Part shown: piece by piece, positions 1-64,000 of the stretch
Layout: each line of letters starts with the position of its first letter
How positions within the stretch are numbered: position 1 is the first letter of the stretch
Source: a virus
Lineage: Duplodnaviria; Caudoviricetes
IMG/VR virus record: IMGVR_UViG_3300032227_000993
Direction: 5' to 3' (one strand)
Length of the DNA stretch: 64,000 nt
Notes under the pieces: model-generated
Databases searched by the model: none
What the model saw: the letters and a program-made list of their open reading frames with translations, nothing else
Told to the model about the DNA's origin: nothing
Program-made: the position numbers and the translations under genes

Positions 1-1690
1 CTGTGTAGGTAAAGGTAGGAGTGCTTACCCAGTTAGATAAAATCAAACCAGTAACTGTACCGCTTACATAGTTTGGTCTTACCAAGAAAGTAGCTGTAGT
101 AAAACCAGCAGCAGTAACCGGAGTCCCGGTGACATTTGTTAAAATAATTGTTCCACCAGCTGAGTGGGTGAATACAATAGCACCGGTACTGCTTACTGAA
201 GCACTAACATAAGGAACATTGGCAGCACTGACCGCAGAAATAAAATCTGCTGTGGTAGTTCCAGCCAATGTTACTGTAGTGGTTACTGGAGTTGCTGTAC
301 CAGGTTGTGTTGCTTGGATTGTAAATGAATTGCCGCTGACAAAGGTTTGGGTGGTGTTACTGCCGGTGACCACGGTGGCTCCAGTGGTGTATCTTTCAAG
401 AATCTGGAAACCAGATGTTTGATTTGACTGTGGATTAACACGACCATAGGTTGATCCAGCTGGAATATTTTGTCCGCCGCCTGATGGGTCTGCGTTGTAG
501 TCAGCAGCAAAATCGCCTGTGTAAATTGGGCAAGCCTGCGCAACAAACACACCCAGTGTTGAATTGAATTTCTTTACAACAAGATTAGTGCCAAGATTTA
601 CATTGGTAATTTTTTGCCAGATAGATCCGGTTGGACCTGGAATTGGATCGTATGTATTCCAGCGCGGAACTGTGTAGTTTGGACTTGCCTGATACAGTAC
701 TGTAGCATAACTACCTGGAGTAATACCCAGGGTTGTCAATGGTGTTCCTGAAGTATTAGCAATGGCAATTCCACTATTTGTTGCTGTAGTGTCGCAATAC
801 AAGTTTAATGCGCCATTGATATTGGCAGCATAAACTCCAGGAATAGCCAGTGCGTCCAAGGCATTGACAATACCAGTTACAGTATTATTTGGTGCTGTTG
901 GAACTGTTACTGTGGTACCATTGATTGTAAATGTTTGTCCAGCTGTGATACTGCTTGGAGTTGTTGTGCCTTGAACCGCAGGAAATGATGTGTGCCATTC
1001 GTCGCTACCAACCAACACCCAAGTATTGTACAAATCAGATTGATCTGTAAATGAAGTTTGTGATGCTTGTGGGCCGCCACGCTTGTAGTATGTAGGATTG
1101 TATATACTAGTAGTAACAACCGCATAGTCGCCAATACTGCCATATGATTGCAATGGAACAGTTGACCCAGTTTCTAAGTCAGCAGTATCAGTGATGACCA
1201 ACGGAATTTGATTAGTAAATAAACCAGTAGTTTGGTTCCACTGGAAAATACCCCAGGCTGTGGTTGATGTATCAAGCCAATATGTACCATTGTTTGGAGT
1301 ACCTACTGGACGACTCAAAGTAGCAGTAAGAGCAGCCAAGTCAATATCAGCACGTTGAATGTAGCACTGATTAGTAATGCCCAGGGCAGAATAAGCAGCC
1401 AACAAGCCGTATTCGTTGAGTTCGTAACCGTTGATAGGGGTGCCATTGGTTGTTTGATAAAAGAACGGAACACCAAATGTAGCAGACAAATCACGCTGAC
1501 TTGTCATTAAGTATAGTTTGTTAGCATTAACTGTTAATGTACCTGGAGCAACTCCTAAGCCATCGCCAGAGACTTTGTTAGATGCTGTTGCAAGTAAAAT
1601 GTATGGTACCGAATTGGTAGCGTTAGGCAAGTATTGACTTTGGTCAACTACTGTGACTTGTACTCCAGGGGATACTAATGTTGTGGCCAT
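1..1690 (-). CDS. gp18: Tail sheath protein (partial, runs off the window start); missing from the ORF track
   Basis: ATG at 1690 gives MATTLVSPGVQVTVVDQSQYLPNATNSVPYILLATASNK...YELNEYGLLAAYSALG, a typical T4-like sheath N-terminus. The frame is still open at positions 1-60 (TVTGLILSNWVSTPTFTYT). A TAAATA box lies upstream at 1718-1723. Confidence 0.9.
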   Translation of the reverse strand, partial: MATTLVSPGVQVTVVDQSQYLPNATNSVPYILLATASNKVSGDGLGVAPGTLTVNANKLYLMTSQRDLSATFGVPFFYQTTNGTPINGYELNEYGLLAAYSALGITNQCYIQRADIDLAALTATLSRPVGTPNNGTYWLDTSTTAWGIFQWNQTTGLFTNQIPLVITDTADLETGSTVPLQSYGSIGDYAVVTTSIYNPTYYKRGGPQASQTSFTDQSDLYNTWVLVGSDEWHTSFPAVQGTTTPSSITAGQTFTINGTTVTVPTAPNNTVTGIVNALDALAIPGVYAANINGALNLYCDTTATNSGIAIANTSGTPLTTLGITPGSYATVLYQASPNYTVPRWNTYDPIPGPTGSIWQKITNVNLGTNLVVKKFNSTLGVFVAQACPIYTGDFAADYNADPSGGGQNIPAGSTYGRVNPQSNQTSGFQILERYTTGATVVTGSNTTQTFVSGNSFTIQATQPGTATPVTTTVTLAGTTTADFISAVSAANVPYVSASVSSTGAIVFTHSAGGTIILTNVTGTPVTAAGFTTATFLVRPNYVSGTVTGLILSNWVSTPTFTYT

Positions 1691-1798
1691 TGTAAAATCC
1701 TTTTAATTAATTATTAATATTTAGCCGATAAGGTAAAAAGAAGGCATATTGTGTGCCTATATTTAGGTTCGTGATGCTGCGGCGGAATAAGTAAGGTT

Positions 1799-2143
1799 AT
1801 GAGACCTATATGCCCTGTGTGCAATCAAAAACCCTGTGTGATTGCTTACCATAAAAATGAAAGAACCTACTATCAGAATCGGTGCGGGTCTTGTATCAGA
1901 AAAGGCAAAAAAATCAAGTTGCCCAAGCCACGCTGGGAGCTAGATGGTTACAAGAAAAAACCCACCTGTGACAAGTGTGGCTTCAGAAGCAAGTATTCAG
2001 CACAATTACTTGTGTATCATATTGATGGAAATATGAACAACAGTTCTGTGCGAAATCTTAAAACAATTTGCTTGAACTGTGTGGTGGATATTAAGCGGGC
2101 TGATTTACCGTGGCGGCCTGGAGATCTACAACCAGACGCTTGA
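1799..2143 (+). CDS. Zn-finger/HNH-like protein
   Basis: Four CxxC pairs and a YHIDGNMNN...NLKTICLNC HNH-like motif. TAAGTA box 5 nt upstream of the ATG. Confidence 0.7.
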   Translation: MRPICPVCNQKPCVIAYHKNERTYYQNRCGSCIRKGKKIKLPKPRWELDGYKKKPTCDKCGFRSKYSAQLLVYHIDGNMNNSSVRNLKTICLNCVVDIKRADLPWRPGDLQPDA

Positions 2144-2759
2144 TCTGGCGGTAAAGATTGTCTAGTCCTTCTTCGTTGTTGTCAATGACAGCATCAAACT
2201 CGGTACCAATCCAGGCAGTTTCGCTGGCGTGAATACCGTATGTTTCCAGTTGATTTTTGTTTAGGCGCCACTCTACATTGTTTTTAGGGCCACGATTTAC
2301 TTTTTCAGCACATTGATACCACTCAGGTTCGGGTCCGCGAGTCACACGTATGACAATGCCGCCGGCTGCTTTGATGGCTTTGATTTCGTTGGGGAAACGA
2401 CAGTCGCTGATCACCACATCATCATGGGTTTTGCGTAGTTTGTTTTCCAAGGCTGCAATCCAAATATCATCATGAAAGCTACGACGAGCAACTTCTGTTC
2501 CCCAGACCTGAAGTACGTATCTAGGAGTCAGATACGGCATATCTAGCCGTGTGCTCCACCATGGATCTACTGTTTCGCGCCACTCTCTTGATTCCTTGGT
2601 GCGTCCTTCTAGTAGTTCACGATCCCAGCCGAACACCTGTGCTACTGCGTCTTTGAGAGCATGAGCAAATGATTCTCGTCGAAATTGGTGTATGTTTTGT
2701 AAATAGTCCGCAATGGTATCTTTTCCACTTCCAATTAGGCCACAAATTCCAATGATCAT
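2091..2759 (-). CDS. gp1: Deoxynucleoside monophosphate kinase (T4 gp1-like)
   Basis: IIGICGLIGSGKDT P-loop, plus the R.LLQ.WGTEV.R and VVISDCRFPNE motifs. Confidence 0.9.
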   Translation of the reverse strand: MIIGICGLIGSGKDTIADYLQNIHQFRRESFAHALKDAVAQVFGWDRELLEGRTKESREWRETVDPWWSTRLDMPYLTPRYVLQVWGTEVARRSFHDDIWIAALENKLRKTHDDVVISDCRFPNEIKAIKAAGGIVIRVTRGPEPEWYQCAEKVNRGPKNNVEWRLNKNQLETYGIHASETAWIGTEFDAVIDNNEEGLDNLYRQIKRLVVDLQAATVNQPA

Positions 2760-3280
2760 TTCATACTCTTAATATTAAGGTGTTTGAATGTTAGTTGTAA
2801 CATATCAATTTGACGCCGACAATCTTCCAAGGCATGATGTGACGTAGGGGGCTTGGGTAATTCTGGGTACAGAGAATAAATGGTGCGAGCATCACGAATT
2901 TTGTAATAGCGCCAAGGCAAACTTTTGCCATATGATTTGTAAGCGTGTTCCAGGATGTTCATGTCGTAGGTGGGACCGTTGGCCCAAATGATATCATGTT
3001 GCCAGGCAATTTTGTACAGGCTGTCCAGGGCCTGGTCCAAGGGTATGCGACCTTCTTCCATGAAGGCTTCGTCCATGGCCGCTCCTTGGGTGGCCCACCA
3101 TTCTATGGTATGGTCTTCAATGGCACGGTTCTCTTGGCTTTCCAAGGTGACTCTAGCATAGTACTGCCGGTCTACATAACCTGTACTGAATGGGTCAAAG
3201 CTCTGTGCGGCTATGGTCAGAATGGTAGCGTCAGGGCCAGTGGCAAGGCCTTCGATGTCAATCATTAAATGTGAACTCAT
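2756..3280 (-). CDS. DEDDh 3'-5' exonuclease/exoribonuclease (RNase AS-like)
   Basis: LMIDIEGLA, WANGPTYDMNIL and HHALEDC motifs. Confidence 0.85.
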   Translation of the reverse strand: MSSHLMIDIEGLATGPDATILTIAAQSFDPFSTGYVDRQYYARVTLESQENRAIEDHTIEWWATQGAAMDEAFMEEGRIPLDQALDSLYKIAWQHDIIWANGPTYDMNILEHAYKSYGKSLPWRYYKIRDARTIYSLYPELPKPPTSHHALEDCRRQIDMLQLTFKHLNIKSMK

Positions 3281-3286
3281 GCTGTT

Positions 3287-3315
3287 ATTGTAGCATGATT
3301 TTAGAGAGATTACAA
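3287..3315 (-). promoter_or_regulatory. Sigma70-type promoter with extended -10
   Basis: TTGTAA-17 nt-TACAAT with TG at the extended -10 position; 6 nt to the ATG at 3280. Confidence 0.7.
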
Positions 3316-3331
3316 CAGATTTTTTGCCGTT

Positions 3332-4102
3332 TTAACCAATGACCCAGGTCAATGGCTGGCTGCCATCTACATAATTTTTAAGGTCTTCGATACACTGGGC
3401 CATGAGCTCTTTGGCTTCGGCTTTCATTGCGGCGCCGTTGAGCGTTGTTCCGCCTTGTGGGCCGGCTATAGTAGCAAACTTTTCACGTGCTTCACCAATG
3501 ATCATCTTGCAATTGGCGTACATAAAGGTACGTATCCATTGACGAATTTGGAAATCTGAAAGCAAATTTACTTCAGGTTTCAAGTTGTATGTCCAAAGTA
3601 GTACATTCTCACCGGTACCTTTTGGATCACGGATCAGTTGTAATTTTTTAGTAACAGGATTCCATGTGTAGTTCATGTAGGCACCAAACATACGTCCGGC
3701 CAGCTCAACATACTGACTGTAGAAATCGTAAGTGGCCAGGCCACCACTCACGTTGAAGTTCATCAGGTACACGTTCAGGCTGGCCTGACTGAATGGATCA
3801 AAGTTGCTGGCAAATGGCCCGGTGGAATCACCAAATGTTCTACGGAAAATTTGACGAACACTAATGACTTCTTGTGGCAAGTCGTAAATGTTTACGTTGG
3901 CCACCAGTTCCATGAACGAGTATGATTCCTCATAGGCATTCTGAGCACGTTGGCGATATGTGCCAATTGTAGCACGATAAGCTGATTCGTAGTGGCTAGC
4001 ATCTAGTTCAAGGTCAATAATTTCGTCTGCTAATTGCAGGCGAACGTATTCAATTAAATCTTGTTTAAGTGCCGCTAGAGTTGATTCGTTTTCAAGTGCC
4101 AT
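3332..4102 (-). CDS. gp13: Neck protein / head-tail adaptor
   Basis: IEYVRLQL...IDLELD..HY N-terminus and GPQGGTTLNG.AMKAEA C-terminus; lies next to gp14/gp15-like genes. Confidence 0.85.
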   Translation of the reverse strand: MALENESTLAALKQDLIEYVRLQLADEIIDLELDASHYESAYRATIGTYRQRAQNAYEESYSFMELVANVNIYDLPQEVISVRQIFRRTFGDSTGPFASNFDPFSQASLNVYLMNFNVSGGLATYDFYSQYVELAGRMFGAYMNYTWNPVTKKLQLIRDPKGTGENVLLWTYNLKPEVNLLSDFQIRQWIRTFMYANCKMIIGEAREKFATIAGPQGGTTLNGAAMKAEAKELMAQCIEDLKNYVDGSQPLTWVIG

Positions 4103-4133
4103 TGGTAAGTTTCCTTACCAGTATTTAGCACTT

Positions 4134-5285
4134 TTACCAAGCCTTTAGAATAACCAAATTCTCGTTGCCGCGGCCGTTCCATTTTACTTCAGTGCCTTTG
4201 ATTGCTTCAAACGCTTTGCGAGCCGCTGGTTTTCCTACGGCTGTAATAGTTTTCAGCTGTTCTGCTGGTTTTCTCAAGGTCTTTTGCACTGTTTGTGCGG
4301 CATCAAACGCAATCACAGCAGAACCCTTGATAGTAAATGTGCCCAGGTGCGTGTCTGCTACCACGTGGATAAGTTTGCGCTTGGCGGTGTCGTACAACCA
4401 TGCTTCGCTGGCATTGACTAAACTTGCGGCTGACTGTGACTTGAGTCCTAGGTCAGCAAATTCTCTAAGATATTTAAATTTAGAGGATTGTTTTTCTGGG
4501 CTTACTGCTTTCTTGGCTCTGGGCTTGCGCTCAGTCTTTTTAATGCTGATGTAAGATCCGCAATCAGCTATGACAGTTTCGCAGAATTTTACGCATTGTT
4601 TTAACTGTGCTTTGCTCAGGTGACTGTAGCCTTCAACCAAGTCAGCATCCTTACCTTCTAACACTTCCGTAAATTCAGCCAGGCGTAGGTCCCACACTCG
4701 AGTGATGTTGGGGATCATCTGCGGGCTAATATTCATACCGCGGATCAAGGCAATGGGTTTGAAGTCTGCGCTCATTTTGGCGCCGGCTGTAATAAAATCG
4801 TCAAACATACCTTCAAGTTCACCAGCACACTCTGATGCTTTTTCACGCAGGTGGTCTTGGATGGTTAATTTTGCTACTGCGGCATCGGCGTCTACTTCTG
4901 ATTGTGCCCGTTTCTTTTCTTGCTTGACTCGGAGCATGGCACTAATTTGTTCGTCAATGATGCACTGCTCATGTTCGTTGAGTACTAACCCCAGCAGGGT
5001 CATACGACACACCCAAGCAGGAGTAACACGAATTTGGCTGTCGGGAATGCCACGCATGGTTTTGGCGTCTTTGGCACGTCCGTTGTGATCCAAGTAGTGA
5101 CAAATCATTTCTTTGGCTTCTTTTTTGCCGTAATGATAGTTGTACCACTGGAACGCATTGGCCAGACTCGATAAACGATTAGTATCGTCAGGTTGGGTAT
5201 GCCATTCGGGCTCAAAACCCACATACTTGGTTTCAGCACCCTTGGGGTTTAGTCGTTTGATTGTGTTTTCTTTTTTAGTTGCCAT
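4134..5285 (-). CDS. Hypothetical protein, 383 aa, Lys-rich C-terminal half
   Basis: Long ORF with its own consensus sigma70 promoter; no function recognised. Confidence 0.75.
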   Translation of the reverse strand: MATKKENTIKRLNPKGAETKYVGFEPEWHTQPDDTNRLSSLANAFQWYNYHYGKKEAKEMICHYLDHNGRAKDAKTMRGIPDSQIRVTPAWVCRMTLLGLVLNEHEQCIIDEQISAMLRVKQEKKRAQSEVDADAAVAKLTIQDHLREKASECAGELEGMFDDFITAGAKMSADFKPIALIRGMNISPQMIPNITRVWDLRLAEFTEVLEGKDADLVEGYSHLSKAQLKQCVKFCETVIADCGSYISIKKTERKPRAKKAVSPEKQSSKFKYLREFADLGLKSQSAASLVNASEAWLYDTAKRKLIHVVADTHLGTFTIKGSAVIAFDAAQTVQKTLRKPAEQLKTITAVGKPAARKAFEAIKGTEVKWNGRGNENLVILKAW

Positions 5286-5292
5286 AGCGTGT

Positions 5293-5321
5293 AGTATATG
5301 TTAAATGTGATTAGTTGTCAA
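5293..5321 (-). promoter_or_regulatory. Sigma70-type promoter
   Basis: TTGACA (5316-5321)-17 nt-TATACT (5293-5298); 7 nt to the ATG at 5285. Confidence 0.85.
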
Positions 5322-5569
5322 CCTATTAAGGCGGCAAAGGTAACCATTTGCTCTAAATTGGTCAGCAGGTCTTGGGCCTGTTGTTCCAGCTCTTTGTACT
5401 TGATGGTTGTTTTTTTGATCCGGCGGCATTCTACCGCTTCCTTGCTGATTTCTGTTACTACCCGATCAACCCCAGCCAGCATTTTGCGTAGGTCGCGGTA
5501 GGCTACCTTGCTTTTTACAGTGGCTATCTGTGCTTCCACGGTGTTTATACGCTGTAATATCTCATCCAT
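5318..5569 (-). CDS. Hypothetical coiled-coil protein, 83 aa (start revised to ATG 5569)
   Basis: The track's TTG start at 5605 is the -35 box of a perfect promoter; ATG 5569 lies 7 nt after the -10. Confidence 0.7.
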   Translation of the reverse strand: MDEILQRINTVEAQIATVKSKVAYRDLRKMLAGVDRVVTEISKEAVECRRIKKTTIKYKELEQQAQDLLTNLEQMVTFAALIG

Positions 5570-5576
5570 AACACTA

Positions 5577-5605
5577 ATTATACGGTAAACGGATTTTATT
5601 GTCAA
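5577..5605 (-). promoter_or_regulatory. Perfect consensus sigma70 promoter
   Basis: TTGACA (5600-5605)-17 nt-TATAAT (5577-5582). Confidence 0.9.
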
Positions 5606-5617
5606 CCTTTAGGTAGC

Positions 5618-5623
5618 TAAATA
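5618..5623 (+). promoter_or_regulatory. Late-promoter box TAAATA
   Basis: Truncated T4 late consensus (TATAAATA); 7 nt before the HNH ATG. Confidence 0.75.
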
Positions 5624-5630
5624 CACTACT

Positions 5631-6305
5631 ATGCTGTTTATTGATAACAAATACACTCGTTGGTATTACGATATTGTAAATCGTGCCCAAACACGAGTGT
5701 TTTTAGATAGTTACAGCGAAGCCCATCATATTATTCCCCGCAGCTTAAACGGTAAGGATACCGAAGATAATTTAGTAAAACTTACTGCTCGTGAGCATTT
5801 TATTGCACATTGGCTATTAACTAAAATGGTAAGTTCTAAAAAACATCAATATCAAATGTGGAACGCATTTAGTTGTATGCTGTACCGCGAAAGGCCTGGA
5901 CAAGAACGTTACAAAGTTACCGGCAGAATATTTGAAAATATCAAAACGGCTGGATCTAAAATTAAAAGTATTAGAATGTCTGGTGCTGGAAATCCTATGT
6001 ATGGTCGTAAGGGAGAGTTATGCCCTGCGTTTGGCAGAAAGTGGACAGAAGAACATCGTAAAAATGCCAGTGCATCTCACAAGGGTATTATTAGAACTCA
6101 AGAATCGCGAGCTAAACAAAGTGCTTCGGTTAAAGGTAGGAAAAAAAGCGATTTACACAAAGAAAAAATAAGCGAGGCACTTACTGGAAAAAATAATCCT
6201 ATGTACGGCAAAAAATTAAGTGCTGAAACTATTGCTAAACGAACTACAACCATGAAAAAAAATAAACTTGCTAAGAAATTAGCAAAGGAGAATCAAAATT
6301 CCTAG
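5631..6305 (+). CDS. HNH homing endonuclease with NUMOD3-like C-terminal repeats
   Basis: HHIIPRSLNG.D...NLVKLTAREHFIAHWLL motif, plus NPMYG and H..KISEAL.GK.NPMYGKK motifs. Confidence 0.85.
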   Translation: MLFIDNKYTRWYYDIVNRAQTRVFLDSYSEAHHIIPRSLNGKDTEDNLVKLTAREHFIAHWLLTKMVSSKKHQYQMWNAFSCMLYRERPGQERYKVTGRIFENIKTAGSKIKSIRMSGAGNPMYGRKGELCPAFGRKWTEEHRKNASASHKGIIRTQESRAKQSASVKGRKKSDLHKEKISEALTGKNNPMYGKKLSAETIAKRTTTMKKNKLAKKLAKENQNS

Positions 6306-7653
6306 GCTCTCACTATATCGTCCTAACCGGACCTCAGACTATCAGTATTTAGACAGTATTATTAAAGAACAATATACCGTTGGCGGAGTCGACGTATATG
6401 TTCACAAGTATCTTGGTCCTGTGGTAGATAAATCAGGTACGCCCGGCAATGCCGATGCTACGCTACCGGTGTACAATCAAGAAAATCCTCTATTCATTGA
6501 AGATCTCTTATTGTTAGAAAATCGCGATAGAGCCTACGATCCTGACGTTTATCAGATGCGGATGGTTTATTCGCAACAGGACATTGACTTTGACTTAACA
6601 CAGTTTGGTCTATTCTTAAACAACGATACGCTATTTTTAACGACTCATTATAATTATATGATAGATTGTTTTGGTCGTAAATTAATGTCAGGCGATGTGT
6701 TAGAGTTACCCAACTTAAAAGATTACAATCCGCTGAATAGCAATATTCCTCGAGCCCTGCCTAAATATTATGTGATCCAAGATGCGGCTTTTGCTGCCGA
6801 GGGTTTTAGTCAAACTTGGTTGCCTCACTTGTGGCGTGTCAAAGCCACGCCCATGGTCAATGCTCAAGAGTACAAGCAAATTACCGATGCTCCATTTATG
6901 CCAGAAAATATCTGGGATCCTGGCAATCTTTATCCTCAAGGCGACATTGTCAACAACGGTGGCACTTACTATCAGGCCAAACAACCTGTTCCACCCGGCA
7001 CTCCTATTCTTGATCCCAATTACTGGACCTTGATCACTGAACCCAACAAGGTCTCAGATACTTCATCTACCAAGAACAAAGATCTTGCCATCAATGATGC
7101 CATTGTTGTGCAGGCCAATGTGGATGTTCCGTTGAGCGGATATGACAATGTAAAATTTTACATTTTGCCTACCAACATCGAAGGACAGCCTGCTGGAGTG
7201 GGATTAAATGTCAGCGATGGCAAAGTCACAGTGGATGGAACACAGGGCGGAGACGGCACGTCACCAACTGGATTTGGCTACACCTTGGGTTACCTGACTG
7301 GCACAGACATGGCTCCCAACGGCCTGCCGGTCACTCCTGGAGTTGCCTTTCCAAATAATCCTACAGTAGGAGATTATTCATTGCGTTTAGATTATTTCCC
7401 TAATCGTTTATTCCGTTACAACGGCATTGGTTGGATCAAAATTGAAGACAATGTTCGTACTCCGCTGGATTGGGGTTACCCTAATACCACACAGCGCAGT
7501 AGTTTTGTCAATAATCCCTACACAGTCAACACATCTGACCAGGGAGCTATTCCAAGCCGTCAGAGCCTGAGTGAGTTGCTCAAGCCTTTGGCTGACAACG
7601 GCAATGATGGCGGCAACAAAACACCTAATCCAAGACCACCGGGGGTATTGTAA
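6298..7653 (+). CDS. gp14: Neck/head-closure protein with probable non-canonical ATT start (track gives GTG 6421)
   Basis: The frame reads (I)PRLSLYRPNRTSDYQYLD...VGGVDVYVHKYLGP. AAGGAG Shine-Dalgarno lies 7 nt before ATT 6298. Downstream EDLLLLENRDR.YD.D and DLTQFGLFL.NDT motifs fit this family. Confidence 0.75.
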   Translation: MPRLSLYRPNRTSDYQYLDSIIKEQYTVGGVDVYVHKYLGPVVDKSGTPGNADATLPVYNQENPLFIEDLLLLENRDRAYDPDVYQMRMVYSQQDIDFDLTQFGLFLNNDTLFLTTHYNYMIDCFGRKLMSGDVLELPNLKDYNPLNSNIPRALPKYYVIQDAAFAAEGFSQTWLPHLWRVKATPMVNAQEYKQITDAPFMPENIWDPGNLYPQGDIVNNGGTYYQAKQPVPPGTPILDPNYWTLITEPNKVSDTSSTKNKDLAINDAIVVQANVDVPLSGYDNVKFYILPTNIEGQPAGVGLNVSDGKVTVDGTQGGDGTSPTGFGYTLGYLTGTDMAPNGLPVTPGVAFPNNPTVGDYSLRLDYFPNRLFRYNGIGWIKIEDNVRTPLDWGYPNTTQRSSFVNNPYTVNTSDQGAIPSRQSLSELLKPLADNGNDGGNKTPNPRPPGVL

Positions 7654-9047
7654 TGCAACAATTTTTTTACGACAGTCAAATACGTCGTTACTTAATACAG
7701 TTTACTCGTATGTTTTCAGGATTCAGCGTTGAATACGGCCGTAACGAATCTGGACAAGGTGGCGACACGCTGTATCGTGTGCCGGTTAGATATGGTGATG
7801 CCAGCAGGCAAGCGCAAACTATCATACAAGAAAATAGTGCCAACAATATGCCAGCTACTCCAATGATGAGCTTTTACATAACAGGCCTGGACTTTGATCG
7901 CCCTCGCATGCAGAATCCCACATTTGTAAACACAATCAGTGTTAGACAACGTACCTATGACGAAACCACTGGCACTTACGAAACCACACAGGGCAATGCC
8001 TTTAACATTGATAGATATATGCCGGCTCCTTACAAGTTGAGTATTAACCTGGATATCTGGACCAGCAATACCAATCAAAAAATGCAGTTGTTAGAGCAAA
8101 TTTTGCCCATGTTTAATCCCAGCTTGGAAATCCAAAGCACAGATAACTTTTTAGACTGGACCAGTTTGAGCATGGTCGAATTGGTCAGCACCGGTTGGGA
8201 CAGTCGTACTATTCCCCTGGGCACAGAAGATCCAATCAGTATCAGTACACTTAAATTCACCTTGCCTATCTGGCTGAGCTTGCCAGCCAAAGTTAAAAAA
8301 TTGGGCGTGGTCGAAAAAATTATCGCCAGTATGTTTGATGGCAAGGGTGACATGATCAATGCCATTACCAACAGTGATTTGTTGCTGGGTACAAGACAAA
8401 AGATTACTCCCTATGGTTACCAAGTTGTTTTGATCGATAACAAATTGCAAATTTTAACACAATCAGCCGTGGTTGATGTGCCCAATTATGATTTGCCGGC
8501 GCCAGATCCTGTGGCCAGTAGCAATTTATTATGGACACCGGTGGTCAATATGTATGGTACCTTGCGCCCGGGTATCAGTATGGTGGCCTTGACACAGGAA
8601 GACGAGTCACAAGTGATTGGTACCGTGGCATTTGATCCCACTGATGATAGATTTTTATTGTTTACTGTTGATATCGATACCATACCACCCAACACCTTGG
8701 GTCCAGTCAGTGCTGTTATCAATCCCTTGGCCAGTGGTCCTGACGCTGGATTAGCGCCAGCGGCCGCAGGACAACGCTATTTGTTGACTGAATCCACAGG
8801 CAGCGAAGATGGCTATGCCGAAGCCTGGGCTGGTGTTGATGGCGAACCGTTGATAGCTGTGGCCAATGACATCATTGAATACGATGGTCAACGGTGGCTG
8901 GTTTCTTTTAGTGCTGCGTCAAGTCCTGTAAATACACAATATGTTACAAATATCACAACCGAAATACAGTACAGGTGGACCGGCACAATGTGGGTCAAAT
9001 CATACCAGGGTCTCTATCCAGGTGGCCAATGGGATCTAATCATCTAA
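7653..9047 (+). CDS. gp15: Tail terminator / sheath stabiliser with C-terminal extension
   Basis: FFYDSQIRRYLIQF, VPVRYGD, P.PY.L...LDIWT.N..Q..Q.LEQILP.FNP motifs. Confidence 0.85.
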   Translation: MQQFFYDSQIRRYLIQFTRMFSGFSVEYGRNESGQGGDTLYRVPVRYGDASRQAQTIIQENSANNMPATPMMSFYITGLDFDRPRMQNPTFVNTISVRQRTYDETTGTYETTQGNAFNIDRYMPAPYKLSINLDIWTSNTNQKMQLLEQILPMFNPSLEIQSTDNFLDWTSLSMVELVSTGWDSRTIPLGTEDPISISTLKFTLPIWLSLPAKVKKLGVVEKIIASMFDGKGDMINAITNSDLLLGTRQKITPYGYQVVLIDNKLQILTQSAVVDVPNYDLPAPDPVASSNLLWTPVVNMYGTLRPGISMVALTQEDESQVIGTVAFDPTDDRFLLFTVDIDTIPPNTLGPVSAVINPLASGPDAGLAPAAAGQRYLLTESTGSEDGYAEAWAGVDGEPLIAVANDIIEYDGQRWLVSFSAASSPVNTQYVTNITTEIQYRWTGTMWVKSYQGLYPGGQWDLII

Positions 9048-9472
9048 CCACTTCGGTCAATGCTGTAGGTGTATGGTTTTACAGTCAGGCTACCAAACGC
9101 TATCTTTACCTCATGCGAGATGATTCCAAGCATCCTGACTCTTGGGGCCTGCCTGGCGGCAAAATGGAAGCAGGTGAATCACTGATGGCGGCCATGGTGC
9201 GCGAGTGTGAAGAAGAAATTGGTGCCATGCCCATGTACGTAAAACTGATTCCCTTGGAAAAGTTCACGTCAGCTGACAATAAATTTACGTATCACACTTT
9301 TTTCTGCGTGGTCAATAGTGAATTTATTCCTCGATTGAACAATGAGCACCTGGGCTATGCTTGGATCACACATGGTACCAATCCCAAACCCATGCATCCT
9401 GGCCTATGGAGTACTGTGAATTTTTCAGCTGTAAAAAACAAAGTTGAGATAATACAAGAGTCTCTGGGCTAA
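9029..9472 (+). CDS. Nudix hydrolase
   Basis: Nudix box GGKMEAGESLMAAMVRECEEEIG; start probably ATG 9029, overlapping the gp15 end. Confidence 0.85.
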   Translation: MGSNHLTTSVNAVGVWFYSQATKRYLYLMRDDSKHPDSWGLPGGKMEAGESLMAAMVRECEEEIGAMPMYVKLIPLEKFTSADNKFTYHTFFCVVNSEFIPRLNNEHLGYAWITHGTNPKPMHPGLWSTVNFSAVKNKVEIIQESLG

Positions 9473-10134
9473 CGAACGTCGCAGTAAGTGACAAAATCTC
9501 TGTAGGTAAAAACTCTGGTGTTGGGACAATCCAACCAGGATTCAAATAAATTTTCTTCGCGACCAATCAGGGTAAACACAGTTTCAGAGTAGGATCTGAT
9601 AATTTTGGCAACATCTTCAGCCCAGGACATGGTGTCTGGCGGTGTTTCTTTATTGTACCCCAGCATAAAAATTTCTTTGTGTCCGTCAAACGCAGCAAGA
9701 TACAAGGGTAGTGCTGTTGTGCACACGTGTGGTGATTGTGGAATCAAATAAAATTCGCCGGACATTTTGATACAGTTGCGTGTGGTGGTGTAAACAATAT
9801 TTTGTTCGGAGTAGCCAGATTCAACCAAGGGCGTTAGATTATCAAGGTTGGTGTCTACAGCAAAATCAAGACGCATTTCTTGGGCTATGGCCGCGGTGCC
9901 ATAGGTTTGCAATTTTAAACTGCTGAGTAAGCCGCCTTTGTGACGCTGGAGTCTTGGGTAATCAAATGTGTTTTTGTCTACACCGCTGCCAATGCAGGCA
10001 GCACGACCAGACAGGTGTTGATTGGTAATGGGATTATCAATCCACTCACGCTGTTCAACTTTTTTACCGTTGGTAAATTTTGTTTCAAGTATGACAAATT
10101 CGCCTGGGTAGTCTGATCTGTAGTGTGCTTGCAT
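9469..10134 (-). CDS. Hypothetical protein (loose resemblance to DUF115/Maf-type folds)
   Basis: RAACIGSG and LAAFDGHKEIFMLG motifs; start revised to ATG 10134. Confidence 0.5.
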   Translation of the reverse strand: MQAHYRSDYPGEFVILETKFTNGKKVEQREWIDNPITNQHLSGRAACIGSGVDKNTFDYPRLQRHKGGLLSSLKLQTYGTAAIAQEMRLDFAVDTNLDNLTPLVESGYSEQNIVYTTTRNCIKMSGEFYLIPQSPHVCTTALPLYLAAFDGHKEIFMLGYNKETPPDTMSWAEDVAKIIRSYSETVFTLIGREENLFESWLDCPNTRVFTYRDFVTYCDVR

Positions 10135-10136
10135 GA

Positions 10137-10493
10137 TTAGACTGTGATTTCTACCCAACTAGTTGTTGCTTCATCCCAACGATATGATTTACCGTCTGTT
10201 GGATATGGAGTAGGTGCTTCCCAAGTCCAGGTAGATTGATTTAATATCCAACTTGCGTAGGGTTGCGGAGCGTAAAATACGTCGTTCACTTGGTCGTATG
10301 TGTAACCAATTCCTGCGTAGTTTCCGCGTAGTGCTATACCGCCATCTGGTAATCCATCTGGTCCGTAATGTACATTACCACGGGTGTTGTAACTTGTTTG
10401 AATCCACTCACCCGGGGTGGTATCTACGAATTCAGCTTCAGCGGCAATAACCTCAGTTACCGTACTGTTTGCTACTTTTGCGTAATATGACAT
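10137..10493 (-). CDS. Small tail-fibre-associated protein
   Basis: WIQTSYN, LRGNYAGIGYTYD...D.FYAPQPY.SW.L....W.WEAP.PYP.DG..Y.WDE motifs; follows the Gly-rich fibre genes. Confidence 0.7.
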   Translation of the reverse strand: MSYYAKVANSTVTEVIAAEAEFVDTTPGEWIQTSYNTRGNVHYGPDGLPDGGIALRGNYAGIGYTYDQVNDVFYAPQPYASWILNQSTWTWEAPTPYPTDGKSYRWDEATTSWVEITV

Positions 10494-10528
10494 TGTTGTT
10501 TCCTTTGATCGTATTTTGTATTTACTAT

Positions 10529-11497
10529 TTAAGCGGTGTAAGTACCTGAATCAGTAAATTTGATAATTGTGTTTGCACCTGATTGAGTGATAGTTGGTGA
10601 TCCTGTTGTAATTCCAGAGTAATTTGCTGTTGGCACAGATAATATAACTACTCCTTTTCCACCTGACCACCCACTAGCTTTACCTGCGCCGTTACCAGTA
10701 TTAGGTGTGCCTGTATTTGCATTGGTTGATCCACCTGCAGCATAAATTACAGCATTTCCTGTAATACTGTTAGATCTTCCAGCGCCTCCAGCCGCACCAC
10801 TGCTGCCGGCGCCACCACCATTACCGGCACTTACACCGCCTTGACCAGCTGTGCCATATCCTATACCATTAGTAGTATTTCCTTGAGTTGTTCCGCCTCC
10901 CGAGCCAAAAGTAGTTCCATTCCACCCACTGCCGCCTCCTGAACCACCGGCGGCACCATTTAAGTTAGAATTTCCTGATCCTCGTCCACCGCCTTGTGCT
11001 GTATCTACTCCAAATGATGAATTGGTTCCGGATGATCCATCTCCAATAACCTGATATCCTGAACCAGCTCCGCCGCCGCCAACTGTAGCTGTATATTGTA
11101 CTCCTTTAGTCAATGTTACTGAAGCAATTTCAACCATTCCGCCTGCTCCGCCGCCACCAGCATTTTCACCATAACCAGATCCACCGCCGCCGGCAACTAC
11201 CAAGGCACTAATACTGTATGATGTAGCTGCAGATTTTATCGAAACCCAAGCACCGCCAATATAACCTTCCAACGCAGGAATGGAGGTATTGTATCGTAGT
11301 GCTCCATTTGTAGGACTAGCCGGGCGTTGTGCAGTGTTTCCGACTGGAACCGTAATAGCTCCTGTGCTGTTGCATGTAATATTTTGACTAGAGTCAATAG
11401 TCAGCGCGGCATTGCCATTAGTTTGTAGTTGTAATACTCCAGATGTATCTGAAGTTTCTATTAATCCTGATACGGATGCGTTTATTGTAGTTGTCAT
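10529..11497 (-). CDS. Glycine-rich tail fibre/appendage protein
   Basis: Shared N-terminal adapter, PVGNTAQRP motif, VVAGGGG Gly-rich domain; ATGA overlap with the upstream gene. Confidence 0.75.
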   Translation of the reverse strand: MTTTINASVSGLIETSDTSGVLQLQTNGNAALTIDSSQNITCNSTGAITVPVGNTAQRPASPTNGALRYNTSIPALEGYIGGAWVSIKSAATSYSISALVVAGGGGSGYGENAGGGGAGGMVEIASVTLTKGVQYTATVGGGGAGSGYQVIGDGSSGTNSSFGVDTAQGGGRGSGNSNLNGAAGGSGGGSGWNGTTFGSGGGTTQGNTTNGIGYGTAGQGGVSAGNGGGAGSSGAAGGAGRSNSITGNAVIYAAGGSTNANTGTPNTGNGAGKASGWSGGKGVVILSVPTANYSGITTGSPTITQSGANTIIKFTDSGTYTA

Positions 11498-11778
11498 GGT
11501 AATGTAATCCAAGTATTAGTAATATAAATTTCCATGTAGGAAAGTGTAGTGTTGTAGCGTAGCATCCCGCTAACTGGCGATGCTGGGCGTTGTGCTGTAT
11601 TACCAACTGGAATTGTAAATGATCCAGTAGAATTTGCTGTGATATTTTGTGCGGTATTTATAGTTAGCGCAGTTGTGCCGTTAGTTTGTAAGGCAAGATT
11701 ACCTGTAGCATCGGCGGTTTTGACGATGGCTGTTGGTAGTAATACTGTGCCTGGTTGTGCGTTGATTGTAGATGGCAT
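11494..11778 (-). CDS. 94-aa stand-alone copy of the fibre N-terminal module
   Basis: Aligns by eye with about the first 90 aa of the 10529..11497 protein. Confidence 0.7.
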   Translation of the reverse strand: MPSTINAQPGTVLLPTAIVKTADATGNLALQTNGTTALTINTAQNITANSTGSFTIPVGNTAQRPASPVSGMLRYNTTLSYMEIYITNTWITLP

Positions 11779-13049
11779 TATGCTGTGTAACTCCCCGAAT
11801 CGTTAAATGTAATAATGGTATTTGCACCCGATGGAGTGACCGTTGGATTTCCTGTTACAGTTCCAGAGTAACTTGCTGTTGGTACAGAAATAACAACTAC
11901 TCCTTTTCCGCCTGCTCCACCATAGTAAATGTTTCCATCACCCGAAGCTCCGCCGCCACCGCCACCGCCACGATTTGTACCACCAGGGCCGCCATTTGAA
12001 CCTGTAGCGCCACCATTGCCACCGCCCCCTGAACCTCCACCAGCAGAAACACCTCCCTGTGGAGTATAAGCTGAGCCACCACCGCCTCCAGCATAAGTTA
12101 TGCCAGTAATGCTAGACACTGCACCGGCACCACCTGCACCAGCAGTACTTCCGCTGTAATTGCCGCCAGCACCTCCGGCACCACCACCACCACCGTTTGG
12201 ATATGGAGGCCCAGCAAGACCGCCGGCGCCGCCTTGGTTTCCTTGTCCTGCTGTTCCAGCAGCATTAGACGCAGAGAATGAACCCGCACCGCCTCCAGAA
12301 CCTCCAGAATTGCCGCCACCGTTGTTGCCGCCACCGCCGCCACCTACGGCTGTAGTTAATCCAGTGATGGAAGAAGGGTTTCCGTTTGAACCGTTATTGC
12401 CTGCTGTACCACTAGCACCGCCACCACCAACTGTTACTGTGTACTGTGTGCCACGAGTCAACGTGGTTGAACCCGTCACCATGCCACCAGCTCCACCACC
12501 AGCTCCACCTGCGTTAAATCCGCCAAGCGGTGTTCCACCTCCGCCACCACCAGCTACTATTAAATAACTTGCAGAATAAGTATTGGCAACAACTGTGCCA
12601 GTAGAATTAGAATTTGTTGTGTTACTACCAACAGCATTAGTAGCTGTGACACGGCAATTAATGGTTGATCCAATATCTCCCGCAACACAAGTGTAAGTGT
12701 TAGCGTTAGTACCTATGTTAGTAACACCGTTGCGTTGCCATTGATATGAATAGCCGGTTGGTGAGTTTGACCATGTGCCGGTTGATACTGTCAAGACTTG
12801 TGTATCTCTTGCTGTGCCAGTAACAGCTGGAGCAACAGAGTTAATTGGATAAAACCCTGTGGCTGCAGAAACTGTTGTGCCGTTAACCAATAATCCAGTG
12901 GTGCCATTGACTTGTGTACCAGGTTGTACTGTCAACACGTTGGCTGTGTATGTTATGCCAGGTGACAAATAAGTGGTTATTTGACTGAGTGGCAAATTTG
13001 TGGAATCTGGGAAAGTTATACCGGAAATTGATCCAACTGTGGTAGGCAT
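11778..13049 (-). CDS. Glycine-rich tail appendage protein with an Ig-like segment
   Basis: APAVTGT...LTVSTGTWSNSPTGYSYQWQRNG Ig-like motif; C-terminus paralogous to that of the 10529 protein. Confidence 0.75.
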   Translation of the reverse strand: MPTTVGSISGITFPDSTNLPLSQITTYLSPGITYTANVLTVQPGTQVNGTTGLLVNGTTVSAATGFYPINSVAPAVTGTARDTQVLTVSTGTWSNSPTGYSYQWQRNGVTNIGTNANTYTCVAGDIGSTINCRVTATNAVGSNTTNSNSTGTVVANTYSASYLIVAGGGGGGTPLGGFNAGGAGGGAGGMVTGSTTLTRGTQYTVTVGGGGASGTAGNNGSNGNPSSITGLTTAVGGGGGGNNGGGNSGGSGGGAGSFSASNAAGTAGQGNQGGAGGLAGPPYPNGGGGGAGGAGGNYSGSTAGAGGAGAVSSITGITYAGGGGGSAYTPQGGVSAGGGSGGGGNGGATGSNGGPGGTNRGGGGGGGASGDGNIYYGGAGGKGVVVISVPTASYSGTVTGNPTVTPSGANTIITFNDSGSYTA

Positions 13050-13052
13050 TTT

Positions 13053-13226
13053 TTATCCTTGAGCCGGTGGAAGTGGACTATTGCCAGCCGCTAACCACGC
13101 TTGATATTGTTGCCAGTCTGTGTTTGCTTCGTCGTTTGGGATAATAGCATTATCGGGCAACCGAATAATTATAGAATCGTTAATTGTACCGTCAATATTT
13201 TTTATTTGCTGATAGTTATATTCCAT
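13053..13226 (-). CDS. 57-aa tail fibre assembly-type small protein (not in the ORF track)
   Basis: MEYNYQQIKNIDGTINDSIIIRLPDNAIIPNDEANTDWQQYQAWLAAGNSPLPPAQG; shares R..DNA.IP....NTD with the 14446..14658 protein. Confidence 0.75.
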   Translation of the reverse strand: MEYNYQQIKNIDGTINDSIIIRLPDNAIIPNDEANTDWQQYQAWLAAGNSPLPPAQG

Positions 13227-13229
13227 TTA

Positions 13230-14435
13230 TTATAACTCCGCTGATACAGTAAACATATAAGAAATTCCATAATATGCAACAGCATACATTCTTACATAAA
13301 CACGAGCTGATGTCGCATTTTGAGTATTGGTATTTACGTTTTGTGTTTGTTCCGACCCGGCTCCTAAGCCTGTTACTTTTCCAGAATTTCCAGCAACATC
13401 AAAAAGTACTAAAGTTGGGCTGGTTCTCATAACAACTGCCAATGGAAAAACACTACTTGCAATACTTCCGGTAGGAGCAACTCCCCAACTTTGTTGAATT
13501 GCATTTTCATTATTTACTGCTGTCCCAGGAACAATAGCATACTCGTATGATTTTTGATAATAACGCTGACACAATATCAACTCACGACCATAGTCACGGA
13601 AATCAAAACTTGTTGCTTGTGTGCCAACTTCAAATTGTACGCCGGTTATGTAAAATGTTGCGCCGTTTGTACCAACTACACTGACTGCGCCTGTAGTTGA
13701 GAAAAAGTTTCCAGCAACCCAGGCTCCTGCAGTCCCACTATAGGTTGAGCCAACACCTAATCCAAAGTAAACCCAAATACCGCCGGTGTTATCTGTAGCC
13801 CAAGTTCCTGTTGTATCTCCGGTAATTGTTATGGTTTCGTATTCCCAGGTGTTTGCGGAATTAATTGTATAGCTAAATGGGTAGGAACGATTTCCTGCTG
13901 CATTTCTTAATGAGCCGCCAAATGTTCCAGTTAACGAACTACGCACCCAAAAAGACAAAGTAATTGTTTTTGCACTGGCTGTGCCCCAAGCTAAATCAGC
14001 AACATTGTTACCTTCGATAACTTGATACATTGGATAAAAATCGCCGGCGGCTACTGTATAGGCAGATTGGGACGTCACTCCTAAGTATTTTGTAAATCCC
14101 GTTGGCGGTGTTACTGAACCAGCGTTTTGTTGAGCGATTAATTTTCCAGGTGTTGTTTGCTGAACAGCCCATCTATCAACGGTGTAACCGCTAATAGTAT
14201 TTGCAGTTGCGGTGCCGGCATAGCGTTGGTCAATCGTCATTCCGCCGTTAATAATACGATTCTCAAATCCAAATGTATTGACAGCACTAACTGAACCAAC
14301 AAAATTAGCATTTTGACTAGTGCTTATTGTTAATGCTGTGGTTGTGCCGTTGGTTTGGAATACCAAGTTACCTGTGGTATCCGATGTACTTACAAATCCG
14401 GTTGTTAGTGTGTTGCCTGCTGATATTGTGCTCAT
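13230..14435 (-). CDS. Tail fibre/receptor-binding protein, paralog 1
   Basis: FENRIINGGMTIDQR, TLSFWVRSS, ITGVQFEVG.QAT.FDFR.YG.EL.LCQRY motifs. Confidence 0.8.
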   Translation of the reverse strand: MSTISAGNTLTTGFVSTSDTTGNLVFQTNGTTTALTISTSQNANFVGSVSAVNTFGFENRIINGGMTIDQRYAGTATANTISGYTVDRWAVQQTTPGKLIAQQNAGSVTPPTGFTKYLGVTSQSAYTVAAGDFYPMYQVIEGNNVADLAWGTASAKTITLSFWVRSSLTGTFGGSLRNAAGNRSYPFSYTINSANTWEYETITITGDTTGTWATDNTGGIWVYFGLGVGSTYSGTAGAWVAGNFFSTTGAVSVVGTNGATFYITGVQFEVGTQATSFDFRDYGRELILCQRYYQKSYEYAIVPGTAVNNENAIQQSWGVAPTGSIASSVFPLAVVMRTSPTLVLFDVAGNSGKVTGLGAGSEQTQNVNTNTQNATSARVYVRMYAVAYYGISYMFTVSAEL

Positions 14436-14445
14436 AATCTATTTC

Positions 14446-14658
14446 CTATGGCAAAGTAGCAACATAGGCTTTTGCTTCCTCTGGTGACATTAAAATTCCG
14501 TCAGCAGTTTCTAGTGTGGCCGTTTCATTGTTTATTTGTGATTTAAATAACTCATAATCTGTATTTGAAGGAACAAAAGGAATGGCTGCATTATCTTCAA
14601 TTCTTAAAACCGAAGTACAATCTATTTTTGGTAGCAATGGGGCAATTAATTTATACAT
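14446..14658 (-). CDS. Small tail fibre assembly-type protein
   Basis: LRIEDNAAIPFVPSNTDY; same position relative to its fibre gene as 13053..13226. Confidence 0.7.
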   Translation of the reverse strand: MYKLIAPLLPKIDCTSVLRIEDNAAIPFVPSNTDYELFKSQINNETATLETADGILMSPEEAKAYVATLP

Positions 14659-15810
14659 TTATAACTCCGCACTTAATGTAAGAGCAACATACGCTGTGCC
14701 ATTTGCGTTTGTTCTAAGTCCAGACCCAGTAAACTGTAATCCTACTCCGTAGTAAGATGGGCCAGAACGAACCGTTGGAGCTACAGCATGATGCCCTTCT
14801 GCTCCTCCAGATAAAATAGTTACAGTTGGAGTGGTTCTCATTTGGTATGTCCAGGCTAATCCACCTGAATTTAAACTTGTATACGCAGCATCATATCCTT
14901 GAGTAAAGTAATATGTATTACTACCAACAAAATATCTCTGACACAATTCAAGCTCAGTTCCATAGCTACGGAAATCAAAGTTTGTTGCTTGTGAGCCAAC
15001 TTCAAACTGTACACCAGTAATATACCAAGTAGCTCCGTTTGTGCCAACTACACTTGTAGCGCCTGTAGCTGAAAGATAACTAGCGCCAACCCATGTGCCA
15101 GCGGTTGAAGAATATGTTGCTCCGGCACCCAAAGAAAATTCTACTTTAGCGCCAGTACCGTTAGTTGCGCCAAGCCAAGTTCCACTTGTTGGGCCAATAA
15201 CAGTAATTGATTTTTGTTCCCATGTATTTGCGGCAGAAATTGAATAGTTAAATGGATAAGAATAATTAAAAGCAGAATTATAAAAACTACCGCCAAAAGT
15301 TCCTGTTAGAGAACTGCGAACCCAGAATGATAAAGTAGCTGTTTTAGCATTGGCTGTTCCCCAAGCCAAATCTGCCCAGTTGAATCCTTCAATACCTTGT
15401 GCCACTCCAAAATAATCACTGGCACTAACAGAATAGGCTGATAAAGAAGTTATACCTAAATAGTTGGAAAACCCTACTGGCGGTGTTACCGAGCCAGCGT
15501 TTTGTTGTATAGAAAATTTAGAAGCTGCAGTTAGTAAACTTTGCCATCTGTCTAATGTATAAGCACCTTGTGTTGGGGTTACACTAGCCCCAGCGTTACG
15601 TTGGTCGATAGTCATTCCGCCGTTAATAATACGATTCTCAAAACCAAATGTGTTAAGCGCACTGACTGATCCAACAACATTGGCGTTTTGACCTGTTGTC
15701 AATGTTAATGCTGTAGTTGTGCCGTTGGTTTGGAATACCAAGTTACCTGTGGTATCTGAGGTGCTTACAAATCCTGTAGTAAGAGTATTTCCAGCGGCTA
15801 TTGTGCTCAT
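14659..15810 (-). CDS. Tail fibre/receptor-binding protein, paralog 2
   Basis: N-terminus nearly identical to the 13230..14435 protein; divergent tip. Confidence 0.8.
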   Translation of the reverse strand: MSTIAAGNTLTTGFVSTSDTTGNLVFQTNGTTTALTLTTGQNANVVGSVSALNTFGFENRIINGGMTIDQRNAGASVTPTQGAYTLDRWQSLLTAASKFSIQQNAGSVTPPVGFSNYLGITSLSAYSVSASDYFGVAQGIEGFNWADLAWGTANAKTATLSFWVRSSLTGTFGGSFYNSAFNYSYPFNYSISAANTWEQKSITVIGPTSGTWLGATNGTGAKVEFSLGAGATYSSTAGTWVGASYLSATGATSVVGTNGATWYITGVQFEVGSQATNFDFRSYGTELELCQRYFVGSNTYYFTQGYDAAYTSLNSGGLAWTYQMRTTPTVTILSGGAEGHHAVAPTVRSGPSYYGVGLQFTGSGLRTNANGTAYVALTLSAEL

Positions 15811-16986
15811 TTATAGTATTATCCATCGTTGTCCTGCGGCCACGCTGACTTGTACGTTGTTGGCGTATGTCATTGGTCCTACTGATAAGCCGTTTTGACC
15901 TGCGGCTATTGTGAGATTAGCTGAAATTGTTGTTGTAGTAATGGTAACTGAATTATTACCTGAAGCTACGCCAGTTAATTGGCTACCATTACCAATAATG
16001 TAATTGCCAGTAACATTACCGGTGGCACTTACTATACCCACGGTACGAACGTTGCCACCTTGTACATTGCCAGTGATGCTTACATTGGCACCTGTGTTGA
16101 CATTACCTGAGCCGTTGGGTGTGAGTACAATGTTGGCATTTGAGGCTGAGGTTTGTATGTCAAGTTGTGCTGAATCAACAATCGCGCCACTGATAATTAA
16201 ATTTCCAGCAGTAACGTTACCAGTGACACTAACACTGGTTCCTGTTATGACTCCGCCTACTACACTGGCGGCAGTAACAGCACCTGTAGCACTAATTAAA
16301 CCAGCTGTTCTTAAATTTCCACCCTGAACGTTGCCAGTGACACTTACCAAGCCGGTGACATATTCGCCTGTGGTTGCCCATACTGCCACGTTGGCGGTTC
16401 CTCCAACGCTGGCTGTAATATTACCACCTGAGCTGACTACTGTTACGTTACTTGTGCCGTTATTAATGTTACTTGATGTAGTACTAACCCCGGTTAATAA
16501 TGCTCCGTTACCTAAAATATAATTACCGGTTACGTTACCTGTGGCTGAAACATACCCTACTGACGTCACATTGCCGCCAGACATATTACCAGTAACACTC
16601 ATATTACCAGTTGTTGTTGAATTACCTGTTGCGTTTGCAGTAACTACCGTATTGCCGCCAACTACCAAACTATTAGCATTAGCAGATAGTGTTGTGCCAC
16701 CTAAATAAATTGTATTTGCGCTAACATATACACTTGCCCATAATGCTGTTGGCGAACCTAAATTATATACGCCGTTAGCGGATGGTAAAAGATTACCAAC
16801 TACTAAATTACCTGTAGCACTAATAGTAGTTGCTGTAATATTATTTGTTGCTGCGATATTATTGGCACTGACGTTGGCGCCGGTATTGGTCAACACAGTC
16901 CATGCCGTAAGTGTAGTGCTGTAGATGTAAATTACACCATTGACATTGGCCTGTTGACCATTGGTTGGGTTGGTTGGAAATGCCAT
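15811..16986 (-). CDS. Gly/Asn/Thr-rich tail fibre protein
   Basis: AFPTNPTNGQ N-terminus, TGNV repeats, a module shared with 16986..21476. Confidence 0.75.
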   Translation of the reverse strand: MAFPTNPTNGQQANVNGVIYIYSTTLTAWTVLTNTGANVSANNIAATNNITATTISATGNLVVGNLLPSANGVYNLGSPTALWASVYVSANTIYLGGTTLSANANSLVVGGNTVVTANATGNSTTTGNMSVTGNMSGGNVTSVGYVSATGNVTGNYILGNGALLTGVSTTSSNINNGTSNVTVVSSGGNITASVGGTANVAVWATTGEYVTGLVSVTGNVQGGNLRTAGLISATGAVTAASVVGGVITGTSVSVTGNVTAGNLIISGAIVDSAQLDIQTSASNANIVLTPNGSGNVNTGANVSITGNVQGGNVRTVGIVSATGNVTGNYIIGNGSQLTGVASGNNSVTITTTTISANLTIAAGQNGLSVGPMTYANNVQVSVAAGQRWIIL

Positions 16987-18662
16987 TATGTTCTCCCTAC
17001 TGCTACTTCAATGACACCAGATTCTGTGCTGTCATAATTTTCTAAGGCTTTGCCAATGATACAACTTGGTTGGTATTTCAACATATCTAAAGCCTGGGCT
17101 ACTCCTGGAATATCGCTGGCCACCAATCTATCACCTTTGTTAATTTTACCAACAACTTTGCAAGGAACTCGTCCAACCAAGGCCACTACAACAGCATTAG
17201 TGCAATCAAGCGTGGCGTTCATCAGGTAGGAAGGATTTGTACTTACAATACCTGCTACAGCTGGCGAGTGACTTGTGGTTGTTACGGTCACTTCTTCAAC
17301 ACCGCCAAATTCTACTACTGTGCCTGGCTCATAGTCTTCGTCGGCGCAGTACATTTCAGCCAAGTCAGCATATTGAGCACTAGTTGCCTTGGCAAACACA
17401 GTATTGAAGTAATTGGTTGAACTACCAATGTTGCCGGCCACATTGCCCAGAGTGACGATGTTGCCCACAGTGATTGTGCCATTGGCCACACTTAAATTAC
17501 CGCCGGCAATGTTACCAGTGGCACTGATCAAACCAACTGTACGTATATTGCCACCTTGTACATTGCCAGTGATGCTGACATTGGCGCCGGTGTTGACATT
17601 ACCTGAGCCATTTGGAGTTAACACAATGTTGGCATTGGCAGCTGAGGTTTGAATATCAAGTTGTGCTGAGTCAACAATCGCGCCACTGATAAGTAGGTTT
17701 CCAGCGGTGACGTTGCCAGTACCAACTGTGGCACTTCCACCTGTAATGGCACCAGTAGCACTTACTAATCCTACAGTTGTAATATTGCCAGCTTGTACAT
17801 TACCAACAACACTTACTGTACCGCTTGTATCTATGCGTAGTCTTTCGCTACCACCTGTGGCCATTGTTATTGGGGTGTATGTTCCAGTTCCTGTAATAGC
17901 TGCAATTAAAGCGGATGCACTAGCATTTTGATAAATGGAAAATGTACCTGAATTTGTAGGGTCCGTAGCACCATAAGCAGTAAATATTGAACCAGCACCA
18001 GAACCATTTGGTATTGCCGAAATTCTAGTTATGCCGTTTGCAGTGCTGGATTGAAACATCACACGACTAGCAACAGTAGCATTACTAAAATCACCAGTAA
18101 TACGATTACTAGTACCAGTAAAGACTAAGTTGCCGCCCGTTTGAATATTTCCACCTATTACATTACCAGTAACACTAGCAAAACCAGCTGTACTAATATT
18201 ACCATAAGTTAATGTACCAGTTACACCTAAGTTGCCGCCAATGGTGGCGTTGCCTGTGACAGCCAATGTGGTAAAGCTGGTTGGGAAACTTTGATCTACC
18301 CAGATGTTGCTGGTGCCATCATTGGTGTATTGGTACTTGACTCCAGAAAAACTGTCGTACCAGAAGCTACCTGGATTGACTCCTGTGGGTGCTGTATTGG
18401 CCTGTGTGGTCCACGATAGGCTGCCACTGACTGTGATGCCAGTTAATGCGCTACCATTACCAATAAAATAGTTACCTGTTACGTTGCCGGTTGCGCTAAT
18501 TAAACCAACTGTACGAACGTTGCCACTTTGTACGTTGCCAGTTACGCTGACATTGGCTGGAGTATTGACATTACCTGAGCCATTTGGAGTTAACACAATG
18601 TTGGCATTGGCAGCTGATGTTTGTATGTCAAGTTGTGCTGAGTCAATGATCGCACCACTCAA
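16020..18662. repeat. Three copies of a ~175-nt module across two fibre genes (about 16020-16195, 17518-17690, 18488-18662)
   Basis: Encodes SGAI(V/I)DSAQLDIQTSA.NANIVLTPNGSGNVNT.ANVS.TGNVQ.GN.RTVG. Confidence 0.85.
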
Positions 18663-21476
18663 TATCAAGTTACCGGCAGTAATATTGCCTGTTGCAACAG
18701 TTAAACTTGTACCGGTCAATGCGGCACCTGTGATGGCTCCAGTGGCACTGATTAGTCCAACGGTAGTTACGTTGCCGCTAATTACATTTCCGCTGGCACT
18801 TAATGTAACACCTTGGACCAATGCTCCACTAACAATGTTGGCACCGTTAACGTTGCCTGTGACGCTTGTACTTGTTCCAGTAATAACGCCACCTACTACA
18901 CTAGCAGCTGTAGTTGTACCAGTTACACTTGTACTTGTTCCAGTAATAACGCCACCAACTACTGAGGCTGCGGTTACTGTACCTGAGACACTTACTGTTG
19001 TACCTGTGTGATTTGTAGCACTAACGTTGCCAACGGTGGCATTTCCTGTGGCACTTATTAGTCCGCCGGTTAGGATATTAGCTCCGGTGACATTACCGCT
19101 GGAACTGATAGTGCCAGAATTCAATGAGGTCAATGTGCCAACACTGGTAATGTTTGTTTGTGCGGCTGTACTCAATGTGCCAGTGACAGTATTGGCTGAC
19201 AAGTTGTTGGCAGTGATATTGCCAACTGTACTGATGCCTAAACTTGATACCCATACATTGGCAGCTGTGTTGTACAATAGGGTCGCATATGGCGATCCAA
19301 CTGGACCAACTTCAATACCACCGTTGTTGGCTGCGGTTGCGTTGGCAGCATTGTTGGCCATGTTGATGGTCAAGTCATTTGTACTGATTGTATTGGAATT
19401 AATTGTGGTAGTGGTACCTTGAACAGTCAAGTTACCTGTAATGACCACGTTGCCATCTGTGCCACCAGATCCATTTGGGTCAATGGTTAGAGTTGGGCCA
19501 TCGCCCACAATCAAATTGCCGGAAAGTTTGATACCGCCAACTGCTATGGTGCCGTTGGCTGTTACGTTACCGCCTGTGACGTTGCCTGTAGCACTTACAA
19601 CACCGGTGACATATTCTCCGGTTGAAGCAAATACTGCTACGTTGGCAGTACCGCCAACGCCAACTGTGATATTGCCGCCTGATGTGGTCACAGTTACATT
19701 TGACGTGCCGTTGTTGATATTTGCCACACTTGTGATAACGCCGGTCAACGATACACCGTTACCTAAAATGTAGTTGCCAGTTACATTGCCCGTGGCACTA
19801 ATTAGGCCGCCTGTTAAAATATTAGCACCGGTAACATTACCACTGGAACTAACGGCTCCCGTGTTCAATGAGGTCAATGTGCCAACACTGGTAATGTTTG
19901 GTTGAGCATTTGTTGTAACAGTAGCTGCCGTTCCTGCTGCAACAGCGTAAGTGGCATTGGCCACTGTACCAGAGACGTTAGCGCCGGTAATGCTGGTTAA
20001 TTGACTGCCATTACCAAAGATGTAATTACCGGTTACGTTACCGGTGGCACTTACCGCACCGGCTGTTAGAATATTACTACCGGTTACATTGCCTGAATTA
20101 ATTGTGCCAGTGGTACTAATTGTGTTTGATCCAAATGCGGCCAAGAAACTTGATACATTGGTATTGCTGTAGGCGCCAGTAATATTACTTGCGTTAATAT
20201 TGGTCAATAATGATCCATTACCAATAATGTAATTGCCTGTGACATTGCCAGTGGTACTAATTAATCCAGTTGATGTTAAACTTGTTAGTGCTCCAACACT
20301 TGTAATATTTGGTTGTGCGTTAGTTGTAACTGTGGCTGATGTGCCTGAGTTTACAGCATAGGTAGCATTGGCCACTGTACCAGAGACATTGGCACCAGTA
20401 ATACTTGTTAACTGACTGCCATTACCAAGAATATAACTACCAATTACATTGCCGGTGGCACTAATATTGCCAGCAGTATTTAAATTGCCTGGAGAAGTTG
20501 TGGTAGCTACTGCTACTCCGTTAACCAATAATGTATTACTTGAATTGTTGGCTGAAAGGCCTGTGGAGCCCAAATACAATGTATTAGCGCCGATGTAAAC
20601 ACTGGCCCATTGTGCTGTTGGTGATCCCAAACTGTAGGTAGCGTTGGCGCCGGGAATGATATTGCCAGCCCAGCCTGCTTCACCGTATGCTACAGCATTG
20701 GCATTGGCATAACCGGCTGGTAAGCCTGTAAGTTGACTTCCGTTGCCAAGAATGTATGCTCCGGAGATGTTGGCTGTGGTAGTAATGTTGCCAGTTGTGG
20801 CTATTACTACATTGGCATTGCTTGCCAAATATGATTGAACGTTAGCATTGGCGTAAGTAGCTGGTAAACCTGTGAGTTGACTTCCGTTGCCAAGAATGTA
20901 ATTGCCTGTAATGTTGCCAGTGGCACTGACAGTACCAAACACCGGTGTATCACTGACAGCGAAAGTAATGGTGTCTGAGGTGGCATTGCCAGTTAAAACC
21001 AAATTGTTGCCTGAACTAAAAACAGCGGTACTGGTTACACCGTTGGCTGCAACAGGAGTACCGTTGGCATTGATAACACCAAAACTTGCTCCTGTATTTT
21101 GAGCAAATACCAATCCGGTGGTGCCTATCACGATAGGATCGTTGGTGATCAATTTCCAGGATGTATCACCATACGTGGTGCCTTCTGTGACCATTACAAT
21201 CATGCCAGCGTTGATTTCGCCTGTGGCATTGGCGTCACTTGTGCGGACCCAGGTACCGTCAGCGCCTGATCCTAAGACCTGTACATCATACAGGCCGTTT
21301 TGGCTGGTAGTTGTTTGTCCTGCGACCAGTACTCTATCGTTGGCATTGAGATTTACGCCGTCAACTTGGCTGGGAGCCCCACCCACAAGTGTGATATTGG
21401 CTAGCGTGATCACACGTACTGCTTGTTTGTAGTCTATGTTTGATATCTGTTCGGCACGAACCCGTGTTAAGCCCAT
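16986..21476 (-). CDS. Long tail fibre (1496 aa) with C-terminal intramolecular-chaperone (peptidase G2-like) domain
   Basis: N-terminal VDGVNL..NDRVLVAGQT...QNGLY motif; C-terminal ADLAE.Y...PGTVV.FGG...VAGIVSTNP...VALVGRVP. Confidence 0.8.
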   Translation of the reverse strand: MGLTRVRAEQISNIDYKQAVRVITLANITLVGGAPSQVDGVNLNANDRVLVAGQTTTSQNGLYDVQVLGSGADGTWVRTSDANATGEINAGMIVMVTEGTTYGDTSWKLITNDPIVIGTTGLVFAQNTGASFGVINANGTPVAANGVTSTAVFSSGNNLVLTGNATSDTITFAVSDTPVFGTVSATGNITGNYILGNGSQLTGLPATYANANVQSYLASNANVVIATTGNITTTANISGAYILGNGSQLTGLPAGYANANAVAYGEAGWAGNIIPGANATYSLGSPTAQWASVYIGANTLYLGSTGLSANNSSNTLLVNGVAVATTTSPGNLNTAGNISATGNVIGSYILGNGSQLTSITGANVSGTVANATYAVNSGTSATVTTNAQPNITSVGALTSLTSTGLISTTGNVTGNYIIGNGSLLTNINASNITGAYSNTNVSSFLAAFGSNTISTTGTINSGNVTGSNILTAGAVSATGNVTGNYIFGNGSQLTSITGANVSGTVANATYAVAAGTAATVTTNAQPNITSVGTLTSLNTGAVSSSGNVTGANILTGGLISATGNVTGNYILGNGVSLTGVITSVANINNGTSNVTVTTSGGNITVGVGGTANVAVFASTGEYVTGVVSATGNVTGGNVTANGTIAVGGIKLSGNLIVGDGPTLTIDPNGSGGTDGNVVITGNLTVQGTTTTINSNTISTNDLTINMANNAANATAANNGGIEVGPVGSPYATLLYNTAANVWVSSLGISTVGNITANNLSANTVTGTLSTAAQTNITSVGTLTSLNSGTISSSGNVTGANILTGGLISATGNATVGNVSATNHTGTTVSVSGTVTAASVVGGVITGTSTSVTGTTTAASVVGGVITGTSTSVTGNVNGANIVSGALVQGVTLSASGNVISGNVTTVGLISATGAITGAALTGTSLTVATGNITAGNLILSGAIIDSAQLDIQTSAANANIVLTPNGSGNVNTPANVSVTGNVQSGNVRTVGLISATGNVTGNYFIGNGSALTGITVSGSLSWTTQANTAPTGVNPGSFWYDSFSGVKYQYTNDGTSNIWVDQSFPTSFTTLAVTGNATIGGNLGVTGTLTYGNISTAGFASVTGNVIGGNIQTGGNLVFTGTSNRITGDFSNATVASRVMFQSSTANGITRISAIPNGSGAGSIFTAYGATDPTNSGTFSIYQNASASALIAAITGTGTYTPITMATGGSERLRIDTSGTVSVVGNVQAGNITTVGLVSATGAITGGSATVGTGNVTAGNLLISGAIVDSAQLDIQTSAANANIVLTPNGSGNVNTGANVSITGNVQGGNIRTVGLISATGNIAGGNLSVANGTITVGNIVTLGNVAGNIGSSTNYFNTVFAKATSAQYADLAEMYCADEDYEPGTVVEFGGVEEVTVTTTSHSPAVAGIVSTNPSYLMNATLDCTNAVVVALVGRVPCKVVGKINKGDRLVASDIPGVAQALDMLKYQPSCIIGKALENYDSTESGVIEVAVGRT

Positions 21477-21511
21477 TGTTTATCCAATAATAATAATATT
21501 AGTATTTAGTC

Positions 21512-21544
21512 AAAATAATAGGACCTTGCGGTCCTACTATTTTT
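21512..21544. terminator. Intrinsic terminator hairpin
   Basis: taggacc-ttgc-ggtccta stem-loop flanked by A/T runs, downstream of the 2064-aa gene. Confidence 0.65.
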
Positions 21545-21560
21545 GTAGTACAACGGCTTA

Positions 21561-24500
21561 TTAAACGCGGCCTACTACCACTTCGATTACACCAGTAGTA
21601 CCATCAAAGTTCTCAAGTGCCTTGCCGATCACAGTACCAACTTGTGGATTTGCTTCGGCTCTGGCTGTGCCATCACCGTTAGACACCATCAAGTCACCTT
21701 TGCGTACTGTACCAGTTACGCGAGTTGGAACACGACCTGTTAGGGCCACTGTCACAATGTTGGTACCTTCTAAGCCACCGTTCATGATGTAACTTGGGTT
21801 TGTACTTACAACACCTGCTACACGACGATCTGCGTCTGCGGTACTTGCTGTTACTTCAAGCTCGCCACCAAATGCTACCACTGTGCCTGGTGTGTACTCT
21901 GCGTCAGCTGTGTATTTCTCAGCCAAGTCAGCGTATTGTGCGCTTGTTGCCTTGGCAAACACAGTATTGAAGTAGTTGGTTGAACTACCAATATTACCTG
22001 CCACGTTGCCCAGGGTAACAATGTTACCAACTGTGATAGTACCGTTACCAACTGATAAGTTACCACCTGTGATATTGCCTGTTACACTTACCAAACCGCC
22101 TGTTAGGATGTTACCACTTTGTGTATTACCAGTTACTGACACGTTTCCGCTTACAGTTGCGCCTGTGGCGTATACTGTTGCCCAGTAGTTGCTTGTTCCA
22201 CCAAGGTTCAGTGTAGCATTAGCAGCTGGAGTGATACCAATGTTAGCCTGCCAACTTGTTGTAGCGTTATTAAATCTCAAGTAAGCTAAACTATTGTTAC
22301 CAACGTCAATACCTGCGCCATCAGCAGCTGTACCAGTGCTGACGTTGTTGGCCAAAGTGATTGATTTTTCGTTAGTTGTAACTACATTACTATCAATGTA
22401 GGTTACATTACCTTGAACACTCAAGTTACCAGCAATGATAACTGCTCCATCAACACCACCTGCTGAGTTTGGATCAATTATGATTGTTGAGTTAAGACTT
22501 GAAATTGTGTTGCCTGTTAACGAAATACCACCAGCAAACAATGAGGCACCAGCAAGTACGCCATCAGCTTCAACTCTGCTGGCAGCACGGATATTACCAG
22601 CGTTGATATTTCCTGTAGCACTGATTAGGCCAGTAGTTGTTACGTTACCACCTTGTAATGTAGCAGCACTTGTAATAGTACCTGTAGCACTGATTAGGCC
22701 AGTTGTAAGAATGTTGGCTGATACTGTGCCACTTGACAAGTAAGTTGCTACATCGCTATTGGCATAACCTGCTGGCAAGCCAGTCAACTGACTACCGTTA
22801 CCAATAATGTAGCTACCAGTGATGTTGCCACTTGCACTTACTGTAGTGGCTGTTACGTTACCGCCAGTAATGTTACCATTGGCATTTTGTGTTACCAAAG
22901 GCTGTCCACCAAAACTCAATGTTGTGGTGTTGGCACTGATGTTGGAACCACCAATGAAAATCGTGTTGCCTGAAATCCACAAGTTGCTCCACTGATTGGT
23001 ACTGTTACCCAAAGTGTATGTTGCGTTGGCTGAAGGATTAAAGTTACCAGTGATTGTGGTCTGTAGTGGAGAAGTTACCAATACGTTAGCACCATTTACA
23101 GCGGTTACAACATTGCCGTTGGCACCATCGATATCAACACTTGTGTTGCCTTCTTGGATCTTGGTAGCAATGACGTTGCCGCCGCCCACGTTGGTCAAGT
23201 AAGTACCGTCACCATACAAGTAGCCAGCACCGTTGCCAACCACAATGTTACCTGTGATAGCCACGTTTGCAGACGCATCGTTTACGCCAACCGCAGCGTT
23301 ACCTGATGTATTACTGATACCAGTTACAGTTGTTGTGGTTGTGATTTCGCGAACGTCAATGTGATCTGCTACAGCAGGAGCTTCAGTAAAGGTCAAATCT
23401 GTGCCTACTACAGAGTAAGCCAAAGTTGGAACCTGTACCACACCGTTGATACTTACCAAACAGCTATTGGTTGTTTGAGGTGAACTCAATGTGAATACAG
23501 TTTGTACACCGTTACCATTAAACTGTTGATCGGTAATAACTGTTGGCTCACCGCCTACTACAGCCCATGCCACGCCGTCGTAAATCTCCAGGAAACCTGT
23601 TGAAGTATTGAAACGTTGCATACCTGTTACGCCGGTAGATGGACGTTGTGCTGTGTTACCAACTGGAACCACAAACGAACTTGTAGCATTTAAGGCTAAA
23701 ATTGCGTTGGTTGTTTGTACATTGCTGCCAATACTGACTGAGTTGGCTGTACCGTCAACAAATACCAAGTTGGCTGATGCTCCGTTGATAGCTACACTGG
23801 TATTACCTGCTGTACCAATATTCAATAAACCACTTGAACTTGTTACTGTTGGAGCAGTTACCTGAGTGATTGCAGTCACATTGTTAGCATTTACATCGCC
23901 AGTTACGTTCAATGTACTTTCTACATTGCCGCTTAGGCTCAATGAGTTTGCAAACAATCCAGTGTTGGAAACAATATTGCCAAATACACTTAGACCTGTG
24001 TCATAAAATTGTGCTGTTGTAGCATTGTTGATTGTGATATCCAAGTTGCCGCCGGCGGTGCCAATATTAGCCTGACTGTTGCCATTGCTGATCTTGGTAG
24101 CACTTACGTTGGCACCGCTGATGTTGCTGATGTAAGCGCCATCACCAATGAAGAAGCTTCCAGGTTGTACAGACGCATTACTGAGTATGTTGCCACTTAG
24201 ACTGAGATTGGCAGCATTAACAGCATCGGCAGTTACGTTGCCAGCAGTACTGATGTTGCCACCACTAAGGAGACCGGCTGTACTGATGTTGGCTGCTGTT
24301 ACATTGCCACTTGAACTGATATCACCAGAATTTAGTGATGTCAATGTGCCGACACTTGTTACGTTTGGTTGTGCTGCTGTACTCAATGTGCCGGTCAATA
24401 ATGTACCAGTTACATTGCCGGCAGTACTAATATCGCCGCCAAAGTTAACACCAGTGTCATAGAAAGTAGCAGCTACGTTTGAAGCAGCACCAACAGCAAT

Positions 24501-27500
24501 AACCACGTTGCCATCTGCTGCTATTGCGTTAGCGTATGAACCACCGTTGACAATCTTAGTTACGGCCACGTTGGCAGCGTTGATGTTACTAATATATCCG
24601 CCATCACCGATAAAGAAGTTGGCAGTTTGAATATTACCATCAACATTCAATGTTGAAATAACATTGCCACTTAAACTAATATTACCTGTGTTTACATTGC
24701 CGCTGATTAGGTTGCCTGTGGCACTTAATGTTGTACCAGCAATAACGTTGGCACCTGTGATGTTGCCAGCAGCGCCTGTTGTTGTAAAGTTTGCAGCTGT
24801 TACGTTACCGCCAGCACTGAATGTGTTGACCGCATAAACATTGTTGGCTGTGATATCGGCAGTAACATTTAAATTACTAATTACATTGCCTGTCAATGAC
24901 AAGTTGGCAGCATTTACGTTGCCAGCAATTACGTTACCGGCTGTGCTGAAACTTGTTGTGGCCAATACATTGTTGGCAATCACATTGGTGTCAACTGATA
25001 AGTTACCAATAACATTACCAGATAGGCTTAAATTTACACCGTTGATTGCATTACCAGTTACGTTGCCTGATGCACTTACTATAACTGTGCGTACATTGCC
25101 TGCGTCAACGTTGCCTGTTACGCTTAGGCTTGTACCTGTGGCAGCGCCAATGTTTGGTGTGGTCAATGGAACATTGGCTGGAATGTAAAGTTGATTACTA
25201 CCGTTTACGCCAACTGTGTTGCCGTCAAACAGAGCACTAATAACTGTACCGTTGATAGCGATAGCATTACCGCCTGTGTATGTGCCGCCACCTGAGAACT
25301 GTGACCAAAGGATTGGTGTTGTGCCCATAACGATTGGGTTTGTTGAATAACATACCCAGCCTGTGCCAGCTTGACCGCCGCCACCGATAACAAATGTGAA
25401 CGAACCAGGAATACTACCCAATGTGCCTTCGTTGTCAAAGTCTACGGAACGTGTCAATACAGTTTGTAGTGCACCTGTGCTTGTTAAAGTATAGATACCA
25501 TTCCAAGCAGCATCACTATTGCCTGCGGCTGGATCGAGTTCGTCTTTGATCAACACACGATCATTGATGGCCAATGTTGATAAGTCAACGCCGTCAATTA
25601 AAAGTTGACTTGTTGTTGTAATTGTCAATGTTGCGCCAACACCAGCAGCACCATTGTTGTAAGCAACCAAAGTTACTTCGGCTTCTGTGTCAAGCGGAAC
25701 AAGTGTTGCTACTTCCACACTGGCTTTCAAATCTAAACCACTGGCAATAGAATCAACATATTCTTTGTTTGCTGCGTCAGCTGGCTGTAGTGGTGTTGCT
25801 ACGTTGTTAATGATCGATGTATTAACATTGATGTTACCAGTGCCGTTTGGATCAATACTGATTCCACTATTGCCTGCTGTTGTTTCAAGTACCAATACTG
25901 TGGTTGTTGTCACTAAATCAGTAATTACTGTGTTACCGTAAATGTTACCTGATGCGCTTACATCGCCAATAGTGGTTACATTGCCACCAATGATGTTGGC
26001 TGTAGCACTTACAACGCCACCAGTCAATACGTTACCGCCTGTGATGTTGGCTGTAGCACTGATAGTTCCAATTGTACTAACATTACCAACTGTGGCTGTG
26101 CCTGTTGCGCTAATCTCTCCGCCTGTGGAAATATTTGCGCCAATAATGTTGCCGTCAACATTCAAGGCTGACAGTACATTACCAGTTAAACTTAAGTTGG
26201 CAGCATTGACAGCAGCATTGAGAGTAACATTACCAAATACACTTAATCCAACATCATAAAATTGTGCTGTTGAATTGCCACCAATTGTGACATCTAAATT
26301 GCCGCCAGATGTGCCAATATTGGCTTGGCTGTTGCCATTTGTGATCTTGGTAGAACTAACATTAGCGCCGCTAATGTTACTGATCAAGTAACCGTCACCA
26401 ATAAAATAACTGCCAGGTTGGACAGATGCGTTACTGAGTATGTTGCCACTTAGGCTAAGGCTAACAGCGTTGACTGCGTTGGCTGTAACATTGCCAGCTG
26501 TACTGATGTTGCCACCAGTGAGGAGTCCGGCTGTAGTAATGTTGCCACCAGTGATGTTGGCAGTAGCACTTACTTCGCCGCCAGTACTGATGTTGCCACC
26601 AGTAAGGAGTCCGGCTGTACTGATATTGCCACCAGTGATGTTGGCAGTAGCACTTACAATGCCACCTGTTAATACATTACCACCTGAGATGTTGGATGTA
26701 GCACTTACAATGCCACCTGTTAATACATTGCCGCCGGTGATGTTGGCTGTGGCACTGATAGTTCCAATAGTGTCAACATTACCAACAGTGGCTGTTCCTG
26801 TTGCACTGATAGTTCCAGGAGTAAAAATGTTGCCATCTACATTAAGAGACGACAATACGTTGCCAGTTAAACTTAAGTTGGCGGCATTGACAGCAGCATT
26901 GAGAGTAACATTGCCAAATACGCTTAGACCAACATCATAAAATTGTGCTGTTGTAGCATTGTTGATTGTGACATCTAAATTACCACCTGGTGTGCCAATG
27001 TTTGCTTGGCTGTTGCCATTGCTAATTTTAGTAGCACTTACGTTGGCACCACTGATGTTGCTAATGTAAGCACCGTCACCAATAAAGAAACTGCCTGGTT
27101 GTACAGATGCGTTACTGAGTATGTTGCCACTTAGGCTAAGACTAACAGCATTAACAGCATTAGCTGTAATATTGCCAGTGGCACTGATGTTGCCACCTGT
27201 GACCAGGCCAGTAGCACTGATGTTGCCTATTGTTGTCAAGCCAGCAGTACTGATGTTGCCTGTGACGTTGGCATCGCTGATGATGTTGCCTACTAAACTG
27301 GTTGTGCCTACCACTGCCAGATTGGCAGTTACATTGGCATTGCCTGTTATTAAATTTGCATAACTTGTGACTGTGATTGTTGTGTTTGATTCGCCTGTGG
27401 ACGTGAATGCTGTAACAAATGCGTCAGCAGATTCTTCCCAAACAAAAGCAATATTTTCTGAAGTGCCGCGTTGGCCAATAAAACCAATATCCAGCGTTGG

Positions 27501-27755
27501 ACTACCTGTTTGGTTTGAAGCTAAAAGAATTAACGGATCTTCAACAGTGATAATGTCTGTGTCGATCTGTGTGGTATTACCTTGAACAGTAAGGTTACCA
27601 CTAACGGTCAAGTTGTTACCGTAGGTTAAATTATTAGCAAGTTTTCCACCAGTAATGGAATAGTCTTGAACTTTTGTACTTGCGTCAATACCAGCAGCGG
27701 TATTACCGCCAGCGGCGTCTGAAATTTGATTGTTATTAATACGTGTTACGGCCAT
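21561..27755 (-). CDS. Very long tail fibre/baseplate protein (2064 aa) with C-terminal intramolecular-chaperone domain
   Basis: Low-complexity G/N/T/A/S/V repeats, three internal copies of a module, same C-terminal ADLAE...STNP...GRVP domain. Confidence 0.8.
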   Translation of the reverse strand: MAVTRINNNQISDAAGGNTAAGIDASTKVQDYSITGGKLANNLTYGNNLTVSGNLTVQGNTTQIDTDIITVEDPLILLASNQTGSPTLDIGFIGQRGTSENIAFVWEESADAFVTAFTSTGESNTTITVTSYANLITGNANVTANLAVVGTTSLVGNIISDANVTGNISTAGLTTIGNISATGLVTGGNISATGNITANAVNAVSLSLSGNILSNASVQPGSFFIGDGAYISNISGANVSATKISNGNSQANIGTPGGNLDVTINNATTAQFYDVGLSVFGNVTLNAAVNAANLSLTGNVLSSLNVDGNIFTPGTISATGTATVGNVDTIGTISATANITGGNVLTGGIVSATSNISGGNVLTGGIVSATANITGGNISTAGLLTGGNISTGGEVSATANITGGNITTAGLLTGGNISTAGNVTANAVNAVSLSLSGNILSNASVQPGSYFIGDGYLISNISGANVSSTKITNGNSQANIGTSGGNLDVTIGGNSTAQFYDVGLSVFGNVTLNAAVNAANLSLTGNVLSALNVDGNIIGANISTGGEISATGTATVGNVSTIGTISATANITGGNVLTGGVVSATANIIGGNVTTIGDVSASGNIYGNTVITDLVTTTTVLVLETTAGNSGISIDPNGTGNINVNTSIINNVATPLQPADAANKEYVDSIASGLDLKASVEVATLVPLDTEAEVTLVAYNNGAAGVGATLTITTTSQLLIDGVDLSTLAINDRVLIKDELDPAAGNSDAAWNGIYTLTSTGALQTVLTRSVDFDNEGTLGSIPGSFTFVIGGGGQAGTGWVCYSTNPIVMGTTPILWSQFSGGGTYTGGNAIAINGTVISALFDGNTVGVNGSNQLYIPANVPLTTPNIGAATGTSLSVTGNVDAGNVRTVIVSASGNVTGNAINGVNLSLSGNVIGNLSVDTNVIANNVLATTSFSTAGNVIAGNVNAANLSLTGNVISNLNVTADITANNVYAVNTFSAGGNVTAANFTTTGAAGNITGANVIAGTTLSATGNLISGNVNTGNISLSGNVISTLNVDGNIQTANFFIGDGGYISNINAANVAVTKIVNGGSYANAIAADGNVVIAVGAASNVAATFYDTGVNFGGDISTAGNVTGTLLTGTLSTAAQPNVTSVGTLTSLNSGDISSSGNVTAANISTAGLLSGGNISTAGNVTADAVNAANLSLSGNILSNASVQPGSFFIGDGAYISNISGANVSATKISNGNSQANIGTAGGNLDITINNATTAQFYDTGLSVFGNIVSNTGLFANSLSLSGNVESTLNVTGDVNANNVTAITQVTAPTVTSSSGLLNIGTAGNTSVAINGASANLVFVDGTANSVSIGSNVQTTNAILALNATSSFVVPVGNTAQRPSTGVTGMQRFNTSTGFLEIYDGVAWAVVGGEPTVITDQQFNGNGVQTVFTLSSPQTTNSCLVSINGVVQVPTLAYSVVGTDLTFTEAPAVADHIDVREITTTTTVTGISNTSGNAAVGVNDASANVAITGNIVVGNGAGYLYGDGTYLTNVGGGNVIATKIQEGNTSVDIDGANGNVVTAVNGANVLVTSPLQTTITGNFNPSANATYTLGNSTNQWSNLWISGNTIFIGGSNISANTTTLSFGGQPLVTQNANGNITGGNVTATTVSASGNITGSYIIGNGSQLTGLPAGYANSDVATYLSSGTVSANILTTGLISATGTITSAATLQGGNVTTTGLISATGNINAGNIRAASRVEADGVLAGASLFAGGISLTGNTISSLNSTIIIDPNSAGGVDGAVIIAGNLSVQGNVTYIDSNVVTTNEKSITLANNVSTGTAADGAGIDVGNNSLAYLRFNNATTSWQANIGITPAANATLNLGGTSNYWATVYATGATVSGNVSVTGNTQSGNILTGGLVSVTGNITGGNLSVGNGTITVGNIVTLGNVAGNIGSSTNYFNTVFAKATSAQYADLAEKYTADAEYTPGTVVAFGGELEVTASTADADRRVAGVVSTNPSYIMNGGLEGTNIVTVALTGRVPTRVTGTVRKGDLMVSNGDGTARAEANPQVGTVIGKALENFDGTTGVIEVVVGRV
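23985..27150. repeat. Three internal repeats in the 2064-aa gene (about 23985-24200, 26170-26470, 26850-27150)
   Basis: Encodes LSLSGNILSNASVQPGS.FIGDG..ISNISGANVS.TKI.NGNSQANIGT.GGNLD.TI....TAQFYD.GLSVFGN. Confidence 0.85.
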
Positions 27756-27886
27756 GTTAGTCTCCAGGTTATGGAAGTATTTACCGAATTGATTTAAAAA
27801 AGTGTATCTTGGGTTTTTATTTGCTCAAAAGCGAATGGCCGGAAAAAAATCACTATTACACAGGCCGCTATGTAAGGTTTTTTAAA

Positions 27887-28861
27887 TTATAGGAATCTAA
27901 CATCTATTAAATCTGAGCTCAACGGAGCCTCAGAAAAAGTAAGTTGAGTACCAGCTACGGTGTAGGAATAAGATGCTCCTGGCACCTGAACAATACCGTT
28001 CAAACTGACTATGATGGAAGCTGCTGTGGTCGCTTTGTCCAAGGTGTAAGTTACAGAAGTTCCGTCTGGCGTAATAATTTGATTGGTAGCAGTACCGCTG
28101 CCACCCACTAAAACCCAAGCTGATCCATTGTAAACTTCTACTGCTGTTTCTGCTGAGTTAAATCGAATGGTGCCTGTTGTGGCTGGGCTGGGTTGTTGTG
28201 CGGTATTTCCTACAGGAATAGTCAATCCACCAGTGCCGCCAATGGTTACTAGACTAGCTGTAGTGGTTGAAATTGTTGTGTCAGTGATGGTTAAATTGCC
28301 AATATTGGCGCCACTTGGAATATTGGTAACTCCCAAATTGCCCACATATTGATAACCTGCTACATACACCACATTTCCGGCGGTCAGCACCGCAGGAATA
28401 GTTTCGCTGATAAAGTTTAGTACTCCAGCTTGAGTATCAAAATAGTATTCGCCTACGCCGCCGATACCGTCAGCAAAAATCTGTGTACCCGTGGCTTGGA
28501 TATTGGCCGCGCTAGGTGGACCAACATAAACCTTTGGTAACCAGGTACTGCCAAACTCTTGAGGCACCCAATAGGTCACGTTGGTCAGCCAGGTCGGAGA
28601 AATTCCACCAATTGGCGGAACTGTGTCATCAGCAATAGATTGTACAGAACTACCGCCCACATAGGCTTGTGTGATTCCGGTAACTACCTGTGCGGTGCTG
28701 GGGATCTGATCACTCTGCATCCACACGATGTCGCCGCGTAGGAACAGCGGACTAGCAATACTTTCATTACTAGCACTCTTAACTGCGCTATTGGCTGTTT
28801 TGGCTACACCTTGTAGCTTTTTAAACAGCAAGTCAACGTATTGTGCTATAGAAACGGCCAT
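27887..28861 (-). CDS. Virion structural (baseplate/fibre) protein
   Basis: PVGNTAQQP..RFNS motif plus a DGT...TL...LNGIVQVP...LTFSEAP module. Confidence 0.7.
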   Translation of the reverse strand: MAVSIAQYVDLLFKKLQGVAKTANSAVKSASNESIASPLFLRGDIVWMQSDQIPSTAQVVTGITQAYVGGSSVQSIADDTVPPIGGISPTWLTNVTYWVPQEFGSTWLPKVYVGPPSAANIQATGTQIFADGIGGVGEYYFDTQAGVLNFISETIPAVLTAGNVVYVAGYQYVGNLGVTNIPSGANIGNLTITDTTISTTTASLVTIGGTGGLTIPVGNTAQQPSPATTGTIRFNSAETAVEVYNGSAWVLVGGSGTATNQIITPDGTSVTYTLDKATTAASIIVSLNGIVQVPGASYSYTVAGTQLTFSEAPLSSDLIDVRFL

Positions 28862-31185
28862 TAGTTACTCGCTGCCTTAAGTGATAAACCTGTTACACTT
28901 TGACCCGCGGTCAAAGCAATACGAACATAAATTTCGTTAGTGGCTGTACTGGAACTTGATACTGTACCAAATGTACAAGTTTTACTTGTTGAAGCTACTG
29001 TGGTGTTTAGACTTACAGTACCGCCCAAGGCGCAACCATCGCTGCCGTTACCTGGACTATTTACACCAGGGTATCCGCTACCACCATAGGCCTGTGACAT
29101 ATTGATCCAGCCATTGGCTCCACTGCTTGAATCAATCACACTTCCTGGAAGTGCTACCCACAAGCCGGCCACGTTGCCAGCATAGGTAATATCAAATTTA
29201 CTCACTGCAGTGCGAACAAATTTAAATGTAAAGTATTGTGTTCCTGTGCGTCCTGAACTTAAATCTGGACCTACTGGCAAATATCCAGTGGAGTAGTTGG
29301 TTTGATCGTGTTTGAGAACCCCTTGTGCTCCGCTACCAACCACGGTGGCATCATAGGTTTCCAACGTGCTTGACTGGCTGTTAAAAGCTGCTTCACTGCC
29401 GGTGTAGACCGGAGTATTACCAGGGCCAGGATTGACAATACGGAAAGCGTTGCCTGATCCGGTGCCCACTGCGGTAACCACAATGTTGCCTTCGTCAATG
29501 GCAGTAGCCGTACCAGATTTGTAAAGTACTGTGTTTGCCAAGGCTGTGGTCAAAGTCAGCGTACCGGTAGCATAACTGTTGTTCACTGACAAACTTGGAC
29601 CAGTGGCGCTGCCGCCAAATCCTGTGGTTATGTTGGCAGTGGTTGTAAATGTTGCTGATTGGAACGAATTTAACACATTGCTACCAATGTTACTGGCATT
29701 GTAATTTACACTGGCAGGAGCAGCAAAACTGCCGGCCGCCGATCCAGACGATAATACGTTGCTGGTTGGATACAGATTGCCTGATACATTGGCAACCGTT
29801 GTGCCAATTGTAAATTGATTCACATTGGTGTAGTGAGGAATGGTACTTGAGTACAAGAGTGTACTTGACCCCGGAGCGGTCATTGTTGTTGCGCTGTAGC
29901 TTGGAGTGCCGGGGGCGCTGTCATCATAATACCAGCTGGGTACATTGGTATTGCCAGCTGCGCTGTCAGTGATCACCACATCATTCCATCCGGCAGGAGC
30001 ATTGGTTCCATTGATGGAAGAACTGAACACATACCAGAAGCCGGCAACAATGGCACTATTGGCACTATTGTAATCCATATTGTTGGCAATTACAAGATTG
30101 CCACCGTAGGTGCCGTTGGCTGTTGGGGTAGCGGCAGCATTTAGCGTGACATTGCCTACCAGGGTGTTGTTACGGTACGCACGGATCGTTCCTGAATCTC
30201 CAGGACCGGCTGTGGAAATCACGTTGGTGGTGTAGGTAGCAGTTCTACGTACTGTGCTTACGGTTGCGCCGGCTGCTACTGTCAAGCTATTGGCTGTGTT
30301 ATTGACCTGTGTAATATTGGCCATACGATAAGTGGCTGTGCCACTTATGGATAAAGTTTGCCCTGCTGGAAAATTGCTTGGCGCTGGTGGTACCAGTTTT
30401 CCAAGCACTTGATTTAAAAGAGCGATACCGTCAGTTACATAAGTTGTTGTTGTTAATGTCACAGCATTACTGACCAAAGCGCCCTGACTGTTGGTACCCA
30501 TGTTGATAAGGTTACCAAGAAGATTGCCACTGATGTTGCCTGTTTGTATGTCTACATAATATTTTGTTGCTGCATCTTGATTTTGTACAGGATTATTTAA
30601 ATTATTAATGTAGGTATTAGCAACCGTGATATTTCCATTGCCCGGTATGCTAATATTACCAATTGTGATATTTCCTGTTGAAATATTTGCCACAACATCT
30701 AAATTACCGCCACTTAGATTTCCAGTGGCACTGATCAAGCCAACTGTTGAAATGTTTCCAACGGTGACATTACCAGCAACAACCATGGCATTGGTGGCTT
30801 GATTAAAGGTAAAACCAGTGCTGGCACCAGCATTTCCGTCGTTGTTGTAAAGGACCTGTGTGTTGGATCCTGGTACTGTCAAGTTACCAGAAATATTGCC
30901 GGCAAAGGTGCCAATAAAATAACCAGCGGTTGTGATATTTCCAGTGGTGCTGATTGTTCCGTTTGATGTGATGCTGTTGGAAAAAAAGGCCGATACAAGC
31001 GTGATGTTGTTGGACCAAACTCTTGTGTTGGCGGCTGCCAGGGTCAGTACGCTGTTGGCATTGCCGGCGCCAAGACTTGGCTCGGCCTGACCCAAAGCTA
31101 AAAATTGGTATCTATCTTCGGATAAGTTATCATAGGCAACTACCGGAGCGCGACCACTTAGAAGGTTGTTACTGCTTACGCTCAT
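28861..31185 (-). CDS. Virion structural protein, 774 aa
   Basis: T/S/G/N/A-rich, overlaps the next structural gene; NPVQNQDAATK.YVD fibre-type motif. Confidence 0.7.
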   Translation of the reverse strand: MSVSSNNLLSGRAPVVAYDNLSEDRYQFLALGQAEPSLGAGNANSVLTLAAANTRVWSNNITLVSAFFSNSITSNGTISTTGNITTAGYFIGTFAGNISGNLTVPGSNTQVLYNNDGNAGASTGFTFNQATNAMVVAGNVTVGNISTVGLISATGNLSGGNLDVVANISTGNITIGNISIPGNGNITVANTYINNLNNPVQNQDAATKYYVDIQTGNISGNLLGNLINMGTNSQGALVSNAVTLTTTTYVTDGIALLNQVLGKLVPPAPSNFPAGQTLSISGTATYRMANITQVNNTANSLTVAAGATVSTVRRTATYTTNVISTAGPGDSGTIRAYRNNTLVGNVTLNAAATPTANGTYGGNLVIANNMDYNSANSAIVAGFWYVFSSSINGTNAPAGWNDVVITDSAAGNTNVPSWYYDDSAPGTPSYSATTMTAPGSSTLLYSSTIPHYTNVNQFTIGTTVANVSGNLYPTSNVLSSGSAAGSFAAPASVNYNASNIGSNVLNSFQSATFTTTANITTGFGGSATGPSLSVNNSYATGTLTLTTALANTVLYKSGTATAIDEGNIVVTAVGTGSGNAFRIVNPGPGNTPVYTGSEAAFNSQSSTLETYDATVVGSGAQGVLKHDQTNYSTGYLPVGPDLSSGRTGTQYFTFKFVRTAVSKFDITYAGNVAGLWVALPGSVIDSSSGANGWINMSQAYGGSGYPGVNSPGNGSDGCALGGTVSLNTTVASTSKTCTFGTVSSSSTATNEIYVRIALTAGQSVTGLSLKAASN

Positions 31186-31186
31186 A

Positions 31187-31522
31187 TTATCCTGTTAAAG
31201 TTTCTAATAAACTCAATGTCAATTGTGCGCTGTCATTTGCGTTGGCACTAACTTCAAAACTATCACCAAAGCTCATAATCAATCGACCAGTCAATACACT
31301 GATAGCATCAGCCACTGGTACCTGCGTATTTTTTACCAATGCTGTAGTATCGCCAGTTCTGACCACATTGGCACTGACTGTTATGGTGTTTGCTACATCA
31401 ATGTTGCTGATTTGTGCCATTAGTACAACGGTAGAATATCCAAGCGGTGTTGAATACACCGTGCTTGAGCTGGTGGTTACATTTGCTAAGACTGTTTTAA
31501 ATATGTTTAATGCGCCTGCCAT
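31187..31522 (-). CDS. Small beta-rich virion protein
   Basis: 111 aa in the structural operon; similar layout to 33415..33726. Confidence 0.6.
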   Translation of the reverse strand: MAGALNIFKTVLANVTTSSSTVYSTPLGYSTVVLMAQISNIDVANTITVSANVVRTGDTTALVKNTQVPVADAISVLTGRLIMSFGDSFEVSANANDSAQLTLSLLETLTG

Positions 31523-31549
31523 AATTTTTCCTTGTTCATTTACTTATGA

Positions 31550-33001
31550 TTAATTACTTAGTGCCAAAATGTAGGGAGTCATTTGAGCAAACAAGCTCTT
31601 GTAGAATGCGTCGCCAGTAATTGTAGCAGTTGCTTGATTAACAATAAATCCGTCGCCCACTTTAAAATTACCTTTTTGATCTGTACTGGTGTATGTCACA
31701 ATGCCACCGTTGAGTTGTATTACTTCGTTGGCATCAATAGGAATGCCGCCGTACTGCGGAAGTGCTGTTGCTGGGTTAGTACCCGCCCCTACATATTCAA
31801 ATGTATGCGCTGACGCAATAATACTGCTGCGAACAAAAAATGATACTCCTGTGCCTGGAGCAGCATTGCCTAAATATGTTTGTTGTACCAACACCTGACA
31901 AGATACTGCATCAACAGGAATAATAGTGTCGATGGTGTAGTATTCTGGATCTCCGTCAATTAGCATAACGGTGTTGACGTTGGGTCTACCGTTTGATAAA
32001 TTGTTAAGTGTGAATAAGCCTTGGAATTGTGTTACAATATTGCCTGTGGTTGTTTGCGGACCAACGCCGTCGGCTACCAAACCGTAGTTACCAATACTAC
32101 AGTCTGAACCGTTAAGTGTACAGAAGCCGCCGGATTCTACTTGAATGCCAATATCGCAAGCAATAGTGTAAATGTTAACCAATTGACTATAGCCTGAATT
32201 TACAATGTGTATGCCGTAGCCGTTTTTGTTAATAATTGTAAAGAATCCCACAATCATAGCTTTGGTACTGATTGCGCTGGTAGCATTGCCATCAATGTAA
32301 ACTGCGGTTCCAGTTGTAGTGTTAGAAGTTAAATTCTGTATGTACGGACTTACAAATACGTTTTGTGTCGGTGTTGTTGGATCATAACTAAATCCGTTGG
32401 CAAGATAATCTCTAATGGTGATGCCCCAAACATATGAACCGTTTCGTACATAAAATAAATCATCTGCTGGTGTAGCTGGAATCACAAAAACACTACGTAA
32501 ATTGTCGCCCATTAAACTTACATTAGATGGAATAGTGATTGGGTTAGCTTCTGTATACGTGCCAGGCGCCACATGAACTGAGGTGCCGGCTGTGGCTACA
32601 GCCAACGCTGCTTTAATTGTCAAGTACGGTGCGGTAATTGATCCGTTGTTGCTGTCGTTGCCGTTGGTGGCCACATAGATAATTTTGGCACTGGTTGAGA
32701 TATTGGCTGTGTTACCAATGTTGCCGTAAAAGTTTTGTGCGGTCACGTTGCCAATTACATCAACGTCAGTATTGATGGAAATGTTTCCGTTGGCTGTGTG
32801 TGGTTGAATAGTGTCAACCGCAATATTGCCCACAATATCTAAAGCAAACGCAGGTGAAGAATTGTTAATACCAACATAACTATTGGCAATATCTAAATAC
32901 AATAACGGAGTAGTGTTAGCGGTATTGCTAAATGCCAAGCTGTTGCCGTCTCTTGCGAGAGTGCTTTGTAACATTTGTCCGGCTATTTTACTGATTGACA
33001 T
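31550..33001 (-). CDS. Baseplate/tailspike protein with pectin-lyase-like beta-helix (DUF1565-like entry)
   Basis: IYVATNGNDSNNGS..APYLTIKAAL.....G..VHVAPGTYTE motif. Confidence 0.7.
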   Translation of the reverse strand: MSISKIAGQMLQSTLARDGNSLAFSNTANTTPLLYLDIANSYVGINNSSPAFALDIVGNIAVDTIQPHTANGNISINTDVDVIGNVTAQNFYGNIGNTANISTSAKIIYVATNGNDSNNGSITAPYLTIKAALAVATAGTSVHVAPGTYTEANPITIPSNVSLMGDNLRSVFVIPATPADDLFYVRNGSYVWGITIRDYLANGFSYDPTTPTQNVFVSPYIQNLTSNTTTGTAVYIDGNATSAISTKAMIVGFFTIINKNGYGIHIVNSGYSQLVNIYTIACDIGIQVESGGFCTLNGSDCSIGNYGLVADGVGPQTTTGNIVTQFQGLFTLNNLSNGRPNVNTVMLIDGDPEYYTIDTIIPVDAVSCQVLVQQTYLGNAAPGTGVSFFVRSSIIASAHTFEYVGAGTNPATALPQYGGIPIDANEVIQLNGGIVTYTSTDQKGNFKVGDGFIVNQATATITGDAFYKSLFAQMTPYILALSN

Positions 33002-33025
33002 TTATTTTCCTGTTAAAATATTTAA

Positions 33026-33415
33026 TTAAACTGTATGTATCACGTTAATTGGTACACCAGAAGGTGGAGCACTTGTAAATGTAATATCAAATCCACCATT
33101 GACGGTGTAGGCCACTGTGGCCTGTTGATATATTGATCCAACAAAGACCATGAGTTGTGTTGCCACAGACTCCGCAATAGTCATTGTAAATATAGTTGTG
33201 GTACCGTCGCCGGTAAAATTATCAATTATGTATTGTTGAGTAGCATTCAAGCTGATGTATTCTACTCCATTAAAATATTCTATAAGACCTGTGTCAGTGT
33301 TGTATCTAATCAATCCAAACACAGGATTATTTGGTCGCGTGGCCGTAGAACCAGTGGGTAGTACTGTACCTGTACTGCCTGACAACAAACGACGATTTTT
33401 GTATAGATTTGCCAT
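33026..33415 (-). CDS. Virion structural protein, 129 aa (start revised to ATG 33415)
   Basis: LPTGSTATRP..IRYNT plus FTGDGTTTIF...FTSAP module; TAATG overlap with the upstream gene. Confidence 0.7.
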   Translation of the reverse strand: MANLYKNRRLLSGSTGTVLPTGSTATRPNNPVFGLIRYNTDTGLIEYFNGVEYISLNATQQYIIDNFTGDGTTTIFTMTIAESVATQLMVFVGSIYQQATVAYTVNGGFDITFTSAPPSGVPINVIHTV

Positions 33416-33726
33416 TAGAGAGCGGTGTAGGAGGTAATGGCGGTCACTGTGTTTGCTGATGCGTTGGCGCAAATAGTATCGCCGGGACCCAACAATAGTT
33501 TTTCAGAAAACATATACATTTGTGCTGTTTCTGACAAAGGAATAGCAATGTTTGACAGCGCAATGTTGGTGGTGTCTGGAGACTGTCCGCTGGGTACAAC
33601 ATACAGGTTGGCGTAAACATTTCCTGCTCCCCAATTGCACATGGTTAATGATGTGATAGCTGTGTTACCCACGCTGTTGTAAATTACATTGGCTGTGGTT
33701 GTAAGTGAAAATGTTGCAATAGTCAT
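33415..33726 (-). CDS. Small beta-rich virion protein, 103 aa (start revised)
   Basis: AAGGAA Shine-Dalgarno before ATG 33726; structural operon context. Confidence 0.65.
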   Translation of the reverse strand: MTIATFSLTTTANVIYNSVGNTAITSLTMCNWGAGNVYANLYVVPSGQSPDTTNIALSNIAIPLSETAQMYMFSEKLLLGPGDTICANASANTVTAITSYTAL

Positions 33727-33739
33727 AGTGTTCCTTGAA

Positions 33740-34336
33740 TTAAAATATAATGCCGTAAACAATGGCTTTGTAGTTGGCTACCAGCTCATCTGCTCCACCG
33801 GCATCTGCTGATTGTGCGTATAGCCCTGTTCCGCCTGCTCCCACGGTGTTGCTGTACACCACTACCGCATTGGCCACATTGGCTGGGGCTGAGTTAATTT
33901 TATCAAATATCTGTGTGCCTGTTAATCGTAACTGGCTGGTGGCTTGGTTAAAAGTAAAATTGGCTGACGCTCCAAATGCGTTGTTGTTGTTGAACTGAAT
34001 TTGTGTGTTGGCACCGTCAGGTACGCCTGTTAAGTTGGCATAGGCGGTAATTGGAAAACCGTTGGCATAAACATTTGAACTTGTTTGCCAGGCACTAACT
34101 ATTGTGTCATAACGAAATCCAGCAAAGGTAGTTGGGCCGGTCTGCATCAGCAGGCCACCGTCGGTAATTGCGCCACTATTATTGGCTGCCACAGTAAGGA
34201 ATGGCGCAATAGTGGTCGCCGGTACAGTATAAGTAACGTTGCCGTTAAACACAGTCTGTGCATTGATCGTAAAAATACCATTACCGTCGTTACAGGTCAA
34301 CGTATAGTCGGTATTGACGTTTTTGTATGATGCCAT
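33740..34336 (-). CDS. Virion structural protein
   Basis: TAAATA box and AAGGA SD upstream; GANTQIQFNN...FGAS.NFTF fibre-like motif. Confidence 0.65.
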   Translation of the reverse strand: MASYKNVNTDYTLTCNDGNGIFTINAQTVFNGNVTYTVPATTIAPFLTVAANNSGAITDGGLLMQTGPTTFAGFRYDTIVSAWQTSSNVYANGFPITAYANLTGVPDGANTQIQFNNNNAFGASANFTFNQATSQLRLTGTQIFDKINSAPANVANAVVVYSNTVGAGGTGLYAQSADAGGADELVANYKAIVYGIIF

Positions 34337-34376
34337 TGATAAGGTCCTTTTTGTTATTTATGCCAACATCAAAGGT

Positions 34377-34405
34377 AAAAAAAATCCTCCAGTTAGGAGG
34401 ATTTT
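34377..34405 (-). terminator. Intrinsic terminator
   Basis: aaaatcctcc-agtt-aggaggatttt near-perfect stem followed by a U-run on the minus strand. Confidence 0.75.
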
Positions 34406-34422
34406 AGTAATCAAGTTAATGA

Positions 34423-35037
34423 TTAAGGATTGCTTGGTACTAAAGCCATTGTAATATTGCCAGTACCATTAGTAAATGTTACTGCATCTGCGCCAGATTT
34501 AGCTGTGGTTACTACCACGTTGCTGGCTGGTTGGAAGAAGTTAACAAAATACTGTACATTATCGTAGCCTAAACCGTATTTGTTGGTCAAACGCTGTAAA
34601 TTTACGTTACCCACGTTGCCTGCTCCGTCTGGAACGCTTACGTTGATGCTCATTTGGTTCACAGTTAAACTACCGTTGGCCACGTCAGCCAAGAAAGCCA
34701 CGCCTGTAACACCAGAAGTCACGCCAGTAACCAGGTACTTGCTTTGGCCTTTTTGACGCACGATTAATGCTTCTTCGTTTTGTGTGCCATCAACGTTGGC
34801 AAATGTAGAAACTACCGGGAATGTAGCACTACCGCCATTTACGTCAACAGTACTGTTGTAAGCTGTTGTTTGTAGGTTTAAAATATTACCGCCAACTACG
34901 CCGTAAAATTGTGTGCCTGTTAAACCGCCAGGTGTAACTGGATCAGTTAATGTGTTGATCTGCGGAAAGCCAGCGTCAACTGCCAAGCCAGGTGTACCTG
35001 CATAGCCTTGTTTTTGAATTTTTAGTGGACGACCCAT
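34423..35037 (-). CDS. Probable virion protein (MGRPLK...) with own promoter, structured leader and terminator
   Basis: Strong AAGGAG SD; monocistronic layout. Confidence 0.7.
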   Translation of the reverse strand: MGRPLKIQKQGYAGTPGLAVDAGFPQINTLTDPVTPGGLTGTQFYGVVGGNILNLQTTAYNSTVDVNGGSATFPVVSTFANVDGTQNEEALIVRQKGQSKYLVTGVTSGVTGVAFLADVANGSLTVNQMSINVSVPDGAGNVGNVNLQRLTNKYGLGYDNVQYFVNFFQPASNVVVTTAKSGADAVTFTNGTGNITMALVPSNP

Positions 35038-35045
35038 GTTGTTTT

Positions 35046-35136
35046 CTCCTTAAAGAAGTCCGATGCTGGTTCTAGCCAGCTACGCTGTGGGTATTAATCT
35101 CAGCATAAAACGCAGGATTGCGTTGACAAGTATTTA
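35046..35136 (-). promoter_or_regulatory. TAAATA promoter plus three-hairpin 5' leader
   Basis: Stems at 35109-35124, 35081-35107 and 35065-35080 lie between TAAATA (35131-35136) and the SD (35046-35051). Confidence 0.6.
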
Positions 35137-35186
35137 GCACCCTGTTACTTTTTTAAAGTGTGCGTTTTATTAATGTAAATATGAGT

Positions 35187-36338
35187 ATGAACTACAATGA
35201 ACTTATTGCCGCGGGCAATCAACTCCGCGCAGAACACCGGCCAGAAGAAGCATTAAAATGCTATGCTACAGCCTTGATTGATTATCCTGACTACGCTGAT
35301 GCGTTTAACAACTACGGCAACGTGATCCGCGAGTGCGGTTTTCCCACACGAGGTATTCCTTTTTTACAAAATGCCTTGGCCATTGACCCAGGTCATGCCA
35401 CAGCCGCTTTTAATTTGGCTGTGTGCTATTTGTTGGCTGGTGACTATGCCAAGGGCTGGCGCCAGTATGAAACCCGCTGGAACTATGAGCATCTCAAGGG
35501 CCTGTTGCCAGCATTTAGCCAGCCTAGATGGACTGGACAAGAGTTGGCCGGTAAGACCCTGCTGGTTTTGGGCGAGCAGGGCCACGGGGATAATATCCAA
35601 TTTATACGTTTTGTAGAACAGATTGTTGGCCTGGGAGCAAAGACCATTGTTCAAGTCACCAGCACCTTGGTTCCCTTGTTTAAAGAATCTATTTTGGCGC
35701 CTACTGAAATTATCAGTCACGAGGATGCTGTGCCGGAGTTTGATTACTGGACTCCCATTATGAGTTTGCCAGGTCCCCTGGGTATCACATTGGAAAACTT
35801 GCCGCATAAAATGCAGTATCTACGTGCTAGTGCTGCCAGTGTTCAAGAGTGGTCCAAAAGATTAGGTAAAAAATTCAAATTGCGCATAGGGTTTGCTTGG
35901 TCGGGGCGCAGAGATAGCTGGATCAATCAACACAAGGCCATGCCTTTTGATGTCATGCTGGCGTTGATTAAAAGTTGCCCAGAATACGAGTGGTACAACT
36001 TACAGTTAGATTGTACCAAGGAAGAAGAAGCAGAATTGGTGTCGGCTGGAGTCAAGATTTTCCCTGGCACTATCAATAGTTTTGCTGATACTGCCGGATT
36101 GGTTAGCCACATGGACGTGGTGATTGCTGTGGACACAGCCATGGCACACTTGGCTGGCTCACTGGGGCGACCAGTCTGGATTCCTTTGAATCAGTTTGGG
36201 CAGGATTGGCGTTGGTTGTTGAATCGTGAAGATAGCCCGTGGTATGCCAGTGCTAGATTATTTCGTCAACCGGCCCGGGGCGACTGGAACTCGGTCACTG
36301 CTCGAATACAAAAATTCTTGACGTTTTTTAAAATTTAA
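35187..36338 (+). CDS. TPR-repeat glycosyltransferase family 9-like protein (start revised to ATG 35187)
   Basis: N-terminal TPRs (YADAFNNYGNV, HATAAFNLA), EQGHGDNIQFIR and DVVIAVDTAMAHLAGSLGRPVW GT9 motifs; TAAATA 5 nt upstream. Confidence 0.85.
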   Translation: MNYNELIAAGNQLRAEHRPEEALKCYATALIDYPDYADAFNNYGNVIRECGFPTRGIPFLQNALAIDPGHATAAFNLAVCYLLAGDYAKGWRQYETRWNYEHLKGLLPAFSQPRWTGQELAGKTLLVLGEQGHGDNIQFIRFVEQIVGLGAKTIVQVTSTLVPLFKESILAPTEIISHEDAVPEFDYWTPIMSLPGPLGITLENLPHKMQYLRASAASVQEWSKRLGKKFKLRIGFAWSGRRDSWINQHKAMPFDVMLALIKSCPEYEWYNLQLDCTKEEEAELVSAGVKIFPGTINSFADTAGLVSHMDVVIAVDTAMAHLAGSLGRPVWIPLNQFGQDWRWLLNREDSPWYASARLFRQPARGDWNSVTARIQKFLTFFKI

Positions 36339-36343
36339 GTCAC

Positions 36344-36368
36344 AAAAAAGCACCCGGCGGTGCTTTTT
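36344..36368. terminator. Bidirectional intrinsic terminator between convergent genes
   Basis: aaaaaagcacc-cggc-ggtgcttttt. Confidence 0.85.
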
Positions 36369-36373
36369 GTTTG

Positions 36374-36694
36374 TTAGTTGCCAGTAAATGAGTATGCGGC
36401 GCCACTGGTAAATGTACCGCCTGTGATGGTAATTGTCTGTGCTCCTGGATCTGTGCTGACTACAGTAGCTCCAGGTATTTGATTTACTAGCCATCCTGGA
36501 CCAATGTCATTGTAACTTGGTTTAGGAGAATAGGGCCATCCGCCACCACCTTGGAAGAAGAATCCAACAGCGCCGTCGCCGCCGGCTACATTTTGAATTT
36601 CAATGGTGGACATACCTTGATAAATTCCGTGATTACCAAACTTAATACCGCCACCTACGCTAATGCCACCGCCGATTGTGATTGGTGCTGCCAT
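36374..36694 (-). CDS. Small virion-type protein with N-terminal IGGGISVGGGI motif
   Basis: ORF with GGA SD; motif shared with 41232..41381. Confidence 0.65.
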   Translation of the reverse strand: MAAPITIGGGISVGGGIKFGNHGIYQGMSTIEIQNVAGGDGAVGFFFQGGGGWPYSPKPSYNDIGPGWLVNQIPGATVVSTDPGAQTITITGGTFTSGAAYSFTGN

Positions 36695-36716
36695 GATTTA
36701 TTTTCCTTTTAAAATA

Positions 36717-37754
36717 TTATGACCAGTAAATGATCTCTTTGGTCGTTGGGTTGTATGCCATGTTAAAAAATCCTGCTGGCAAACTGCCGTTGACTATGGT
36801 ACGAATTGGTGCTACTACTAAAGTATTTGCTGTAGTGTTGTTTAAGTAAGTGCCAGTAGCGTTAAGAACAATACTATTATTTCCTTGTGCGTTAGCACCT
36901 GCTTGTGTTCCAATAGCAATAGCGTTAACACCTTGATTGTTTACTCCGGCTTCAAACCCAATAGCAATAGAAAGTTCGCCTTGTTCTACCGAAGCAGCAC
37001 TTGCGCCAATGGCAATAGCATTGGCACCTTGTGTATCATTGGCAGCGGCACGACCAACAGCAACAGCACCAACACCTTGATCAACTTGACCAGCAATGAA
37101 TCCAACAGCTACTCCGTCTTTTCCTTGAACGGAGCCGCCTGCTTGTTGACCAACCGATACAGCAGTTTCGCCTTGTTGAGCGGCTCCGGCGGCCGAACCA
37201 ATGGCAACAGCACCATCGCCCTGATCAGTGTGTGCGGCGTTTTGTCCAATGGCAATAGCAGCGTATCCTTGGTCGGTGTCGCCTACAAAGTTACCGATAG
37301 CGATTGCGCCATCTTTTTGGTCTGTTGTTCCAGCTTGTGAACCAATGGCAATGGCCAATTCCGCTTGATTTGTAACACCGGCGTTGGTACCAATAGCAAT
37401 AGTGGTATTACCTTGTGTGTTGGCACCAGCGTTGGTACCAATAGCAATAGCATTGGCGCCCTGAGCTGTGATATTGCCTGCTTCTTGGCCTAACGCGATC
37501 GTAGTAGGACCTGCAGCATTATTTTTGTCGCCTAAGGTAGCCCAGGTTGTTGCTCCGCCGCCACCGCTGATGGCAGTGAGTTGACCTAAGTTATTACCTA
37601 TGTAAAGTGCAGGAGGATCTACTACTAAATTAACCACTAACTCACCCGGTCTAGCATTGCCATCATAGTTTACAATGGTCTCTTGCGCATTGTCTTTCAT
37701 TACTGCGCGGCTAATGCCGGTAATATCTGAATATGGGGGTGGGTTGTTTGCCAT
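36717..37754 (-). CDS. Fibre-like protein with YadA/Hep-Hag-type 15-residue repeats (start revised to ATG 37754)
   Basis: About 14 tandem QGxxAIAIGxxAG units; TAAATA at 37778-37783 and an AGGA SD precede ATG 37754. Confidence 0.75.
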   Translation of the reverse strand: MANNPPPYSDITGISRAVMKDNAQETIVNYDGNARPGELVVNLVVDPPALYIGNNLGQLTAISGGGGATTWATLGDKNNAAGPTTIALGQEAGNITAQGANAIAIGTNAGANTQGNTTIAIGTNAGVTNQAELAIAIGSQAGTTDQKDGAIAIGNFVGDTDQGYAAIAIGQNAAHTDQGDGAVAIGSAAGAAQQGETAVSVGQQAGGSVQGKDGVAVGFIAGQVDQGVGAVAVGRAAANDTQGANAIAIGASAASVEQGELSIAIGFEAGVNNQGVNAIAIGTQAGANAQGNNSIVLNATGTYLNNTTANTLVVAPIRTIVNGSLPAGFFNMAYNPTTKEIIYWS

Positions 37755-37797
37755 CTGGTGTCCTGTATGTTGTATTGTATTTAGTATTTGAGCCAAC

Positions 37798-37909
37798 AAA
37801 AAAGCACCCTTGGGTGCTTGATTGCGTTAATATTACCGAGTTATCCGACCCACCAGCCGAACGAGTTATACTCCGAACGGTCAGGAGTTTGCTTTGTTAC
37901 TAGTATTTA
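37798..37909 (-). ncRNA. Candidate ~100-nt small RNA with own late promoter and terminator
   Basis: TAAATA at 37904-37909; two hairpins each followed by ATAACTCG; gcaccc-tt-gggtgc plus U6 terminator; no ATG inside. Confidence 0.5.
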
Positions 37910-37957
37910 GTGGGTACTAGACAAGCCCAATAAAAACTTTAAAAAGTCAATTGCAAT

Positions 37958-38266
37958 TCACCTAGATTTTGCAATTTCATCTTTGACTTCGTTGTATGTT
38001 CGAATTATCTGTAGAGTCGGTGTAACCAATTTATTAGTGTAAGGGGTAGACATTGTCTGCCATTCTTCTTCACTGACCGAACTAATAACCATGATTGAAT
38101 ACTCGTGTCCGTCAGCGGTGTGCAGTTTTACTGTGTCAAAACCCAAGCCAGACTGACTTGCTGTGAGTAGTGCTTTACCTAGCTCTTTTAATGCGGCTTT
38201 TTCGCCTACTATGTAGGCGGTTGTTTGCGGTTCGTCGTGCGGGTATAGATGTAATCTTGATTTCAT
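37958..38266 (-). CDS. Hypothetical protein, 102 aa, coupled to the DnaE-like gene
   Basis: ATGA overlap at 38263-38266. Confidence 0.7.
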   Translation of the reverse strand: MKSRLHLYPHDEPQTTAYIVGEKAALKELGKALLTASQSGLGFDTVKLHTADGHEYSIMVISSVSEEEWQTMSTPYTNKLVTPTLQIIRTYNEVKDEIAKSR

Positions 38267-39936
38267 TGTATATGGGCAATTTCTTTCAAAGTCAATTTTT
38301 TACTTTTATAAACTTTAACACATTCTGATCTATTTGTATAGTCCAATTTGCCCTTTCCCCATAATATTGGACTGTCGTGGAATTTGGCCGCATAAGGCAA
38401 CATGACGTCTAAATAACGACCGTTGCCTGTGCCCAGAGTCACAAAGGTCACATGATTTTTAGGGCCACTACGAAACACACGATAGTTAGCCACCAGCCCT
38501 AAAAATTCAACTTGTCCAGGTGTGCGTACTTCGGTACAGGCCGGTATGAATCGCTCACTGGACCAGCGTCCGGTAGCGGCCAGCTCAGCACATTCGCCGC
38601 CGGTGGTTATGCTGGGCACAGCGCCGGCCAGTTTGGCTTCTTGCCAGTAGACCCAGCGACTGTAACTGCCTTGACAGTGGCGCAGGCAAGCAGACCAAAA
38701 TGCCTCAGGGTTGTGTGCCTTGTGATAGGCCAAGGCCCAGATCAGTCGCCCCAGATTGGTGGCATGAGCACGGCACAGACCAAAGTGACTGAGCTCACGC
38801 AGGGCCGATAGTACAGCATCGCGCCGGGGGTGATCGCCAATCAACTGCATAAACTCATAGATTTTTTCTTCATTTTTCTTGGCAAATGCTCGGCGCCACA
38901 TATCGGCGGTGTATTGGTCACATTGCAGAATTTGGCTGATCAGCTGGATTGCGTCATCTTCAAACACTATGGTACCGTCTAGAGTGTCTTGACTGAAATC
39001 TTGAAAGGCCGACGCTTTGCGGCGTCCTTGTGTGGCCACGGGTCGTATCAGGGCCGTGGCCAAGGTACAATCGCTTTTACTAGAGACTCTAAGTGCGCGG
39101 AAAAGTCGTTTCATAGCAGGACTTTCGCCTTGTGTTACTCCTAACACATCACCGCGTGCCAATAACGCACTGGTAGCTTCGTCATATTCTGGATAATCAG
39201 CCAGTGGCCGTTGATCTATGTCCCATAGCTGGCTTAATCCACGATTGGCCAGGATGTCTATTTTGAAATGTTCAAGATCTTCTACTTCATATTTGTCTAG
39301 TAAGATCTGATTTTCGCCATTGATTAAACTTCGAGGAACAGCACGATCAAATATTATAATACCGCCGCAATGCTTTGATATACAACGTTTTTTACCTAGC
39401 AATTTATTAGTTATTCTGTTGGCTTCGGCTATTTCTTCTGGGGGTAATACTTGATCAAATTCAAATCCTCGTTTTAGTGTGCCTTTGGCACCTAATCTTT
39501 TGGCAGCCTCTCTACGAGCCGATTTTTCTTTGTACATGACATAGTTGCTGACTCTAGCACTTTGACCAGGCCAACGATGGAATATGCGATTCATTACCGT
39601 GGCCTGTTGCCAATGCGGAAAGTCTAAATCAATATCAGGCAAATCATCTCGTTTAGGATTCATGAAACGAGCCAAGGGTATGCGTTCAGCAACCGGATCT
39701 ATGTCACTAATGCCCATTAGCCAACATATCAAACTAGACCCTGCGCTACCTCTAGTGATATGTGGGATATCTCGAGTAAGATCAAGTATTTCTCTTACAC
39801 GTAAAAAATGTTTTGCAAAACCTAATTGTGCTACAAGTTCTAATTCTTCTTGTAATCTTATTTCATATTCTTCAATGTTGGGTAGGGGTCTAGTAAATTT
39901 TTTAATTAAAGTTTCAAGCGGTTCATATCTGTCCAT
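38263..39936 (-). CDS. dnaE: Compact C-family DNA polymerase (DnaE alpha-like) lacking the PHP domain
   Basis: RGSAGSSL, RFMNPKRDDLPDIDLDF, SKHCGG, FKIDIL and RAHA motifs; OB-like C-terminus; begins at the YEIRLQEEL helix that follows the PHP domain in full-length DnaE. Confidence 0.9.
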   Translation of the reverse strand: MDRYEPLETLIKKFTRPLPNIEEYEIRLQEELELVAQLGFAKHFLRVREILDLTRDIPHITRGSAGSSLICWLMGISDIDPVAERIPLARFMNPKRDDLPDIDLDFPHWQQATVMNRIFHRWPGQSARVSNYVMYKEKSARREAAKRLGAKGTLKRGFEFDQVLPPEEIAEANRITNKLLGKKRCISKHCGGIIIFDRAVPRSLINGENQILLDKYEVEDLEHFKIDILANRGLSQLWDIDQRPLADYPEYDEATSALLARGDVLGVTQGESPAMKRLFRALRVSSKSDCTLATALIRPVATQGRRKASAFQDFSQDTLDGTIVFEDDAIQLISQILQCDQYTADMWRRAFAKKNEEKIYEFMQLIGDHPRRDAVLSALRELSHFGLCRAHATNLGRLIWALAYHKAHNPEAFWSACLRHCQGSYSRWVYWQEAKLAGAVPSITTGGECAELAATGRWSSERFIPACTEVRTPGQVEFLGLVANYRVFRSGPKNHVTFVTLGTGNGRYLDVMLPYAAKFHDSPILWGKGKLDYTNRSECVKVYKSKKLTLKEIAHIQ

Positions 39937-40005
39937 GGATGCCTTTGGTGTGATGTTTTTTTTGATGCCTTACCAAGATATTTATTGACAGATATTTTGG
40001 TCAAC

Positions 40006-40029
40006 AAAAAACCTGCCAAAGCAGGTTTT
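40006..40029. terminator. Intrinsic terminator upstream of the dnaE promoter
   Basis: aaaaaacctgc-caaa-gcaggtttt. Confidence 0.8.
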
Positions 40030-40091
40030 CTAAAACAAAGTAATTCTCTGATTAAGAGAAAGACAAATTTTGAATGCCTTGCGGTGCTTGA

Positions 40092-41219
40092 TTATGCTCC
40101 AACAGGTGTTACAGTAACAATAATACTGGGACTTGCTGGATAGCCAACTGTGACATTTCCTGCCAGGGTTGGAAATCTAAAGTTAGTATTAGTTGCTGCA
40201 TAGGCTATTTCATAGTAGTCGCCAGCGGCGGTCACATTGGCCATGATATTCCAACTTTGGACTGTTTGAACAGTATTATCTAAAGTAAAAAATCCGCCTG
40301 TATCGGGAACGGCTGTGCCGTTTTTCTTGAACCATATGTATGCTGTAGAGCCGCCGCCGCCCACAGTTTTGTCAATCTGTGCGCTGAACTGGATGTTGTA
40401 CAAGCCAGTTTTATTAATAATAATACGACTGTTACTGGCACCTGTACCCAACTGTATATTATTGTGCCCGTCGGTATTGTTTAATAAAAAGTTATAGGCT
40501 GTGTTGGCCGAAGCTACAGTTTGTGTGAGATTACTCCAAAATTGTCCGTAAGCTGGTGTATAACTGATGTTGCCCGAAACTGATAAATTACCGAGTAAGG
40601 TCACATTACCAGTGGCTGGATCAGCATCATTAAATGGATCAATAATGATATCGCCAATACCGGCCACTGAGTTTGAAGATAGATACAACTCGTTGTCGGT
40701 GGTTGCCAAGGCTGAAGTGTTTACCAATGGTGTGGCAATGTTCACAGCTGAAAACAAAGTGTCGCCCAACACTGATAAGTTTCCACTGATTTCTGTAACA
40801 GTGGAACTGACAACTACAGAATTGTTGGAGCCGGCAATGTTGAGTGTGATATTGCCCGAGTTGGCCAGGGTAAGTGTGGTGTTGCCGGCTATTAGGTTTG
40901 CTTGTAATCCAGGAACCCCGTTGACTTGTAGTACGCCGTTGAAAACTGTAAGTTCAGCTGTGAGATTACTGGCCACATTTGAGTCGGTGATGTAAATTGT
41001 TCCTGGGCCTAGCCATAAGTTGGCCCAACGATTAGTGGCGTTGCCCAAGAAATAGGTGTTGTCAGCAGCAGGAGTAATGTTGCCAGCTGTGGTGTTTACA
41101 TAGGTTTTGAGTGTAGACCCACTCACGTGATATGTTGCGCCTGAGGAGTCAGTGGGCAACAATGACGTATCTGTCATGGTGGTTAAGTTAGGTAAGCCTG
41201 TGATATTTACGTTTGCCAT
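40092..41219 (-). CDS. Fibre/decoration protein with C1q/TNF-like (BclA-C-like) C-terminal domain
   Basis: SRIIINKTGLYNIQFSAQI...IWFKKNG...GDYYEI motif. Confidence 0.65.
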   Translation of the reverse strand: MANVNITGLPNLTTMTDTSLLPTDSSGATYHVSGSTLKTYVNTTAGNITPAADNTYFLGNATNRWANLWLGPGTIYITDSNVASNLTAELTVFNGVLQVNGVPGLQANLIAGNTTLTLANSGNITLNIAGSNNSVVVSSTVTEISGNLSVLGDTLFSAVNIATPLVNTSALATTDNELYLSSNSVAGIGDIIIDPFNDADPATGNVTLLGNLSVSGNISYTPAYGQFWSNLTQTVASANTAYNFLLNNTDGHNNIQLGTGASNSRIIINKTGLYNIQFSAQIDKTVGGGGSTAYIWFKKNGTAVPDTGGFFTLDNTVQTVQSWNIMANVTAAGDYYEIAYAATNTNFRFPTLAGNVTVGYPASPSIIVTVTPVGA

Positions 41220-41231
41220 TTTATTTTTCCG

Positions 41232-41381
41232 TTAAAGTGTTACCAAGTCATCGCCAGAAAGCGTGACCAGTTGGTCGCCAGCAAGCGTAACAAGATTTTG
41301 AGGAGCAGGTGGGGTCACAGCAAAATTTCCAATGCTAATGCCGCCGCCAATTTCAATACCTCCACCTATCGCTATCGCCAT
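41232..41381 (-). CDS. 49-aa micro-protein (not in the ORF track)
   Basis: MAIAIGGGIEIGGGISIGNFAVTPPAPQNLVTLAGDQLVTLSGDDLVTL; TAAATA at 41407-41412 and an AGGA SD upstream. Confidence 0.7.
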   Translation of the reverse strand: MAIAIGGGIEIGGGISIGNFAVTPPAPQNLVTLAGDQLVTLSGDDLVTL

Positions 41382-41426
41382 GATTCGGATTCCTGTTATT
41401 ATATTGTATTTAGCTGTTTTTACAGT

Positions 41427-42200
41427 TTACACCGTGCCAGCGAGCGTAGGCGCTATAACGGGCTTATGTTTACACTTGTCGCCGTGAAAAGCGTTGTATC
41501 TTGCTTTGCTTGCTTGTACTGGGCAATACGGACATTGTATTTTTGTTTGGGTGTAATGTTTACCTTCTGCTATTAGTTTAGCTACGGTGGCACTAATAGC
41601 ATCGCCTTGCTTTTTAGGTTTAGCTTTTCCTTTTGTGCCTTTAGATATTGCGTCTCGCTGTTGTTTACTCATTGGGCCGCGGGCTTTTCCTTTAAGCGAT
41701 TTAGAAATATTTTCTTTTTGTTCAGCTGTTCTTTTTTGCCCGGTGCGTTTTGCTACACCTTTAGCAACAGACTCCGCACTCATTACTCTGCCCTCGGCTG
41801 CTTTTTTATTTTTTTCTATTTGGGCGACAGACGCTGGTACGCCTTTGTTATGAGCAGGGCGGCCTTTCATAGTAGCTGAATGTACTATTGAAAATTCTTT
41901 TTTAAGGTTCTCGTACACTCTGCTTGTAATTTTAGTTTCGTAGCGTTGAGTACAATGACCGTTGCGTTTCATTCCGTTTAACGCATAAATCATTTTTGCT
42001 CTTGCTTCGCCTTTTTGTGTTTTTACTAACAGCCAATGGCAAATAAAATGTTCCCTTGCTGTTAAATTTACTAAATTTTCTTTGTTATCACTCCCGCCCA
42101 AACTGACAGGAATAATATGGTGGCGTTCTGTGTAGCCATCTACGGTGCGTAGTTTAGCGTTTGATACAATAGAGTTATACCACTTTTCGTATTTGTTCAT
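41427..42200 (-). CDS. HNH homing endonuclease with NUMOD3-like repeats
   Basis: HHIIPVSLGGSD..ENLVNLTAREHFICHWLL; paralog of 5631..6305. Confidence 0.85.
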   Translation of the reverse strand: MNKYEKWYNSIVSNAKLRTVDGYTERHHIIPVSLGGSDNKENLVNLTAREHFICHWLLVKTQKGEARAKMIYALNGMKRNGHCTQRYETKITSRVYENLKKEFSIVHSATMKGRPAHNKGVPASVAQIEKNKKAAEGRVMSAESVAKGVAKRTGQKRTAEQKENISKSLKGKARGPMSKQQRDAISKGTKGKAKPKKQGDAISATVAKLIAEGKHYTQTKIQCPYCPVQASKARYNAFHGDKCKHKPVIAPTLAGTV

Positions 42201-42245
42201 AATAGTATTTAGTATAGTTTAACATTCACGTAATATTATGTCAAC

Positions 42246-42270
42246 AAAAAACCCACCGAAGTGGGTTTTT
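42246..42270. terminator. Intrinsic terminator after the major capsid gene
   Basis: aaaaaacccac-cgaa-gtgggttttt (UUCG tetraloop on the minus strand). Confidence 0.9.
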
Positions 42271-42317
42271 GTTTGTTGCTTTGTTGTCCAAATACTTTGG
42301 ACAAAACTTTTCGTTGA

Positions 42318-43514
42318 TTAACTAAACGAGAGGTTTTGTACCGCAATTTCACCAACATAGTCTGCTGCATTTCCAAAGGAACTGGCAGTATTCGTGAGTT
42401 CGACGAATCCGTAGCGTGTCATAAATGATACGACTGGTTCGAAAGTTGTTGGATCCAATACAACACCACTACTCATCAGGGGAATGTATGGGCAATAGAA
42501 CGCAGCGGCATCAGCCTCTGAAGAACCTTTGTAACCAACCAATACTGATTGTGTATCTGGAGCATAGCTGTTTACAAACACACGGAGTGCGCCATTCAAT
42601 GTACCAACAAACTTGGTGTTTGTAGGAGCTTCAAATGTGCCTTCTGTTGTGCGAGCAAAAGCACTAGTTGTAGCAGATTGCAATACTGTTAAAGCAGCTG
42701 AACTAACAACAGCCCAGTTACCAGCGCCACGACGTGTGCGCTGAGCGATCAAGTTAGCAACGCGGTTGATCAACACAGCCAAAGCTGCATGCTCATCACC
42801 CACGAATGTTGCTGTACCAGATACAGTAGCTTGGTTGTATGTGTACTCAGTAGCAGCCAAAGCACTCAATGACAAGAGGATCTCTTGGTCGATCTCAGCA
42901 GTAATTTCTTGTGCGAGAGCAGCCATGATTTCAGCTTCTACGTCAATACCGTGCATAGCTTGTGCGTCTTGAGCAGATTCAAATGTCCAACGAGCTTGTA
43001 ACTTACGTGTCTTTGCTTCAACAGCTTGTTTCAAGATCTGGATACTGATCTGCTTACCGCCTGTACCTTCCATTGTACTTGTGTTGTTACCAGTATAACC
43101 AGTAGCAGTTGTAGTACCTTGTGGAACTGTAGAGTATGCTGTAGCAATGGTGAATGGGCTTAGGGCTTCTTGACCAGCTGTTACAGATGTTGCGGCTAAA
43201 CTATTGTCAGTCAAAGACTGAGCATAGCGTACACGCAATGTGTGGATTTGGGATACTGGGCCAGTCATTGGCTGTACACCAACCAACTCGTTAGCGATAA
43301 CGGTTGGCATTACACGACGGATAACTGGAAGAATCACACGATTCAAAGTAGCGATGTTACCACTAGCTGTTGAACCTGCTGATGCGTTTTCTTTCAAATA
43401 CTTACGTGTGTTTTCGAGGATAACACTCATTGAGTTACGCTTAGAACCTTGCAAACCTTCTAAGAGTGCGTCTTTAGTGTCGCCCCAACGGCTTTCTAAT
43501 AAATCTTGTGACAT
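42318..43514 (-). CDS. gp23: Major capsid protein
   Basis: RRVMPTVIANELVGVQPMTGP, VEAKTRKLQARWT.E.AQD, FYCPYIPL motifs. Confidence 0.97.
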   Translation of the reverse strand: MSQDLLESRWGDTKDALLEGLQGSKRNSMSVILENTRKYLKENASAGSTASGNIATLNRVILPVIRRVMPTVIANELVGVQPMTGPVSQIHTLRVRYAQSLTDNSLAATSVTAGQEALSPFTIATAYSTVPQGTTTATGYTGNNTSTMEGTGGKQISIQILKQAVEAKTRKLQARWTFESAQDAQAMHGIDVEAEIMAALAQEITAEIDQEILLSLSALAATEYTYNQATVSGTATFVGDEHAALAVLINRVANLIAQRTRRGAGNWAVVSSAALTVLQSATTSAFARTTEGTFEAPTNTKFVGTLNGALRVFVNSYAPDTQSVLVGYKGSSEADAAAFYCPYIPLMSSGVVLDPTTFEPVVSFMTRYGFVELTNTASSFGNAADYVGEIAVQNLSFS

Positions 43515-43544
43515 TTAAGTCTCCTTTTTCTAATATCTTTTAAA

Positions 43545-44645
43545 TTACAGCCCTGCCAACCGCTTCAAGTCGATAACGTTGCTGTTTTCTTCAGCTTCAC
43601 TATCTTGCTCTTGGACACGGGCAGATTTATCGCCAGTTACTTCAGACAATGACTCAGTGATTACTTTATGGGCTTTCACTGCGCGACTTTCCAAAACAGC
43701 CGGTAGATACTTTTCGAATGCGTTTTTCAAACGTGGAGTTTGAACGCTTTCGAGTAAATTACGCATAACTTCTGCTTTCTCTTCGTTAAGAGGAGCCAAC
43801 AGTTCGTCTAATGTAGCTTGACGCTGATTAGATTCTTTAAGAATACGTACTTCACGTTCTTTGGATTCAACTAAGACAGTTGCTTTCTTAGCGAATTTGA
43901 TGGCTTCAGCAATCTTTTGATCTTTCTGAGCAATAGTGTTGTGTAACTTGCGAACTTCCGCTTTCTCATTTAAATGAGTTGCGCCAAATTCTGCACTGTA
44001 TGCTTCAAAAATACGACGTCCAAAATTGTTCTCGCGAGCAACTTGGATATCTTCTTTCAATTGACTGAGTTCAGCCTTGAGGTGTTTGGAAACAACTTGT
44101 GTCATCTTTTCAGCAGATTCTTTTACGAAACGGCTCTTCAAACTTTCCAACTGGCCACGTGCTTGAGAAACTAAGCGAACTTTGGTTTCTACAACATCAC
44201 GCTTGTCAGCGGCAAATTCTTGGATTTCACGAGCTAACGCATGAACGATGAAACCTTCCAATTTCTGGAGGCCTTCGTTATGTGTTTTACGGTCTCTGCG
44301 CAATTCGCCAATTTCTTCTGCCAATTTAGAAACCATGAAGCCGTTGAACTTGGCTGCTGATTCTTTCATTGTGCGTTGGAAGTTAACGCGGTCTTCGGCA
44401 AGTGCTTGCTTTTCAGCACGTACTTGCTCAACTTCTGCGATGAGACTTTCTGTTACCATACGATCAAGGGCTTCGACCATCACTTGTTTGTCATGCTCAT
44501 AGCGTTGTGCAAACTCTTCGCGGAGTTCTGCACGTGCGGCTTCTTTGGCTTCAACAATCTTGGCTTCCCAAGCTTCGTTGATTTCAGCTTTCGCTTCCTC
44601 AGTAACCAGCTCACTATCTAATAACGGCTTTAGTGCGTCTAGCAT
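43545..44645 (-). CDS. gp22: Prohead scaffolding protein (start revised to MLDALKP)
   Basis: Coiled-coil E/K-rich protein between gp21 and gp23; GRRIFEAY motif. Confidence 0.85.
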   Translation of the reverse strand: MLDALKPLLDSELVTEEAKAEINEAWEAKIVEAKEAARAELREEFAQRYEHDKQVMVEALDRMVTESLIAEVEQVRAEKQALAEDRVNFQRTMKESAAKFNGFMVSKLAEEIGELRRDRKTHNEGLQKLEGFIVHALAREIQEFAADKRDVVETKVRLVSQARGQLESLKSRFVKESAEKMTQVVSKHLKAELSQLKEDIQVARENNFGRRIFEAYSAEFGATHLNEKAEVRKLHNTIAQKDQKIAEAIKFAKKATVLVESKEREVRILKESNQRQATLDELLAPLNEEKAEVMRNLLESVQTPRLKNAFEKYLPAVLESRAVKAHKVITESLSEVTGDKSARVQEQDSEAEENSNVIDLKRLAGL

Positions 44646-44646
44646 T

Positions 44647-45300
44647 TTATTTCCCTTCAATCTTGAGACCACGTATCAAACGAATTACTTCGTTTTGAAC
44701 GTATCTCTGTGCTTTATTGCTCTTAGCTGGGTCCTTGTACATTTCCAAAATCTTTTGTCCGCCGGTATGATTTAACAAACCTTCGTAAATTGCTGTTGGA
44801 TAAGCATTGGGAGCACTTGGCTGAGCAACTACATCAACAGTGACTATTTCAAAGTCACTGACGTGTCCATTAGCGTCGTTTACATTTCCAGATCCACGAC
44901 TGCTAACACCTAATTTAACACCACTGTCTAACATGGTCTTGACCAGTTGGCCCATTGGTGTAGGTAATATCTTGAGTTTGCCATAGCCACAAGGACCATC
45001 CATCCACATATTTTCAATCATGTGACTCACACGATCCAAATTAATCTTCAAGTCATCTGGGTGATCTACTTCACCCAACACAGAGTGACCTGTTTTAATT
45101 TGTTCGTTGATGGTGCCTACTGCTTTGGCGATTTCATTCACAGGATATACACGCTCATTTGCATTGCGAACTCCGCCTTCAATGCAAATACCCTTCATGT
45201 AAAGGGTCTTACCAGAACCATCAGCGGCTTCCTCAGTCAAAAGTTCTACTTTTGCCTGAGAGAAGCTTAGATGTTCCTTAAGATAAGTGTTGCGAGCCAT
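44647..45300 (-). CDS. gp21: Prohead protease
   Basis: NANERVYP, LGEVDHP, GVSSRGSG and D.VA.PSAPNAYP motifs. Confidence 0.95.
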   Translation of the reverse strand: MARNTYLKEHLSFSQAKVELLTEEAADGSGKTLYMKGICIEGGVRNANERVYPVNEIAKAVGTINEQIKTGHSVLGEVDHPDDLKINLDRVSHMIENMWMDGPCGYGKLKILPTPMGQLVKTMLDSGVKLGVSSRGSGNVNDANGHVSDFEIVTVDVVAQPSAPNAYPTAIYEGLLNHTGGQKILEMYKDPAKSNKAQRYVQNEVIRLIRGLKIEGK

Positions 45301-45309
45301 ATCTATGGA

Positions 45310-46209
45310 TTAACCTTTTGGAAAAGGTGTGCGACTATTTGTACCTGCAGCCTGTGTCATTGTTGGCTTTGGTGCGGCTTCTAACTTGCTACCGTCTTTG
45401 GCTGGAGTATTTTTAAAACTACCTGCGCCTTTTACGGATGTTTCGCCTTTACTGTACTCATTGCTTGGCTTTTTGTAAGCTGATGTACCATCTGGATTTG
45501 CTTCAGAAGCTACATTGCGTACTGGCTTTGCGGCCATTCCAGCTGCGCCAGAGTTGGCTGCCACTGGGGACTTAGAATTAGCACCGTTGTCGCCGTGTGT
45601 TGGGTTAGCAACTTTAGCTAAACTGATGTTTTCTGTCATTGGCACGTCTTGAAATTCGCTTGTATCATCTTGAGCGTATGCGTCGCCGCCTACTTCGTCG
45701 TCAATACTGATCATTTCTTCGCCGGATTCTTCGCCTGTGTCGTCGCCTAACAATGCTTCAAATTCAGCCATCAATTCGTCTAACTTATCTTCTAAGTCAA
45801 CAACGCGATCTTCCATGTCGCCTTCTTCAGCGTCATGATCATGTTCCATATCTTTGGTTTCTTCTTCGCCAGCTTCTTCGGCTTCGTCGTCAAATTCTGC
45901 GTCAGACTCTTCTGTCATGCCTGATTCATCAGTGTCAACATCAGCGATCAAATCATCAGCTGCGTCGCCGCCCATATCTTCATCAGCACGTTCTTTTTTG
46001 TCTTCTGCATCATCATACTCGATGTCTTTTTTAACTTCTTTGGCAGCACGTTCTGCGTGATCGTCTTCTTCTGCGTCAGACTCTTCGTTCATTAGGTTCT
46101 CATAGATTTCGCGTGATTTCTCAACTACGATATCATGGAATAATTCTTTAGCTTTCGCTTCTTCATCGTTAATTACATACTCAATTAACTGTTCAAATTT
46201 CGATGTCAT
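45310..46209 (-). CDS. Acidic prohead core-like protein
   Basis: D/E-rich protein in the position of T4 gp67/gp68 between portal and protease. Confidence 0.6.
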   Translation of the reverse strand: MTSKFEQLIEYVINDEEAKAKELFHDIVVEKSREIYENLMNEESDAEEDDHAERAAKEVKKDIEYDDAEDKKERADEDMGGDAADDLIADVDTDESGMTEESDAEFDDEAEEAGEEETKDMEHDHDAEEGDMEDRVVDLEDKLDELMAEFEALLGDDTGEESGEEMISIDDEVGGDAYAQDDTSEFQDVPMTENISLAKVANPTHGDNGANSKSPVAANSGAAGMAAKPVRNVASEANPDGTSAYKKPSNEYSKGETSVKGAGSFKNTPAKDGSKLEAAPKPTMTQAAGTNSRTPFPKG

Positions 46210-46316
46210 TTATTTCTCCTTTAGAATGGCTCGTGCTGTATTTACACCTATATTATAATATAGGTGCTTTTAGTATGTAAAATTGGTTGTTTTTGTGGAC
46301 TTTTGTGTAGTTTTTG

Positions 46317-46535
46317 TTACACAACAGGTTCTGGTGGTGGCGCATATTGCATACGCACCAGTTTGAGTTTTTCTTTGTATTCAGCATTGCGAACATCGGA
46401 TAGTTCGCGTAATTTCTTGATTTGACGCAGAGTTAATCGTGTTTTACGTAGGTCTTTGAGCGTGGTTTGGCTGTTATCTTGCTCAAGATCTTGGTATGCG
46501 CTGGGGCTACGAGTGTAAAGTTCTGTAAGAATCAT
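46317..46535 (-). CDS. Small basic head-module protein
   Basis: RKTRLTLRQI.KLR motif; TAAATA 5 nt before the ATG. Confidence 0.7.
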   Translation of the reverse strand: MILTELYTRSPSAYQDLEQDNSQTTLKDLRKTRLTLRQIKKLRELSDVRNAEYKEKLKLVRMQYAPPPEPVV

Positions 46536-46562
46536 ACCAATATTTAGTTATTTTTTAGTAGA

Positions 46563-48392
46563 TTAGAGGCCTGCGCCAGTAGGTGCTGCGCCGGCTGTAG
46601 GGGTAGCCATGCCAGATGGAGGTGCTCCGCCTTCGGGTGCTCCGCCAATATCTCCGCCCATGTCTAGATCGCCGCCTAATTCTTCGCCGGTGGCAATGTC
46701 AGATTCCATGCCGCCTGGCGTTACACCCACGCTGCGTAGGTCTGAACCGGAGGCTGCAAGCTCTGGATTTTCACGTTCTTCACGCCATAACTGCTCGTTC
46801 TCAAGGATTTCTTCCTTGGTCAAGCCCAAATAGCGTTCTAATAAGAAACGTTTACTCAAGTATGGCAAGGGTTCTATGGCACTGAATGCTTGAATTCTGG
46901 TATTATCTAGCTCGACCTGACGGTAACTGGCAAAGTTTTGCGGTTCACACAGCTTGATATTAAACAAACCTGCGTCAATGTTAAAGCCTCTCCAAGACAA
47001 GAAGAGTTTAAATTCTGTGTCCAGCTTTTGCATGATGAGCTTCTGCAACCGTTCACAGTACTTGTTAAATCGATATTCTTGGATCAATGCTGTGCCTACT
47101 TTACCATCGTTCATGGTAGCGCCACTATCATCTGGTCCGGTTGGCAAATAGCTGCTTGGTACCCGTAATCCACGTGCCATTTTGTTGTTGAAGTATTTTA
47201 AATCGTCAATCTCACCTAGGTTTTGTCCGCCTGGAAGAACTTCAACTGAACTTCCACGACCTTCAGCAGTTTGTGGAAAGAAATAATCTTCATTGGTTGA
47301 CAATGGATTGTAACTTGCGTCCATCATATTGCCGCCGCCACCGGTTGTGGTAGGAATTCTGCGCTGATGCATTTCATTTTTGACACGTTCTACAAATTGC
47401 ATGGCCATGTGACTTGGCATATTGCCCACGTCAATCTTGAATAATCTGCGTTCTGGAGCACGTTGTACACGATAGATAAGCACAGCATCTTCTAACAGTT
47501 CTTTTTGTTTGTAAACTTTGTAGATGTTTTCTAGGATACTCTGTCCAAATGGCCAAAAGTAATCTAAGCCTTCATTCAAACTCAAATGTACGATGTGCTT
47601 GGCATCTAAACAGCTTTCATTCATGGCCTGTGTAAAGCGACTGTTGCCTACTCCGCCTCCACCGCCACCACCTGCTCCGCCGTTGGGCGCATTGTAGTTG
47701 TTGCCTGTGGTCACAGAGCCTGTGGCACGACTTACATAATAGTCTGATGTTGTTTTTGCTGCCATGCTCATGTTTTGAAAGTTAGGATTGATGTCGCGAA
47801 TAACATACTGCTCAGGACGTTTACCTTCTGATTCGTTGACAATAACACGGGCCACTTTGATCATGTCAATCCAGAACAGTTCAAATGTTTCAGGATCACG
47901 AACAAATATTTGATCGCCGTACTTGATAGTGTTACGGAATAACTTGAAAATGCGTTGATCAAGTTTATTCATTTTGGTCCATTGTTTTAATTGTTTTTTA
48001 ACAATTTCAATTTCATGATCTGATGGTTGATCATTAAAATCAATGTCAAATGGAGTTTGATTGTCTAAGTTGTTTTGTGTACTAAATTCAGCAATAATAT
48101 CCAAGCAGGCATTTACTTCTGAATCGCAATCCATATTTTCATATTGATTGTAGCGTTCTAAACGATTAGGGTGTCCTGAATACACTTCAGGCAGTCTGCT
48201 TGCGTAGTTACGAAAGGCAAAATCGTTACCGGTTCCAGATTCATAGTTAGAACCAGCGCGGTTGTAGCCAGGCAATCCCATGTTGTTTTTGCCTGAAATT
48301 GGGCTGAGTTGCCCTAATTGATTTACGTCAGCGACCTTAAAGTACTTGCGCCAACCGCCGTTGCGACCATTACGTCCGTTGTTATCTGCCAT
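46563..48392 (-). CDS. gp20: Portal protein
   Basis: LLEDAVLIYRVQRAPERRLFKIDVGNMP, EDYFFP...GRGSSVEVLPGGQNLGEIDD motifs. Confidence 0.95.
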   Translation of the reverse strand: MADNNGRNGRNGGWRKYFKVADVNQLGQLSPISGKNNMGLPGYNRAGSNYESGTGNDFAFRNYASRLPEVYSGHPNRLERYNQYENMDCDSEVNACLDIIAEFSTQNNLDNQTPFDIDFNDQPSDHEIEIVKKQLKQWTKMNKLDQRIFKLFRNTIKYGDQIFVRDPETFELFWIDMIKVARVIVNESEGKRPEQYVIRDINPNFQNMSMAAKTTSDYYVSRATGSVTTGNNYNAPNGGAGGGGGGGVGNSRFTQAMNESCLDAKHIVHLSLNEGLDYFWPFGQSILENIYKVYKQKELLEDAVLIYRVQRAPERRLFKIDVGNMPSHMAMQFVERVKNEMHQRRIPTTTGGGGNMMDASYNPLSTNEDYFFPQTAEGRGSSVEVLPGGQNLGEIDDLKYFNNKMARGLRVPSSYLPTGPDDSGATMNDGKVGTALIQEYRFNKYCERLQKLIMQKLDTEFKLFLSWRGFNIDAGLFNIKLCEPQNFASYRQVELDNTRIQAFSAIEPLPYLSKRFLLERYLGLTKEEILENEQLWREERENPELAASGSDLRSVGVTPGGMESDIATGEELGGDLDMGGDIGGAPEGGAPPSGMATPTAGAAPTGAGL

Positions 48393-48431
48393 AGTATATT
48401 ATTTAGCGTATTTTTTACGATACAATTTTAA

Positions 48432-57009: not shown

Positions 57010-57521
57010 AAGTCTACTCGCTTGATGTGTGGTTTGGACATGGTTTGAATAACTTCCTTGGCAACAAACTCCGCAGACATTTTTTTAACATCCAAATGAG
57101 CAATCATCTGTGTGTCAATGGCACCAGGATTAATCAATTTAATATCACATTTACCTAGCTTAACAAATTTAGTAAAGGCCTGTTGTAACGCAGATTTGTG
57201 AATACGATAACTCATGTATTCATATTCTTTTTCTTTCTCGATGCGAGTGTAATCAACAATAGAACTACCAATATTGATGATTTGTTTTTTAGGATCATCC
57301 TGCCAAGCATAAAAAAACTGTTCTAAAACAGTGACTTGCGCCCACTGATCGTAGGCACAGTTAACGCAAACATCATAATGATAAAAATTAGGACCCCAAG
57401 ACTTGACATTGTGTATGTCGTGACCTGTAGCACGACTAATTTGTGTAACTGTATGAGCTTGCTCTAGCTGGTTGGCTAAGGCCTGAGCAAGTCCAGAGAT
57501 ACCGGTTATTAAAATATTCAT
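57000..57521 (-). CDS. Short-chain dehydrogenase/reductase
   Basis: ILITGISGLA, INIGS, YRIHK (YxxxK) and INPGAIDT motifs. Confidence 0.8.
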   Translation of the reverse strand: MNILITGISGLAQALANQLEQAHTVTQISRATGHDIHNVKSWGPNFYHYDVCVNCAYDQWAQVTVLEQFFYAWQDDPKKQIINIGSSIVDYTRIEKEKEYEYMSYRIHKSALQQAFTKFVKLGKCDIKLINPGAIDTQMIAHLDVKKMSAEFVAKEVIQTMSKPHIKRVDLWQ

Positions 57522-58144
57522 TTTAAATCTGTCAAAATTTGTAAAAACTTCTTGGGCTTGTCGTTAAACAAGTGATAATTATCGCTGCTATGAAACAATT
57601 CTCTTTTAAAAATAGTAGCATCACCTTGATGCCACTCTTGTCCTACATATTTTAAACTAAGAAACAATCGGTCATCGTTCCAACAATGCGATAAATTTTT
57701 ATTCCAAAAATCTAAGTCTACAGGATGTTCAACAGGCGGATTGTTTTCTTTGTAAATGTAAAAATCATTGTAGTCAGCAGTTTGATCAAAAAAGATAGTA
57801 CGGCTTTTGTAATCCTCAAACGGAATTAATAAACTGTACCACGGTTTACTTCCTTTAACTTCACGAATGTAGTCGCAGTGAATATCCCACGGCAAAAATA
57901 ATTCAACATAATCTACTTCGATAACTGTGTGCTCACCTAAAATGTCATACATTTTATCTTTTAAAATGTCAGCCAGCTGATCTGTGTCATTCCAAGTATG
58001 CCAACTTTGCGTAGCCACCAATCGGTCAGCAAATTTTCCCTCTTTAGCAACATATTCTTCCTGCGGCCAAGATAAAGCAATGCTGTGTAAGTCGGCCAAC
58101 TGGTCCTTAGACAACCAATTAGTCAGTTCGTAGATGTCTTTCAT
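57518..58144 (-). CDS. Putative 2OG-Fe(II) oxygenase/cupin-fold protein
   Basis: WDIHCD (HxD) and a distal W..GD..IF.R..FHSS motif. Confidence 0.55.
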   Translation of the reverse strand: MKDIYELTNWLSKDQLADLHSIALSWPQEEYVAKEGKFADRLVATQSWHTWNDTDQLADILKDKMYDILGEHTVIEVDYVELFLPWDIHCDYIREVKGSKPWYSLLIPFEDYKSRTIFFDQTADYNDFYIYKENNPPVEHPVDLDFWNKNLSHCWNDDRLFLSLKYVGQEWHQGDATIFKRELFHSSDNYHLFNDKPKKFLQILTDLK

Positions 58145-59628
58145 GCTGTTTCCTTCAACATTACACTAAACTTTTTCTTATCTAACAATGTAGATTTCTC
58201 GGCCAAGGTCTTCAACACCAATAATTCTTCACGTACTCTGGGCATAGGATAACCTAGTTTAACACATAACTCATGTATCTCCAACCTTCGTTTTATTCGT
58301 TCTCGCAAGGTGTTATTGTTACAAGACCAACTGTACAAACTGTCAAACTTGATGGTGTCATTTAAGTCAATACCTAGATCAGTAACCATACTCATGATAG
58401 GAGTATGCTCATACAAGTGCATGGTGATGCCCCAGCGAATCATAAAGATAGTACCAGAGTCAGCATATTTTTTGTATCTGATAAGAGCATTGATGTTTTC
58501 TTGATGATCATACTCAGATTCAGTAGGATATCCCACTATCATTAATAAAATGTTAGGAATACCCCAACGAGCACATTGTTCAAAGTGATAATCAATATCT
58601 GAATTGGAAAATTTCTTCTTCATATGATTACGAATATCGTTACTAAAACTTTCAATGCCAGTGATAAGCATACTACAACCAGCCAAGTGCATTAATTCGT
58701 AGGTGATTTCTTTTTGATGTTCAGCCGGTCTACAAATAAACTGTCCTTGATAACGAATGGGTTGTAATTCAGGATGTTTTTGTTTTTCATTGTACAGTAA
58801 CTCGTTGAATTTGTTGAAATTACTAACACTACCGTTGATTAAGCTATCGGTAAATTCAAATTCGGTAATACCATATTCATAAAAATGTTTTTTAATTTCA
58901 TCAACAACACTTTGAGCATCTCTGTAACGAAACTTGGGCCAAGTCAGTTCAATATCACAAAATGTGCATTGTCTTACGCATCCGCGGCTGCCTGTAATTA
59001 GAATTTTTTTATTTTGATATCTACTCATATCAAAATATTCGTATGTAGGAATAGGCAACACATTTAAGTCTTCGATTTGAATAGGATTGTTATTGTTTAT
59101 TCCATTGTAAGGCAATTCTTTTTTGAGCAACTTGTCTAGTGTAATTTCGCCTTCACCAAAGATAACATAGTGAGATAATTTGTGTTTTAGTAAATATTCA
59201 CCAAATATTTCTTTGTTACTGGCACTGGTATCTGTAGATACTCCTGAGCCGCCGGTGACGCTGGGTACATCGCAAACTTCAGAATACCAATCTAATACTT
59301 TAGTGGCAATTTTATTACTCCAGTAGCTGAATACACTAAAACAAACATATTCGGTTTCAGAATTGACTTTGCTAGCCAGTTGATTAACAAAGACATTTTT
59401 TAATTTTTCTTCCAGGCCTGGATTTAACTCTTCTGTAGCAAAAGAGCACCACGCTTCTAAATTTTCCCACTCGGTATCAGACAACGCATCTAATAGATCC
59501 AAATTGTAATCAAATATAGTAACATCGTATCCGTTGTTTTTTGCTATGCTTGATAAAATAGCCAAAGCACCAGGAGGAAAATTAGTTTCCACCTTGGGTA
59601 GCGAAACAAGCACAATGTTTTTCATCAA
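58141..59628 (-). CDS. Cobalamin-binding-domain radical SAM enzyme (class B methyltransferase-like)
   Basis: N-terminal P..LA.L....GGSG B12-type domain; SRGCVRQCTFCD; GIES; VGYPTE. Confidence 0.85.
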   Translation of the reverse strand: MMKNIVLVSLPKVETNFPPGALAILSSIAKNNGYDVTIFDYNLDLLDALSDTEWENLEAWCSFATEELNPGLEEKLKNVFVNQLASKVNSETEYVCFSVFSYWSNKIATKVLDWYSEVCDVPSVTGGSGVSTDTSASNKEIFGEYLLKHKLSHYVIFGEGEITLDKLLKKELPYNGINNNNPIQIEDLNVLPIPTYEYFDMSRYQNKKILITGSRGCVRQCTFCDIELTWPKFRYRDAQSVVDEIKKHFYEYGITEFEFTDSLINGSVSNFNKFNELLYNEKQKHPELQPIRYQGQFICRPAEHQKEITYELMHLAGCSMLITGIESFSNDIRNHMKKKFSNSDIDYHFEQCARWGIPNILLMIVGYPTESEYDHQENINALIRYKKYADSGTIFMIRWGITMHLYEHTPIMSMVTDLGIDLNDTIKFDSLYSWSCNNNTLRERIKRRLEIHELCVKLGYPMPRVREELLVLKTLAEKSTLLDKKKFSVMLKETA

Positions 59629-60035
59629 TTGATTAATTTTTTAATTTCGTTTACTATTTCTGGATGAAGATTATCTACACCAATGTATTTGTCGTAGAAA
59701 TGTTCAACATTTTTTTGCTCTTCAGGCAAAGAATCAATCCGCCCTTGAATATCTTTGTTGCGATAATCTTGAAAAAAGTTATTGCTAATTGTAAATTGTA
59801 TTTTGTGATCTTGAAGTAAAATGTTAGCAAGCCAATAATCAACCATGATGTTATTGTATCTAACAATAGGCTTTATTTTATGTGGCTTAAACTCAACCGC
59901 AATGTCAACAGGCAATGCATCGTCAAAGGTAACTACAATGTTACTAGTAGCATATTCTTCTTTGACTAAGCTATTATTTATAAAAACTTTGACAAATTCA
60001 AAATTGTTGATGTCGGCCACTTCTAAACTGTTCAT
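59625..60035 (-). CDS. Hypothetical protein
   Basis: ATGA-coupled on both sides. Confidence 0.6.
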   Translation of the reverse strand: MNSLEVADINNFEFVKVFINNSLVKEEYATSNIVVTFDDALPVDIAVEFKPHKIKPIVRYNNIMVDYWLANILLQDHKIQFTISNNFFQDYRNKDIQGRIDSLPEEQKNVEHFYDKYIGVDNLHPEIVNEIKKLIN

Positions 60036-61795
60036 GCCACCTCAATATCTGTGTTGTAACTAGTAAATCCACCTTCCTTTACAACCTTTAGTATGTTTTC
60101 CACCCGACCAGCCAACTCATCTCTATGTGAAACAAGCCATATCGACTTATGTCGTTCACGTGACATCTGCTTTAATAATGCCAATGCTGACTCAACACCC
60201 TGCGTATCTAACCCGTTGTCAATCATCTCGTCAATAAACAACACGTTGATAGGTGTGTAAAGCGATTCAAACACATCTCTAAATGCCCATGCCATACTTA
60301 GTATCAATCTATTGCGTTCACCTCTGGACAGATTATCAAAGTCCAACTCACGACCCAGTTCTTCAATACTAACAGTCAAGTCATTTTGGAATACTACAGT
60401 ATGCGGAAGACCAATACGATCTAAGTAATGTGTTAAGCGAGCGTTCAAGTAAGATAAGTTCTGCTCAATAATCTTTTTACGAATAAACGAATCCTTGCTT
60501 GTTAACAATTTAAGTAGGAACTCTTGATGTTCTTGTAAACGAGTCAGCTCGTTTAGTTGATCGTAAGTAACCTCTTCTACGGCTTGTGTTTGCATGTCCG
60601 TGATTTGCTCGGCATATGGATCCACTTCGGCAGTTTTATCTTCTAACTGCTTTTGTAAGTTAGCCAAGGTGGCACGATGTTGAATAGCCTGCTCTTCCTT
60701 ATCATAAAACATTTTAGGAGGCTTGCCTAACGTGCCCAGGGCGTCGTGGGCATCCTGTAGGCTTGCCAGTCCAATAGCATATTCTTCGCAACTCGCTCTA
60801 GCCGTTGCCAGTTCGCTCTTCTTGCCCGCCATGACCTGTTCGTGCTTCTGGTCGTGAAAGGCTTGACCGCACGTATGGCAGGTATGTGATTTGAGAGTTT
60901 CGATTTCCTTTTCCAACTTAGCCACAGTTTTAGCTTCACGGGCTTGGTCCAGTTTCCCCCTGCTGATTGCAGACGCAAAATCGTTGATATCTTTACGTTT
61001 CTGATCCCATAAGGTGTGCGCTTTGTGAGCCTCAATCTCCGCATCAATGTCGATCTCTTGTAGTGTCGCCAGCGCGGTCGTAATTTTAGTTTTCTCTTCT
61101 TCATTTTTCGTGACCCACAAAGTTTGTCTACGTTTTAATGCTTCGATCTGTTCTTCGATGCGCTTGTTAGCATCTTGTACAGCACGAATTCTAAATTCTT
61201 CTTTGGTAATATCATCCTTGGTAGTGCGATTAAGTTCTTTAATCTTATCAGCACGTTCACTCAGCATGGTAATACCCAACAACTGTTCAATGATAGTTCT
61301 TTGATCGTTGGCCTTTAACGACAAAAACGGTTCAGTGTAGGTATTCAACGCCATGATATGCTTGAACATATCATGACTCATGCCCAGTATGTCCTCAACG
61401 GCGTCTTGTGTTTCGCGACTGTCGCCTTGTGCGTTGTCTGTGCTTTCTGTTTCTGTGTTGTTTACATAAAACTTTAAGATGTTAGGTTTGCGACCACGTT
61501 CAATTTTGTAATCTACATTGCCAACACTAAAGTCTAACGACACCAACATATTCTTACCGTTAGTTTTATTAACCAAATTATCCTTGCGGATGTTGCTTAA
61601 TGCTGTGCCATACATGGCATAGCTCAACGCATTGATTATGGTAGTTTTACCAGTGCCATTGCGGCTACCGTCGCCGCCTAAGTCTAAGTTTTCACCTAAC
61701 ACCAGAGTAAGGTCTTTTCGGTCAAAGTCAATGGCTTGAGTGGAGTTGCCCACACTCATAAAATTCTTTACGGTTAACTTCTTTATATTGATCAT
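60032..61795 (-). CDS. gp46: Recombination endonuclease ATPase subunit (Rad50/SbcC-like)
   Basis: NGTGKT Walker A, CHTC zinc hook, LSRGE signature, FIDE Walker B, VSH. Confidence 0.93.
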   Translation of the reverse strand: MINIKKLTVKNFMSVGNSTQAIDFDRKDLTLVLGENLDLGGDGSRNGTGKTTIINALSYAMYGTALSNIRKDNLVNKTNGKNMLVSLDFSVGNVDYKIERGRKPNILKFYVNNTETESTDNAQGDSRETQDAVEDILGMSHDMFKHIMALNTYTEPFLSLKANDQRTIIEQLLGITMLSERADKIKELNRTTKDDITKEEFRIRAVQDANKRIEEQIEALKRRQTLWVTKNEEEKTKITTALATLQEIDIDAEIEAHKAHTLWDQKRKDINDFASAISRGKLDQAREAKTVAKLEKEIETLKSHTCHTCGQAFHDQKHEQVMAGKKSELATARASCEEYAIGLASLQDAHDALGTLGKPPKMFYDKEEQAIQHRATLANLQKQLEDKTAEVDPYAEQITDMQTQAVEEVTYDQLNELTRLQEHQEFLLKLLTSKDSFIRKKIIEQNLSYLNARLTHYLDRIGLPHTVVFQNDLTVSIEELGRELDFDNLSRGERNRLILSMAWAFRDVFESLYTPINVLFIDEMIDNGLDTQGVESALALLKQMSRERHKSIWLVSHRDELAGRVENILKVVKEGGFTSYNTDIEVA

Positions 61796-62559
61796 ATAGG
61801 TTTGTTTTTCATAGCCTCTTTGTGACTATTGTACAGAGTATTTTCTATTTTTCCTAGCTGTTCGGTTGAATACCACTCCAAATCTACTCTAGGCATTATG
61901 TACTGTTTGATAAAATCAAAGTGTATCAGCGGACAAGGTTGAACATAGGTTTTAAGATCCACATCAGCATACTTACTGTAGTATCTAAAATTCTCCATGC
62001 CTCTGTATTCTTGGTGCCATAGCCAATTGTTGTTGTTTATGTCCATGTCTTTCAAAAACGGTAAACAATATGTTAATAAAAATTTAAAAGATTTATTCTT
62101 TTTTTCCAACAACATGGTAGCATAATCTATGTACATCTTTGTTCTATTTTGATGTTGCTGATATGAAATAAATTTGTTATGATATTCTTGAACGAATTCG
62201 TTTTTGCTGGCACTACTAATCCAGTAACTATTATTTTTTATTGACAACACGTTTTCATTGTAAACGGGATCTTTGTCAATTTGCTCCTGCCAAAAAGTTT
62301 TAATATCTGGTGCGTGTTTTAATAATAAATCTAACCGATTGACTTGAGTCCACTGGAACAAAATCACATCAGCAGAGTCAATGTGTGCCCGTAAGCACTC
62401 GGTCATGTATTCGTTGCCGGCCCCATACCTAGACAGATTAGTTAAGTTAACATTTGCAGCCATTTGTTGTACCAGTTCTGGCCACTTGATGTAATTTCTA
62501 TACCACGGCGGAGTTGCGTTGCTATCACCAAACCCATCAGCAATAGTTAATAAATTCAT
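61792..62559 (-). CDS. Hypothetical protein, possibly SGNH-hydrolase-like
   Basis: ADGFGDS, NLSRYGAGN, VILFQWT..NR motifs. Confidence 0.45.
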   Translation of the reverse strand: MNLLTIADGFGDSNATPPWYRNYIKWPELVQQMAANVNLTNLSRYGAGNEYMTECLRAHIDSADVILFQWTQVNRLDLLLKHAPDIKTFWQEQIDKDPVYNENVLSIKNNSYWISSASKNEFVQEYHNKFISYQQHQNRTKMYIDYATMLLEKKNKSFKFLLTYCLPFLKDMDINNNNWLWHQEYRGMENFRYYSKYADVDLKTYVQPCPLIHFDFIKQYIMPRVDLEWYSTEQLGKIENTLYNSHKEAMKNKPI

Positions 62560-63386
62560 AATACTCCTTGGTCAATTAACCAGTGTCGTATTTGATTGGT
62601 ATCATTAAAAAAGTCTGGCATTTTGGTATGCTCAACTTCAATGTTGTATGTTAACCAAATATAATAATAAACAACAGCTTGTGTCCATACATCAGTTATG
62701 TGTGACAGTAAAAAATTTTCATCACGCTTAATGTACTCCATAATTTTCTGTGCCTGCAACACAGGATCAATGTAAAGTTTATTGGCACGGTACCACTCTT
62801 GATGTGTAGCACTAAAATCAGTTAACTTGATGCCAGCAGATTCAATCCTTGATTTAAAAATATCATAATCAACAATTTCTGCTATGTCTATGTTTACGCA
62901 ATCATCTTCAGGATTCCACAAGCTTCGAGTAGGATGATGTTTTAAAAAATAGAGAAATTTTTGTCGCTTGCCCCAATCCTGGTCGGTCCAATACAAATTT
63001 TTTAGGCAATGTTCTTCTAACGAAGATCTCATGGCTTTCACAATCATGGTGTGTATTCCAATAGGAAACGACCACTTGCTGTATGTAACTTTTAGAACTG
63101 TAGACTTAGGAATAAATGTTTTGAATTTTTTAGATTGAGAAGGCGCTCCGTTGTCAATCAGCACACAGTGATTTCTATTCGGATCAAATTTGTAGTCGTA
63201 GCGGTCAGGATCAAACTTCCATTTTGGAGCCACCGGACTAAAGGCATGGCTATTGCCATCCTTGGCAAAAGCCAAATCGGTCAACGGTCTGGTAAAATTA
63301 TCACCGTACAACGAAATTACAGCAGAGATGTAATGGCCAAATCCGCCACTGGGATACCAGATACAATAAATGTTATTCATGTGCAA
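62556..63386 (-). CDS. Hypothetical protein, possibly sulfotransferase/P-loop-like
   Basis: IWYPSGGFGHYI N-terminal loop. Confidence 0.4.
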   Translation of the reverse strand: MHMNNIYCIWYPSGGFGHYISAVISLYGDNFTRPLTDLAFAKDGNSHAFSPVAPKWKFDPDRYDYKFDPNRNHCVLIDNGAPSQSKKFKTFIPKSTVLKVTYSKWSFPIGIHTMIVKAMRSSLEEHCLKNLYWTDQDWGKRQKFLYFLKHHPTRSLWNPEDDCVNIDIAEIVDYDIFKSRIESAGIKLTDFSATHQEWYRANKLYIDPVLQAQKIMEYIKRDENFLLSHITDVWTQAVVYYYIWLTYNIEVEHTKMPDFFNDTNQIRHWLIDQGVL

Positions 63387-63942
63387 CTTTAAAGATTATC
63401 TCTAACAGCGGATTATTTGTTGTGACATCATAAGAAAATTTTTCCACAATGTAACCGCTGACCTGTAGATTATGTAGGTTGTGTATGCGATCTGTAAGTC
63501 GGTTGTCATCAATAAAAGTAGGATTGACTCGGAAAATTATGCGTTCAGGATTGCACAAACTGCTAATATCTGATAGTGTTTTACTGAATTCTTCAACTGT
63601 TAGATATCTTAAAAAACTTGATCTATCAAAAACCAATGTGGATTTTTCTACAGTAATTTGCGGCCACATAGGTTCAACTCCAGGTTTTGAAACAAACGTG
63701 TAATCGTACATATTGGGCTCATCTTTAAATCTTGTGGTGGCCCAGAAGTTTTTTTCAACACTGGTGATATTAGAATTTGGAAATAATCTTTTGTAATACC
63801 ATCCGCAACAATCAAAAATCACAAATCTAGCACCAGGATAGCTGCTTAAATTAACTAAATTATTTATTGTGTCAAACTGTTGTCTATAGGCCTGTTGATA
63901 GAATGCCAAATGATTTTCAGAAATGTATTTAGGGGCTAGCAC
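63373..63942 (-). CDS. Hypothetical protein
   Basis: 189-aa ORF overlapping the next gene in the same operon. Confidence 0.55.
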   Translation of the reverse strand: MLAPKYISENHLAFYQQAYRQQFDTINNLVNLSSYPGARFVIFDCCGWYYKRLFPNSNITSVEKNFWATTRFKDEPNMYDYTFVSKPGVEPMWPQITVEKSTLVFDRSSFLRYLTVEEFSKTLSDISSLCNPERIIFRVNPTFIDDNRLTDRIHNLHNLQVSGYIVEKFSYDVTTNNPLLEIIFKVAHE

Positions 63943-64000
63943 GTTGACAATGTATCCATGTTAAAGGTTGAACAAAATTAAAAGCGGTTCCAAGGTCGTT

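Follow-up and report, generated by a model that had tools for sequence, protein, structure and literature searches.

The window analysed here, a 64,000-nucleotide stretch of a Caudoviricetes genome (IMG/VR record IMGVR_UViG_3300032227_000993), encodes the T4-type major capsid protein Gp23 (42318-43514; E 1e-95) and an HNH endonuclease (41427-42200). Next to them lies, on the minus strand, a cassette block (37958-41412) made up of a 49-aa ORF, a 375-aa protein, a DnaE polymerase and its 102-aa partner (37958-38266, minus strand). The DnaE (557 aa; 38263-39936, minus strand) carries a DNA_pol3_alpha and a finger domain and is PHP-less. The closest cultured relatives of the capsid protein belong to the jumbo phages Vibrio 2.275.O, Sinorhizobium Phosso and Pseudomonas PA5oct (66-67% amino acid identity), and the clade that carries the element described here consists of uncultured jumbo myoviruses from fresh water whose capsid gene is of the T4 type (Gp23). 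The element itself is a non-coding unit present in one copy on the minus strand (37796-37909). It is followed by the gene of a 345-aa tail-fibre-like protein (YadA_head, tail-spike PHROG), the true ATG of which is at 37754, by a 106-aa ORF and by a convergent TPR/GT9 gene.

Read 5' to 3' on the minus strand, the element starts with a promoter-like box, TAAATAC (37903-37909), for which most relatives have TAAGTAn. The box precedes a hairpin with the stem S1, ACUCC/GGAGU (37870-37888), and a 9-nt loop composed of UGA and CCGUUC; in full, this hairpin reads ACUCC-UGACCGUUC-GGAGU in the window (37888-37870). Six loop bases (37880-37875) can pair with six bases further downstream (37862-37857) to give the pseudoknot stem S2 (37857-37880), and an A-rich linker, L3 (37869-37863, defined from the alignment), separates S1 from the 3' strand of S2. 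The first copy of the 8-mer AUAACUCG lies at 37869-37862, and the G-rich 13-mer GCUGGUGGGUCGG at 37845-37857. A second hairpin, UUCGGC-UGGUGG-GUCGGA (37861-37844), is present in the window variant. The A/U-rich spacer that follows (37820-37844) includes the second AUAACUCG (37844-37837) and differs among variants in length and sequence. The unit ends with an intrinsic terminator detected by a terminator scan (37796-37819), in which an AGCACCC/GGGUGCU stem (37819-37802) with an AAG loop is followed by U6 and then by TTTTTTGTTGGC. All the features on which a sequence-only reading of this DNA had based its proposal of an unannotated small RNA were found on the minus strand at these positions. Reading the sequence confirmed that there is no ATG inside the unit, and a tRNA/tmRNA search of the window returned none. 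The second TAAATAC box that had been pointed out ahead of the tail-fibre-like gene (37777-37783) is also there, outside the RNA unit, and may serve that gene as a promoter.

Taken from the window alone, the case for more than chance is weak. No copy of AUAACUCG besides these two exists in the 64 kb, but the expected number is 1.1 and at least two copies arose in 30 of 100 shuffles, and the minimum-free-energy fold lies only 2 standard deviations below shuffles (z-score, -2.0). Searching the window with Rfam gave no family match in the element, the sole hit passing the threshold being freshwater-2 elsewhere in the window, and in a 301-nt region searched with E-values up to 10 the best match scored 18.5 bits against a threshold of 50. 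We judged the element to be real because the comparison across variants, rather than these within-window statistics, decides the question.

The motif CTAAATAC occurs 12 times against 2.6 expected, and 14 of the 21 copies of CTAAATA fall in the intergenic 7% of the window, 11-38 nt 5' of start codons. (C)TAAATA(C) is a genuine regulatory motif, which probably has promoter activity, and it resembles the T4 late-promoter core TATAAATA. Furthermore, TTTTTGTTGRC was found three times against 0.24 expected, each time after a hairpin and before a TAAATA box. The three resulting terminator-promoter cassettes (42240-42250, 40000-40010 and 37792-37802) bracket the HNH, the 49-aa/375-aa and the DnaE/102-aa modules.

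Variants of the element in freshwater phages

Relatives of the element were collected by pattern scans of viral and freshwater metagenome contigs. An exact 19-mer scan led to loci L278 and L279, and the upstream regions of tail-gene loci to L202 and L221. A pattern built from these four sequences then matched 7 viral and 14 metagenome contigs, which represent 14 distinct variants. Since S1 and parts of the 13-mer were fixed in the search patterns, their invariance is partly a matter of construction. Nevertheless, S1 was also intact in a scan that left the stem free, and the 13-mer was unchanged in 12 of the 14 variants, including matches from a scan that fixed only GCTG.

The order of parts is conserved: a TAA(A/G)TA box, a 5-bp hairpin, an A-rich linker, GCUGGUGGGUCGG, an A/U-rich spacer and a terminator. 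The box precedes the element in 13 variants, while L287 has TAAGAT, and it lies 7 nt from the stem in 11 of the 14 variants (16 nt in the window). Most variants carry TAAGTA and not the TAAATA consensus of the window, in which TAAGTA is only mildly enriched (4 of 25 copies intergenic); in L285 and L291, the box fills the promoter slot of a terminator-promoter cassette. In the alignment, S1 consists of CUCC/GGAG plus a closing A-U pair and the linker of 7-8 nt; the six bases after the linker are complementary to six variable bases of the loop and are followed by the invariant (G)CUGGUGGGUCGG. At the 3' end, a GC hairpin with a U tract was found in 13 of the 14 variants. The sequences of these terminator stems are wholly unrelated, and the stems covary across variants.

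The element was absent from 185,579 representative bacterial and archaeal genomes searched with the exact pattern, and in cultured phages a 3.3-kb blastn query gave no match and a 75-nt query of the core only chance matches of 26 nt. A loose scan of viral contigs for ATAACTCG-N(10-30)-ATAACTCG yielded at least 117 chance matches and no homologous one. The 228-kb contig G001, the only large one searched for copy number, has one copy; the other two records searched are fragments of 6.6 and 18 kb.

As judged from this alignment, the element is a conserved structured unit common to a group of uncultured freshwater jumbo phages. The sequence-only reading had described an RNA of about 100 nt built from a twice-repeated hairpin and 8-mer. 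The unit of about 100 nt is borne out, with hairpin 1, the linker, the 3' arm of hairpin 2 and the terminator kept across the 14 variants, whereas the same alignment indicates that the repeated design is not real.

An H-type pseudoknot at the 5' end

S1 was complementary in all 14 variants, one of which has a G-U pair, and it shows no covariation because it never varies. S2 was informative in this respect. Three of its pairs covary, at alignment columns 31-52 (CG in 7 variants, UA in 6 and UG in 1), 32-51 (GC in 8, UA in 4 and CG in 1) and 35-48 (CG in 11 and UA in 3), and the six haplotypes of the stem need at least four independent double substitutions. The covariation score was 0.270, compared to at most 0.057 for slid controls, and none of 500 shuffles matched the score or the paired fraction. 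Additionally, G-U pairs are found on the strand of the element only. Count measures that are robust to phylogeny were not significant, being reached by 165 and 318 of 500 shuffles. S2 is mismatched in one variant, L292, and two of its six pairs are U-U in the commonest variant, to which the window belongs. Overall, the comparison shows pairing of the hairpin loop with the six bases that follow the linker, and the predicted structure is an H-type pseudoknot with an S1 of 5 bp, an L1 of 3 nt, an S2 of 6 bp and an A-rich L3 of 7-8 nt.

Hairpin 2 fared differently. No compensatory change was observed in it, and five of its six pairs are broken in some variants. It shares its 5' arm with S2, and it is the loop of hairpin 1 with which this arm covaries. 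Among the variants, the second AUAACUCG is confined to the window. The claim of two equivalent sites does not hold up against these observations, and the first AUAACUCG is, in terms of the predicted knot, simply the A-rich linker.

A further pairing excludes S2. In this alternative helix, the loop sequence CUGAC(C) pairs with (G)GUCGG in the 3' half of the 13-mer, and three further pairs extend it to a long hairpin. Across variants, the helix is 98% compatible but does not covary. At columns 31 and 35, C and U are the only bases seen, and either is compatible with S2 as well as with the alternative helix; for the window variant nearest-neighbour energies favour hairpin 2 or the long hairpin over S2. 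The RNA may thus be bistable, switching between pseudoknot and long hairpin; as one strand of the latter is invariant, covariation is uninformative about it.

Two mutually exclusive conserved pairings, with two columns that accommodate both, are what one would expect of a cis-regulatory leader or attenuator, i.e., a bistable RNA that senses a ligand or protein and controls how far transcription reads through into the late gene behind it (for instance, a tail fibre gene or an auxiliary metabolic gene). In agreement with this, a co-directional gene follows the element in the window and in L202, L289, L293, L280 and L291. Furthermore, the copies in L221 and L286 lack a terminator and lead straight to the ribosome-binding site of a bilin-reductase-like gene, for which they would be a direct 5' leader. 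However, in about six variants the only gene downstream is the convergent TPR/GT9 gene, and a co-directional gene, where there is one, has a separate TAAATA box beyond the terminator. The spacer varies in front of the terminator and contains no conserved anti-terminator, the downstream genes are mutually unrelated (tail-fibre-like, Laminin_G_3 protein, bilin reductase and convergent TPR/GT9), and no riboswitch family matched. We consider a leader function quite unlikely for the element as a whole. Because the downstream genes differ or are convergent, the element would not be the leader of one particular gene, and the initial view that box and terminator bound a unit separate from the next gene was upheld, with L221 and L286 as the exception.

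The compact H-type knot, A-rich linker, conserved nucleotides and following terminator also recall the preQ1-I and SAM-II riboswitches. Unlike these, the element gave no covariance-model match (E-values up to 10), has no anti-terminator and lacks a consistent downstream gene, the next gene often being convergent.

The invariant block was also considered as a signal at the DNA level, namely, a Chi-like hotspot, a homing-endonuclease target of the HNH gene or part of shuffling terminator-promoter cassettes. The 13-mer does contain the exact E. coli Chi octamer, GCTGGTGG. Against a Markov background, however, this octamer is not over-represented in the window (12 observed versus 9.5 expected; z, 0.83; rank, 495), and L278 carries GCTGTTGG, in which the octamer is broken and the rest of the block kept; the Chi hotspot was rejected on these grounds. 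As to homing, the element adjoins the HNH gene in some genomes, but it is identical in genomes with and without this gene, unlike a homing site. The element also sits at a junction of cassettes, where insertions have occurred on either side of it, along with a partial duplication in L292 and an inversion; composite promoter-terminator cassettes termed PeSL are known to mediate modular shuffling in T4-like phages (Arbiol 2010, PMC2839356; Comeau 2014, PMC4122927). Similarly, the terminator of the element, TTTTTTGTTGGC and the TAAATA box form one of the three bracketing cassettes, at which indels, duplication and inversion are seen. This likeness extends to the 3' terminator part only and not to the knot and the 13-mer: PeSL are generic repeats, while knot and 13-mer are single-copy and specifically conserved with RNA covariation, and the boxes here look like late rather than early promoters. 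Moreover, the compensatory changes, some of them involving strand-specific G-U pairs, are a sign that a folded single strand is under selection. A DNA signal is very improbable in our estimation.

A G-quadruplex in the 13-mer was likewise dismissed, since its first G run is not conserved and reads AG in six variants (alignment read by eye).

Gene neighbourhood and autonomy of the unit

The sequence-only reading had placed the element directly behind the DnaE cassette and suggested that, with two equivalent sites, it could be a protein sponge or decoy, an antitoxin, or a primer or template partner of the PHP-less polymerase and its 102-aa protein. The adjacency is correct for this genome, and the passage from the 102-aa gene to the element recurs in a contig of another study (covering 37794-38052, with six differences), which shows that the junction is not an assembly artefact. 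Elsewhere the arrangement differs. In relatives, the element directly follows gp23 or the HNH gene, while the DnaE cassette intervenes in the window. Across 3.6 kb of the gp23-HNH region, L278 and L279 share 82% identity with the window, yet they lack the DnaE block, and their HNH stop runs straight into the element. Conversely, 80 loci encode DnaE relatives (55-83% amino acid identity), nearly all of which keep the 102-aa partner (about 45% identity) and are hypervariable downstream of it; blastn, nhmmer and the covariance model found the element in none of the 80. Linkage among dnaE-bearing relatives, the lack of which had been named at the outset as refuting the proposal, is thus not observed. 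No DnaE was found in the available flanks of 13 of the 14 variants, L278 and L279 among them and some on short contigs, and the 228-kb G001 contains the element and no detectable DnaE. With a second site that is not conserved, the partnership has next to nothing in its favour beyond the adjacency in these two contigs: the DnaE loci keep the 102-aa gene without the RNA, and phages with the element are without the cassette. The antitoxin idea likewise finds neither the tandem repeats nor the toxin gene that a system of the ToxI type requires. Type III ToxI is also a phage-associated, pseudoknot-forming RNA, but the element is present as a single unit per locus and per large contig, with no ToxN-like gene adjoining; the second unit being specific to the window, there is no repeat array of the ToxI type.

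The DnaE cassette instead reads as an insertion between the HNH gene and a pre-existing RNA unit, given the bracketing terminator-promoter cassettes, the inversion and duplication at junctions and the direct run from HNH gene to element in relatives. Consistent with a relative that lacks the cassette, one weak joint from 37819 to 41407 (side 26) was seen in contigs. The region 3' of gp23 would be a hot spot of cassette shuffling, in which the DnaE and 102-aa module was dropped beside the RNA. On this comparative evidence, the element is apparently unrelated to DnaE, and their adjacency would result from cassette shuffling only.

Rearrangements at other loci bear on the autonomy of the element. 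In L288 compared to L290, a segment of about 130 nt is inverted in place between flanks that are 94% and 90% identical, and the inverted unit is intact, with its own compensated S2 haplotype. L292 carries, 1.2 kb upstream of the full copy, a partial duplicate comprising the 3' end of the HNH gene, the box and S1, which flanks an insertion. In L285 and L291, gp23 is followed by terminator-TTTTTTGTTGGC, box, element and a second terminator, placing the element between two terminators. The in-place inversion and the insertion of cassettes on either side suggest that what is conserved, a putative RNA, is selected as an autonomous unit.

These loci also speak to the possibility of a cis-acting end-of-operon element, that is, a structured 3' untranslated tail or an insulator belonging to the late capsid operon, whether this comprises gp23 alone or gp23 and HNH. 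Such an element would give rise to no separate RNA; it would lend stability to the mRNA upstream of it or enforce termination where units converge. The location behind gp23 or HNH is conserved, and in several loci the element begins 13-70 nt after the upstream ORF, within reach of read-through. The TAA of the box is sometimes the stop codon of the upstream gene, and after the inversion in L288 the element again lies right behind an ORF. Furthermore, the terminator is predicted, from the A tract that precedes its stem, to be bidirectional exactly where a convergent gene follows. Against this stand the full terminator that already precedes the element in L285 and L291, the variety of upstream genes (HNH, gp23, C92 peptidase, 102-aa protein and TPR/GT9), the distance of 9-104 nt from the upstream stop, which is not fixed, and the box, whose fixed spacing to the stem is promoter-like. 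We regard this explanation as unlikely, though it is the strongest of the rivals.

Finally, a translational recoding signal, consisting of a stop or slippery site and a pseudoknot, or a micro-peptide was considered. The frame TPD..E...WWVG is open in 13 of the 14 variants, and the box supplies an in-frame TAA some 9 nt ahead of the knot, an arrangement reminiscent of read-through signals. However, an ATG, GTG or TTG start in the conserved frame is absent in most variants, several frames contain stops, and in L280 the knot itself is interrupted by a stop in this frame. Only 2 of the 14 loci have an upstream ORF that terminates at the box, and no ORF precedes the element in L285 and L291. The substitutions are not codon-like: they show no bias to third codon positions and are explained by base-pair compensation. 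On the start codon, the stop in L280 and the variable distance of the upstream stop, we rejected a micro-ORF or recoding signal, which is as improbable as the partnership with DnaE.

A candidate phage RNA and its possible action

We thus favour, with a probability of about one half, the view that the element is an autonomous non-coding RNA module in which a knot presents the 13-mer, made as a discrete transcript and acting as a stand-alone small RNA. Against this view count the TAAGTA box of most variants, the leader-like loci L221 and L286, the short distance to an upstream ORF in several loci and, for the fold, the U-U mismatches and energies of the window variant. Of the original proposal of an unannotated small RNA, the non-coding, self-contained unit persists, being found in 14 variants, between terminators and in inverted orientation, whereas the two sites and the partnership with DnaE do not. 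We infer promoter activity, a discrete transcript, action in trans and a role of the 13-mer. Transcription would start from the TAAATA/TAAGTA phage box at or just before the 5' hairpin. As the chain grows, the loop would pair with the six bases past the A-rich linker to yield the compact H-type pseudoknot, and this 5' knot would stabilise the RNA and present GCUGGUGGGUCGG, followed by the A/U-rich spacer. The strong intrinsic terminator would then release an RNA of about 95-105 nt, probably late in infection, and may double as a stop between neighbouring or convergent late operons. The invariant 13-mer would be the working surface, either as a base-pairing seed or as a protein-binding site in trans.

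A target for such a seed was sought with RNAduplex. No significant one was found among all translation start regions of the window: the best reached -21.5 kcal/mol, while shuffled seeds averaged -18.7 kcal/mol with a 5th percentile of -21.9 kcal/mol. The UGGUGGG part of the 13-mer is complementary over 6-7 nt to a CCA-CCN-CCA-CCA run at codons 4-7 of 65 distinct starts in the multi-copy MANPPPPY family of tail-fibre genes, including the gene just downstream of the element in the window. Such a gene is nearby in only 3 of the 14 variants, and these loci were found via that gene; a tail fibre as partner in cis was therefore rejected. From this complementarity and from the C/U columns compatible with both folds, one may speculate that a bistable late small RNA, as an invertible and shufflable unit, pairs with the proline codons of fibre genes and co-ordinates the translation of paralogues. 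The knot state would expose the 13-mer, and the long-hairpin state would mask it via the loop sequence CUGAC. The match of the 13-mer is, however, not distinguishable from chance, and G001, which bears the element, has no fibre gene of the MANPPPPY...ITGISR type in its 228 kb. We find this scenario improbable.

Among known regulators, the T4 gene 32 autoregulatory mRNA pseudoknot also consists of an H-type knot followed by an unstructured A/U-rich region (PMC3014915, PMC10690425). The element resembles it in its small H-type fold, A-rich third loop and A/U-rich tract and in belonging to a phage with a T4-type capsid. It differs in that it is not upstream of a homologue of gene 32 (SSB), has variable neighbours and precedes a terminator rather than a ribosome-binding site, except in L221. 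An operator of the gene 32 type was rejected, since no gp32 gene is found downstream, where tail-fibre, Laminin_G_3, bilin reductase and convergent TPR/GT9 genes are present instead. The non-coding RNAs of PA5oct were set aside on account of their length (236-619 nt) and their different places in the genome (PMC7318152).

The element comes closest to several known phage RNAs. DicF and lambda OOP are trans-acting small RNAs of prophages and phages, in which a structured or seed-bearing 5' part is followed by a Rho-independent terminator, and T4 RNAs C and D are stable RNAs of unknown function. Like these, the element is about 100 nt long and without an ORF; a promoter-like box of its own precedes it, and a conserved single-stranded block and an A/U-rich stretch lead up to a terminator hairpin and its U tail. 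It differs from them in that there is no sequence or Rfam similarity, that its 5' end is an H-type pseudoknot and that its expression is deduced from sequence.

To our knowledge, lytic phages of the jumbo or T4 type have yielded very few known small RNAs, and uncultured freshwater phages almost none. The present analysis corrects an attractive but wrong inference that linked the RNA to the PHP-less DnaE cassette, and it documents PeSL-like cassettes bracketing this cassette in a phage lineage outside the classical T4 group. Rather than solving a mechanism, it offers experimenters a well-defined target, and this is where its value lies. With a compact knot supported by covariation, a 13-mer, a box and a terminator, the element makes a clean candidate for an RNA family that is new in itself but of a general kind already known, and which would be produced as a discrete transcript in these phages.

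Composite cassettes and the modules between them

Three composite cassettes were found on the minus strand of the window, at 37792-37802, 40000-40010 and 42240-42250, each consisting of a terminator hairpin, the sequence TTTTTGTTGRC and a (C)TAAATA box, where only 0.24 would be expected. They flank the HNH module, the 49-aa/375-aa module and the module formed by the PHP-less DnaE and its 102-aa partner, and they look like the PeSLs, the promoter-terminator cassettes that mediate modular shuffling in T4-like phages. Similar cassettes are also present in the loci L202, L280, L285 and L289.

Within the HNH module, the conserved C-terminal peptide of the HNH protein (...YARWHGVNCKNS*) is encoded at 41406-41470 (-), out of frame with the ORF at 41427-42200, and it ends at the TAA of a TAAATAC box at 41412. 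Compared with L278, L280 and L281, the 3' end of the HNH gene in the window appears to be frameshifted. Immediately 3' of this gene lies a repetitive, Gly/Ile-rich ORF of 49 aa (MAIAIGGGIEIGGGISIG..., 41232-41381, minus strand), which is equipped with a TAAATAC box and a ribosome-binding site of its own and for which no family matches were found.

Variant copies of the RNA element and a second structured RNA

Between two phages whose flanking sequences are 90-94% identical, the RNA element is flipped in place (L288:3492-3621 versus L290:1043-1184, in coordinates of the oriented excised sub-sequences rather than of the loci). In L292, a partial duplicate (640-734) borders an inserted segment 1.2 kb upstream of the complete element; it comprises the HNH 3' end, a TAAGTAT box and the S1 hairpin, after which the sequence is unrelated. 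In L221 (2190-2956; identical to L286), the element lacks a terminator and continues into the ribosome-binding site and start codon (ATG) of a gene resembling ferredoxin-dependent bilin reductases (Fe_bilin_red, E = 5e-10), an auxiliary metabolic gene in a context that does not look like that of a cyanophage.

The same hyperplastic region of the window harbors a second structured RNA, freshwater-2 (Rfam RF02980), at 35035-35125 (-), where the match reaches 57.8 bits (gathering score 49.9). A CTAAATAC box (35137-35130, minus strand) directly precedes this RNA, and a 204-aa gene (34423-35037) follows it.

Gene starts in the tail-fibre family and behind the 102-aa gene

A multi-copy tail-fibre family, represented in the window at 37709-37754 (-) and in L198-L277, shares the near-invariant N terminus MANPPPPY(D/S)(N/D)ITGISR. 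The family was found at 65 distinct gene starts, the prolines being mostly encoded by CCA CCA CCA CCA, and some contigs carry two paralogues.

In several relatives from the DnaE clade (L003, L004, L013 and L037), the sequence TAAATACT(A/C)GATG occurs about 30 nt past the 102-aa gene, placing the box just 3-4 nt ahead of the next ATG. By eye, the opening residues of the gene starting there (...SDVHLGTKDC...) look like those of a metallophosphoesterase/LpxH. The same arrangement recurs in the window at 42200 and 5631. It implies that late mRNAs would be leaderless or near-leaderless.
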